A DNA stretch of 35,329 nt, from IMG/VR virus record IMGVR_UViG_3300022917_000007; one strand, 5' to 3'. Made by a program: the position numbers and the translations under genes. Numbering within the stretch: the stretch's first letter is position 1; each line of letters begins with the position of its first letter. This stretch comes from a virus. Shown here piece by piece: positions 1 through 35,329 of the stretch. Under the pieces are notes generated by a model, which was not told where the DNA came from, did not search any database, and was given only the letters and a program-made list of their open reading frames with translations.

Positions 1-127
1 CGAGCGAGACGTCTCCGCTGATGATGTCGAGCAGTACGCCACCCGTCGGGCTCGTGCCGATCTGCCCGCGGGCGACCGCGCGCAGCCGGCTGGCGATGTT
101 GTGCGAGCCCGCGATCGCGGCCAAGAA
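1..127. repeat. Terminal direct repeat, exact copy of 35203..35329 (circular or terminally redundant contig overlap)
   Basis: Read directly: bases 1-127 (cgagcgagacgtctccgctg...gcgatcgcggccaagaa) are identical to the last 127 bases of the window. Confidence 0.95.
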
Positions 128-148
128 GTTCTCGCTGACCGGCCTCAC
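1..148 (-). CDS. 5' end of the junction-spanning tail protein gene (same gene as 33542..35329). 1-127 is the duplicated part; 128-148 holds the unique first seven codons.
   Basis: Minus strand from 148 reads GTG AGG CCG GTC AGC GAG AAC TTC TTG GCC = V-R-P-V-S-E-N-F-L-A, in frame with ORF 33542..35326 through the overlap. GTG(148-146) overlaps TGA(147-145) of ORF 145..939 (GTGA coupling). Confidence 0.6.
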   Translation of the reverse strand, partial: MRPVSENFLAAIAGSHNIASRLRAVARGQIGTSPTGGVLLDIISGDVSL

Positions 149-939
149 GGGACGATCACCACCGATGGGTCGGAGACGTATTCGAGCACGTCGGCCCACG
201 TCGGGAAGGCCGCGAGCACGTCGGCCCACGTGCCGAAGTCTGCGATCAGACCGTCCCACGTCGCGGTGTATCCGACCACCGTGGCCGCCGGCGCGGCGAC
301 CTCCGTCATCGGCAGCGTGAAGAGCCGGCGCACGTCGCTCAGCGCCCGACTCACGCGAGACATTTCCATGTCGCCGAGCCCGACGAAACCGCCCGGGATG
401 TCGTAGCCGGGCGGCACCTGTGCGTAGACGGTGTCGCCGCTGGCGACGAGGTATTCGAGCGAGCGCGCCTCGCTGTCCGTGTACGTGAGCACGGTGGTCG
501 ACCACGACCGGGACGAAGCGGAGTCGCCCACCCGGATGGGGAACGAGCGGCCCGGGATCGAGAACAGGCCGGCGCGGCTGGCGCGGCCGATCGCCGTGTA
601 ATCCTGCACGGTCACCTGCATGTTCAGGAACGGCCGCGTGACGCTCTTGAGCCACACGCGGTCGATAGTCGGCGTGATGCTGGCCGACTCGGTGCCGAGC
701 AGCACATCGACCGCGGAGTACGCCCGGGAGCGGTACTGATTGGCCACGCTCGGCACGAACTCGTAATCGTCGATCTTGGCCGCGCTGGCGCTCGGCACGA
801 TCGCGGCGGCACCGCGAACCGTGGTCCATTGAATCCCGTTGATCGAGCGCTCAATCTTAATGTACGCCGCGGTGAACGTGTCGGCCGCCGAGATGCGCAC
901 GCGAGCGAGGGTGGCGTCATACGTCAGGGTGACGGTCAC
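145..939 (-). CDS. Distal tail / minor tail protein (function assigned by position)
   Basis: 264-aa ORF. GTG start 939-937 overlaps the tape-measure stop (GTGA). It lies immediately after the tape measure gene, the usual slot for siphovirus distal tail proteins. Confidence 0.6.
   Translation of the reverse strand: MTVTLTYDATLARVRISAADTFTAAYIKIERSINGIQWTTVRGAAAIVPSASAAKIDDYEFVPSVANQYRSRAYSAVDVLLGTESASITPTIDRVWLKSVTRPFLNMQVTVQDYTAIGRASRAGLFSIPGRSFPIRVGDSASSRSWSTTVLTYTDSEARSLEYLVASGDTVYAQVPPGYDIPGGFVGLGDMEMSRVSRALSDVRRLFTLPMTEVAAPAATVVGYTATWDGLIADFGTWADVLAAFPTWADVLEYVSDPSVVIVP
184..231. repeat. In-frame duplication with 30-bp period inside the distal tail gene
   Basis: gagcacgtcggcccacgt occurs at 184-201 and again at 214-231. 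It encodes the repeated peptide TWADVL near the C terminus. Confidence 0.8.
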
Positions 940-2990
940 GCGAACGCACCTCCGAGAGCGCCGACGCGCCGGCGCGTCTGCCGGTTGTTCGTCTCGATCC
1001 TGACGTCGACGATATCGGTCAGCTCGCGATCGCCGATGTAAACGTGCACGACCGGTGCCGCGCCGAGCATGTCCGCGGTCTGGCCGGCGCTGGCTACGTG
1101 GGCGCGCTGGCCGATCGAGATCAGCTCCGGTCCGTTCTCGCCCGCGAGGAAGGTGCGGTTTGCCTGCGCCCAGCCACCGGACGCGAGCCGGGGAATGTTC
1201 GGCGTGTTGAGCGTCGTGCCACCGATCTTACCGAACGGCGTGTTGATCGATGGCAGCGAGAATGACAGGTTGTTCCATCGGTCGACAACGAAGTTGATCG
1301 CCGAGCGGAACGCGTTCTTGATTCCATCGAACAGACCACGACTGGCGGAAGCGACACGCTTCCCGAGTCCAGCGATGTACGAAATCAGCGCGTTGAATCG
1401 ACCCTGCACGTAGCTCACTACGGATCCAACCGTGGTGATAATGCGGCGCAGAATGGCAACGAGCGTGTTGATATACGTTGCGTACGCATTCACAGCGAAG
1501 CGCACCGCGGCGACAATGGCGTTCCAGATAGCTTTGAATACCGACCCGACGGCGCGGAGGATATTCATCAGCGCGTTGAACTGCGCAGCGTAGAACGGGA
1601 ATACTACGCCACGGAAGAATGACACGACTGCGTTAGTGGCGCTCTTGATCGCGCCCCACACGACCTCCCATGTCTTCTGGAAGAACTTCGTCTTGGTCGC
1701 GATGATCACGATACCGGCGACGAGCAGCGCGATGCCCGCGATCACGAGCCCGATCGGGTTCGCCGTCAGGACGAAGTTGAGCGCCAGCTGAACGGCCGTC
1801 CAGATCTTGACCGCGATCACGATCGTCGTGATGATCGCGGCGATCGGGCCGAGCACGAGCGCCAGCGTCTTGACGAGCTGCTGGTTCTTGTCCAGCCAAT
1901 CCACGGTGGCCGCGAGCGCCGTGATCAGCTTCTCTTGCAAGACGCGCTGGAACGCCTGCACCTTGGCGCCGGCGCTCTCTTCGAGCGTCTTGCCCATCTT
2001 GTCGGCCGCGCCGCCCACAGATCCGATCGACGCAACAGCCTTGCTCGGGTCGAGCGCGAACAGCGCTTTCCCGAGATCCTCGGACTGCGTGCCGAACAGC
2101 TGCGTTGCGACCGCGGCCTGCTTGACCGGATCCTTGATGTTACGCAACCGGTCAATGGTCACGTCGAGCGCCTTGTTGGCGGACGCGCCGCCCTTGCCGA
2201 TATCGGCAGCCATCGTCTTAGCGTTGAGCCCAAGCGCCTTAAACCCGGCCTGGGTATTCGGATCGCCCACGGCAACGGCCCGAATGCTGAATTCCTTAAG
2301 CGCGTCGGCAACGAGATCGGAATCCCGCGCGCCAGCCTTCAATCCCTGCGACAGAAGCCCGAGCGCTTGCGGTCCCTCGATACCCAGCTTCCGGAATTGC
2401 GTGCCGTATTCGTTGAACGTGTCGAGCAGGTCTTCGCTCTTATTGATGCCAAGCTGCGTGCCCTTGGCGAGGATGTCGAATGCTTCGGTCGAGCTCTTGG
2501 CGATCCCGGTCCGGAGCATCTGAGAGACGGCGCGGCCGACCGCGCTAGCGTCTTCGTCGAGCGACGTGGCCAGAGAGCTGACGCGCGCGGCAACCGCGTC
2601 GATCTCAGCCTTGCCCGCGTTCTTCGGCACGAGCCCGTTCTGGAAGATCGTCTTGACCGCGTCGGCCGCTTCCTCGAACGAGCCGACCACGCCGCGCGAG
2701 TAGAGGTCGCCGGCCGCGTCGCCCGCGCGTTTGGCGTCCGCGCCGGTCGCGCCGAGCTGCGCCGCGAGCTTCGCCTTGATCTGGGACTGTTCAAGGCCGG
2801 CGCCCACGGCCGCGCCGAACGCGGCCACGATGGCAGCGCCGGCCAGCGCTGCCGACGCGGCGACCGCCTTCCCCGCCTTATCGACACCCTTGGACCAACC
2901 GCTGACGGCCCTCTCGCCCTGCTCGGCTGACTTCTTGAGCCCGGTCGTGTCGCCATCGAACTTGATCTTGACTGTGCGTTCGCCCGCCAT
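936..2990 (-). CDS. Tail tape measure protein
   Basis: 684-aa ORF with ATG 2990-2988 preceded by GGGAGGGGAG. Ala/Gly-rich helical N-terminal half, a central cluster of hydrophobic segments (IAAIITTIVIAVKIW, GLVIAGIALLVAGIVIIA), and a position downstream of the chaperone genes. Confidence 0.9.
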   Translation of the reverse strand: MAGERTVKIKFDGDTTGLKKSAEQGERAVSGWSKGVDKAGKAVAASAALAGAAIVAAFGAAVGAGLEQSQIKAKLAAQLGATGADAKRAGDAAGDLYSRGVVGSFEEAADAVKTIFQNGLVPKNAGKAEIDAVAARVSSLATSLDEDASAVGRAVSQMLRTGIAKSSTEAFDILAKGTQLGINKSEDLLDTFNEYGTQFRKLGIEGPQALGLLSQGLKAGARDSDLVADALKEFSIRAVAVGDPNTQAGFKALGLNAKTMAADIGKGGASANKALDVTIDRLRNIKDPVKQAAVATQLFGTQSEDLGKALFALDPSKAVASIGSVGGAADKMGKTLEESAGAKVQAFQRVLQEKLITALAATVDWLDKNQQLVKTLALVLGPIAAIITTIVIAVKIWTAVQLALNFVLTANPIGLVIAGIALLVAGIVIIATKTKFFQKTWEVVWGAIKSATNAVVSFFRGVVFPFYAAQFNALMNILRAVGSVFKAIWNAIVAAVRFAVNAYATYINTLVAILRRIITTVGSVVSYVQGRFNALISYIAGLGKRVASASRGLFDGIKNAFRSAINFVVDRWNNLSFSLPSINTPFGKIGGTTLNTPNIPRLASGGWAQANRTFLAGENGPELISIGQRAHVASAGQTADMLGAAPVVHVYIGDRELTDIVDVRIETNNRQTRRRVGALGGAFA

Positions 2991-2993
2991 GGG

Positions 2994-3452
2994 TCACTCC
3001 CCTCCCGAGCTCGTGAACGCGCGGATCGTGTCGTCCGCCGCGGTCTGCCAGCGCCTCGCGATCATCGCACGGTTCTCTTCGATGCTCGGGAAGATCCAGA
3101 TACCGTCGTGCCCGGTGTGCAGCCGCGGGAACTGCGTGAATCGGTTGGAGCCGAACTCCGACCCGAACAGCAGCTTCCACGCCGGCACCTTGCGCGAACC
3201 GATCTTCTTGGTGCCGCCGGCCGAGACGACCGGCACGCGGTCGAAACCGCGCTTGACCGTCTTCGCCACGATCGCGGCCTGCGCGCCCTCTTTGACGCCG
3301 GCCGCCCGGATGAGCACGGCGAGATCTTCGGCGATCTCGCCCGCCTGTTTGCGGATCTGCGCGCTCGCCTCTTTGGGCAGACCTCGGAAGGCAGCGAGCG
3401 TCTCGCGGACGCCCTCTTGTCGCAGCGTGAACGACAACGTGTTCTTAGCCAC
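2994..3452 (-). CDS. HK97 gp10-like neck / tail-completion family protein (unusual position)
   Basis: 152-aa ORF with GTG start 3452-3450. Layout LxxLPKEAxxxIRKxAxxIAxxL ... GSEFGS ... FPSIEEN resembles the HK97 gp10 family as I recall it. It sits between the GT chaperone and the tape measure. Confidence 0.5.
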   Translation of the reverse strand: MAKNTLSFTLRQEGVRETLAAFRGLPKEASAQIRKQAGEIAEDLAVLIRAAGVKEGAQAAIVAKTVKRGFDRVPVVSAGGTKKIGSRKVPAWKLLFGSEFGSNRFTQFPRLHTGHDGIWIFPSIEENRAMIARRWQTAADDTIRAFTSSGGE

Positions 3453-3947
3453 TCATCTGCCTTTCGTCTCGCCTGCTCGGTTGCTGCGCCCGGGCCATCA
3501 AGTCCAGCGCGGTCGCCAGGTCGGCCATGTCCCCGGCCCACCATGTCTCAACCGGGATGCCCGACTCGATGGCCAACGCAACCACGGACCGGCTCAGAGA
3601 GCCGGGGGGGTAGGGTCCTCTCCGCTCTCCACCGCGCCGGCCTCGATACGAGCCTTGAGATCCACCGCGGCGGTCCGAGCCGCGGTCTGCTCGTCGGTCT
3701 CCACTTCGAGGTCGTACCGGTCCGCGAAGTCATCCTCGGTCAGCCCGGACGGGATCGACTGGCCGCGCTTAGCGGCCGTGAACCCGAGCTCGTACAGGAT
3801 GGTCGCCGAGATGCCAGCGCCGTCGCTGAGCTGACCGAGACTGCGGCCCTTGTGCGTCTTTTCCCACATGCGCACGTCGCGCATGCTGGCCACGACGTCG
3901 ATCGTCTCGCCGTCGTCCGGCGTGAGCCGGAAGTTGAACATGCCCAT
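3445..3947 (-). CDS. Tail assembly chaperone GT-like fusion made by a -1 programmed frameshift
   Basis: Zero frame reads ACC CCC CCG GCT CTC TGA. A -1 slip on C CCC CCG (3609-3603) opens a 53-codon frame (GGC TCT CTG AGC ... ATG AGT GGC TAA, stop 3447-3445). That frame has mostly G/C third positions and no convincing start of its own. Confidence 0.55.
3594..3947 (-). CDS. Tail assembly chaperone (gpG-like)
   Basis: 117-aa acidic ORF with ATG 3947-3945 after GGGGAGAA. It lies between the tail tube candidate and the tape measure and ends just after a C7 slippery run. Confidence 0.7.
   Translation of the reverse strand: MGMFNFRLTPDDGETIDVVASMRDVRMWEKTHKGRSLGQLSDGAGISATILYELGFTAAKRGQSIPSGLTEDDFADRYDLEVETDEQTAARTAAVDLKARIEAGAVESGEDPTPPAL
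3603..3609 (-). promoter_or_regulatory. Candidate -1 ribosomal slippery heptamer C CCC CCG
   Basis: Run of seven G on the plus strand at 3604-3610. XXXYYYZ pattern in the zero frame, 3 codons before the gpG-like stop. Confidence 0.5.
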
Positions 3948-3968
3948 CTGCGTTCTCCCCTATCTCTG

Positions 3969-4001
3969 AAAAAAACTCGAGGTTTGCTTCAAATTTGAAG
4001 C
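3969..4001 (-). terminator. Possible attenuator/terminator after the tail tube gene
   Basis: Perfect palindrome GCTTCAAATTTGAAGC (3986-4001) overlaps the TAG stop and is followed on the minus strand by a T7 run (plus A-run 3969-3975). The spacer is unusually AT-rich. Confidence 0.4.
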
Positions 4002-4435
4002 TAGCTCGACTCGTCACCGCGGGCGTAGACCGGCTTGCCGATGCACACGAGCGTGACCGTGGTCTGCTCGTTGTCCCGGGCCGCACCGCCCACGCTCGGG
4101 GCCTTGATCTTGAGCGTGCCGGTCCACGTCACGTTCTCTGCCGGGATGTCCGGGTGGTGCGACAGCCGGAACGTGACCGTCTCGCCGTCGTGCTTCCACA
4201 GGTAGTCGGAGAAGCCGTCGGAGCGCCAGTCGGCGAACGCCGTCAGATCGAGCGTGTAATCCGGATCGGTCTCGTCGGTGTCCTCTCCGGTCGGGCACAG
4301 CGTGTAGAGCTTGTCGCCATCCTCGGTGTTGTTGTTCAGCGTCCATTCGTTGATCTGGCACTCGAACGCGATGTCGCTCGGGTCGGTGCCGAGCGAGAAC
4401 TCGATCAGCTTGATTTTGCGCTTGTGGATCGTCAT
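4001..4435 (-). CDS. Major tail (tube) protein candidate
   Basis: 144-aa ORF with ATG 4435-4433 after AAGGGG. It lies directly upstream of the G/GT chaperone pair, the conserved slot for the tail tube gene. No motif recognised beyond position and size. Confidence 0.55.
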   Translation of the reverse strand: MTIHKRKIKLIEFSLGTDPSDIAFECQINEWTLNNNTEDGDKLYTLCPTGEDTDETDPDYTLDLTAFADWRSDGFSDYLWKHDGETVTFRLSHHPDIPAENVTWTGTLKIKAPSVGGAARDNEQTTVTLVCIGKPVYARGDESS

Positions 4436-4447
4436 GGCCTGCGCCCC

Positions 4448-5629
4448 TTAAAACGTCGTTTCCGCGGTCACTTGGTAGCACGGCAGATCGCTAGTCCCCG
4501 ATGGGAAAGCGCCCGGGACGCAGCCCGTTACCGATGTCTCATTGCCGATCTGCCCGACCGCCACGAGCAGCGCCGGGAGGTTGACGAGCAGTCGATCGAC
4601 CGCCCGTTCTCCGAGATCCTCCACGAGGTAGATCTCGAACGTCGCGCCGGTCGGCTCGTCCGGGCTGCATAGCCCTTCCCAGAGGAACGTGGGCGGACCA
4701 ACTACCACCGCGCCGCGGTCGACGTTGGCCGCGAGATCGTCGACCACGCGCAAGGGAGCGCCGAGTGCGCGCAGCGCGTCGCCGAGATCCGTGACGATCG
4801 CCCTGTACGCGCCCACGAGACCCGTAGCGGGCGGAGTCTCCACCGTTCCGCGAAGCAAGCCCGTCAGGTGCGGCAGCGTCAAGCTCAGCTGGCCGGACTC
4901 GTCGCTCTCGCCCGTGACCGTCAGCTGCAGCGCCGGGAGCGTGGCTGCCAGCTGGCCCGTGCCGGTCACCGTGCCGGCCGCTGACGCCTGCAGCGGGGGC
5001 AGCGCCGGGGCGAGGTTGCCCACGGCCGTCACGGTGCCGGAGCTCGCGGCCTGCAGCGGCGGGAGCGTGACGGCGATCGCGCCGTCCGCTTCGGTGGCCG
5101 TCGGAGTGAACACGGGGCCGACGAAGTAGAACCCGCCGCCGAAGGTCTTGTTCGGGTAGAGCGTGATGCCTTCGATGAACGCGCCGTTGGCGACCGGGCC
5201 GACCACCGTGGTCGCGCCGGTCTGCGGCGCCGTGAGGTTGCCGACCGTCAAGCCGGAACTGGCGAAGAAGCCACCCGTCGCGGCGTAGCGACCTTCGCTC
5301 GTGCGCACGCCGATCCGGTACGGCACGTTGGCCAGCACGGGAACGGGTGAGGCGAACGGCACCGTGATCAGAGCGCCGGACGACATCGACGGTACGAGGT
5401 TCACCGCGGCGAGCTGCGTGCCCGTGCCCGTATCTGCCGGAGAGTCGTCGGTGTCGACCGACCACGCGACGCCCTCGAACGTGCCCGAAACGGTGGTCGG
5501 GCACTTGAACTGCACACCGTCGAGAGTCCCATCGACCGCGGACAGGAACGTCGTCGAGACGGTCGCGCCCGAGCCCTCAGCAACGTTGGCGTTGCCGGGG
5601 ACTTGAGAGGTGATCAGGACTTCGGCCAC
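4448..5629 (-). CDS. Composite virion protein: DUF4082-like N-terminal domain, four ~21-aa repeats, and a neck/tail-terminator-like C-terminal domain
   Basis: 393-aa ORF with GTG 5629-5627. The N-terminal ~175 aa resemble DUF4082 (GVQF...GVAW...VPYRIGV...GRYAATGGFF). Then repeats of the form LPPLQA..GTVTG.G. The last ~120 aa (VDRGAVVVGPPTFLWEG...ATFEIYLVED...LPCYQVT) resemble small head-tail joining proteins. Confidence 0.5.
   Translation of the reverse strand: MAEVLITSQVPGNANVAEGSGATVSTTFLSAVDGTLDGVQFKCPTTVSGTFEGVAWSVDTDDSPADTGTGTQLAAVNLVPSMSSGALITVPFASPVPVLANVPYRIGVRTSEGRYAATGGFFASSGLTVGNLTAPQTGATTVVGPVANGAFIEGITLYPNKTFGGGFYFVGPVFTPTATEADGAIAVTLPPLQAASSGTVTAVGNLAPALPPLQASAAGTVTGTGQLAATLPALQLTVTGESDESGQLSLTLPHLTGLLRGTVETPPATGLVGAYRAIVTDLGDALRALGAPLRVVDDLAANVDRGAVVVGPPTFLWEGLCSPDEPTGATFEIYLVEDLGERAVDRLLVNLPALLVAVGQIGNETSVTGCVPGAFPSGTSDLPCYQVTAETTF
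4835..5080. repeat. Four tandem ~63-bp (21-aa) imperfect coding repeats
   Basis: Peptide units are AIAVTLPPLQAASSGTVTAVGN, LAPALPPLQASAAGTVTGTGQ, LAATLPALQLTVTGESDESGQ and LSLTLPHLTGLLRGTVETPPA. Coordinates are approximate. Confidence 0.6.
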
Positions 5630-5633
5630 GGGG

Positions 5634-6050
5634 TCAGCTGGCCGGCTGCGTCAGGGTGATCGAGGTGAGGTTGACGGTCAGGCCGGTCGTGATCGAGGTG
5701 GTCGACAGCGTGCACTCTCCGCCGCCACCGGTTCCGGTGACCGCGCCGTCCAGGATCGCCACGTCGTTCGAGTCGAGCAGGCGGAACCATCCGGCCGTGC
5801 CGGTCGTGATGCCGTCATCAGTCGGCTCGGGGGTGACGTCGCCCGTGGCCACGCCGGTCGACGGAGCAGCGAACGAGGGGTCGTTCAGTGGGATGTCGAG
5901 CAGCAGCGTGCCGCTCGCGGTCGTGGCCGGCGTAGCCGGCTGCGTCCCGGTGTAGATGCGGACGTGGGCGGCGCCCGAGCCGGCATCGGCCAGCGCGGTG
6001 ACGGCCGAGACCATGGCGTTACGCGCCGCGGTCGAGATGCGAAGAGCCAT
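5634..6050 (-). CDS. Hypothetical virion-module protein
   Basis: 138-aa ORF with ATG 6050-6048 after GGGAGA. Thr/Gly/Ala-rich and beta-like. Lies between the adaptor and the composite neck protein. Confidence 0.75.
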   Translation of the reverse strand: MALRISTAARNAMVSAVTALADAGSGAAHVRIYTGTQPATPATTASGTLLLDIPLNDPSFAAPSTGVATGDVTPEPTDDGITTGTAGWFRLLDSNDVAILDGAVTGTGGGGECTLSTTSITTGLTVNLTSITLTQPAS

Positions 6051-6066
6051 GGTGTGATCTCCCTGA

Positions 6067-6426
6067 TCAGGCGAAGACGGCAGGGGCGAAGCGCCCGATC
6101 CGCAGCATACGGTCGATATCCACGTCGAAGCTCGGTACCCGACCGGCGCCGAGTTCGCCCATGGAGACGAGCGCGTCGGGCGACCGCTTGCGGGTCTGCC
6201 AGCGAATCGCCAGCCGGATCGCGCCGAGCGTCATCGCCTCGTCGGGCACGGACAGCTCGCTGCTCTCGTCCGGCTCGAAGTTGTAGCGACCGACGTGGAT
6301 ACGACGCACGAACGAGATGCTCGCGGCGAGCATGCGATCGAGCGCGTCGTCATCGCGTGTGTCGTCCGCGGCAATGCCCTTGTCGATCTTGAGCTCAGCG
6401 AGCGTCGGTGGCCAGACAAGCGACAT
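6067..6426 (-). CDS. Head-tail adaptor (gp6-like connector)
   Basis: 119-aa ORF, first gene after the capsid terminator. The N-terminal LAELKIDKGIAADDTRDDDALDRMLAAS pattern is typical of gp6-like head-tail connectors. Confidence 0.6.
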   Translation of the reverse strand: MSLVWPPTLAELKIDKGIAADDTRDDDALDRMLAASISFVRRIHVGRYNFEPDESSELSVPDEAMTLGAIRLAIRWQTRKRSPDALVSMGELGAGRVPSFDVDIDRMLRIGRFAPAVFA

Positions 6427-6450
6427 GCGCGATCCCTTCCGATCGTTACA

Positions 6451-6495
6451 AAGTGCCCGGGCGCAACTTCGCAGAGTAATTGCGCCCGGGCACTT
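6451..6495 (-). terminator. Strong hairpin terminator/attenuator after the capsid gene
   Basis: 16-bp perfect arms, aagtgcccgggcgcaa (6451-6466) and ttgcgcccgggcactt (6480-6495), with a 13-nt loop. Starts 3 nt after the capsid stop and is followed on the minus strand by TTTGTAA. Confidence 0.75.
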
Positions 6496-6498
6496 GCG

Positions 6499-7851
6499 TC
6501 AGCTTTCCTCGGTGATCTCGACTCGCTTGATCGACGCGGTGCCGTAGCGAACGAGAACCGCGGTGTAACCCCAGACGCCCATCTTGATCGACTCCGGGCC
6601 GAGCGGCTGCTCGTACCGGAAGCGCATCACGTTGGACTCGAAGAGCAGGACGTCCGAGCCGCGGAGCACGGCGAAGCGGTCGTCCGCGGTGATGCCGTCG
6701 GTCGGGGCGAGGGTGATGCCCTTGTACCGGCCGCCCTCAAGCGCGGACAGGTCGGCCGCACCCATGATGTTGCTCGGCGCGTCGCCGGCGCCGGTCACCA
6801 GCGGGCGACCCGTGGTGTCGGTCAGGTCGATGAACTCGCCCCACCGGTTGACCGACATCGCCGCGATGGTCGCGGGCAGCTTGCGGGCGTTGCGGACCGC
6901 GATGCCGGCCTTCACGAACACGCGGGCGTAGTGCGACGGGTCGGTGATCGGGACCGAGCTGCCCTCGGACGCCGGGAGCGCCGTGCCGACCGCGATCACC
7001 GCGGCGCCGACCTTCTTTTCGACCTTGAGGTTGTACGCGCCGAGCAGGTCGCCGTAGATCAGCGTGTCGATCGCCGGGCTGCTCATGTCGACCATCTGCC
7101 GGGAGACGATCTGCATACCCGACGTCGGCTTGGGGGTGGCGGTGTCGGTGCTCGACCCCCACGCGTCGTCATCCTCGGTGGGGTCGTTCTCGGCCGCCTG
7201 CTCGACCACCTCGGAGTCGGTGCCCGTGGTCTGCTTGGGCAGCACGAGCGGACGCGGGTCGTCGCCGAGCGGGATGTTGCGCACGAGGTTGGCCAGCACG
7301 CGACCCTGCCGGGCCAGCGCGGCGTACTCGTCGACCAGCCACTTCGGCGGCACGACGCCGGCGCCCGCAACGCCCGTGGTGAGCGCGCGGTTGTGCTCGG
7401 CGAGCCGGGTGGCCGCGTCGGTGTCGTTCGCCTCACGCGCCTTGTAGAGGTCGCTGAAGAACGAGAAACGGCCGCCGTCGTTCAGCGAGCGGTAGTGACC
7501 GGGGTCGCGGTCCTTGGTGGTGGCGCCCCCGATCGGCCGGCCGGCGCGCAGCTGCACGTCGGTGCCGCCGGCGTTACCGCCCTGGTTGCCCGAGCCGTCT
7601 CCGCCGCGCATGGCGGCCGCGATGTCCGCTTGCATCGCCGCGACCTTCGCGGAGCGCAGCTCGATGTCGGTCAGGGTCTCGATCTCGGAGAAGATCGCGT
7701 CACCCTTGGTCTTCATCTCGGTGATGCTGGTCATCTCTTCCGGCGTGAGCGCGCGGTTCGCCTCGCTGGCGCGCGTCTGCAACCCCTCGATCGAGGTGCG
7801 CAGGCCGTCGTACTCGGCCCGTCGGGTCTTGAGATAGATGTTCTCGGCCAC
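6499..7851 (-). CDS. Major capsid protein, HK97-like, with an N-terminal coiled-coil scaffold-like (delta) region
   Basis: GTG 7851-7849 lies 6 nt after GAGGGGGA (the ORF track extends to 7911). ~100-aa helical N terminus (LKTRRAEYDGLRTSIEGLQTRASE...), then a ~350-aa body. Position after the protease, no separate scaffold gene, and followed by a strong hairpin. Confidence 0.8.
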   Translation of the reverse strand: MAENIYLKTRRAEYDGLRTSIEGLQTRASEANRALTPEEMTSITEMKTKGDAIFSEIETLTDIELRSAKVAAMQADIAAAMRGGDGSGNQGGNAGGTDVQLRAGRPIGGATTKDRDPGHYRSLNDGGRFSFFSDLYKAREANDTDAATRLAEHNRALTTGVAGAGVVPPKWLVDEYAALARQGRVLANLVRNIPLGDDPRPLVLPKQTTGTDSEVVEQAAENDPTEDDDAWGSSTDTATPKPTSGMQIVSRQMVDMSSPAIDTLIYGDLLGAYNLKVEKKVGAAVIAVGTALPASEGSSVPITDPSHYARVFVKAGIAVRNARKLPATIAAMSVNRWGEFIDLTDTTGRPLVTGAGDAPSNIMGAADLSALEGGRYKGITLAPTDGITADDRFAVLRGSDVLLFESNVMRFRYEQPLGPESIKMGVWGYTAVLVRYGTASIKRVEITEES

Positions 7852-7897
7852 GGTAATCCCCCTCGGAATTGCCCTTGAAATGACAGGTCGCTTCCGG

Positions 7898-7962
7898 GGG
7901 TGCGGGTCCATTGCGCAGGGGTGCCCGCTTTTCGCGGGGGTGCCTACTCGCTGGCCGGGTGC
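7898..7962. repeat. Four direct copies of GGGTGC(C) spaced 19-21 bp apart in the capsid-upstream spacer
   Basis: GGGTGC starts at 7898, 7919, 7938 and 7957 (minus-strand GGCACCC). A small hairpin CCCGC-ttttc-GCGGG (7924-7938) lies between copies 2 and 3. Confidence 0.7.
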
Positions 7963-7985
7963 CCATCGTGCCGCCCGAGCATAAC

Positions 7986-8657
7986 TCAGGTCTCGTACGG
8001 GGACGGTAATGGGAAGCGTTGACGAATCGCTTCCCCGACCTTGTGGTATTTGAACGAGGCGTCACTCGTCGAGATCCACGGACCACGCGGGACCGGGCCG
8101 GCGCCGGACAGCTTGACGTCGTCCGCCGGCGCGCCGCCGAGATGACAGAGGTTGCCGTACATCGACCGCCACGAGAGCGCCGGATCGATGCGCTGAAATT
8201 CCATCGTGTCCGCGAGCAGACGCCGGCTCATCGTCATCGGCTTGTGCATGGTGTAAGCGAGCGCGTCGCGATAGCCGACCGCCGCGAGCACTGCGGCTGT
8301 CCTGTGCAGCATCGCGCCGTACCGGCCGCCCCGGAGACGGCGCGCGTGCTCGATCAGCATGCCGCGATGCTCGACCGGGGGCGGGCCGGCCACCGGGGAC
8401 ATGCAGAAGAAATCATCGTTGAACAGGACGAATTCGTCCGGGCCGTGCACGCTCAGCATGGTGAACAGGCGCACTGCGTTCGCCTGCTTGTCGTCGAGCA
8501 CCTGCTCGACCGGAAGGTGATCGACCGACCGCGCCCATGTCGGGTGATGGCCAACGAGCAGCACGTTCGTGTGCGGCATGTTGATCAGCGAGCGCAGCGA
8601 GTACCGGAGCTCCTCGTTGTCGTCGCCGCGTCGGACGATGTACGCGACCGTGGTCAC
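7986..8657 (-). CDS. Stealth CR2-like sugar / sugar-phosphate transferase
   Basis: 223 aa from GTG 8657-8655, which overlaps the protease TGA (GTGA). Motifs NEELRYSLRSL ... VLLVGHHPTW ... EFVLFNDDFF match the Stealth/glycosyltransferase signature as I recall it. Confidence 0.55.
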   Translation of the reverse strand: MTTVAYIVRRGDDNEELRYSLRSLINMPHTNVLLVGHHPTWARSVDHLPVEQVLDDKQANAVRLFTMLSVHGPDEFVLFNDDFFCMSPVAGPPPVEHRGMLIEHARRLRGGRYGAMLHRTAAVLAAVGYRDALAYTMHKPMTMSRRLLADTMEFQRIDPALSWRSMYGNLCHLGGAPADDVKLSGAGPVPRGPWISTSDASFKYHKVGEAIRQRFPLPSPYET

Positions 8658-9277
8658 GGCAGAGGTGGCAGCGTGAACTTGGCCAGCTCGATCGCGGTCG
8701 CGGCGCCGCGCAGCTGCGCGAGCTCGTCGCAGCAAGTGCAGCCGTGCACCGCCGCGGTCCGCGGGTCGAGACGGTGGGCGGAGCGAACGCCGGCAATCTC
8801 CGCCTGGTCTCCGTACGCGCCGTCCACCACGAAAGCGATCTCGAACAGGTCGGCCGCGGTGCGCCGGATCACTCCGGAGTTGGTCCGCTGGTTGCCGTGC
8901 GGGCGCTCGCGGAAGCCGATCGAGACCTGACGTAGCGCCTTGTCGTTGACCAGCTCGAGCGTTTCATCGCCCGCCACTGTCTTGCTCACGCGCGCCTCGA
9001 AGTGCAGCCCGTCCGCCTCGTCGGTCAGCGCCCGGACCGAGCCAATCAGGGTGCCACCAAGGTCCACGTGTTCGCGAGCGACCCGCACCCGGTTGGCCGC
9101 GCGCAGCTGGTGATCGAACGCACCGCGGGCGAACTCCTCCGTCAGGCCGTCGTAGATGTGCTGCGGCGCGTCGTACGGCACGGCCACGCCGAACACCGTG
9201 CGGCCGTCGCCGCCGGCGCCCGCGGAGCGCAGCGACAGATCGACGTCGAATTTGCGGGTTAGGAGCGTGGTCGTCAT
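8654..9277 (-). CDS. Prohead (capsid maturation) protease, HK97 family
   Basis: 207-aa ORF with an ATGA overlap to the portal stop. Pattern FGVAVPY...EEFARGAF...REH...IG...GLHFEARV...SIGF is typical of S78/U35 prohead proteases. Confidence 0.8.
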   Translation of the reverse strand: MTTTLLTRKFDVDLSLRSAGAGGDGRTVFGVAVPYDAPQHIYDGLTEEFARGAFDHQLRAANRVRVAREHVDLGGTLIGSVRALTDEADGLHFEARVSKTVAGDETLELVNDKALRQVSIGFRERPHGNQRTNSGVIRRTAADLFEIAFVVDGAYGDQAEIAGVRSAHRLDPRTAAVHGCTCCDELAQLRGAATAIELAKFTLPPLP

Positions 9278-10521
9278 GGCTCGATCACCTCAGTTTCGGG
9301 ATTTGGTTCGGTGGTCGGGGCGTTCGGGTCGCCCGGCTTGGCGCCGGTCGGGGCCGGCATGGTCGCGTCGTCGATCCCCTTGACCTGTGGGTACCGCTCG
9401 CGTGCTCGGACCTCGCTCGGCAGCAGCCAGGGCTTCCCGCCGGTTGCCACGTTGTACGCGCCGTAGCGGCTCACGGTGTCGCTGGCGAGCAGACCATCGA
9501 GGTCGGGCTCGACGAACACGCCGCGGGGGAAGCACTGCGTCCACGTCTCTTTGAACGCGGTCAGGTGGTCGGTGAGCGTGAACTTGATCAAGTTGATCGC
9601 GTCCTGCTCGATGTTGCTGTACTGCTTGGTATTCGTGCTCCCTCCGAGCCACCCGACCGGCAGACCGAAGATCAGTTCGAGCTCGGACAGCGAGAACTTC
9701 CGCGCCTCGATCAGCTGCGCTTCCTCGGGATTCCACGCCAGCGGCTCGAACGACGTCGACGCGTTTAGCACGGCCACGGTGCGAAGTCGCTGAGTTTCCA
9801 GCCACTTCGCCTTCATGTCCTTCGCCTCGTCCGCGGTGAGATCCGGGTTCTCCGACTTGAGCACGCCGGTCGGAACGCCCTTGATCGTGTGTGCGTCGGC
9901 CGAGAGGGTCTGCGCCCCGCGCAGGGTCGGCAAGTGCGCTTCGAGCACGCCCATCCCGCGAAGCTCGCCCGGCGCGCACGGTCCCTTGACGTGAAAGATC
10001 TCCTGCGAGGTGAAGCGCAGATCGCCAATCAGATACTCGATCGCTCCGATCGGCAGGGGATAATTTCGCTCGTCGACACGCCGGACATACACGCTCGACG
10101 CCGGCACGGGCACGATGGCCGTTGGCCAGTTGGCCCGGTCCCGCGCGGCGTAGACGCCGATCGCGTTGCCTTCCCACAGGTAATCGAGCGCCAGGGATCG
10201 GAACGTCGAGAACCGCGTCTCGGGCGGCGCGGGCTGCTCGAGCAGCGCGGGCGCCGGCGTGACCAACCGCGGTGCCGGATCGTCTCCGGCCGCGCGACGG
10301 TACGCGTGCCAGGGCATCGAGCCGAGCAGTCCGCTGAGCAGCAGGCTGGCCCGCCACGCGCCCGGCACGCTCATGCCCGAGCCGTACGCGGACGTCGGCC
10401 AGTCGGGCGCGATGTTGCCGTACACCGTGAAGGAGTCGAGCAACTGCTCGGTCGTCAGGTCGTACGCGTCGTACCGGGTGCCTCCCGACGGCACCGACCG
10501 CATCAGCTTGCCGAGCCCCAT
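9274..10521 (-). CDS. Portal protein
   Basis: 415-aa ORF between the terminase large subunit region and the prohead protease. Size and position fit an HK97-type portal. Confidence 0.8.
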   Translation of the reverse strand: MGLGKLMRSVPSGGTRYDAYDLTTEQLLDSFTVYGNIAPDWPTSAYGSGMSVPGAWRASLLLSGLLGSMPWHAYRRAAGDDPAPRLVTPAPALLEQPAPPETRFSTFRSLALDYLWEGNAIGVYAARDRANWPTAIVPVPASSVYVRRVDERNYPLPIGAIEYLIGDLRFTSQEIFHVKGPCAPGELRGMGVLEAHLPTLRGAQTLSADAHTIKGVPTGVLKSENPDLTADEAKDMKAKWLETQRLRTVAVLNASTSFEPLAWNPEEAQLIEARKFSLSELELIFGLPVGWLGGSTNTKQYSNIEQDAINLIKFTLTDHLTAFKETWTQCFPRGVFVEPDLDGLLASDTVSRYGAYNVATGGKPWLLPSEVRARERYPQVKGIDDATMPAPTGAKPGDPNAPTTEPNPETEVIEP

Positions 10522-10884
10522 CTAGATCCGCCCCATCTCGCGCAGCGTGCCCACCGCGACCGTAGCGACGCTCGCTGCGATCAGGGTAGCCGGAACCCCC
10601 GCGAGCAGGTACAGGCCGCTCAGCGTGCCCACCGCGCCGGCCAGCTGCACGGCGCCGGCCGTGACCCGCGAGCGCAACGTGCGCCGGACCGGCTGATTCA
10701 CGCTGACCTCGATAGCCGAGTACGCCACGCCGAGATAACCCGCGAGCGCCTCGACCAACAAGGGCGCCGCGTTGCCGAGCTTGTCGATCTTGATCACGGG
10801 CGCGTCGCGCGGCAACGCGGGCACGCTGACGTGCCACTCGCCACGCCGGCGCCGAACCTCGGTACGGTATCTGACGATATTCAC
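10522..10884 (-). CDS. HicB-like N-terminal domain fused to a hydrophobic C-terminal region (function unknown)
   Basis: 120-aa ORF with GTG 10884-10882 after AGGGGAGA. N terminus YRTEVRRRRGEWHVSVPALP...LLVEALAGYLGV resembles the HicB/UPF0150 fold pattern. The C-terminal 50 aa are Ala/Gly/Val/Leu-rich (probable TM). Confidence 0.4.
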   Translation of the reverse strand: MNIVRYRTEVRRRRGEWHVSVPALPRDAPVIKIDKLGNAAPLLVEALAGYLGVAYSAIEVSVNQPVRRTLRSRVTAGAVQLAGAVGTLSGLYLLAGVPATLIAASVATVAVGTLREMGRI

Positions 10885-10892
10885 AATCTCCC

Positions 10893-12503
10893 CTAAAACA
10901 CTCGGCTGCGCGGCTTGACCGGCTCTTTGACGGGCGGGTCGAGCTCGCTCGCGAATATCGCACTGCTGAGCGCCGGCGCGCAGTCGATCCGACGCCGGGC
11001 CTTGCCCTTCCGCAGACGCCAGCCGCCGTCGCCCGACTGCGGCACGGCGCTGGCGATCTGGTCTGAGAAGTCCGGCGCGCCGTCGTGAATCAGCGCGCCG
11101 TCAACGATGACGCGGTACGTCTTGGCGTACGCGATCACCATATTCCGCCCCTGCTGCGGCATGCGGAACGTGGGGACAGGCTTGATCCCTTTGCCCGTGT
11201 CGCCTTTTTCGAGCTGCGGCAGGGTCGGCCACCACGCTTCGTCGGCCGCGAGCCACTGCACGTCGCACGTGTCGTTGATCATCCTGATATACGCGTCCGG
11301 GCCGTCCGGGCCGTCCTGCTCGATCAGCTCGCCGTCGGGAAACCAAATCTTGGCGCTCGCCTGCAGCCGTCCGTCGGGGCGCTTCTGCAGCACGACCACC
11401 GCGGCCGAGTCGCGCTTAAGGGCCATGTCCGCACCGATCCACGTCGGCAGATCGGGATCGATCTCGACGGTTCCCTTGCACTGATCCCACGCGCCGACCG
11501 GCAGCCACGACTCGTCGCTTGGTACCCATTGATTCCAGTAGTACCGCTTTGCCCTGCTAACGGGCATTCCGCGGAATTTGCGCAAGAGCTTCTGGACGTT
11601 GGCCACGCCGCGGGCCGCGAGCGGGTTGGCCTGCTTGATACCCGTGATCACGTCGTCATCGCTCAGCGGATCGAGTCCGTCGACCGCTTCCATCACGATG
11701 AAGAGCTCGTTGCGCGAGAACTCACCGCGGCGGCCGCGGGCGACCAGGCGGCCGAAGAACGTCATCATGTCGTTCCCCGCGGTCGACGCGTACAGCACGA
11801 GTCCGTTCTCGCGCTTAGTCGTGCCGCCGCCGGCCACCTCGATCGCGCGCTCTTGGTTCTCGGTGGTGAGCTCGTGCACTTCGTCAACGAGCAGGGTCGG
11901 TCGCTTCGAGCCGTCCGCCCGGCGCGGCGTGGCCGGGATTCGGCGCGCGTCCGCCTTCCGATCCTTCATCACGACCTCGCCCTTCTGGGCGTTGGCGCGG
12001 CCTTTCATCGGCGCCTTTTCGTGCTCGAAGCTGGCGCGCATCTCGTCGAGCACGAGGTCTGCCTGCTCGTACGAGCTGGCCATGTTGGTGACGCCAGCGC
12101 TCGCCCGGGCCTGACCGCGGGGGTTGCCGTTGGGCGCCCACTCCCTGAAGATCCGGCAGTCCGACGCGATTTCGATGCAGCCGATCCACGCGAGCAGCGG
12201 CGACTTTCCCGACCCCTTGCCGAGCGAGATCGTGGCCATCTCGAACCGGAACGTGCCGTCGTCTTCGAGCTCGGCCAGCTTCCAGAAGATCGCCTGCTGT
12301 TCGGGTGTCATCCGGGCCGGCCGGCCGTACGCGTCGCCCTCTCCCATCACGCACTTGTCGTGCACGAACCGAACCCACGTCGGACCGAGCGTCCGTGTCC
12401 GGCGCGGAAGCGGCCCATTATTTCCACCGGTCAGCTTCTTGAGAAACAGTGGATCGCACTGTATAAGCAGCTGCTCACGCGTCAGCGGCACGACGGAGAT
12501 CAT
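10893..12503 (-). CDS. Terminase large subunit
   Basis: 536-aa ORF with ATG 12503-12501 after AAAGGAG. Walker A-like SLGKGSGKSPLLA, Walker B-like LLVDEVHE, and a C-terminal nuclease-sized domain. Confidence 0.9.
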   Translation of the reverse strand: MISVVPLTREQLLIQCDPLFLKKLTGGNNGPLPRRTRTLGPTWVRFVHDKCVMGEGDAYGRPARMTPEQQAIFWKLAELEDDGTFRFEMATISLGKGSGKSPLLAWIGCIEIASDCRIFREWAPNGNPRGQARASAGVTNMASSYEQADLVLDEMRASFEHEKAPMKGRANAQKGEVVMKDRKADARRIPATPRRADGSKRPTLLVDEVHELTTENQERAIEVAGGGTTKRENGLVLYASTAGNDMMTFFGRLVARGRRGEFSRNELFIVMEAVDGLDPLSDDDVITGIKQANPLAARGVANVQKLLRKFRGMPVSRAKRYYWNQWVPSDESWLPVGAWDQCKGTVEIDPDLPTWIGADMALKRDSAAVVVLQKRPDGRLQASAKIWFPDGELIEQDGPDGPDAYIRMINDTCDVQWLAADEAWWPTLPQLEKGDTGKGIKPVPTFRMPQQGRNMVIAYAKTYRVIVDGALIHDGAPDFSDQIASAVPQSGDGGWRLRKGKARRRIDCAPALSSAIFASELDPPVKEPVKPRSRVF

Positions 12504-12658
12504 GACGCTCCTTTCCGGACAAGACAGCGCGCCGCCGGGGTCAGGGGAGGCCGGCGTCGGATCCGCCGGGCCGTGTCGCGATACCGACGCTCCGCCGCGT
12601 GATCACCGTTCCGGCACGCTCCCCAGGCGGCGGCCATCCACAACACCGCGGTCGTCAT
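12500..12658 (-). CDS. Small hypothetical protein (52 aa), translationally coupled on both sides
   Basis: ATG 12658-12656 overlaps the TGA of the upstream small ORF (ATGA). Its own TGA overlaps the TerL ATG (ATGA). About 75 percent G/C third positions. Confidence 0.5.
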   Translation of the reverse strand: MTTAVLWMAAAWGACRNGDHAAERRYRDTARRIRRRPPLTPAARCLVRKGAS

Positions 12659-12798
12659 CGGCTGACGAACGCAATGCATCGCGGACACGCGGTGCCCGAC
12701 GCGCCGGCCGCGAGGCGATCGACCTTGTACCCGCAGACGGTCAGCTTGGCGTACCGGAAGCGGAGATGAATCAGGCCGGCGGCGCCCCGGGTGAGCAC
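12655..12798 (-). CDS. Small Cys-containing hypothetical protein (47 aa, possible Zn-ribbon)
   Basis: GTG 12798-12796 lies 4 nt after the TerS stop. Peptide VLTRGAAGLIHLRFRYAKLTVCGYKVDRLAAGASGTACPRCIAFVSR. 40 of 47 codons end in G/C. It is too short to appear in the ORF track. Confidence 0.45.
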   Translation of the reverse strand: MLTRGAAGLIHLRFRYAKLTVCGYKVDRLAAGASGTACPRCIAFVSR

Positions 12799-12802
12799 CT
12801 TC

Positions 12803-13297
12803 TCAGTCGTCAGCATCGTCTCTCTCCTGCTCGGCCGCGCTCGCCTTCTGTGCCGCCAACACGGCCGCGCCGATCACCATCCGGCCGCGGGGGGTGATCC
12901 CGAGCGTCTGTTCGAGCTGCCGGATCTCCGCGGCGAAGCTCAGCGCGTTACGCGCCCACCCCGGATCGAACTCCACGTCTTCGCGCGCATCTTCGAGCCA
13001 ATCGATGTGCTGCTCAAGGGCGCCAAACATCTTGTGCTGCAAGTGATACAGCCGAAACAGACGCGTCATCGGTTCGAGATCGCTGACCGGATCGAGCACG
13101 GCCGCCACGGGCGACGTCCAGATACCGGCCCACCGATCGACGAGCTCGGGGGGCAGCTTGCTGAGCTGACGCGGCAGGGCCGGCACGGCGAAGGTGGCGC
13201 CGGCCAGCTCGACCGGCGCCCCTCGGTGGCCGGCGCGCTCGTCGGCCGGCTTGGCGTGGCTCAACTCGGGCACCTTGCCCCGAGGGGGTGCTCCCAT
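12803..13297 (-). CDS. Terminase small subunit (P27-family-like)
   Basis: 164-aa ORF upstream of TerL. The C-terminal LEQTLGITPRGRMVIG motif is typical of P27-type small terminases. The start is ambiguous: ATG 13297, GTG ~13273, or a TTG overlapping the upstream TGA at ~13264. Confidence 0.65.
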   Translation of the reverse strand: MGAPPRGKVPELSHAKPADERAGHRGAPVELAGATFAVPALPRQLSKLPPELVDRWAGIWTSPVAAVLDPVSDLEPMTRLFRLYHLQHKMFGALEQHIDWLEDAREDVEFDPGWARNALSFAAEIRQLEQTLGITPRGRMVIGAAVLAAQKASAAEQERDDADD

Positions 13298-13707
13298 GAG
13301 TAGTCGCCGCAGTTACACATGGATGCGCGCGCGGGCAGCTCGCAGAGCTCGACAATCTGATGCGCAACGAGCGCAGCCGGATCGTCAACGGTCGGGTCAG
13401 ATGCCGCGAGATACTCCTGCGCGACGCGCAGCTGCGTCACGGTCGGGCGGGCGCCCGAGTTGAGCCGGTAGCCGAACGCCATCGGCTCGACCACGGGCAG
13501 CGCGATCGTGCGCTCGTCGAGCGTGTGGGCGGCCGGCCGCGGGCACGCTGGCGCCGGCGCGTATTCGAGCTGCGAGGCGATGGCAACCCACGCGTGGATC
13601 AGGCCGGTAAGTGCGTCCACCACATCGGGCATGCCCGCGTCGGCCGCCCGGAGCGCAGCCTTCCACGCGTTTTCCATCGCGGCGCGGTGCGTCATCTCGA
13701 TGGTCAC
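13261..13707 (-). CDS. Hypothetical protein
   Basis: GTG 13707-13705 overlaps the upstream TGA (GTGA); the alternative start is ATG 13694. The C terminus carries a CNCGDYSWEHPLGARC Cys cluster. Confidence 0.7.
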   Translation of the reverse strand: MTIEMTHRAAMENAWKAALRAADAGMPDVVDALTGLIHAWVAIASQLEYAPAPACPRPAAHTLDERTIALPVVEPMAFGYRLNSGARPTVTQLRVAQEYLAASDPTVDDPAALVAHQIVELCELPARASMCNCGDYSWEHPLGARCPS

Positions 13708-14432
13708 GATTCGTCTCCCTTTCGCTCGGCCTGGATCTCGATGCGCGCCCGGGCAACCGCCTCGTGAACGTCCGGGCGGCGGCACCCGCAGCGCTCGGCC
13801 AGCTGCGTTGCGAGCCCTTGGACGTTGTCCGATTCGTCCTCGGAGGCGCTCTCGGCGTACTTCGAGAATCCGACGCGAGCGCGCTCGATACCCTCAGCGA
13901 AATTCTCCGACACTGGGCGGGAAAAAGAAGTGGAAGGGCGCGGATCTACCGGCCGACCCCGCTCCGAAAAAAATCGGTCCGCATTTTCATCCGAATTTCT
14001 CAAAATGTTTTGAGATTCGTTCTTGCCCTTCATTAATGCGATGCATTCACTGCATGTAACACGGACGGGGTTGTATGTCACACGGACGGTGCCAACGTGC
14101 CTGATGTGCGGCCTGTCAATGGTGCAGATCGGGATGGGTAGCTCGTCATCTGCGTAGTGCACGACCATCACCGTTCGCATCCACTCAACAGGATTGGGCA
14201 ACGGCGCATCGGGACCGCAACACACCACTACCAAGCGGAAGCCGGGCACGCCATCCTTGTACGACGTGGTGTAGATGCGTGCATCCATGTCGTACCTGTC
14301 CAGCACGGACACGGGCTGAGCGCCATCGTGAAGCGCCTGATCCCAGCGTGATGCGAAGATCGAGCCACCACCACGCGCAACATAATCCGTGATCACCGAG
14401 CGCTTCACAGCAGCACCCACAATGCAGCGCAT
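13704..14432 (-). CDS. Hypothetical protein with atypical composition and an internal AT-rich island
   Basis: 242-aa ORF (alternative GTG start at 14408). Third-position G+C is visibly lower than in neighbouring genes. The segment 13921-14050 is AT-rich and palindromic. Confidence 0.65.
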   Translation of the reverse strand: MRCIVGAAVKRSVITDYVARGGGSIFASRWDQALHDGAQPVSVLDRYDMDARIYTTSYKDGVPGFRLVVVCCGPDAPLPNPVEWMRTVMVVHYADDELPIPICTIDRPHIRHVGTVRVTYNPVRVTCSECIALMKGKNESQNILRNSDENADRFFSERGRPVDPRPSTSFSRPVSENFAEGIERARVGFSKYAESASEDESDNVQGLATQLAERCGCRRPDVHEAVARARIEIQAERKGDES

Positions 14433-14479
14433 GCGAGGTAGGCCACGCCTACCACCATCGTCAACGGATTGATGATCAC
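14405..14479 (-). CDS. Possible 24-aa hydrophobic micro-ORF
   Basis: GTG 14479-14477 overlaps the upstream TGA. Peptide VIINPLTMVVGVAYLACAALWVLL. Its TGA (14407-14405) overlaps a GTG (14408) in the frame of the next gene. Third-position G/C is better than in the competing frame. Confidence 0.3.
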   Translation of the reverse strand: MIINPLTMVVGVAYLACAALWVLL

Positions 14480-14850
14480 AGCAACCCCGCTCCTTTCGCC
14501 CACTCGATGCTCAGGTCCCCCGTTGCGCGCTGCTTGGCCACGCATACCGCGCACGCCAGCCTGCTACCGGGTGAGCGCATCACCGTGCCGTCGTCGAAGC
14601 GCACGTATGCCTGCGTCACCACGCCGATAATCTCGCCCGGGATCCACTCGTGCCCGCACGAGCAACACTCCCCGTTCTCGCGTGCAGCCCACATGGATCC
14701 CGTATTGCCGACCAGCACCATGAGCGCGGTCATGTCGACGTCGAAACGTCGACGGCTCTTGATCGGCTTCTTCACGATCATGCCCAGAAAAGCGGCTGCC
14801 AGCGCCACCATCACGAGCATTACCACGATCTCGATCACGATCTCGGTCAT
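14476..14850 (-). CDS. Membrane-anchored Cys-rich hypothetical protein
   Basis: 124-aa ORF with ATG 14850-14848 after GGGAGA. N-terminal TM segment (IVIEIVVMLVMVALAAAFLGMIV), then CCSCGHEW ... CAVC. Confidence 0.75.
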   Translation of the reverse strand: MTEIVIEIVVMLVMVALAAAFLGMIVKKPIKSRRRFDVDMTALMVLVGNTGSMWAARENGECCSCGHEWIPGEIIGVVTQAYVRFDDGTVMRSPGSRLACAVCVAKQRATGDLSIEWAKGAGLL

Positions 14851-14863
14851 TCGTCTGTCTCCC

Positions 14864-15256
14864 TCAGACTGGCAATCTGGCGAGGATGCGCTCGGCGAGC
14901 AGGACGGCCGCGTGCGCCGGCGCCAGCCCGCTGTGCACCCACTCGGTGAGCGTGCGGTTCCCCTTGCTCGTGTTGCACCGTGCGCACGCGGTCAGCGTGT
15001 TGTCGAGCTGCGAGATGCCCCCGCGGCTGTGCGGCACGACGTGATCGCCTGTCCGGCCCGGCCCGCCGCAGTACCGGCACCGGTAGTTGTCGCGGCGCAG
15101 CGCCATCTCGCGCACGAGCCCCCAATTCGGCCCGTAGACCGCCGAGACGACACTAGGACGATTTGGGCGATACCCGCCCTTCTTGGGATGCTTCGGGCAA
15201 TTCCCGTTCGGCGCGGGCTTTCGACAGACGCCGCAGGGGCGAAGGGGCGAACCCAT
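14864..15256 (-). CDS. HNH endonuclease
   Basis: 130-aa ORF. N-terminal CGVC...CPKH, then YRCRYCGG...GDHVVPHSRGG...NTLTACARCNTSKG (an H-N-H core with flanking Cys pairs). HNH genes near terminase genes are typical of HK97-like packaging modules. Confidence 0.9.
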   Translation of the reverse strand: MGSPLRPCGVCRKPAPNGNCPKHPKKGGYRPNRPSVVSAVYGPNWGLVREMALRRDNYRCRYCGGPGRTGDHVVPHSRGGISQLDNTLTACARCNTSKGNRTLTEWVHSGLAPAHAAVLLAERILARLPV

Positions 15257-15536
15257 TTTCGATCCTTTCCTTCAAATAGCGGTCTACGTCCCGTCTGTCC
15301 CAAATTCGACCGTTCTTGAGCCTCGCGATCGGCTCGGGGAGGTCCCGGTAGTTGCAGATCGCGCCCGGCGTGACGCCGGCCATCTCGGCGAATTCGGCAA
15401 CGCCTACGAGTCGCAGGCGGTCCGTTTCGGGGTCGAGCAGGCCAGCCCGACGCAGAAGCTCCAACACGCTGCGTGCCTGCTCTTCGGTCGCGCCGTCGCC
15501 GAGCGCGTGCCGAACCCGACCGACACCGACAGACAT
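15153..15536 (-). CDS. Helix-turn-helix DNA-binding protein (MerR/excisionase-like)
   Basis: 127-aa ORF with ATG 15536-15534 after GAGAGGGA. Segment VGVAEFAEMAGVTPGAICNYRDLPEPIARLKNGRIWDRRDVDRYL looks like an excisionase-type winged HTH. Its 3' end overlaps the HNH gene by 104 nt. Confidence 0.55.
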   Translation of the reverse strand: MSVGVGRVRHALGDGATEEQARSVLELLRRAGLLDPETDRLRLVGVAEFAEMAGVTPGAICNYRDLPEPIARLKNGRIWDRRDVDRYLKERIENGFAPSPLRRLSKARAERELPEASQEGRVSPKSS

Positions 15537-15596
15537 TTTTTTCGGTCCCTCTCGATGCGCTGACCTGCAAACACTCCCGTTAAGACTAAACGGAGC

Positions 15597-16208
15597 TTAG
15601 TCGTCTCCGGGGTTCCAGGCAAGCCATTCGGTGAGCAGCTTGACCCCTACCTTGCGGGGGAAGTTGCCGGGAGCCCACGCTGTGCAGCCCGCAGTTCGCC
15701 ACGTAGCGTTAGGACTCCGATCCCATTGCGCGAACGCTCGCAGGCGGTCCCGCCTCAGCACGAGCGCGCTTGTTTCGGTCCCGTCCCACGCCACCCAATA
15801 CCAGGGGTCGACCGACCAGCCTGCGTCGGCCGCCTTCGCCCCCAAGCGCATAGCGCCAGGCGCGATCTCGCTCAGCGCGATCGTGAAACGCGCCGGAACG
15901 AGGGGTCGAGTGTCCGGCTCGGGTACCGCCTCCGCGGGCTGAGCGGGCCGTGGAGGCGCAAACTGCCCCCGCCGCAGGGTCGGCAGCAGCCCGGCCGCCG
16001 TGCGTGGCTTTCCGGGGCACACAGCGAGCTGTTTGCCGTCCCACGTCAACGGCTCACCCCCGGGCGTCCACGCGATGATCTCGGGCGCCGGCGCGACCGC
16101 AACCGCAAGATGCTCGGTCGGCAGCCGACCGCAGGCGCACAGCGGGCACTTCCCGGACGCGTCGTGCACGTCCCGGAAGTACCCGCACGTGCCGCAGCGC
16201 GGAATCAC
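15597..16208 (-). CDS. Hypothetical protein with an N-terminal Zn-ribbon-like Cys cluster
   Basis: 203-aa ORF. GTG 16208-16206 overlaps the upstream TGA (GTGA). N terminus CGTCGY...CPLCAC. Confidence 0.75.
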   Translation of the reverse strand: MIPRCGTCGYFRDVHDASGKCPLCACGRLPTEHLAVAVAPAPEIIAWTPGGEPLTWDGKQLAVCPGKPRTAAGLLPTLRRGQFAPPRPAQPAEAVPEPDTRPLVPARFTIALSEIAPGAMRLGAKAADAGWSVDPWYWVAWDGTETSALVLRRDRLRAFAQWDRSPNATWRTAGCTAWAPGNFPRKVGVKLLTEWLAWNPGDD

Positions 16209-16591
16209 GGCCGGACGAGCCGAACCGCATATTCGAGCAGGGCTTCGTCGTGGTCGGCCTCGATGGCAGCGAACACATCGTCAGCCGTAATCGCTGCGAG
16301 CTTGTCGAGCCCGTGACGCTCCCACCACGCCCGTACCCGGTCAGGTCGATGCGTAGCCGCTGACGCGAACTTGATCAACAGCTGGTCGGACAGCGCCTGC
16401 GCAATGGCCGCCTTGAGCGTGCGCAGCTCGCCGCCGACGCTGGCCGGGAAATTGAATCCGTCGATCTTCCGATACGCCCGAAAGACTCGGCGCGACGTGC
16501 CGGCCTTGACATAGCCGATGATCGTGTACCCGTCGGCGGCGTAGACGGTCTCGCCGGGCTGCGGGCTGGTGATTCGACGGAAGTTCAGCAT
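16205..16591 (-). CDS. Hypothetical protein
   Basis: 128 aa from internal ATG 16591-16589 (MLNFRRITS...), preceded by GAAAGGA. The longer track ORF would run through the conserved promoter-like element and the helicase stop. Confidence 0.7.
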   Translation of the reverse strand: MLNFRRITSPQPGETVYAADGYTIIGYVKAGTSRRVFRAYRKIDGFNFPASVGGELRTLKAAIAQALSDQLLIKFASAATHRPDRVRAWWERHGLDKLAAITADDVFAAIEADHDEALLEYAVRLVRP

Positions 16592-16628
16592 GTCCGGATC
16601 CTTTCTCGTGCTCGCTTCGTTGTGCACT

Positions 16629-16651
16629 AATCCTAACATGCCACCTAATAG
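16629..16651 (-). promoter_or_regulatory. Copy C of the conserved 23-bp element (candidate promoter/operator)
   Basis: Minus strand reads CTATTAGGTGGCATGTTAGGATT. TGTTAGGAT resembles an extended -10, about 38 nt upstream of ATG 16591. The first half contains the helicase TAG stop. Confidence 0.5.
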
Positions 16652-18324
16652 GTTGTCCAGTACCCGGCCGGCGTCACCGTGGCGACCTCGGGCAGCACGT
16701 CGATCGCGGCCAGCGCCCATCGGGCATCCTGCTGCTCAGCCAGCTGACCGCTCGTGCGCGGAGCGAGGTCGCCGCCCACTGCCTCGCCGCGGTAGATCGC
16801 GGCCACGCGCTCAGCTCGCGTGAGCTTCTTGACGCGCCAGCTGGCCGAGCGGTCGAGCGAAATGCTGGCCCGGGCGCGCGCCGCCTTGTCGCCCCACGCC
16901 ATCGCGGCCGACAGGTCGCACGACGGGTGCACGAGCTCGCCATCCGTCCAACGCACGTCGTAGCGGTCCACGTCGGCCGCCGGCGCCAGAAACACGGCCC
17001 GGCCATCGCCCGCGGGCAGGAACCACACGCCGCGCGGCGAGCGCTGCCACGCCGTGTGCGATGCCGAGAACAGGTCGATCAGCTCGTGCGTGAGCGGGCC
17101 GTCCGCTCCGGTCGGTTCGGGCTCGGCGTCAGCCATACGCCGTTCGGACGGTTCGGCGTCGGGCTCGTCGAGCTCGTATTCGAGCAGGTCATCGTCAAGC
17201 TCGGGCTCGGGCACGACGCCCTCAAGATCGACGATCGAGCGCAGTCGGTGCCGCGACGTCGCGCCGACCACGTCGAGCACGAGGCAGTCGCTCTGACCGG
17301 GGTACGTCCGCAGCCCGCGGCCGGCCATCTGCGCGAAGAGCACCTCGCTGGACGTCGGCCGCCCGAGGATGACCATGTCCCAGATCGGCACGTTGGTGCC
17401 CTCGGTGAAGAGTCCGACGTTGCACACCACGTCGTACTCCCCGAGCCGGGCGCGTCGGATGATCTCCTTCCGGACCGCCTTCGGCGTGTCGGCGTCGACG
17501 TGGATCGAGCGCAGGCCGTGCTCGGCGAACACGCGCGCCTGCTCTTTCGAGAGCTCGACGCTCGGCAGGAACGCGACCCCGTGCCGGCCGCGCCCGTGTT
17601 CGAGCACGGCCCGGGCGACGGCCGCCGGCGCGAGCGCGTCGCTCATGGCCTGCGCAACCGCCCGGTCATCGAGCCCGCTCTCGGACGTCCGCGAGGTGCG
17701 CACGCGCGACAGGTCGAGCCCTTCGATCTTGACGCGGATCCCCCGCGGGGGCAGCAGGTACCCGTCGCGGATCAGCTCGTTGAGCGTGACGATCTCGGCC
17801 GGCTCGCCATCGAACGTCTCCCCGAGCGACAGCCCGTCAGCCCGGCCGAGCGTGGCCGTGACGCCAAGCAGCAGCGGGCCGTGATCGGTGAAGACACCGA
17901 GCTCGCGCAAGATCGTCTGATAGCTGGCAGCCGCGATGTGATGGCACTCGTCGACGATCACGAGCCCGGGCCGGCGCCCGTTCAACAGCCCGAGCGCCCC
18001 CGGCTTCACCGCGGTAGCGACGCTCGCCACGATGACCGCCCGGTCCACCTCGCGGCGACCGCCCTGCAGCACTCCCACGCTCAACCCGGACGATGCGCCG
18101 AGCAACTCCTGCTCGGCTTGCTCGACGAGCTCGGTACGGTGCGCCAACACGACGGCCGGCGCCCCCGCGGCCACGCAGTCGATCGAGACCTTCGAGAACA
18201 CGAACGTCTTCCCGCCGCCGGTCGGGATCACGATCGGCACGCGCCGGCGCCCCTCGCCAAACGCGGCATACGTCTTGTCGATCACACGTTGCTGATACGG
18301 CCGGAGCGGCAGCGTCTCCGCCAT
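16645..18324 (-). CDS. SF2 DEAD/DEAH-box helicase
   Basis: 559 aa from ATG 18324-18322, which overlaps the upstream TGA (ATGA). Motifs PTGGGKTF (I), VIVDECHH (II), VTAT (III) and QMAGRGLR (VI), plus a ~150-aa C-terminal extension. Confidence 0.9.
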   Translation of the reverse strand: MAETLPLRPYQQRVIDKTYAAFGEGRRRVPIVIPTGGGKTFVFSKVSIDCVAAGAPAVVLAHRTELVEQAEQELLGASSGLSVGVLQGGRREVDRAVIVASVATAVKPGALGLLNGRRPGLVIVDECHHIAAASYQTILRELGVFTDHGPLLLGVTATLGRADGLSLGETFDGEPAEIVTLNELIRDGYLLPPRGIRVKIEGLDLSRVRTSRTSESGLDDRAVAQAMSDALAPAAVARAVLEHGRGRHGVAFLPSVELSKEQARVFAEHGLRSIHVDADTPKAVRKEIIRRARLGEYDVVCNVGLFTEGTNVPIWDMVILGRPTSSEVLFAQMAGRGLRTYPGQSDCLVLDVVGATSRHRLRSIVDLEGVVPEPELDDDLLEYELDEPDAEPSERRMADAEPEPTGADGPLTHELIDLFSASHTAWQRSPRGVWFLPAGDGRAVFLAPAADVDRYDVRWTDGELVHPSCDLSAAMAWGDKAARARASISLDRSASWRVKKLTRAERVAAIYRGEAVGGDLAPRTSGQLAEQQDARWALAAIDVLPEVATVTPAGYWTTY

Positions 18325-18713
18325 CACGAGAGATCCGGGAGCGGGTAGATCCGGACCGGTATGCCGGCGTCCGCGGCGTAGCGCACGCAGTGCCACGTGC
18401 CGACCGACCCGCGCCGTGGGAACGCGAGGCAAACATCGGCACCGCGATCAACCATCTGAACGTTGCGCATCACGCCGGCACGCTTCCCGTAGCGCTCCCA
18501 ATCTGCCGGGTACGACTCGGCATCGAGTCCGCCGGCCAGCGCCCAAAACGACGCAATCGTGTCCACGCCACGGGCGCCACCATGAACGATCGTCGAGCAC
18601 CGATGCGCACGAAATGCGTCGTCCTGCGCCTGCTCAAGCGCGGCCACCACGATCGATTCGGCAACGCCATCGATATCACGCGACCCTGTGACCAGAATCC
18701 GGACCGACCTCAT
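18324..18713 (-). CDS. DUF2493 / SLOG-family protein
   Basis: 129 aa from ATG 18713-18711 (ATGA overlap with the upstream stop). Pattern ILVTGSRD...IVHGGARGVDT...PADWERYGKRAGVMRN...DVCLAF...GT...GIPV matches DUF2493 as I recall it. Confidence 0.65.
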   Translation of the reverse strand: MRSVRILVTGSRDIDGVAESIVVAALEQAQDDAFRAHRCSTIVHGGARGVDTIASFWALAGGLDAESYPADWERYGKRAGVMRNVQMVDRGADVCLAFPRRGSVGTWHCVRYAADAGIPVRIYPLPDLS

Positions 18714-19030
18714 CAGTACTTCCGATCCTGGCCCGGCTTGTGCCGCGGGTAACCGGCCCGTCCGGGCAGCCAGTCGGTCACGCGAGTGAGCCGCAGGCCG
18801 GCGTACGGCCGCCGGGCGCAGCACGCGCCGCACACCGGGTGCTCGCCAGCGCGACCGATCGCGTAGTTGCCCGTGCTCGAGCCGCATCCCTCACACAACG
18901 GCTGCTCGACCTTTTCCGGCTCCCCCGACGTCTTGCCCTCGAGCGCGTCGGCCAGCGCCGGCCAGATGGCGCGCACGGTCCGCTGCTTGCTCTGCCCCTC
19001 TGCCTCGCGCCAGACCTGTTTCGGATCCAC
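18713..19030 (-). CDS. Zn-ribbon-like hypothetical protein
   Basis: 105-aa ORF with GTG 19030-19028 after GGGAAAGGG. Contains CEGCGSS...HPVCGACC. Confidence 0.7.
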   Translation of the reverse strand: MDPKQVWREAEGQSKQRTVRAIWPALADALEGKTSGEPEKVEQPLCEGCGSSTGNYAIGRAGEHPVCGACCARRPYAGLRLTRVTDWLPGRAGYPRHKPGQDRKY

Positions 19031-19031
19031 G

Positions 19032-19148
19032 TCACATCACCCTTTCCCGTGCGGGCTCGAAACACCACGTGCAGGTGCGGATTCGCTTACGTGGCAAGCC
19101 GATCGGCTTGCGCCACCACCACCCACGGGTGCCGAAGATGGTCATCAT
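19032..19148 (-). CDS. Possible 38-aa basic Trp-rich micro-protein
   Basis: ATG ATG at 19148-19143, peptide MMTIFGTRGWWWRKPIGLPRKRIRTCTWCFEPARERVM. 31 of 38 codons end in G/C. The stop lies 1 nt before the next GTG. Contains the palindrome GCAAGCCGATCGGCTTGC (19094-19111). Confidence 0.35.
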   Translation of the reverse strand: MMTIFGTRGWWWRKPIGLPRKRIRTCTWCFEPARERVM

Positions 19149-19170
19149 CGCCGGGTGCTTCCGGCAGACC

Positions 19171-19593
19171 TCACACACCGCTCGGTTGCCTGACGATCTG
19201 GCAGTCCCCGAGCAGGCGCAGATATCGGTCGCCGCGCTGTACGACGAGCAGCAGATCACGATCGTCCCGCTTGATCTGCCCGCTCGCGATGATCGATTTC
19301 CCGGACGTCCCGAGATCGAGCCGTCGCGACCACCAGCAGTCGGTCACCCTGCTGCGCGCCCCGACCGCGTACACGCCCGGCGGCACCTGCTGCGGCACGC
19401 GGTACGTCCCGGCGCCCTGACGCATCATCGTCATCCCCGGCAGCTCCACCGGGACCGTCACGGTGACCGCAGGTGCCGGCGTGGCCGCCTTCGTGGCCGG
19501 CTCGCCGTGGATCTGCCAGCCGGCCACGAGCCCGACCCCCATCGCGATCATCCCGAGCAGCGACGCCAGCCACAACGTCATCCGTTCACGCAT
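19171..19593 (-). CDS. Membrane-anchored two-Cys extracytoplasmic domain protein (paralog of 23090..23554)
   Basis: 140-aa ORF. N-terminal TM (LWLASLLGMIAMGVGLVAGW), then GTYRV...VPPGVYAV...CWW...SIIASG...LLGDC, which aligns with the C-terminal domain of the 23090 protein. Confidence 0.75.
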   Translation of the reverse strand: MRERMTLWLASLLGMIAMGVGLVAGWQIHGEPATKAATPAPAVTVTVPVELPGMTMMRQGAGTYRVPQQVPPGVYAVGARSRVTDCWWSRRLDLGTSGKSIIASGQIKRDDRDLLLVVQRGDRYLRLLGDCQIVRQPSGV

Positions 19594-19912
19594 CGGTGTC
19601 GACCTCGATCCCGATAGCAGCCAGCGCGATCTCGATGGCCTCCCTGGTCGGACCGGGCATCGCGTGCTGGAACGCCCACGTCATCGTGTCGAGTTCGCGC
19701 AGGCTGACCCGCCGGGTGTGCTTCGACTTCTGGGCGATGCGGCGCTTCGTACGGACGCCCTCCGCGACGACGGCCAGCCCGATGCTGATCGCGTACAGGG
19801 CGCGGGTCAGTGTGCTCTCGCCGCGGTGGTTGAGGTACGCGTCCAGCGGCAGCGCCAGCGCCAGGAACACGAGCAGGCGTCCCAGCGCGCTATCGAAGAT
19901 TCGGTTGATCAT
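19586..19912 (-). CDS. Small membrane protein
   Basis: 108-aa ORF with ATG 19912-19910 after GGGAGA. Two hydrophobic segments (LLVFLALALPL, LYAISIGLAVVA). First gene after the AT-rich gap. Confidence 0.75.
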   Translation of the reverse strand: MINRIFDSALGRLLVFLALALPLDAYLNHRGESTLTRALYAISIGLAVVAEGVRTKRRIAQKSKHTRRVSLRELDTMTWAFQHAMPGPTREAIEIALAAIGIEVDTDA

Positions 19913-19948
19913 GGTCGTCTCCCTCGACTCTCGATCAGTGATGCCATG

Positions 19949-19977
19949 AGCCTATTAGGTCGGGTGTTAGGTGTCAA
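19949..19977 (-). promoter_or_regulatory. Canonical sigma-70-type promoter candidate: TTGACA-17 nt-TAGGCT
   Basis: Minus strand reads TTGACA (19977-19972), a 17-nt spacer, then TAGGCT (19954-19949). Lies ~36 nt upstream of ATG 19912 with GGGAGA in between. Confidence 0.6.
19952..19974 (+). promoter_or_regulatory. Copy B of the conserved 23-bp element, on the strand opposite to the flanking genes
   Basis: Plus strand reads CTATTAGGTCGGGTGTTAGGTGT. It overlaps the -35, the spacer and the -10 of the minus-strand promoter candidate. Confidence 0.5.
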
Positions 19978-20023
19978 GTTGGAAATCGTTTCCATTGTTA
20001 CTGTTAGTAATCAATCTCTAACC

Positions 20024-20109
20024 TGTACCGTGTGTACCAAGTTACTTTGTTCCTCCTCCTCACGTGTGTGTATAGCTGTGGAACAGATCTTCTTGGTACA
20101 CGCGGTACA
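20024..20109. repeat. 18-bp inverted repeat pair (17/18 match) carrying TGTACC iterons; candidate origin/operator
   Basis: tgtaccgtgtgtaccaag (20024-20041) against the reverse complement of cttggtacacgcggtaca (20092-20109). The 50-bp spacer has a TTCCTCCTCCTC tract. Lies inside a 205-bp AT-rich non-coding gap just 3' of the primase gene. Confidence 0.75.
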
Positions 20110-20117
20110 CGGTTTTG

Positions 20118-22673
20118 TTATCCCTGGTCAGACTCGGTGCCGGTAATAAATCGGACACCCCACCATGCCCACACGGCACCCGCGGTATTTTCGACCGGCG
20201 GGACGTATGGCGACTGCACGTGAGTGCCGTGTGACGGACGGTAGGATCGCGTCCAATCGGCCGTGATCCGGGCGCGGCGGTGACTTACCCGATTTGTCTT
20301 CGTTGTCGTGTGCTCGGCGAAGATCGGGGCGAACCGCCGCGCTGACCATTCGTGTTGATTCTGTGCCTGTAGGTAAGCGTTGAAGTCCGTCAGCATGTCG
20401 GTCGCGAGGATGAACGACCCCTCCGCCGGGCGCAGTCGCTCCGTCCAGAACCCCTCGATCGGGTCGCTCGCGGCCCGCCACGCCGCGGTGTCCACCTGCA
20501 CGCTCTCGGGCAGCGCCGGCATCCCGGACGCGTTCAGCTCCACCGCCCCCGCCACGAGCCACGCGAGCACGGCCTCACGCTGTCGCTGACCGTCTCGCAG
20601 GCGGTCGCGCAGGCTGGCGTCGCCCCGGCGGTCGTCCGGGCCGTCCAGCGGCTCGTGAGGCTTCCGGAAGCGGTAGGGGAAGCGCACGAGCGCCAACCGT
20701 CGCCACGTCCCGTGGTCGGTGTCGGTGACCAGCGGGATGGGGTTCGTGCTCAGGAAGAACGAGTGCGTCGCGTCGAACTCGACCGAGTCCTGACGCATGT
20801 ACCGCGCCTTGATCGTGGGCGTGCCGATGATGTCCTTCAACCTCTTGACGTTGACCCGCGCCTCGTCCGGCAGCTCCTCGGTCAGCGCGAACCGCGCGCC
20901 CCGGAAGTCCATCATTTCGGTAGGGTGCGCGCCGGCTTCCGCGAGCAGCACGCGGTCAGAGATGTACGTGCCGTACGTCCCGACCGCCTGCTTGATCGCA
21001 TTCAAGATCGTCGACTTCCCGTTCTCTCCCCCACCCTGCAAGATCAGCAGCAGATCATCAGGCGTCATCCGACCCGTGATCGACTGCCCGAACCGGAACC
21101 GCAGCCAGCTCGCGACGTCGTCACGAACCGCGCCGAGCGCAGCATCCCAATCCGGGTGCGTGGCGCCGGGGAGGTACGCAGTCCCCGTGATCTTGGTCAA
21201 GCGCATCGCGGGGTCGTGTGGCGCCAGCTCGCCCGTGCGCAGATCAACGATCCCGTTCGGGACGTTCAGTAGATCCGGGTGCGAGTCGAACGCGGACGCC
21301 TCCACCGCCAGCGCTCCGCGGCACAGCTGCGCGATCGCCTTGAGCCGGTAGGCGCTTTCTAGGCCTAGGAGTAGCCGAAAAGCTTCTTTGTCGGCGCGCA
21401 CGAACACGTTCGCGACCTGCACGTTGACGTACTGCGTCACCCATTGCCGGACCGTCTCGACGACGAGCTCTTCGCTCGTCCGGCGCCAGCGCTGCCCGTC
21501 CCAGCGAAACCACCCGAGCCCCTCCGCCCAGCAGTGCGAGCCGTGCAGCAGTTCGTCACAGAGCACCTGAGCGATCTTGGAATCGGTCAGGGTGTCAGCC
21601 TGCAACGGCTCATCGGGTTTTGGGGCCGGAATCACCACCGGGGGCGTGCCGGCCGGCAGCGCCACGAGCATGCTCTTGGGCGCGCACGCGCACAGCTGAC
21701 GCGGCGCCGGGTTGTCGGCCATGGCCAGCCCCACCGCCCCGGTCAGCAACCGCTCCCACTCCGCCTCGCGGCCCGGGCCAACCGCCTGCTCGAACGCGAC
21801 CCCGAGCGCCAGCAGCGCCTCGCCCGCGCCGGCGTGCCCCTCGCCCCCGTACGCGGCCAGCACGCGCGCGACGTCCCGGGCGACCTCGTGCCGGCCCTGC
21901 TCGCCCGCCTGCAGCTGGCGCCGCGCGGCGTCGAGCGCGGTCGCGACCCGCGGGCAGCCCGGCGCCGGGCGCAGCAGTTCCCACCACGCCGCGAGCGCGG
22001 CCGAGCTGGCGTCGACCTTCTCGGTCCGGTCGTACGAGAGCGCGAGACCGCGCACCCACGACATCGGCAGATCGGGCAAGTGCAGGACGTTGGGGATCAT
22101 GTCGGGCCACTCGTGCGGTCCGGGCTCGTCATCCGTGCCGCTCAGTCGCCAGCCGTACATCGCACCGTCCGCGTCCGGGTTGGTGCTCGGCCAGACGACC
22201 GCGTACCGGTGACCGTGCTGCACGAGTTCGATGCCCTTGCCTGCCTCGCCCGGCCAGTTGACCGGCCGGCCGTCGAGCTCGGTCGGCACGCGAAACCAGT
22301 AGATGCCCGACGGCGCCGGGCGGGCGCCGCTTACCCATGTGGCCGGGAGCGGGCCGTAGAGCTCGATCAGACGCTGCAGCTCAACGTCGCCCGTCTTGCG
22401 CTTGCCGTCCTTTTCGTACGCGTCGACGTCGAGCCCGAGCACGCCGGCCGGCGCCCGGAGACCGATATTGCGGCCGCCGTGCGTCTCGATCCACGCCTCG
22501 ATATCGGCCCCGGACGGATCCGGTTTGCCGTGGCCCGTGAACCCGTTTGGTGGTGGCGACTTGCGGCCCGGCTTGTCGCCGAGCGGCAGCACGCCGGCCC
22601 AGCCCGCGGCCCGGTACAAACGCGCAGCTCGTGCGTAAGGGCCGGTCACGGTAGTATCGCCGTCAAGCAGCAC
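20118..22673 (-). CDS. Bifunctional primase-polymerase / D5-P4-type SF3 helicase
   Basis: 851-aa ORF with GTG 22673-22671 after GGGGAGA. N-terminal prim-pol pattern (GWAGVLPLG...NIGLRAPAGVLGLDVDAY...HGHRYAVVWPS). C-terminal P4-family primase/helicase with Walker A GGGENGKST and LTEELPDE. Confidence 0.9.
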   Translation of the reverse strand: MLLDGDTTVTGPYARAARLYRAAGWAGVLPLGDKPGRKSPPPNGFTGHGKPDPSGADIEAWIETHGGRNIGLRAPAGVLGLDVDAYEKDGKRKTGDVELQRLIELYGPLPATWVSGARPAPSGIYWFRVPTELDGRPVNWPGEAGKGIELVQHGHRYAVVWPSTNPDADGAMYGWRLSGTDDEPGPHEWPDMIPNVLHLPDLPMSWVRGLALSYDRTEKVDASSAALAAWWELLRPAPGCPRVATALDAARRQLQAGEQGRHEVARDVARVLAAYGGEGHAGAGEALLALGVAFEQAVGPGREAEWERLLTGAVGLAMADNPAPRQLCACAPKSMLVALPAGTPPVVIPAPKPDEPLQADTLTDSKIAQVLCDELLHGSHCWAEGLGWFRWDGQRWRRTSEELVVETVRQWVTQYVNVQVANVFVRADKEAFRLLLGLESAYRLKAIAQLCRGALAVEASAFDSHPDLLNVPNGIVDLRTGELAPHDPAMRLTKITGTAYLPGATHPDWDAALGAVRDDVASWLRFRFGQSITGRMTPDDLLLILQGGGENGKSTILNAIKQAVGTYGTYISDRVLLAEAGAHPTEMMDFRGARFALTEELPDEARVNVKRLKDIIGTPTIKARYMRQDSVEFDATHSFFLSTNPIPLVTDTDHGTWRRLALVRFPYRFRKPHEPLDGPDDRRGDASLRDRLRDGQRQREAVLAWLVAGAVELNASGMPALPESVQVDTAAWRAASDPIEGFWTERLRPAEGSFILATDMLTDFNAYLQAQNQHEWSARRFAPIFAEHTTTKTNRVSHRRARITADWTRSYRPSHGTHVQSPYVPPVENTAGAVWAWWGVRFITGTESDQG

Positions 22674-22760
22674 GGTGGATCTCCCCTATCTCGCTGCGCG
22701 CAGGGTGTCCCGGGTGACCGGTGGCGCCCTGCGTCATTTTCAGTTGTTGGGCGCTCGACA

Positions 22761-23027
22761 CTACGCGCCCGCGGACGTCCGGCGAACGAGCTCGGCGCGG
22801 CCGATTTCGAGGCGTAGCTCGTACTCGTTCGGGTATCGATCGGCGTACGTTCCGATGGCGTCCTCGAGCAGGTTGCGCGCCACGGCTGCTTCGCTGCGGG
22901 CCGCATCGCGGATCTTCGATCCGAGCAGGAACGCTCGGGTTTCCTCGGTCATCAGCACGTTGACGTGCTCGGTGAACAGGGCGGGCTCGGCGGCCGGCGC
23001 GACGCGCGCCGTGGTCTCGTTGGTCAT
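22761..23027 (-). CDS. Ribbon-helix-helix-like small regulator candidate
   Basis: 88 aa from ATG 23027-23025, 6 nt after a TGTTAGGTT element (leaderless geometry). HVNVLMTEETRAFLLG ... SEAAVARNLLEDAI fits a strand-helix-helix layout. First gene of the minus-strand series. Confidence 0.45.
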   Translation of the reverse strand: MTNETTARVAPAAEPALFTEHVNVLMTEETRAFLLGSKIRDAARSEAAVARNLLEDAIGTYADRYPNEYELRLEIGRAELVRRTSAGA

Positions 23028-23033
23028 GGTCAC

Positions 23034-23042
23034 AACCTAACA
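23034..23042 (-). promoter_or_regulatory. Extended -10-like element TGTTAGGTT for a leaderless RHH-gene transcript
   Basis: Minus strand reads C-TGTTAGGTT-GTGACC-ATG. The -10 end lies 6 nt from the ATG, so the predicted start site is at or next to the A of ATG. Confidence 0.5.
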
Positions 23043-23060
23043 GGTCACCTCGCTTGCGCG

Positions 23061-23083
23061 CTATTAGGTCGTATGTTAGGTTC
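23061..23083 (+). promoter_or_regulatory. Copy A of the conserved 23-bp element; leaderless promoter candidate for the plus-strand operon
   Basis: CTATTAGGTCGTATGTTAGGTTC. TAGGTT (23077-23082) is followed by 7 nt and then ATG 23090. Confidence 0.55.
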
Positions 23084-23089
23084 ATCGGC

Positions 23090-23554
23090 ATGACGGAGAA
23101 CCTGAGCGGGCCGTACGGCCCCGAGAACCGCCCCCGCGGCTTCACCAAGATGCACGGCGTCGCCCTGTTCATCGTGCTCGCGCTGATCGCGGCCTGCTGC
23201 CTGAGCATGATCGCCACGTTCGGCAGCAGCGACATCACACCGATCAACGACGAGCCCGTGATCGAGCAGACGTTTGCCCCCGGCCCGACGGGATCGCCGA
23301 AGACGAAGCCGGCCGCCGCCGCGACGACGATCCGCGGCGATGACGTCGTGCACGTTGGCGAAGACGTGCCGGCCGGAACGTACCGCGTGGTGACCGCAAT
23401 CGACGATAACGGTTGCTACTGGGCAAAGACCTCCGACGCGGAGGGATCCAAGATCATCGACAACGGCATCCCGTCGGGTGGTCGGCCTCAGGTGACGCTC
23501 AAGACCGGGCAATGGTTCACCTCGAACGGGTGCCCGGACTGGCGCAAGAAGTGA
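23090..23554 (+). CDS. Membrane-anchored two-Cys extracytoplasmic domain protein (paralog of 19171..19593)
   Basis: 154 aa from ATG 23090 (MTENLSG...). TM segment VALFIVLALIAACCLSMIATF, a Pro/Ala linker, then VPAGTYRV...CYWAK...KIIDNG...WFTSNGCPDW. Confidence 0.7.
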   Translation: MTENLSGPYGPENRPRGFTKMHGVALFIVLALIAACCLSMIATFGSSDITPINDEPVIEQTFAPGPTGSPKTKPAAAATTIRGDDVVHVGEDVPAGTYRVVTAIDDNGCYWAKTSDAEGSKIIDNGIPSGGRPQVTLKTGQWFTSNGCPDWRKK

Positions 23555-24276
23555 GCGAGCACCGGAAACTCCGACTCGTGCCGCCGGCGCGCGACTTCCC
23601 TGAGAGCGTCCGGTGCCCGTTCTACCCGTGCACGGCCCGCGTCAGCCTGAAACGAGAGCGCGCGGTCGATCTCGGTACGCCCGCGATGATCGTGATCGTG
23701 ACGCACGACGTGAGTCCCGACGAATGGTTTGGCGAATGCCCGGCGAGCGGGATGGGGTGGCCGACCAACGAGGTCGAAGACTCGACCCTGATCGAACAGG
23801 CTCGGGTCTTCGACGTGGTGAAGCGTTCCCGCAACGAGCGCCAGAAGACGCAGACGTTGCAGGAGAACCCGCGGCCGGCCGGACGTCACCCCCTGACGCC
23901 GATGCCGAGCAGCGACCGTCCGAAGTACTTCGCCAACAGCCAGCCCGGCGATCCGAAACAGATCGGTCCGCTCGGGTACGAACAGATCAAGCCGGCCACG
24001 CCGGCACAACCGAAGGGAGACGGAGTGGCATCCGTTGCAGAAGTGCAGGCAGCCATCAACATCGCCAACGAGGCGATCGAAAAGACGTCGCAGGCGCTCA
24101 GCCAGGCTCTCGCGGACGCGGACGACGCGGCCCGACAGATGGCGTGGATCCGGTCCAACGTGGTCGACCCGCTCGGGAGCGGGATGGTGTCGGCCGTGCG
24201 CGAGGAGATTCCGAACCTCGTCGCGTACTGCGCGCAGGCCATCGAAATGAACAACGAGTACCGGAGGTCGATGTGA
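23551..24276 (+). CDS. Hypothetical protein
   Basis: GTG 23551 overlaps the upstream TGA (GTGA). 241 aa with a Cys-containing N-terminal part (RCPFYPC...ECP), a Pro-rich linker and a helical C-terminal ~70 aa. The start is uncertain. Confidence 0.6.
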   Translation: MSEHRKLRLVPPARDFPESVRCPFYPCTARVSLKRERAVDLGTPAMIVIVTHDVSPDEWFGECPASGMGWPTNEVEDSTLIEQARVFDVVKRSRNERQKTQTLQENPRPAGRHPLTPMPSSDRPKYFANSQPGDPKQIGPLGYEQIKPATPAQPKGDGVASVAEVQAAINIANEAIEKTSQALSQALADADDAARQMAWIRSNVVDPLGSGMVSAVREEIPNLVAYCAQAIEMNNEYRRSM

Positions 24277-24557
24277 CCGCCAACCTCGAAGCGCTCGGCG
24301 CGTCGCTCATGGCCGTGATCCGCGAGATCGCGAAGGCGCAGAGCTCGGCCAACACGACCATCGATCGCGGGGGCGAAGCCATCCGCCTGCTCGGCATGGT
24401 CAGCGACGGCAGCAGCAACGAGCTGCTCAGCAACGCGCTGGCCAACCTATCGACCGCCAACGACGACATCGAGACCGCGATCGGCAAGCACATCATGGCG
24501 GTCGAGCTGGTCGCGGACTACGCCCGCGCCCGCGGTCTCACGGTTGAAAAACACTAG
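24273..24557 (+). CDS. Small helical hypothetical protein
   Basis: GTG 24273 overlaps the upstream TGA, with GGAGG 5-6 nt upstream. 94 aa. Confidence 0.65.
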   Translation: MTANLEALGASLMAVIREIAKAQSSANTTIDRGGEAIRLLGMVSDGSSNELLSNALANLSTANDDIETAIGKHIMAVELVADYARARGLTVEKH

Positions 24558-24836
24558 GTGCCCACCTGGGAAGACACTCACGTCGGAGACCTCGTGCTCG
24601 GGTATGACAACCGCGAGTATTGGGTCTCCGACGTGTGGCCAGCCGAAGCGCGCGGCCCGGTCGTGACGATCGTCGACAACCTGACGAACGTGGCGACCGG
24701 GCCGTTTCAGCCGCCGCCGGGCACGCCCATTACCGTGCTGCGCAGCGCAGACATGACGATCGAGAGCGAGGCGTTCACCGTGCTGCACGCGGCCGGCCTC
24801 GATCCGCAGCTGATGAGGGAGACGTACCAACCATGA
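24558..24836 (+). CDS. Hypothetical protein
   Basis: GTG 24558 lies immediately after TAG 24555-24557. 92 aa. Its TGA overlaps the next ATG (ATGA). Confidence 0.65.
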   Translation: MPTWEDTHVGDLVLGYDNREYWVSDVWPAEARGPVVTIVDNLTNVATGPFQPPPGTPITVLRSADMTIESEAFTVLHAAGLDPQLMRETYQP

Positions 24837-26191
24837 CCAATCCGACCCCGCCCCGGATCGTGGGCCGCATCGGCAAGATGCAGGTCAGCAACGGCCGATA
24901 TCACGACGGCGTGCGCTCGTACCAGCGCGTGACCAACCTGCTCAAAGAGATCGAAACCGACACGTGGAATCTCGACGAGTGGGACCGCAATATGCACGTG
25001 ATCGGGTTGGCAATGCGCCCCGATCTCGTGCTCGGCGTAGCTGCTGCTGCGCAGTACGACGAGCACGGAAAGCTGACCGCAGAGGCGAAGAGCACCCTGC
25101 GCGGTCTGCGGTCGCAGGCGGTCGCGGCAGCCAAGAGCAAAGCCGGCGCCAATCAGGGAACCGCGGTACACACGGCGACCGAGCGAATCGATCTCGGCGA
25201 GACCGTCGAGCAAGTGGCGCTCCCGTACCCGTTCGATCTCGACCTGATCGCCTACCGCGATCTCGTCGCGGCGATGGGAATCCGGTACCGGCCCGAGCAC
25301 ATCGAGCGCTCCGTGCGCAACGTGGTGACCGACAACGTGGGCACGTTCGATCGGCTCGGCGAGAGCGAGATGCTCGTGCAGATGGGCGTGCTGGCGCCGG
25401 GTGAGCTGATCGTGGTGGATGTCAAGACCGAGGACGCGCCGCTGTACAACTTGATGCACATCGCGCCGCAGCTGGCCGAGTACGCGAACGCGGCCGACAT
25501 GTTCGTGCCCGAGCCGACCGCGGACGCGCCGAGCGCCGGCCGGTACGAGCCTATGCCGAACGTGAGCCGGGTGGCCGGGCTGGTGATACACGTCCGCAAC
25601 GGGCGGGCTGTGCCGTACCTGATCGACCTGACCTCCGGATGGTCGAGCGCCCTGCGCGCGGCCGAGCAGCGGGACGCGATGAAGGCAAGCAAGATCAAGC
25701 TCGGCGAGCCCGGATGCTGGGCGGTCGCCGTGCCGATCGATCTGCCGGCGCCGGCGCGCGTGGTCGACTCGGCCGCGGTCGCCGCGAGCGCAGCGCAGCA
25801 CGCCATCGAGCGTGGTGGCCAGCGGTGCCTGACGTGTCAGAAGCCGATCACGCCCGGGCGTCCGCACGCGTGCCCGGCGCCCGCGGCGCGGCCGGCTGAG
25901 ACCGCGGTCGTACAGCAGGCGGTCACGGGGGCGGACGGCAACGTGACGTGGCACGTCATCCCGGACGGCCCGCAGCCGCTCGAAGCGATGCTCTGGGCCG
26001 ACATCATGGCCGCGCCCGATCTGCCCACGCTGGCCACGCTGTTCGAGCGCGCGAGCGCTCAGGGGATCGAGTGGGCCGGGCCGATCGCGAACGCGGGCAT
26101 TGAGCGGTCCCGGATCGTGCAGTGCCCGCAGCGCGAGCTCCACAACGTGGGCGCGTGCGCATGCGGATGGCGCGAAGGGCTGGCGCCCTAA
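24833..26191 (+). CDS. PD-(D/E)XK (RecB/Cas4-like) exonuclease with a C-terminal extension
   Basis: 452 aa from ATG 24833. Motif series GTAVHTATE ... FDRLGE ... LIVVDVKT ... QLAEYANA fits a D...(D/E)xK...QxxxY nuclease core. Later Cys clusters CLTCQK...HAC and CPQ...CACG. Confidence 0.7.
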   Translation: MTNPTPPRIVGRIGKMQVSNGRYHDGVRSYQRVTNLLKEIETDTWNLDEWDRNMHVIGLAMRPDLVLGVAAAAQYDEHGKLTAEAKSTLRGLRSQAVAAAKSKAGANQGTAVHTATERIDLGETVEQVALPYPFDLDLIAYRDLVAAMGIRYRPEHIERSVRNVVTDNVGTFDRLGESEMLVQMGVLAPGELIVVDVKTEDAPLYNLMHIAPQLAEYANAADMFVPEPTADAPSAGRYEPMPNVSRVAGLVIHVRNGRAVPYLIDLTSGWSSALRAAEQRDAMKASKIKLGEPGCWAVAVPIDLPAPARVVDSAAVAASAAQHAIERGGQRCLTCQKPITPGRPHACPAPAARPAETAVVQQAVTGADGNVTWHVIPDGPQPLEAMLWADIMAAPDLPTLATLFERASAQGIEWAGPIANAGIERSRIVQCPQRELHNVGACACGWREGLAP

Positions 26192-26210
26192 TAGGCGACG
26201 TGATAGGTTT
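26188..26210 (+). promoter_or_regulatory. Copy D of the conserved 23-bp element
   Basis: CTAATAGGCGACGTGATAGGTTT. The first half contains the exonuclease TAA stop. TGATAGGTT resembles an extended -10 ahead of the tRNA-like element and the 26386 gene. Confidence 0.5.
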
Positions 26211-26263
26211 GCTTTACCCCCGCAGGGCTGGCCGGACCAAGTTTGGATGGCTCTGCGGGACAA

Positions 26264-26335
26264 GGGGCGATGGTGTCGATTGGTAGGCACACGCGACGGC
26301 CGCGCGAGGTTGGGGTTCGATTCCCTAGCGCCCCA
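26264..26335 (+). tRNA. tRNA-like element (non-canonical; possible pseudo-tRNA or processing signal; GGC at the anticodon position)
   Basis: Canonical T arm TGGGG-TTCGATT-CCCTA. Acceptor GGGGCGA/GCGCCCC (6 of 7 pairs) plus discriminator A. D arm GTGT-cgattggtag-GCAC with GG. But the anticodon stem has only 4 clean bp (CGCG/CGCG), the loop ACGGCCG lacks U33 and a purine at 37, the variable region is short, and no CCA is encoded. Confidence 0.4.
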
Positions 26336-26385
26336 CGAGAGCGATCACCCGATCGTGACTCACGGTCCCGAACTAAGGACACCGA

Positions 26386-27072
26386 ATGACGAACCCGTTC
26401 CTCCCGCCGCAGCAGGGCCAGCAGGCGCCCGCGGCGCCGGTCAACCCGTACGCGCAGCCCGCGCCGGCGCAGCAGCAGCCGAACCCGTACGCGCAGCCGC
26501 AGGCCGCGCCGCAGCAGTACGCCACGCCGGCGCAGAATGGCGGATCGCCGTGGCCTCCCGGCGCGACCGGCGGCGCCCCCGGCCTGACGGCCACGCCGGG
26601 GCAGTTCATGCGGCCCGGGCCGCCGCCGCCGCCCGGGCAGGGTAGTGGCCCGCGGGTCGGTGACCTCAAGTCCCGGCTCCTGTTGATCCTGCCCGAGCGC
26701 TGCGACCGCGGAGTCGCGTCGAAGTACAAGAACGACGACGGCTCGGTCAGGGTGCAGGACAAGATGATCGCAACGTGTGTCGTGCTCGATGGTGGACCGC
26801 TTCGGTGGGGCGCCACGCAGCAGAACCCGCAGGGCTCGACCGGCAACGTGCCGTACGTGATCAAGGGTCTCTGGATCCTTTCGTCCGGGCTGATCGCGCA
26901 GCTCGAAGACGCGCTCGCGCTGCGGCTCTCGGGCGGTCCCGGGATCGCGCTCGGCCGCCTCTGGCAAGCCGGGCCGGCCGGCAACGACCCGTACGTCCTG
27001 GCCGACCCGAGCCCGCAGGACGCGCAGCTCTACGACCAGTACGTCTCGCAGGTCAACCCGTTCGCGCTCTGA
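26386..27072 (+). CDS. Pro/Gln-rich N-terminal low-complexity protein with a globular C-terminal domain (unknown function; SSB-like role is only a guess)
   Basis: 228-aa ORF with ATG 26386 after AAGGA. The N-terminal 90 aa are PQ/PA-rich (NPYAQP repeats). The C-terminal domain starts VGDLKSRLLLILPE. It ends in QVNPFAL. Confidence 0.75.
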   Translation: MTNPFLPPQQGQQAPAAPVNPYAQPAPAQQQPNPYAQPQAAPQQYATPAQNGGSPWPPGATGGAPGLTATPGQFMRPGPPPPPGQGSGPRVGDLKSRLLLILPERCDRGVASKYKNDDGSVRVQDKMIATCVVLDGGPLRWGATQQNPQGSTGNVPYVIKGLWILSSGLIAQLEDALALRLSGGPGIALGRLWQAGPAGNDPYVLADPSPQDAQLYDQYVSQVNPFAL

Positions 27073-27090
27073 TCGATGCGCGAAAAGCTG

Positions 27091-27128
27091 ACGTGGCGCC
27101 AAGCAATGGACGCGGCTTGGCGCCACGT
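27091..27128 (+). terminator. 14-bp perfect-stem hairpin (attenuator/terminator candidate)
   Basis: acgtggcgccaagc (27091-27104), a 10-nt loop, then gcttggcgccacgt (27115-27128). Starts 19 nt after the 26386-gene stop. No U-tract. Confidence 0.45.
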
Positions 27129-27208
27129 TGACGAGACCGGTTTCCGGTATCGGGTCTGGCGCGATTCCCTCGGGGGATGGAACGCAACGCGAGCGGGAAG
27201 GGGGAGTC

Positions 27209-27304
27209 GTGCGCGAAAGACTGGCTGACGCTCAGCTGATGATCGGGCTCGTGACGATCGTGGTCGCGGCGGTCGCGTTCGTGCTGGCGCCGGTATGGAT
27301 CTAA
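27209..27304 (+). CDS. Possible 31-aa transmembrane micro-protein
   Basis: GTG 27209 lies 3 nt after GGAAGGGGGAG. Peptide VRERLADAQLMIGLVTIVVAAVAFVLAPVWI. Overlaps the rusA-like ATG by 10 nt. Confidence 0.4.
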   Translation: MRERLADAQLMIGLVTIVVAAVAFVLAPVWI

Positions 27305-28140
27305 TCCTGCGCGTCTACGGGCGGCCGGCGCCCGAGGGGTCGCACGAAACCGGCCAGAACGGTTACGTGATGCACAGCAGCGCGTACCTGCAACCGTGGC
27401 GCTCAGCTGTGAAGGGGGCCGCCTTCCGGCTGTACCGCGACCTGGGGATCGCGCCGGCCGCGTTGCCGCTCATCCCGTACCCGTTCCCGTGTTGGGTGAC
27501 GATCACGCACTACCTGCTCGACGATCAGTGTCGCGCCGCCGGCACGGACGAGCCGACCGGAAAGCCGGACGGTGACAAGCTGCTGCGGGGCACGATCGAT
27601 GGACTCGGCGAGGGGCGCGTGTTCGGCGACGACTCGCAGATCCTCGGGCACCGAACGTTCAAGGCGCGCGGCGAGGCGGCCGGTGCGCTGATCCAAGTAA
27701 CAGCAGTTCGCCCATGGTGGGCGGGCGACGAAAACAGGGAGATCCAAGTGGCTGAGCAGTTCATCCCGAACGGGCAGTTTCAGCTCGTTCTCTCCGCGGT
27801 TGGCACCAACGGCGACGGCGACCGCACGTGGGAGACCGTGATCGACGTGACCGACACGCCGGAATCGATCGTGCAGACGTGGATGCCGGGCATCGCGGAA
27901 CGGCTGTGGAACGCCCCCGCGTCGCTGGCGCCGGCGCTCTCGCCGAGCACCGAGACCAAACCGCAGCGCGGCCGACCGCGTAAGGCCACTGCTGCGCCCG
28001 CTGAGCCGGCCGCTCCGGCGCCGGAAGCGCCCGCGGCGCCCGAGGTGCCCGCGGCGCCCCCCGCGCCCGCCACGGTGGCGACGGCGCCCGCGCCGATCGA
28101 GGTGGCGCAGCGCGTCAACCCGTTCGCGCGACCGGCCTGA
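27295..28140 (+). CDS. rusA: RusA-like Holliday junction resolvase fused to a C-terminal extension (AT-hook, Ala/Pro-rich tail)
   Basis: 281 aa. N-terminal VYGRPAPEGSHE ... PDGDKLLRGTIDGLGEGRVFGDDSQI matches the RusA catalytic pattern. The C-terminal half carries RGRPRKA (AT-hook), AP repeats and a terminal RVNPFARPA. Confidence 0.7.
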   Translation: MDLILRVYGRPAPEGSHETGQNGYVMHSSAYLQPWRSAVKGAAFRLYRDLGIAPAALPLIPYPFPCWVTITHYLLDDQCRAAGTDEPTGKPDGDKLLRGTIDGLGEGRVFGDDSQILGHRTFKARGEAAGALIQVTAVRPWWAGDENREIQVAEQFIPNGQFQLVLSAVGTNGDGDRTWETVIDVTDTPESIVQTWMPGIAERLWNAPASLAPALSPSTETKPQRGRPRKATAAPAEPAAPAPEAPAAPEVPAAPPAPATVATAPAPIEVAQRVNPFARPA

Positions 28141-28152
28141 CGCAGCAACGCG

Positions 28153-28186
28153 AAGCGCCCCCGGCCGTCATGGCTCGGGGGCGCTT
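28153..28186. terminator. Hairpin terminator at the convergence of plus- and minus-strand transcription
   Basis: aagcgcccccg (28153-28163), a 12-nt loop, then cgggggcgctt (28176-28186), followed by TCGTGTG on the plus strand. Lies 13 nt after the rusA-like stop and 11 nt after the stop of the last minus-strand ORF. Confidence 0.7.
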
Positions 28187-28196
28187 TCGTGTGCGG

Positions 28197-28331
28197 TCAG
28201 AGCGACTCTTCGCGGTCGTCCTGCTCGTCGGGTTCGTCGACCGGCCGCCGGGCGGGCTCGGCCGGCTCGGTGGTCGGGTTGGGGGCGGTCTGCTGAGCGA
28301 ACGAACGCTCGGGCTCTTCCATGCTCATCAT
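28197..28331 (-). CDS. Possible 44-aa highly acidic protein
   Basis: ATG 28331. Peptide MMSMEEPERSFAQQTAPNPTTEPAEPARRPVDEPDEQDDREESL. 39 of 44 codons end in G/C. It is the last ORF before the convergent terminator and is too short for the ORF track. Confidence 0.45.
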   Translation of the reverse strand: MMSMEEPERSFAQQTAPNPTTEPAEPARRPVDEPDEQDDREESL

Positions 28332-28358
28332 CCCGGCAGACTACCCAACCCGACCGAG

Positions 28359-29069
28359 CTACACGCCGTACTCGACGTTCAGGTTGGCGACGACGAACGA
28401 GTTCGCGGTTGCGCTGACGCAGGACACCTTGACGTCGGTCAGCGCCGACAGCCGCAGACCGCCCGGGATGGTTTCGAGCACGGGGGTCGTGGGGACCGCC
28501 GGCACGACGAGCTGACGCAGCGTGCGCCAGCCCTGGTTGGTTCCGGTCGGCCGCGCCTGCAACAGCAACGGCGCCTCGCCTGCGGCGGTCGCGCTCAGGC
28601 CGTAGACCTGACCGCCCCAGCTGATGACCTTGCCTTCCGAGCCGGCCGGCACGGTGAAGACGCCGAGCATCGACTGCGCCCGGCCGGCCTTCATGACGGC
28701 GAAGACGTTGGCGGTCGTGACGTTGTGCTTGATCGTGATCGCGCCGGCGTTCGTGCCGCCCGAGCCCGCGGTCAGACCGAACGCGCGCCACACGCGCAGC
28801 CACGTCGTGGTGGTCACGACCGGGGTCGTGCCGTTCATGGTGATGGTCTCTTCCTGGTACGCGCCGGCCGCGTTCAGTCCGATGACCTTGATGGTGCGCG
28901 TGCCCGTGCCGGCCGCCGCGTCGGCCGCGGAGGCCGAGACGACGTTCAACGCCTCGCCCACCTGAGTGGGGATGACCGGGAAACCGGTGTACGTGGCGCC
29001 GAGCTCGGTCACGTCCTCGGTGCCGGCGTCGACGTCCTCGTTGATGCCCTGCAAGCTGAGCTGTGTCAT
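28359..29069 (-). CDS. Beta-rich hypothetical protein (possible virion or receptor-binding accessory)
   Basis: 236-aa ORF with ATG 29069-29067 after AGGAGAGG. Thr/Gly/Val-rich with GTGTRTIKVIGLNAAGAYQEETITMNGTTPV...AGSGGTNAGAITI. I recognise no family with certainty. Confidence 0.75.
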   Translation of the reverse strand: MTQLSLQGINEDVDAGTEDVTELGATYTGFPVIPTQVGEALNVVSASAADAAAGTGTRTIKVIGLNAAGAYQEETITMNGTTPVVTTTTWLRVWRAFGLTAGSGGTNAGAITIKHNVTTANVFAVMKAGRAQSMLGVFTVPAGSEGKVISWGGQVYGLSATAAGEAPLLLQARPTGTNQGWRTLRQLVVPAVPTTPVLETIPGGLRLSALTDVKVSCVSATANSFVVANLNVEYGV

Positions 29070-29120
29070 GGGTGGACCTCTCCTATGTGACGCGCGTCTG
29101 AGAAACCATAACCGACCTGG

Positions 29121-29597
29121 TCAGGTGTACCAGACCGACCCGACGCGATCGTTCCATGCCGAGCCGAAGAACTGCGACATCGACGTGATGTAGTTGACGC
29201 TGTTCTGCGCGATCTGCACCGACACCGAGCCGTAGCCGGCCGTGGTCGAACAGTAGTTGTCGTCCGAGTAGTGCAGATAGTGAGCCGGAGCACCAGTCAC
29301 GGCCGCGCGGTTGATCATCGACGAACTGATCTCATTCGCCACCGCGCCGCCGGGCCATCCAGTTTGACCGCTCCACGGGAACGACCAACAGGTGTTGCCG
29401 TAGAGGTTCTGGACGTGAAACCCGTACCGGCCGCCGCCGAACTGGTCGTCGCCGTAGAAGCAAACCCAACCGTCCTGGCAGCCCTGAATGGTGGACATCT
29501 GCCGGTACTGCATCGGTGCCGCCTGCGCGGGCGCGGCGGCACCGATCGTGATGGCCGCGACGAGCGCGAGCAGGAACGCGATGATCTTCGGACGCAT
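29121..29597 (-). CDS. Secreted protein, beta-gamma-crystallin / peptidase-inhibitor-I36-like
   Basis: 158 aa from ATG 29597-29595 after GGGGAGA. Signal peptide MRPKIIAFLLALVAAITIGAAAPAQA-AP. CQDGWVCFYGDDQFGGGRYGF and the terminal FGSAWNDRVGSVWYT resemble the I36/crystallin-type Cys and aromatic pattern common in Streptomyces-like secreted proteins. Confidence 0.6.
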   Translation of the reverse strand: MRPKIIAFLLALVAAITIGAAAPAQAAPMQYRQMSTIQGCQDGWVCFYGDDQFGGGRYGFHVQNLYGNTCWSFPWSGQTGWPGGAVANEISSSMINRAAVTGAPAHYLHYSDDNYCSTTAGYGSVSVQIAQNSVNYITSMSQFFGSAWNDRVGSVWYT

Positions 29598-29619
29598 TGT
29601 CTCCCCTAGTTGATCTTGA

Positions 29620-29916
29620 TCAGATACGCGGTGGCCACGACCACTCGCCCGGGCCTTCCCCGTACACGACGTTGTACTCCGTCCAGCCCTGCTGCTCGCT
29701 GGGCGTGAACACGTGCAGGTGCACATGCATCGGCGAGTCGAGCGCCGGCACCGCGCCGGACTCGATACCGCGCGGGTCGAGTGAATCCTGCGTGGCGATC
29801 ACGACCGCGGCCCGCTTCGCGTTGTGCCCGGACCGGCCGCGGTAGATGACCATGCGACACAGCGACGGCACCGCGACGCCGGCCGGACCGAGTCGCGCCT
29901 CGCTCGGGCCGGTCAT
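29620..29916 (-). CDS. Hypothetical protein
   Basis: 98 aa from ATG 29916-29914, which shares its A with the upstream TGA (TGATG). The longer track ORF is an Arg-rich out-of-context extension. Confidence 0.7.
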   Translation of the reverse strand: MTGPSEARLGPAGVAVPSLCRMVIYRGRSGHNAKRAAVVIATQDSLDPRGIESGAVPALDSPMHVHLHVFTPSEQQGWTEYNVVYGEGPGEWSWPPRI

Positions 29917-30122
29917 CACTTGAGCCGGTTCGGCGTGCGCCACACGGCATAGATGGTCGCGGCCAGCGTGACCGCGGCGGTCGTCAGCGAGCCGTACTCG
30001 GCGAAGTCGATCTTGTCGTCGCTGAGCGCCAGTGTGACCGCGGCGAGCGCGGTCGTGACCGCGGTCAGCGTGGCGCCGATCGCGGCGGCCACGGCTTTCG
30101 CCGCGGTGAACTGCTCTTCCAT
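29916..30122 (-). CDS. Holin-like small membrane protein
   Basis: 68 aa with ATG 30122-30120 after GGGAGAGG. Two hydrophobic segments (AVAAAIGATLTAVTTALAAVTLAL, LTTAAVTLAATIYAVW) and a basic C terminus. Lies in the lysis region. Confidence 0.55.
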   Translation of the reverse strand: MEEQFTAAKAVAAAIGATLTAVTTALAAVTLALSDDKIDFAEYGSLTTAAVTLAATIYAVWRTPNRLK

Positions 30123-30137
30123 GGCCTCTCCCTTTCC

Positions 30138-30482
30138 CTAACGGGTCGCGCAATGATACTTGCTGCTCAGTCGATCCATGGCGGCCGAGAGCTCGCGAAC
30201 CGTGACGCTCGGCGCGGGGTTCTTCCGGTAAGCGTTCTGCGACAGAATGATCACCTCACACAACGCCTGCTCGGACTGCCTCTGATTTTCGCGCAACGCC
30301 TGCTCGGATTGGCGCTGATTCTCGCGCAGCGTGATCTCGGATCGGTGTTGATTTCGAGCTGACGCGTAGATCGAGCCGCCCGAGAACGTGGCTACGGTGA
30401 GGATCATGATCGCCCACCAGTACCAGCCGGGCCGAGCCTCTGCGACCTCCGCCCGCTGACGCTGCACTTCCTCTCCGGTCAC
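30138..30482 (-). CDS. N-terminally membrane-anchored protein with a tandem LRENQRQSEQA repeat
   Basis: 114-aa ORF with GTG 30482-30480. TM segment WYWWAIMILTVATFSGGSIY, followed by an 11-aa repeat present twice. Confidence 0.7.
   Translation of the reverse strand: MTGEEVQRQRAEVAEARPGWYWWAIMILTVATFSGGSIYASARNQHRSEITLRENQRQSEQALRENQRQSEQALCEVIILSQNAYRKNPAPSVTVRELSAAMDRLSSKYHCATR
30261..30326. repeat. Tandem 33-bp repeat, two copies (~27/33 identical), in frame
   Basis: caacgcctgctcggactgcctctgattttcgcg (30261-30293) and caacgcctgctcggattggcgctgattctcgcg (30294-30326). Confidence 0.85.
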
Positions 30483-30501
30483 AGGCCACCCCGGGAGGTG
30501 A

Positions 30502-30768
30502 TCACGATTGCGGCGGCGCCGACGAGACTCCCGGCGCTGAGAGCGATGACGGTGACTCGGTAGGCGAATCCTGCCCGGTCGCCCGCATGGCCCACGCTGC
30601 CAGCGCTCCCGGCACCAGCGCGATCACGATCCCGCCGGAGAACACCATCGGGATGAAGGGATCCGCGACCGTCCCCTGCCAGAGAATCAGAAACCACCCC
30701 GCCAGGAACGAAAACGTATCCCGGGAAAGTACCTTCCGTGAAGGGCCGCGCCGCTCGCCTCTGGTCAC
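30502..30768 (-). CDS. Membrane protein (two TM segments)
   Basis: 88-aa frame with GTG 30768-30766, 5 nt after GGAAAGGCGGAG. FSFLAGWFLILW and IPMVFSGGIVIALVPGALAAWA. This frame has far better third-position G/C than the overlapping 30479..30787 frame over most of its length. Confidence 0.6.
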   Translation of the reverse strand: MTRGERRGPSRKVLSRDTFSFLAGWFLILWQGTVADPFIPMVFSGGIVIALVPGALAAWAMRATGQDSPTESPSSLSAPGVSSAPPQS

Positions 30769-30864
30769 TCATGCTCCGCCTTTCCAATCCCCGGCACGGA
30801 CGAGCCCGGTCTATGACGTCCGGCGGGGGCTAGGCCGGTCGCGTTTATTTGGGTGAGGCTATGC

Positions 30865-31245
30865 CTAAAGCACACCATTTGCTAATAGGACAATTACGCC
30901 AATCAGCGCAACGGCCGCAGCAATTCCGGCATACACGCGGGTGACGAGTTGTCGTGCTCCGGCGCGCTCACTCTCCAGCGATTGCACCCTGATGACGACG
31001 GCATTGATCAGCTTCTCTTGTGCCTCGAGTTGCTCCGTCGTGGCGACGCCGGTCCGCAGCTCGTTGAGCAGGGTAAGCCGATCGTTGACGCTGAGTTCCG
31101 CCTTCTCGACGCCCTCTTTGATCGACATGCGGGCCGCTTCGAGTGCCTGATTCTGCGCGTCGAAACGCTGCTGATAGCGCAGATCCCGTTCGTCGGAGAG
31201 GTCACGGGCGTGCGCAATCGCGTTCCACAGCGCCCGGGAGAGCAT
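30865..31245 (-). CDS. Coiled-coil protein with a C-terminal membrane anchor
   Basis: 126 aa from ATG 31245-31243 (MLSRALWNAI...). Heptad-like central region and a C-terminal TM segment (VYAGIAAAVALIGVIVLLA). Confidence 0.7.
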   Translation of the reverse strand: MLSRALWNAIAHARDLSDERDLRYQQRFDAQNQALEAARMSIKEGVEKAELSVNDRLTLLNELRTGVATTEQLEAQEKLINAVVIRVQSLESERAGARQLVTRVYAGIAAAVALIGVIVLLANGVL

Positions 31246-31252
31246 CAGCCGG

Positions 31253-31993
31253 TCAGTCCTGCGCCCGGCGCGCCGCGTCGTCGTTGACCGCCTTGACCAG
31301 CGCCGGCACGTCCACGCCACCAACGGAGATCTTGTCTACCTTGGCGCTCAGCGCCTCGATTGCCCTGCCCTGTGCGGCCAGCACGGCAGTCAACGCCGAG
31401 AAGCGCGCGGCGATCTTGGCATCGATCACGGTGGACAGGCGGTTGCGCTCGGAGTCGGACAGGTTATCCAGAGAGTTGCGGAATTCCACCCGGACCGCGT
31501 CCGCGATGCTCGCTTCGTTCATAGTCAGCTCTCCCAGCTTGAAATCGAACGTGATGTTGCGGTCGGCCACTTCGGTGTACGCGCCCTCGAAGTGAGCGTG
31601 CTCAGTGTGCGGTGACGGGCCGTCGTACGGGATGCCCTCGAACCCCTCGCGCTCGTGGTACATCGTCCGGTTGTAGATGATGAACCGGAGCACGCCGGCC
31701 ACACCGGGCAGTTTCCGGATGTGATCGACAGCGTGCTGCATAGTCACACCGTCGGGCGACCTGAGGTCGTCGTCAGCGTCCCACGCGCGTATGTCCGGCG
31801 TGCTGTCCGCGTCGCCCGACCACGACGGCTTACCAGCGTTACCGGGCGAGTCGTCGGGGTTGTGGCCGGACGTGCCGGCCTGGTGGGCGGCATCGCCGAT
31901 CGTGCCGTCACTGGCCCGATCGCGGTTCGGAAACGCTTCGTCGAACTGTCCGCGAAGGTTGGCCAGCCCTGGCGTGAGCTTCGGCGCGGTCAT
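31253..31993 (-). CDS. Putative endolysin (LAS-type zinc peptidase-like motifs) with a coiled-coil C-terminal part
   Basis: 246 aa from ATG 31993-31991 (ATGA overlap with the fibre gene stop). SDGTIGDAAHQAGTSGHNPDD and HTEHAHFE provide H-x3-D and H-x-H motifs. Lies between the tail fibre genes and the membrane-protein cluster. The family assignment is tentative. Confidence 0.45.
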   Translation of the reverse strand: MTAPKLTPGLANLRGQFDEAFPNRDRASDGTIGDAAHQAGTSGHNPDDSPGNAGKPSWSGDADSTPDIRAWDADDDLRSPDGVTMQHAVDHIRKLPGVAGVLRFIIYNRTMYHEREGFEGIPYDGPSPHTEHAHFEGAYTEVADRNITFDFKLGELTMNEASIADAVRVEFRNSLDNLSDSERNRLSTVIDAKIAARFSALTAVLAAQGRAIEALSAKVDKISVGGVDVPALVKAVNDDAARRAQD

Positions 31994-32784
31994 CAGACAT
32001 CCTCGTAGTACGTGACCACGATGCAGACGCCAGACGCGCCATTGCCACCATTGACGCCGGTCAGGCTGGCCGAGATCGCCGCGCCCGAGCCGCCGCTGCC
32101 GTACGTCGAGCCGTTCTGGCCAGCCGCGCCGACCGCGCCGTACGGGCTGCCGGACATCATGCTCAGTCCGCCGTCGCCACCGCGCTGCGCGCCGACCGTG
32201 CTGGCGAAGCCAAGCCCGGTCCCGCCGCAGCCGCCACGCACCCGGATGTGCCCACCCGTGCCACCGGATCCGCCGGCGCGTAGCGTGGTGTTGGAGGTGA
32301 ACTGCGAGGTGCCAGCGGCGCGCGTGCCGCCTCCTCCGCCACCGTTGGCGGTCAGGCTGCTGCCGAATGACGAGGTCGATCCGGCATTGCCCGCACCCGT
32401 ACCGCCCGTGCCGCCGGCGCCGATGGTGACGGCCACCGTGCTGCCGAAGTCGGATGCATCGAACCATCCCTCGGCGTACTCCCCACCTCCCCCGCCATCA
32501 CCGAACGCCCATTGCCCGGCGCTCGTCGTGCTGGCTCCGCCGCCGGCGCCGCCCCCGCCAGCCACGCGCACCCACACGCGCTTTGCGCCAGACGGCTTGG
32601 TCCACGTGCCCGACGATGTGAACACGGCCTCGTCGGGCGCTCGGGCGAGCAGGCGAAGATCATCCTCAACGTCACCGAGCGCGGTATCGACCGCCTGCGC
32701 GAGATCTTCGCCGAGCGACGGGCCGTCGGGCGCGTCGGTGCCTTCCTGGTACGGCAGCCCGTACCGGGTAGTTGCGTCAGCCAT
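31993..32784 (-). CDS. Glycine-rich minor tail / tail fibre protein
   Basis: 263-aa ORF with ATG 32784-32782 after GGGGAAAGGGGA. FTSSGTWTKPSGAKRVWVRVAGGGGAGGG followed by long GGxGG tracts, as in actinophage glycine-rich minor tail proteins. Confidence 0.8.
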   Translation of the reverse strand: MADATTRYGLPYQEGTDAPDGPSLGEDLAQAVDTALGDVEDDLRLLARAPDEAVFTSSGTWTKPSGAKRVWVRVAGGGGAGGGASTTSAGQWAFGDGGGGGEYAEGWFDASDFGSTVAVTIGAGGTGGTGAGNAGSTSSFGSSLTANGGGGGGTRAAGTSQFTSNTTLRAGGSGGTGGHIRVRGGCGGTGLGFASTVGAQRGGDGGLSMMSGSPYGAVGAAGQNGSTYGSGGSGAAISASLTGVNGGNGASGVCIVVTYYEDV

Positions 32785-32799
32785 GATGTCCCCTTTCCC

Positions 32800-33537
32800 C
32801 TACAGAGCAAAAACGGCGATCTCGCGCGCCTGGAAATTGACCGCCTCGCTCGGGATCTCGGTGTCGTTCTTGTACTTCATCGTGAACGTATTGTCTCCGG
32901 GGTTCAGGCCCGTGAACAAATGGAACACCGCGGACTGAATCCAAAACGAGCTGAGCGCCTCACCGAGGAATCCGGTAGCAGGGTGTCGGAGATTGAAGTT
33001 CAGCGCGTTGTCCGCGGTCGCCGCGACCGTGGTGGCGCCGGATACCGCAACGCTCACGTGCGGCGTGTTCAGCTCCATGTAATCCACGGTCTGACCGATC
33101 TCGGCTGACCAGAACGCAAGCGCGCGTCCGCTCGCCCCGATCTTCATCGTTACGGACGGGCCGACGCCGGAGCCGGTCAGGTCCGTGAACGCTGTGGAGG
33201 TGGTCGAGCCGCCGGAGATGTCGGACGCTGCCTGAATGCGATCCGTGATCGCCCTGATCGAGGTGACTGCCTGGTCGGATCCCGGGATGGTGAAGCGTCC
33301 GAGGATTCCCCACGTCGAGCCCGACACAAGGATGCCGACCACGTCACCTTCGGTCAGAATGGCCGCCTCGCTCGTGTTCAGCACAGGGAGATTGACGAGC
33401 AGCGATCCGCCCACGTTGACGATGTTCTCCGCGGTCTGCGAATCCCACGAGACAATCACTCCCTGACGGAATGTGACGCCCTTCCCGTTACCCTCCGGAG
33501 CGGTAAACAGCGGGACAAGATCAGACGTACCGGGCAT
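32800..33537 (-). CDS. Minor tail protein (by position)
   Basis: 245-aa beta-rich ORF with ATG 33537-33535, between the large DUF5047-like tail protein and the glycine-rich fibre. Confidence 0.6.
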   Translation of the reverse strand: MPGTSDLVPLFTAPEGNGKGVTFRQGVIVSWDSQTAENIVNVGGSLLVNLPVLNTSEAAILTEGDVVGILVSGSTWGILGRFTIPGSDQAVTSIRAITDRIQAASDISGGSTTSTAFTDLTGSGVGPSVTMKIGASGRALAFWSAEIGQTVDYMELNTPHVSVAVSGATTVAATADNALNFNLRHPATGFLGEALSSFWIQSAVFHLFTGLNPGDNTFTMKYKNDTEIPSEAVNFQAREIAVFAL

Positions 33538-33541
33538 GTGA

Positions 33542-35329
33542 TCAGCTCGTTTCGATCACGACAAGGGTCTGCTCGCGGGTCGTACCGCGCATCGCCTCGT
33601 CTGCGGTCAGGGGCACCGACAACGAGTCAAGCACGTGCAGCTCGCCCCCGCGAATCAGCGACCGTGGCACGGTGCGCGCCCGGAAGTTGTCCACCCACCA
33701 TTGCGGCCCGGCGTTTGAGTTGGCGCCGACTCGCCACCACCACAGACCGAAGCGGTTCTCGGTCGAGCCGGACAGGCGAGCGTCGTCGTAAACGAACGAC
33801 CACGCGTTCGGCTCGGGGTCCGTGGACGGCCACGCCTTAAAGTAGATCGAGCTGCCCCGGGAGACGCACAGGGTGTCCCACCACTGACCGGCCGAGTAGG
33901 TATCGAAGTCGTTGATCACAACCGGTGTGACTACGGCCGAGCTGTCTCCCAGCTTGAGCGTGACCGTACCGCCGGCGTTGAATTCGAGCCGAGCCGCGTA
34001 GTGATCGGTGCCGCTCGTGTACCGGACAACGAGCGCGTGAATGAGTGACCCCGCGACGGCCACGCTGGGCACCTGCACCTGACTGCGCAGCTCGACATCG
34101 GGTCGGCCGATCGACGCCGGCTTGAGCAGGAACTCGGCGATGTTCGAACCGTTCGTCTTGCGCAACGTTCCCGTGGTCACCGAGAACGCCGTGCTCGATC
34201 CGGCACCGCCGATCGACCATGCGATCCCGTCTTCGCCCGGGCCAACCCCGTTGACGACCGTGCGCGAGAACGAGTCGCCCGCGAGGATGGTCGGCACGAT
34301 CGGAACGGGGGCGCCTTCAATCCCCACCGCGATCGGGTCGAGCGGCTCCAGCGCGGGATTCGGCACCGCGGTGAAGTTCACGTTGTACGGCAGCCCGAGC
34401 GACCGCCGCAGCACGGTGCCCGCGGCCAGTTGCGCTTGGGCGGTCGTGGTCAGCAGCGGCGACGAGAACTCGCGCGGCACGCGACCGAACGGCCCGCCCC
34501 ACCGCGTGGGCGAGTTGGGATTGTTGTCGACAGCCAGCGCCCGAGCCGGTGTCCCGGTGTCCAGCGCCTCGCCCGTGGCCACCACGCCGTTGTAGACGCC
34601 CGAACGGCTCAGGGAGCGCCCCGCGGACACGAGCACGCCTTCACGGCCGCGAGCGACCGCCCAGACCGGCAGATTAGGGTTCGGGGGTGTCCGGACGATC
34701 AGCACGCCGCGGTGGTCGAAGTAGGCGATCTTGCCGAGCCCGGTCACGAGCTCGTTGACGAACGCGTACCGGTCGCTCTCCACGGGCACGCTGCGGCCGA
34801 TCGGCCCGAGCGCCAAGGGGATGTCATCCCACTCGATGATCACGCCGGGAATCGCTTCGGACACGAGATCGTAGAGCACGTCGCTGTACGCCTCGCTGGC
34901 CGCGTACTGGCGCGGCTCGGTCAGCTTGGAGTCGACCACGTTGGCCATGCGATCCGAGCCCGAGATGCGGATCGGGCCGGCCGGCGCTTCCGACTGCTCG
35001 ACGTCATCGATCCGGAAGTAACCGAGCGAGACGTACTCGATGCTGCCCCCGCCAAACGCAACGCCTCGCTCAACGAAGAGCTCGATTGCGCCGTACGGGG
35101 TCAACGTGTCGCTCGACCCGTTCGGCCAGAGCGGCTCGCCGGTTGCCTGGTCGACTGCGGAGATCTCGACCTCGATAGTCGAGCGGATCGCGGCGGCGCC
35201 ATCGAGCGAGACGTCTCCGCTGATGATGTCGAGCAGTACGCCACCCGTCGGGCTCGTGCCGATCTGCCCGCGGGCGACCGCGCGCAGCCGGCTGGCGATG
35301 TTGTGCGAGCCCGCGATCGCGGCCAAGAA
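33542..35329 (-). CDS. Large tail (hub/tip) protein, DUF5047-like N terminus. The gene runs across the contig junction, with its start at 148 in the wrapped copy.
   Basis: The ORF is open to the window edge. The wrapped N terminus VRPVSENFLAAIAGSHNIASRLRAV resembles the typical start of DUF5047 prophage tail proteins of actinobacteria. About 602 aa in total, following the distal tail gene in circular order. Confidence 0.7.
   Translation of the reverse strand, partial: FLAAIAGSHNIASRLRAVARGQIGTSPTGGVLLDIISGDVSLDGAAAIRSTIEVEISAVDQATGEPLWPNGSSDTLTPYGAIELFVERGVAFGGGSIEYVSLGYFRIDDVEQSEAPAGPIRISGSDRMANVVDSKLTEPRQYAASEAYSDVLYDLVSEAIPGVIIEWDDIPLALGPIGRSVPVESDRYAFVNELVTGLGKIAYFDHRGVLIVRTPPNPNLPVWAVARGREGVLVSAGRSLSRSGVYNGVVATGEALDTGTPARALAVDNNPNSPTRWGGPFGRVPREFSSPLLTTTAQAQLAAGTVLRRSLGLPYNVNFTAVPNPALEPLDPIAVGIEGAPVPIVPTILAGDSFSRTVVNGVGPGEDGIAWSIGGAGSSTAFSVTTGTLRKTNGSNIAEFLLKPASIGRPDVELRSQVQVPSVAVAGSLIHALVVRYTSGTDHYAARLEFNAGGTVTLKLGDSSAVVTPVVINDFDTYSAGQWWDTLCVSRGSSIYFKAWPSTDPEPNAWSFVYDDARLSGSTENRFGLWWWRVGANSNAGPQWWVDNFRARTVPRSLIRGGELHVLDSLSVPLTADEAMRGTTREQTLVVIETS
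35203..35329. repeat. Terminal direct repeat, exact copy of 1..127
   Basis: Read directly; identical to the first 127 bases. Confidence 0.95.

Follow-up and report, generated by a model that had tools for sequence, protein, structure and literature searches.

Predicted early promoters with a putative embedded operator in the genome of an uncultured high-GC siphophage

The uncultured virus IMGVR_UViG_3300022917_000007 carries a 23-bp element that recurs at several gene boundaries, one of them at 16629-16651. This raises the question whether the element is a promoter, the binding site of a regulator or both, and which protein might recognize it. We analyzed the window, i.e. the whole stretch of DNA of 35,329 nucleotides, and compared it with related genomes. 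The reading that we prefer, with a probability of roughly 0.65, is that of early promoters of a high-GC siphophage which would be served by the housekeeping sigma factor of the host and would contain an embedded operator for a dimeric protein of the phage. A promoter combined with an operator had already been proposed in the initial annotation of the window, and it was still the best reading after the comparison with nine related genomes.

Genome context and occurrence of the element

The window has a G+C content of 68% and represents a putatively complete, circularly permuted siphophage genome of roughly 35 kb. The host of this phage is most likely actinobacterial. An early block on the minus strand, which includes the p88 gene, the primase and the helicase, extends from 23033 to about 13000 and continues into the terminase, portal, protease, major capsid and tape-measure genes. 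The late genes wrap round to the tail and fibre genes (35329-28197). A rightward island (23090-28140) contains an exonuclease and a RusA-like gene. Neither an integrase nor an HTH domain, a classical repressor or any other DNA-binding domain was found when most of the called window proteins were searched with Pfam and PHROGs. The G+C content is lowered in the stretch 13900-14500 (0.61 for 14001-15000), which includes an A/T-rich tract near 13960-14040 and has no ORF with strong third-position GC bias. This stretch may be a recently acquired gene or non-coding DNA such as a packaging site.

A megablast of the window against INPHARED gave 0 matches, and no cultured or near-identical relative was found. 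The closest proteins of cultured phages shared at most 40% (primase) and 35% (helicase) identity. Scanning IMG/VR with the exact motif resulted in 73 single matches, with contig L042/L094 (35,307 bp, 70-77% DNA identity to the window) as the sole true relative; the remaining matches were located in low-GC contigs and were rejected as chance. The clade set analyzed here comprises 10 genomes: the window, L094 and L254-L261, the latter eight being chosen via homologues of p88. All nine relatives are metagenomic and 33-38 kb in size. Gene order is conserved across the clade, and the genes carried between the conserved promoters differ strongly from member to member. The motif was absent in the distant primase relatives L074-L093. 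The p88 homologue of contig L042/L094 (P0009) is labelled 'Brevundimonas sp.' in NCBI and UniRef. Since this contig is a phage genome with actinophage-like proteins we doubt the label, and the contig was probably mis-binned from a metagenome.

All four 23-mers reported by the initial annotation (A, 23061-23083; B, 19952-19974; C, 16629-16651; D, 26188-26210) are present in the window. Their occurrence is not random: the pattern CTAWTAGG-N5-TGWTAGG with up to 2 mismatches had exactly 4 matches compared with 0.00 expected from 100 dinucleotide shuffles. The 9-mer CCTAWTAGG (up to 1 mismatch) occurred 6 times, compared with 0.74 expected. Conservation and positional bias, for which a motif search in related genomes had been suggested, were checked with a PWM of the 23-mer in the 10 clade genomes. 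This gave 86 strand matches (0.05 in shuffles) corresponding to 53 elements, and 50 of the 53 lay mostly outside called genes, in genomes with 9.4% non-coding DNA. Apart from a few extras specific to single lineages, the clade sites form four orthologous sets corresponding to A, B, C and D. The nine relatives carry the element at the same four gene boundaries as the window. Anchored alignments revealed the element together with the six bases upstream as conserved islands amid diverged flanks.

Promoter signature and individual sites

Several features identify the elements as very probable promoters of the housekeeping-sigma type. The 38 forward-type sites of the clade were collected with a pattern that fixed the -10 positions T1, A2 and T6. 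A -10 of the form T-A-n-n-n-T with variable positions 3-5 was found in 38/38 of them, a count that is not independent evidence because the collecting pattern fixed these three bases. Independent evidence comes from the orthologous A and A' sites, which swap TAGGTT for TACCTT, TATGTT, TAGCTT and TAACTT and keep TA...T. TANNNT is the housekeeping -10 of Actinobacteria. The resemblance of the 3' half of the element to an extended -10, noticed earlier in the window, extends to the clade sites, apart from those that lack the TG.

The 5' half of the element had been judged too close to serve as a -35, and rightly so. The actual -35-like hexamers, which the initial annotation had overlooked, are located just upstream of each element and 17-18 bp upstream of the -10 (Table 1). 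At other clade sites the hexamer is TTGCCA or TTGACA, and the spacing is alike in the relatives. TG was present in 19/19 sites with a poor -35 (3/6 matches); sites that lacked TG had -35 matches of at least 4/6. The B-type sites carry TTGAC[A/G/T] as -35, and TG was missing there in 9/10 genomes.

An ATG or GTG follows the -10 at a distance of 6-7 nt in 19 of the 38 forward sites (about 6% expected). This spacing was found in all ten A sites, which are part of the 38, and in all ten A' sites, which are outside the 38. Leaderless mRNAs are common in Actinobacteria. To judge from the spacing, transcription probably starts at or next to the ATG of these sites and would give a leaderless mRNA, a geometry that fixes the expected position of the transcription start. 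With B assigned to the minus strand, all elements are co-oriented with their downstream genes.

Table 1. Positions of the predicted promoters, their boxes and neighbouring features in the window
Feature	Position	Strand	Sequence and remarks
Predicted promoter A	23054..23082	+	-35 TTGCGC 23054-59; spacing 17 bp; -10 TAGGTT 23077-82
Boxes of A	23060-68 (left), 23072-80 (right)	+	left GCTATTAGG; centre TCG; right TATGTTAGG (TG 23074-75)
Predicted promoter A' (fifth, partial copy)	23025..23055	minus	predicted promoter of the p88 gene; partial copy at 23034-23055
Right box of A'	23044->23036	minus	CCTGTTAGG; -10 TAGGTT 23039->23034
Left box of A'	23055->23047	minus	AAGCGAGGT; degenerate in the window; CCTAGG in most relatives
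Segment of A' before the ATG	23042->23034	minus	TGTTAGGTT, then GTGACC, then ATG 23027->23025 (leaderless geometry)
Predicted promoter B	19949..19977	minus	-35 TTGACA 19977->19972; spacing 17 bp; -10 TAGGCT 19954->19949; no TG
Predicted promoter C	16630..16659	minus	-35 TGGACA 16659->16654; 18-nt spacer; -10 TAGGAT 16635->16630
Left box of C	16652->16644	minus	CCTATTAGG; includes helicase stop TAG (16645-16647); TG 16638->16637
Predicted promoter D	26181..26209	+	weak -35 TGGCGC 26181-86; spacing 17 bp; -10 TAGGTT 26204-09
Left box of D	26187-95	+	CCTAATAGG; includes exonuclease stop TAA (26189-26191); TG 26201-02
tRNA-like element	26264..26334	+	downstream of promoter D
p88 gene (88-aa protein)	22761..23027	minus	first gene of leftward early operon, upstream of primase/polymerase
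Prim-Pol/D5-type primase	20118-22673	minus	early block
Helicase	16645-18432	minus	early block

The distance of 7 nt between promoter A (end of the -10 at 23082) and the ATG at 23090 agrees with the initial annotation. From the -35 through the left box plus the next T the sequence of A is invariant in the 10 genomes, and its -10 differs only at hexamer positions 3-5 (TAGGTT, TACCTT, TATGTT). A' was aligned in the 10 genomes as well; TG, TA and the final TT are invariant and the spacing to the ATG is kept. A and A' are arranged back to back, with the upstream region of A' overlapping the -35 of A. The whole A/A' region holds four boxes (23036, 23048, 23060 and 23072) in a 12-bp register.

B had been taken as a rightward unit. 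Read rightwards it has no -35, and its hexamer TAGGTG is without the final T; instead, a conserved promoter TTGACA-N17-TAGGCT is found on the minus strand. Its 17-nt spacer CCTAACACCCGACCTAA holds both boxes, and it is followed by a conserved SD (GGGAGA) and the ATG at 19912 of a leftward gene (19586-19912, minus). Orthologues of B with TTGAC[A/G/T], a spacer of 17-18 nt and TAGnnT, co-directional with the downstream genes, were present in 10/10 genomes (TTGACA in L094). B matches both strands because the element is symmetric. Upstream of promoter B, directly past the stop of the primase/polymerase gene, lies a long hairpin on the minus strand (20015-20118, arms 20024-20053 and 20080-20109; dG -44.3 kcal/mol, z -7.7). 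In L254, L255, L259 and L094 this position is occupied by stems of 18-19 bp that are built from short tandem repeats and are quite unlike in sequence (z -3.3 to -7.0); the structure is kept here, the sequence is not. This hairpin could be a terminator that closes the A' operon, or a replication origin.

Promoter C is the only match of a generic sigma-70 scan (9/12, with TG). The mRNA from C is predicted to have a leader, the ATG at 16591 being located about 38 nt downstream as described before. That C and D include the stop codons of the upstream genes was also correct (Table 1). The -35 and the distal box of C (16644-16659) are encoded in the last helicase codons (...Y-W-T-T-Y-stop). This C-terminus is conserved in most of the clade members compared (L094, L254-L261); therefore these bases are under both protein and promoter/operator constraint.

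Promoter D is predicted to drive the tRNA-like element and the gene 26386-27072. The tRNA-like element was not called as tRNA by ARAGORN, and the Rfam gathering scan gave no match; weak tRNA-like matches were mascRNA (E 0.06) and tRNA-Sec (E 0.45). At the orthologous position tRNA-Ile and tRNA-Lys were found in L254 and tRNA-Ala in L256, and odd tRNA calls with a 4-base anticodon in L257 and L259. The element of the window looks like a decayed or atypical tRNA. Outside the early region a lone box GCTAATAGG is present at 30881-30889 near the end of the ORF 30865-31323 (minus). It is overlapped by a possible minus-strand promoter TTAGCA-N18-TAGCCT upstream of a gene starting at 30771. This box could be a half-operator on a lysis/late promoter, or chance.

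The 21-bp dyad and its reading as an operator

Each copy of the element had been described as two wTAGG half-sites in direct repeat, 12 bp apart. The 12-bp spacing was confirmed; the direct repeat has to be replaced by two self-palindromic 9-mers (CCTAWTAGG) that form a 21-bp dyad. The clade consensus CCTAWTAGGTSACSTGTTAGG reads CCTAWTAGGT-S-ACCT(A/G)WTAGG. A direct repeat was seen because each arm is itself a 9-bp palindrome. The arms of the consensus form an inverted repeat with a single mismatched position, where a G makes the TG of the extended -10.

Within the window, the upstream half of copies B, C and D is the 9-bp palindrome CCTAWTAGG. Among the clade genomes the window has the most degenerate dyad, and the inner right arm differs in 4/4 copies. 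Due to this degenerate right arm the symmetry became clear only from the relatives. Two sites of L254 have the form CCTAWTAGGT-C-A[C/T][C/G]TATTAG, without TG and ending in the -10 TAGACT; a perfect 9-bp inverted repeat is retained in the L254 site CCTAATAGGTCACCTATTAGACT. As the dyad fills the spacer and overlaps the -10, we read it as the predicted operator within each promoter and consider this assignment probable.

A dyad of this kind might also act on the RNA level, as a hairpin in read-through transcripts that serves as a processing or termination signal. A 9-bp stem is possible from the clade consensus, and C and D are located at the 3' ends of the upstream genes. However, the four window copies fold no more stably than shuffled sequence (z -0.58 to +0.94), no T-run is found downstream, and the box centres are complementary in only 15/38 forward-type sites with no compensatory pattern. 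An RNA hairpin or intrinsic terminator was excluded on these three grounds, and we consider a role of the dyad in RNA highly improbable.

The two boxes differ in their relation to the promoter. The proximal one coincides with the extended -10; the distal one covers roughly -31 to -23, a stretch in which sigma does not contact specific bases. Nevertheless, the distal box is nearly invariant across the four paralogous sites in 10 genomes, amid diverged flanks. In the sets A, C and D the conserved part is the distal box; in set B it is the proximal ACCTAT, and both boxes are retained there despite the inversion of the promoter relative to them.

Distant lineages, found via the helicase (33-46% identity), share this architecture and have palindromes of their own, in which both arms changed together. 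L095 has the arms CTAGCAGG/CCTGCTAG in the site TTGCAA-tac-CTAGCAGGTTGCTGCTAGACT. The arms of L148 are CTAACAGGT/ACCTGTTAG, and L148, L149, L136 and L143 share the site TTGACA-c-CTAACAGGTACCTGTTAGACT; the promoter 35-mer of the L148 type is absent from cultured phages. For L156 the arms are CTAGTAGG/CCTGTTAG (site CTAGTAGGTTCCTGTTAGGGT), and L144 has the site CTAACATGTACCTGTTAGGCT. A concerted change of the arms is to be expected if they are recognized by a dimeric DNA-binding protein whose specificity differs between lineages. The box sequences were not found in the literature.

The elements might be promoters only, with a spacer conserved by optimisation of promoter strength or by cassette copying or gene conversion within or between phages, and without a dedicated regulator. 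Every promoter feature is present, TGnTAnnnT explains the right box fully, the dyad is degenerate at its inner positions in the window, and the DNA-binding protein is no more than a candidate. Still, this explanation appears unlikely, since it accounts neither for the near invariance of a distal box free of sigma contacts, nor for its mirroring of the proximal box, the concerted arms of the other lineages and the two boxes kept by B in inverted orientation.

Further candidates for the conserved role of the boxes are binding of a host factor and recombination, i.e. module-exchange points between phages. Boxes arranged in a similar way are also present in lineages where no p88 homologue was detected, and the variable gene content between the promoters would be expected of repeat-promoted module exchange. 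Recombination between repeats has been proposed for Cluster O phages (PMC4351075). Against a single host factor, boxes that are lineage-specific fit better with specificity encoded by the phage, and the pattern of the iron box (IdeR/DtxR) was unmatched: its 19-bp palindrome TWAGGTWAGSCTWACCTWA gave 0 matches with up to 3 mismatches and was rejected. Recombination would be a by-product that leaves the strict placement inside promoters unexplained. Both possibilities are improbable in our view.

The remaining alternative retains the direct repeat. According to it, wTAGG-N7-wTAGG would be bound head-to-tail by an RHH protein, and B would point rightwards and drive a small RNA in the gap 19975-20117. 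The 12-bp direct spacing is real, the divergent region does hold four boxes in this register, and the p88-homologue promoter of L095 contains a true direct repeat (CCTGCTAGG-TTTT-CTGCTAGC). Furthermore, RHH proteins such as MetJ and omega are textbook examples of tandem-repeat binding. The direct and the inverted reading are indistinguishable because each box is palindromic, but the clade consensus is a clean dyad, and B as a rightward unit is contradicted by its leftward promoter, a reading conserved in 10/10 genomes. A tandem operator of this type therefore has little probability.

According to the preferred reading, that of promoters with an embedded operator, the housekeeping sigma factor of the host would read the early promoters by a -35 TTGnnn, a spacing of 17-18 bp, TGn and the -10 TAnnnT. 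The promoter-distal box would fill the upstream spacer, and the proximal box would be the extended -10 itself, with the TG made by one A-to-G change. A dimeric DNA-binding protein encoded by the phage would occupy the boxes; the candidate for it is the RHH-like p88, which would bind as a dimer of dimers. Once bound, it would keep RNA polymerase from all early promoters jointly, including A' of its own gene; such a block might serve temporal shut-off or immunity. The sequences themselves show that the sites are real, that they bear promoter-type constraints, a positional bias and dyad symmetry, and that bases dispensable for the promoter are conserved, whereas the positions of the transcription starts, the repression and the assignment of a regulator are inferred.

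The candidate regulator and comparison with known phage systems

The protein encoded at 22761-23027 had been suggested as an RHH-like regulator. It is still the best regulator candidate; its RHH class is suggested by a sequence pattern, and the fold matches that go with it are non-significant. As the operator-binding protein p88 is a candidate to which we give somewhat less than even odds. The family, whose proteins have 70-130 aa, consists of 37 close homologues, all metagenomic, with 60-100% identity and many of them on contigs of 33-38 kb, plus about 30 remote clusters. In every context examined, the gene of this family was found in the divergent control region that precedes Prim-Pol.

The most conserved segment of p88, LTEHVNVLMTEETRAFLLGSK ... 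SEGAVARALLEDAI, matches a strand-helix-helix pattern, which makes p88 an RHH-like candidate by sequence pattern. In the AF2 monomer (pLDDT 82.7) residues 1-27 are coil, followed by helices 28-41 and 46-64 and an extra helix 66-87. The top Foldseek matches in PDB and BFVD were nearly all RHH proteins, but with non-significant E values of 1.4-3.5. No Pfam match was obtained among 36 close or 31 remote members, and p88 had no sequence match in PDB. Within the DNA fetched, no p88 homologue was found in L148, L156 and L144 despite their similar operators. An HMM match of p88 in L148 (E 0.001) was spurious, a wrong-frame ORF inside another gene, and was discarded.

The closest functional parallel appears to be the Arc/Mnt system of P22. 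In the immI region of P22 the RHH repressors Arc and Mnt bind 21-bp operators at the divergent, overlapping promoters Pant and Pmnt. Both systems have a 21-bp site of two-fold symmetry overlapping the core promoter, divergent promoters back to back and an adjacent small protein of RHH type (here a candidate) acting as a dimer of dimers with autoregulation (here proposed). There is no sequence similarity between them, and p88 is a candidate for the RHH fold that Arc and Mnt have. Moreover, immI is one locus, whereas the present operator recurs at 4-7 promoters of the early region, and its proximal half-site is the extended -10 itself.

The CIRs of the Streptomyces phage phiC31 are repressor operators found in numerous intergenic copies beside early promoters. 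This temperate phage has a defined repressor, encoded by gene c, and early promoters of a type other than the housekeeping-sigma one. One palindromic operator reiterated at early-gene boundaries, with one regulator for the whole early region, would be common to both phages. The promoters studied here are, unlike those of phiC31, canonical; their operator is merged with the -10 and TG, and an integrase was not found.

The stoperators of Cluster A mycobacteriophages (L5 gp71) are asymmetric sites of 13-14 bp which are oriented with transcription, occur in about 20-30 copies per genome, also inside transcribed regions, and block elongation. They share with the present element the many copies of one site in the early region and the overlap with an early promoter (there one copy). 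The stoperator class was rejected, as the present sites are symmetric, confined to promoters and number 4-7 per early region.

Corndog and its relatives (Cluster O mycobacteriophages) carry a 17-bp palindrome TGTTCGGNNNCCGAACA in 34 copies together with predicted SigA-type promoters and divergent leaderless transcripts, where +1 is the first base of the start codon (PMC4351075). Their repeats are mostly away from promoters with many in coding DNA; the authors considered a role in transcription unlikely and proposed a dimeric protein as binder (PMC4351075). The present clade resembles Cluster O as a group of high-GC phages with predicted SigA-type promoters, a lineage-specific palindrome and a proposed dimeric binder. 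Here, in contrast, 50/53 elements are intergenic and every well-scoring one lies within a promoter.

Compared with the known systems, the element differs in three respects: the operator and the extended -10 are fused, occurrence is limited to promoters, and the boxes are self-palindromic. The kind of control element is already familiar in phages and its sequence version is new, a placement that the comparison of genomes supports well; current concepts of phage regulation are unchanged by it. The constraints on promoter and operator are merged in one 21-bp sequence, and the drift of this sequence between phage lineages is visible. For an uncultured clade without cultured relative the analysis provides a ready transcription map of five predicted promoters, three of them with leaderless geometry. 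The compact promoter/operator module with its candidate small regulator could perhaps be reused as a switch in high-GC hosts.

A joint reading goes further and is tentative, with the odds clearly against it. It would define a broad and so far undescribed group of uncultured high-GC phages in which the operator is a mirror-duplicated extended -10 and the p88 family binds arrays of 9-bp boxes in competition with sigma. Under this mirror duplication p88 and about 36 clusters of relatives, for which no Pfam model exists, would bind boxes in the 12-bp register, and the binding protein would compete directly with sigma for the -10/TG. Since every box is a palindrome in itself, the promoter could be inverted, as in B, without loss of regulation. 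Changes in specificity would then arise through concerted change of the arms, bounded by TGnTAG.

Boxes of mixed type were observed in remote lineages of the p88 family. L262 has the box type CCTAATAGGTAGCTGCTAGGGT (7943, 12597 and 15362) with a left arm of the window type and a right arm of the L095 type, and L263 has the box type CTAGCAGACCTAATAGGTTTTCTGGTAGGTT (626 and 3316). In L095, CTGCTAG is found within 289-360 in both inverted and direct arrangement. A comparison of the predicted DNA-facing strand residues of p88 homologues with the boxes, which covered L095, L262 and L263 only, found CCTAATAGG in L262 (HVN) as expected, and in L263 (QLS) too. The mixed boxes suggest a modular evolution of box specificity.

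Follow-up and report, generated by a model that had tools for sequence, protein, structure and literature searches.

The window, by which we mean the whole stretch of DNA analysed here (35,329 nt), is a phage-type genome of ~35 kb with a G+C content of 65–70%. Pfam and PHROG scans placed genes for tail, portal, protease, terminase, HNH, helicase and Prim-Pol/D5 primase proteins on the minus strand, and on the plus strand an operon encoding a Cas4/RecB-type exonuclease, a P/Q-rich protein of unknown function and a RusA-like resolvase. The exonuclease gene occupies 24833..26191 (+) in its 452-aa form (the longest ORF begins at 24620), and its product matched phrog_466 (exonuclease) at E = 1.3e-41, with a 100% match to P0001 (452 aa). 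The gene downstream of it (26386..27072, +; GC3 0.92) encodes a 228-aa protein with a P/Q-rich N-terminus, which matched phrog_870 (unknown function) at E = 7e-6, had no match in Pfam or the PDB, and gave no family or structural hit that would tie it to tRNA biology. The RusA-like resolvase gene lies 3' of gene 26386, at 27295–28140. Synteny around the exonuclease and gene 26386 was kept in all of the relatives that we fetched. No integrase or recombinase was found in Pfam scans of 30 ORFs or in a PHROG scan of 10 of these.

Distant tblastn matches of the exonuclease were annotated as exonucleases or Cas4-family exonucleases and lay in actinophages, which were the source of all 92 distant exonuclease matches among cultured phages. 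For this reason we regard Brevundimonas, in a MAG of which the contig of one relative is binned, as a doubtful host. The TAGGTT-type −10 motif described below fits actinobacteria.

A spacer of 194 bp (26192–26385) separates the exonuclease stop codon (26189–26191) from the ATG at 26386. At its upstream edge is a promoter-like bipartite box, 'element D' (26188..26209, +; CTAATAGG-N5-TGATAGGTT), within which the exonuclease stop codon falls; the TGATAGGTT half, at 26201–26209, contains a −10-like TAGGTT at 26204–26209. The octamer-plus-extended-−10 motif TGWTAGGTT has three occurrences in the window, where 0.04 are expected, and the box was present 3' of the exonuclease stop in every relative examined. 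We regard it as a candidate early promoter, of which the conservation alone is confirmed. Next comes hairpin H1 (26219..26259, +), which in the minimum-energy fold of the spacer has an 11-bp outer stem, an inner stem and no U tract; all relatives have a comparable G+C-rich hairpin (CCCCCGG...CCGGGGG) in this position. Either H1 is the 5'-proximal hairpin of a transcript begun at the box, or it marks where the upstream operon ends; a search for terminator-like sites with a T run gave none.

Closer to gene 26386 are hairpin H2 (26337..26361, +; GAG-A-GCGATC-ACCC-GATCGT-GA-CTC) and the conserved leader motif CTCACGGTCCCG (26359..26385, +), with an AAGGA ribosome-binding-like site at 26375–26379 ahead of the ATG. 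The stretch CACGGTCC was invariant or nearly so in every relative examined. The spacer therefore has a constant frame, made up of the box (CTAATAGG-N5-TGWTAGGTT) over the stop codon and the G+C-rich H1 on one side and, on the other, (C)ACGAG, H2, the motif CTCACGGTCC and the start codon. Because H2, preceded by (C)ACGAG, is also present in three relatives that have nothing else between these two halves (L024, L029 and L021), we assign it on sequence comparison to the conserved leader and not to the variable cargo considered below.

Between H1 and H2 lies a tRNA-shaped RNA of 72 nt (26264..26335, +), whose minimum-energy fold is a cloverleaf. The first-pass annotation had described a tRNA-shaped element with a defective anticodon arm in a 194-bp spacer, ~55 nt downstream of element D, and on re-reading the sequence at 26264–26335 we found the sequence, its cloverleaf features and the spacer as described; the box half at 26201–26209 ends 55 nt upstream of the element. 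The acceptor stem (26264–26270 with 26328–26334) forms 6 of 7 pairs, leaving A7×G66 as a mismatch. The D arm (26273–26290) carries TTGGTA, with the GG of tRNAs, in its loop. The anticodon-like stem (26292–26295 with 26303–26306) is confirmed at 4 bp, CGCG/CGCG, and holds the loop ACGGCCG (26296–26302). The T arm (26311–26327) is perfect, and GGTTCGATTCC at 26314–26324 is the sole motif of its kind in the window. The discriminator is A (26335), followed by CGAG, and no CCA is encoded. With a folding energy of −32.4 kcal/mol (z = −1.5), the element is not unusually stable for its composition; the case against a chance fold comes from the comparison of homologs below.

Standard tools did not recognise the element as a tRNA. 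ARAGORN at its default setting called no tRNA anywhere in the window, and reported the element only at a relaxed threshold of 80%, with its loop shifted. Rfam returned no match for the element at gathering score: the best match in a local e-value search was mascRNA (RF01684), whose 20.6 bits (E = 0.062, search of 271 nt) stay far short of the 42.5-bit gathering score, and the best tRNA-clan match kept in the local scan was tRNA-Sec, at 17.7 bits against its own gathering score of 47. That value also falls under the 29-bit gathering score of RF00005, whose own score the scan does not list; true tRNAs of a MAG scored 52–76 bits. A covariance model (R1) built from the element and three homologs, described below, gave its own members 93–100 bits and scored genuine MAG tRNAs at 20–39 bits, with Pro and Ala tRNAs highest. 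The top half of the element has tRNA-type features (the T-loop consensus, GG in the D loop, and an acceptor stem with 6 of 7 pairs and the conserved A7×G66), and its body resembles that of tRNA-Ala in the GGGGC start of the acceptor stem, the TTGGTAG D loop, the GAGGT variable region and A73. A tRNA-derived origin is supported by these sequence features. Similarity to the 33 tRNAs of the Brevundimonas MAG, the doubtful host, was limited to the 13-nt T loop.

The exonuclease has ~70 relatives in public assemblies, many on ~35 kb contigs that resemble whole genomes of one phage family; alignment-based scans returned 3 viral, 15 metagenome and 1 genome loci, most of which end before the spacer. 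We fetched the exonuclease locus from 13 relatives. Three other phages, with exonucleases ~58–66% identical to that of the window, carry the element at the same position (L001 4403–4475, L004 4704–4775 and L061 3941–4012), which together with 26264–26335 of the window gives four homologs. A DNA search of the region, near and distant, against 50,697 phage records returned only T-loop-sized matches to tRNAs of Brevundimonas jumbo phages. Exact-pattern scans of IMG/VR with the T arm plus acceptor and with the anticodon arm gave no match, and the D-arm pattern gave three, all chance matches inside coding sequence and without a cloverleaf.

Mean pairwise identity of the element across the four phages was 84% (range 77–89%, n = 4), against 30–37% just upstream, 59% in the leader and 52–59% in the flanking genes, and conservation set in exactly at G1. 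When the cloverleaf was imposed on the four sequences, 95.8% of cells held standard pairs, with the conserved A7×G66 as the sole exception; RNAalifold arrived at the same cloverleaf independently. Six pairs were changed on both sides, and the resulting covariation score was matched by none of 500 column shuffles and was lost when partners were slid by 1–3 columns. The 19 variable columns comprised 12 in the six compensated pairs, 5 in the D loop, 1 in the T loop and 1 changing a C–G to a U–G pair. Within the stems, both-side changes fell at pairs 5-68, 49-65 and 50-64, and no substitution broke a pair. The anticodon stem, the variable region and the D arm were invariant across the four. RNAalifold also gave an alternative with a 5-bp acceptor stem and a 7-bp T stem, at invariant positions.

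G–U pairs (13-25, 50-64, and 30-40 in L061) form on the plus strand only, and the selected molecule would therefore be plus-strand RNA. From the pattern of substitutions, the element appears clearly to be selected as RNA, with purifying selection on a conserved structure; its high identity could partly stem from recent exchange between phages instead of long purifying selection. Two observations rule out a conserved ORF as an explanation of the conservation: the L001 homolog has a 1-nt indel in its D loop, and slot lengths range from 133 to 676 nt.

The same data bear on readings in which the element is constrained as DNA or is not constrained at all, being a tRNA pseudogene, the leftover of an attachment site, or a palindrome bound by a dimeric protein. 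The first-pass annotation had suggested a decaying phage tRNA or a relic of a tRNA-type attachment site. Decay is at odds with what is the best-conserved stretch of the region, with every stem substitution compensated, and a relic would hardly keep 84% identity while its flanks diverge to 30–59%. As for an attachment site, the ORFs scanned include no integrase, the tRNAs of the one candidate host genome available, the doubtful Brevundimonas MAG, share no identity with the element beyond the T loop, which is weak evidence given that the host may be another organism, and what is preserved is a complete non-canonical cloverleaf and not the 3' part of a tRNA. A DNA-level constraint can draw on the anticodon arm, which as DNA is a nearly perfect palindrome of 15 nt, interrupted by a single additional A (CGCG-A-CGG/CCG-CGCG). 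The compensatory changes in the acceptor and T stems and the G–U pairs confined to one strand nevertheless point to selection at the level of RNA, and a site bound by a protein should not differ at all six bases between close relatives. Taken over all its variants, including one for the loop alone to which we return below, we find this family of explanations distinctly improbable.

Could the element be an unusual working tRNA, for example one whose anticodon loop has been altered to escape host anticodon nucleases? Its cloverleaf, T loop and D-loop GG are intact, and ARAGORN at default calls two of the homologs as tRNAs, that of L004 as tRNA-Ile(GAT) and that of L061 as tRNA-Ala(CGC). Some neighbouring elements in the same spacers (the first in L004, and that of L026) pass the Rfam tRNA gathering score. 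The anticodon arm itself argues the other way. The four loops read ACGGCCG, ACGUACG, ACGAUCG and AACGCGU, so that position 33 is C, C, C or A and never U33 (0/4), and position 37 is a pyrimidine in 3/4; the stem below has only 4 bp (Watson–Crick or G–U), and C14, A7×G66 and G3–C70 are further departures from the canonical form. Positions 34–36 spell four unrelated triplets (GGC, GUA, GAU and CGC) on one near-identical body, and the identities given by ARAGORN all differ (none or Pro, Thr, Ile and Ala). Alanine tRNAs are identified by a G3–U70 pair, and a tyrosine tRNA is expected to have a long variable arm. Matching identity elements are missing from the homologs: G3–C70 excludes alanine, and the variable region is not the long arm of a tyrosine tRNA. 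The score of the element also falls far under those of genuine tRNAs. Phage tRNAs with altered anticodon loops are known (PMC10264068). Because the amino-acid meaning would have to change across the four homologs without any change of identity elements, we do not find decoding credible; judged from these sequences it is very unlikely, in the evasion variant too.

The loop follows a rule of its own. In the window, loop positions 33–38 form the self-complementary hexamer CGGCCG (26297..26302, +), and at the same positions the hexamer differs in each phage (CGGCCG, CGTACG, CGATCG and ACGCGT). Pairs 33-38, 34-37 and 35-36 have all changed on both sides and are complementary in 4/4 sequences, making the loop the fastest-changing part of the element and yet a constrained one (the remainder differs by ~10–20%). 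Under column shuffling, the chance of conserving the palindrome is ~1 in 190, an estimate from pair types with n = 4. Intramolecular folding does not account for the complementarity, because a hairpin cannot close on a loop of 0–2 nt. Self-duplexes of the loop are predicted at −7.4 to −11.7 kcal/mol, and the predicted cofold dimer lies 12–18 kcal/mol below two monomers. No second hairpin with the same hexamer, which might serve as a hetero-kissing partner, was found in the next intergenic spacers. Other tRNA-like elements in the spacers of relatives have palindromic caps in L025 (GTGCAC), L026 (AGCATGCT) and partly L002 (CTCGAG), and lack them in L027, L060, the second element of L028, and L022. 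Since such caps are not universal, we claim the palindrome rule only for the family of the window's element. The GUGCAC loop of L025 is also a variant of the HIV-1 dimerization initiation site.

Selection for loop–loop pairing between two molecules, on the principle of the HIV-1 dimerization site (PMC4066764, PMC7357161), is one explanation of the palindromic loops, and the energies predicted above would permit it. The other lies in the DNA: template-switch 'correction' of a quasi-palindrome could make the loop palindromic without selection on RNA. Template switching is an established mutational mechanism, and it yields coordinated changes of several bases that preserve a palindrome, as seen here. 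Palindromic hexamers are, moreover, common in this genome (3% of positions) and not avoided (1,049 observed against 1,100 expected). The objections to a DNA-level constraint given above concern the element as a whole and leave room for template switching to explain the palindromy of the loop alone. Either may account for the palindromic loop. A more specific proposal is that the loop is a dimerization code, in which excised mimics would homodimerize by kissing loops and each lineage would have its own hexamer, so that only self would pair with self; we hold it to be speculative and quite unlikely.

The rest of the spacer places the element in a wider setting. Between H1 and ACGAG, three relatives (L021, L024 and L029) have nothing; L001, L004 and L061 have a homolog of the window's element; and L002, L025, L026, L027 and L060 have other tRNA-like elements. 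Some spacers hold several, with two elements in L004 and at least four in L028 (a 676-nt spacer), and two tRNA-like elements occupy the site even in L022, the exonuclease of which is only 38% identical. Against the Rfam tRNA model, three of these elements exceed the gathering score, with 44.6 bits for L026, 43.2 bits for the first element of L004 and 34.4 bits for L022. U33 is missing from both elements that we inspected by eye, that of L025 and the first one in L004. Because the same frame holds from none to at least four varied tRNA-like elements across relatives, the site is, on this comparison, a cargo slot for tRNA-derived RNAs. In a tree of the exonuclease, the four carriers are scattered within a well-supported clade of nine genomes, among phages with empty slots and with other cargo. 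This interleaving implies that the element has been repeatedly lost or is mobile between phages, and since close relatives manage with an empty slot, it appears to be dispensable. No partner protein for it is evident in the window.

Two roles that the first-pass annotation had put forward, an RNase P/Z processing handle and a mimic of tRNA directed at a host factor, are both compatible with these sequences. In a purely cis-acting version, RNase P and 3' nucleases would cut the early transcript, either to strip the 5' triphosphate together with H1 or to split the exonuclease mRNA from that of gene 26386, and the released piece would have no role of its own. Mitochondrial tRNA punctuation and MALAT1/mascRNA are models for such logic. 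It accords with the position of the element inside the leader, between two conserved hairpins, with mascRNA being the best, though sub-threshold, Rfam match, and with slot elements (the first of L004, and those of L027, L026 and L002) in which the acceptor/T/D top half persists and the anticodon arm is either absent or replaced, as expected if the top half is all that matters. On the other hand, L021, L024 and L029 have the same box, H1, H2 and leader but no element, which suggests that the gene is expressed without a cut; the invariant anticodon stem and variable region and the self-complementary loop exceed what an RNase P handle needs; and the arrays in L028 and L004 resemble a cluster of small-RNA genes. 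We consider a handle with no further function the main rival, though an unlikely one, and we prefer a role for the free RNA because relatives with an empty slot keep the same leader, because the anticodon arm and variable region are invariant, and because some relatives carry arrays.

Our preferred reading, to which we assign a probability of roughly 0.6, is that the element is a functional, non-decoding, tRNA-derived mimic with a tRNA-Ala-like body, carried as accessory cargo and cut from an early leader by tRNA-processing enzymes. Early transcription, whether begun at the box over the exonuclease stop or due to read-through, would make the element the 5' portion of the gene 26386 mRNA. RNase P substrates are recognised by the acceptor/T stack and the elbow, and host RNase P would cleave at G1 by way of the intact acceptor/T stack and the elbow of D and T loops; the onset of conservation exactly at G1 is an indirect sign of such processing. 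Host 3' tRNA-processing nucleases, and perhaps the CCA-adding enzyme, would finish the 3' end, giving a stable RNA of ~72 nt and a downstream mRNA that starts at H2. Once free, the RNA would act through its tRNA shape and its conserved, non-canonical anticodon arm, most probably by occupying a host or phage factor that binds tRNA. Candidate targets are a host tRNA-binding enzyme, a defence nuclease directed at tRNA, or another copy of the same RNA, as the always self-complementary loop would permit two molecules to pair loop to loop.

Codon supply and escape from defences that cleave tRNA are the usual explanations for tRNA genes in phages. The element suggests a third situation for phage tRNA bodies, in which they are selected, have no usable anticodon and sit in a hot-swappable slot of an early leader. 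Should these mimics tie up tRNA-binding enzymes of the host or defence nucleases, or pair with themselves, they would form an unrecognised layer of phage–host conflict. They also set a trap for annotation, as a standard tool assigns two of the four homologs to tRNA-Ile and tRNA-Ala. A sharp hypothesis, cheap to test, follows from the palindrome rule.

With canonical tRNAs, and tRNA-Ala in particular, the element shares the cloverleaf, a 12-bp acceptor/T stack, the T loop TTCGATT and the GG of the D loop, but it differs in its 4-bp anticodon stem, the lack of U33, C14, A7×G66, G3–C70 and an 'anticodon' that changes from homolog to homolog. The mascRNA of mammals is excised by RNase P and RNase Z. 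The mascRNA/MEN-beta family (RF01684) is likewise a non-decoding, tRNA-shaped module that forms part of a longer RNA, its top half intact and its anticodon arm stunted; its mammalian members are nuclear RNAs, however, the likeness to the phage element is one of shape and not homology, and processing in the phage is our proposal. Species 1 and 2 of phage T4 (RNAC and RNAD) are non-decoding structured RNAs that are made with tRNA-type transcripts and matured by tRNA-processing enzymes. They resemble the element as phage-encoded, non-decoding structured RNAs, but they are longer and belong to the tRNA cluster of a large phage, whereas the present element lies in an mRNA leader of a 35-kb phage.

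Altered anticodon regions or regulatory roles in tRNA-type genes of phages and islands provide a further parallel. In mycobacteriophage tRNAs, changes in the anticodon loop have been proposed to evade anticodon nucleases (PMC10264068), and tRNA-Other of Bacillus cereus is a non-translating, chromosomal pseudo-tRNA reported to act on gene regulation (PMC3399842). The evasive phage tRNAs still decode and tRNA-Other is chromosomal, whereas the element described here has no stable anticodon at all. The enigmatic short inserts of Lak phage tRNAs are a nearby published concept (PMC6784885). For the loop, the closest parallel is the HIV-1 dimerization initiation site, a 6-nt palindrome in an apical loop that varies between relatives yet is palindromic in all of them (PMC4066764; reviewed in PMC7357161); that site belongs to a retroviral genome, and its 9-nt loop includes flanking purines, in contrast to the 7-nt loop on a tRNA scaffold found here, for which dimerization is predicted. 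We found no published description of phage tRNA mimics with palindromic or self-complementary loops in the literature searched. The present case contributes a 72-nt form of near-normal size, a palindrome rule backed by compensatory changes, and a cargo slot that is defined within an early mRNA leader of a small phage.

The site between the exonuclease gene and the conserved leader of gene 26386, hereafter the slot, carries tRNA-like elements in several related phages. In one relative whose exonuclease is only 38% identical (L022), the slot still holds two such elements (L022:4077-4336), one of which scores 34.4 bits against the Rfam tRNA family RF00005; their presence at this distance suggests that the association of the slot with tRNA-derived cargo is old.

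This cargo is varied. Long elements in two relatives, L002:4421-4523 and L028:4003-4109 (103-107 nt), have a common acceptor, GCAGGGG/CCCTGC, and a common inner arm (CCTTGAC-NGTATTA...) in which G/C swaps are compensatory. They make up a second conserved family of tRNA-like elements within the slot, to which the first element of L004 seems related in shortened form. The 108-nt slot element of L026 (L026:3892-3999) scores 44.6 bits, above the Rfam tRNA gathering score, and its anticodon region bears an additional long hairpin, with a 13-nt apical loop that includes the 8-nt palindrome AGCATGCT. In L028, the 676-nt spacer 3' of the exonuclease gene (L028:3791-4466) contains at least four tRNA-like elements. 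Because leader motifs (copies of CACGGTCCCG and a GATATT-type box) recur between them, the layout looks as if cassettes had been inserted at the leader through recombination.

For the 72-nt element of the window (26264-26335), RNAalifold on an alignment of four homologues favoured G47-C67 plus U48-G66 (acceptor of 5 bp, T stem of 7 bp) over G6-C67 with the A7xG66 mismatch. Either pairing retains the 12-bp stack, and since columns 47-48 and 66-67 are invariant, covariation is uninformative on the choice between the two.

Of the distant exonuclease matches among cultured phages, all were from actinophages (92/92), and the promoter boxes look actinobacterial. The assignment of one relative (contig NZ_DASPLR010000055.1, 35145 nt) to a Brevundimonas metagenome-assembled genome may be wrong.

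The leader (26337-26385) comprises (C)ACGAG, a hairpin (6 bp, 4-nt loop) and CTCACGGTCC. It occupies the equivalent place in all relatives, including those with an empty slot, and is probably a regulatory or stabilizing element for the gene 26386 mRNA. The protein encoded at 26386-27072 has a P/Q-rich N terminus; it matched no Pfam family or PDB sequence, and its sole family match was phrog_870 (function unknown). Its gene lies between those for the exonuclease and RusA, where the expected product would be a single-strand annealing or binding protein.
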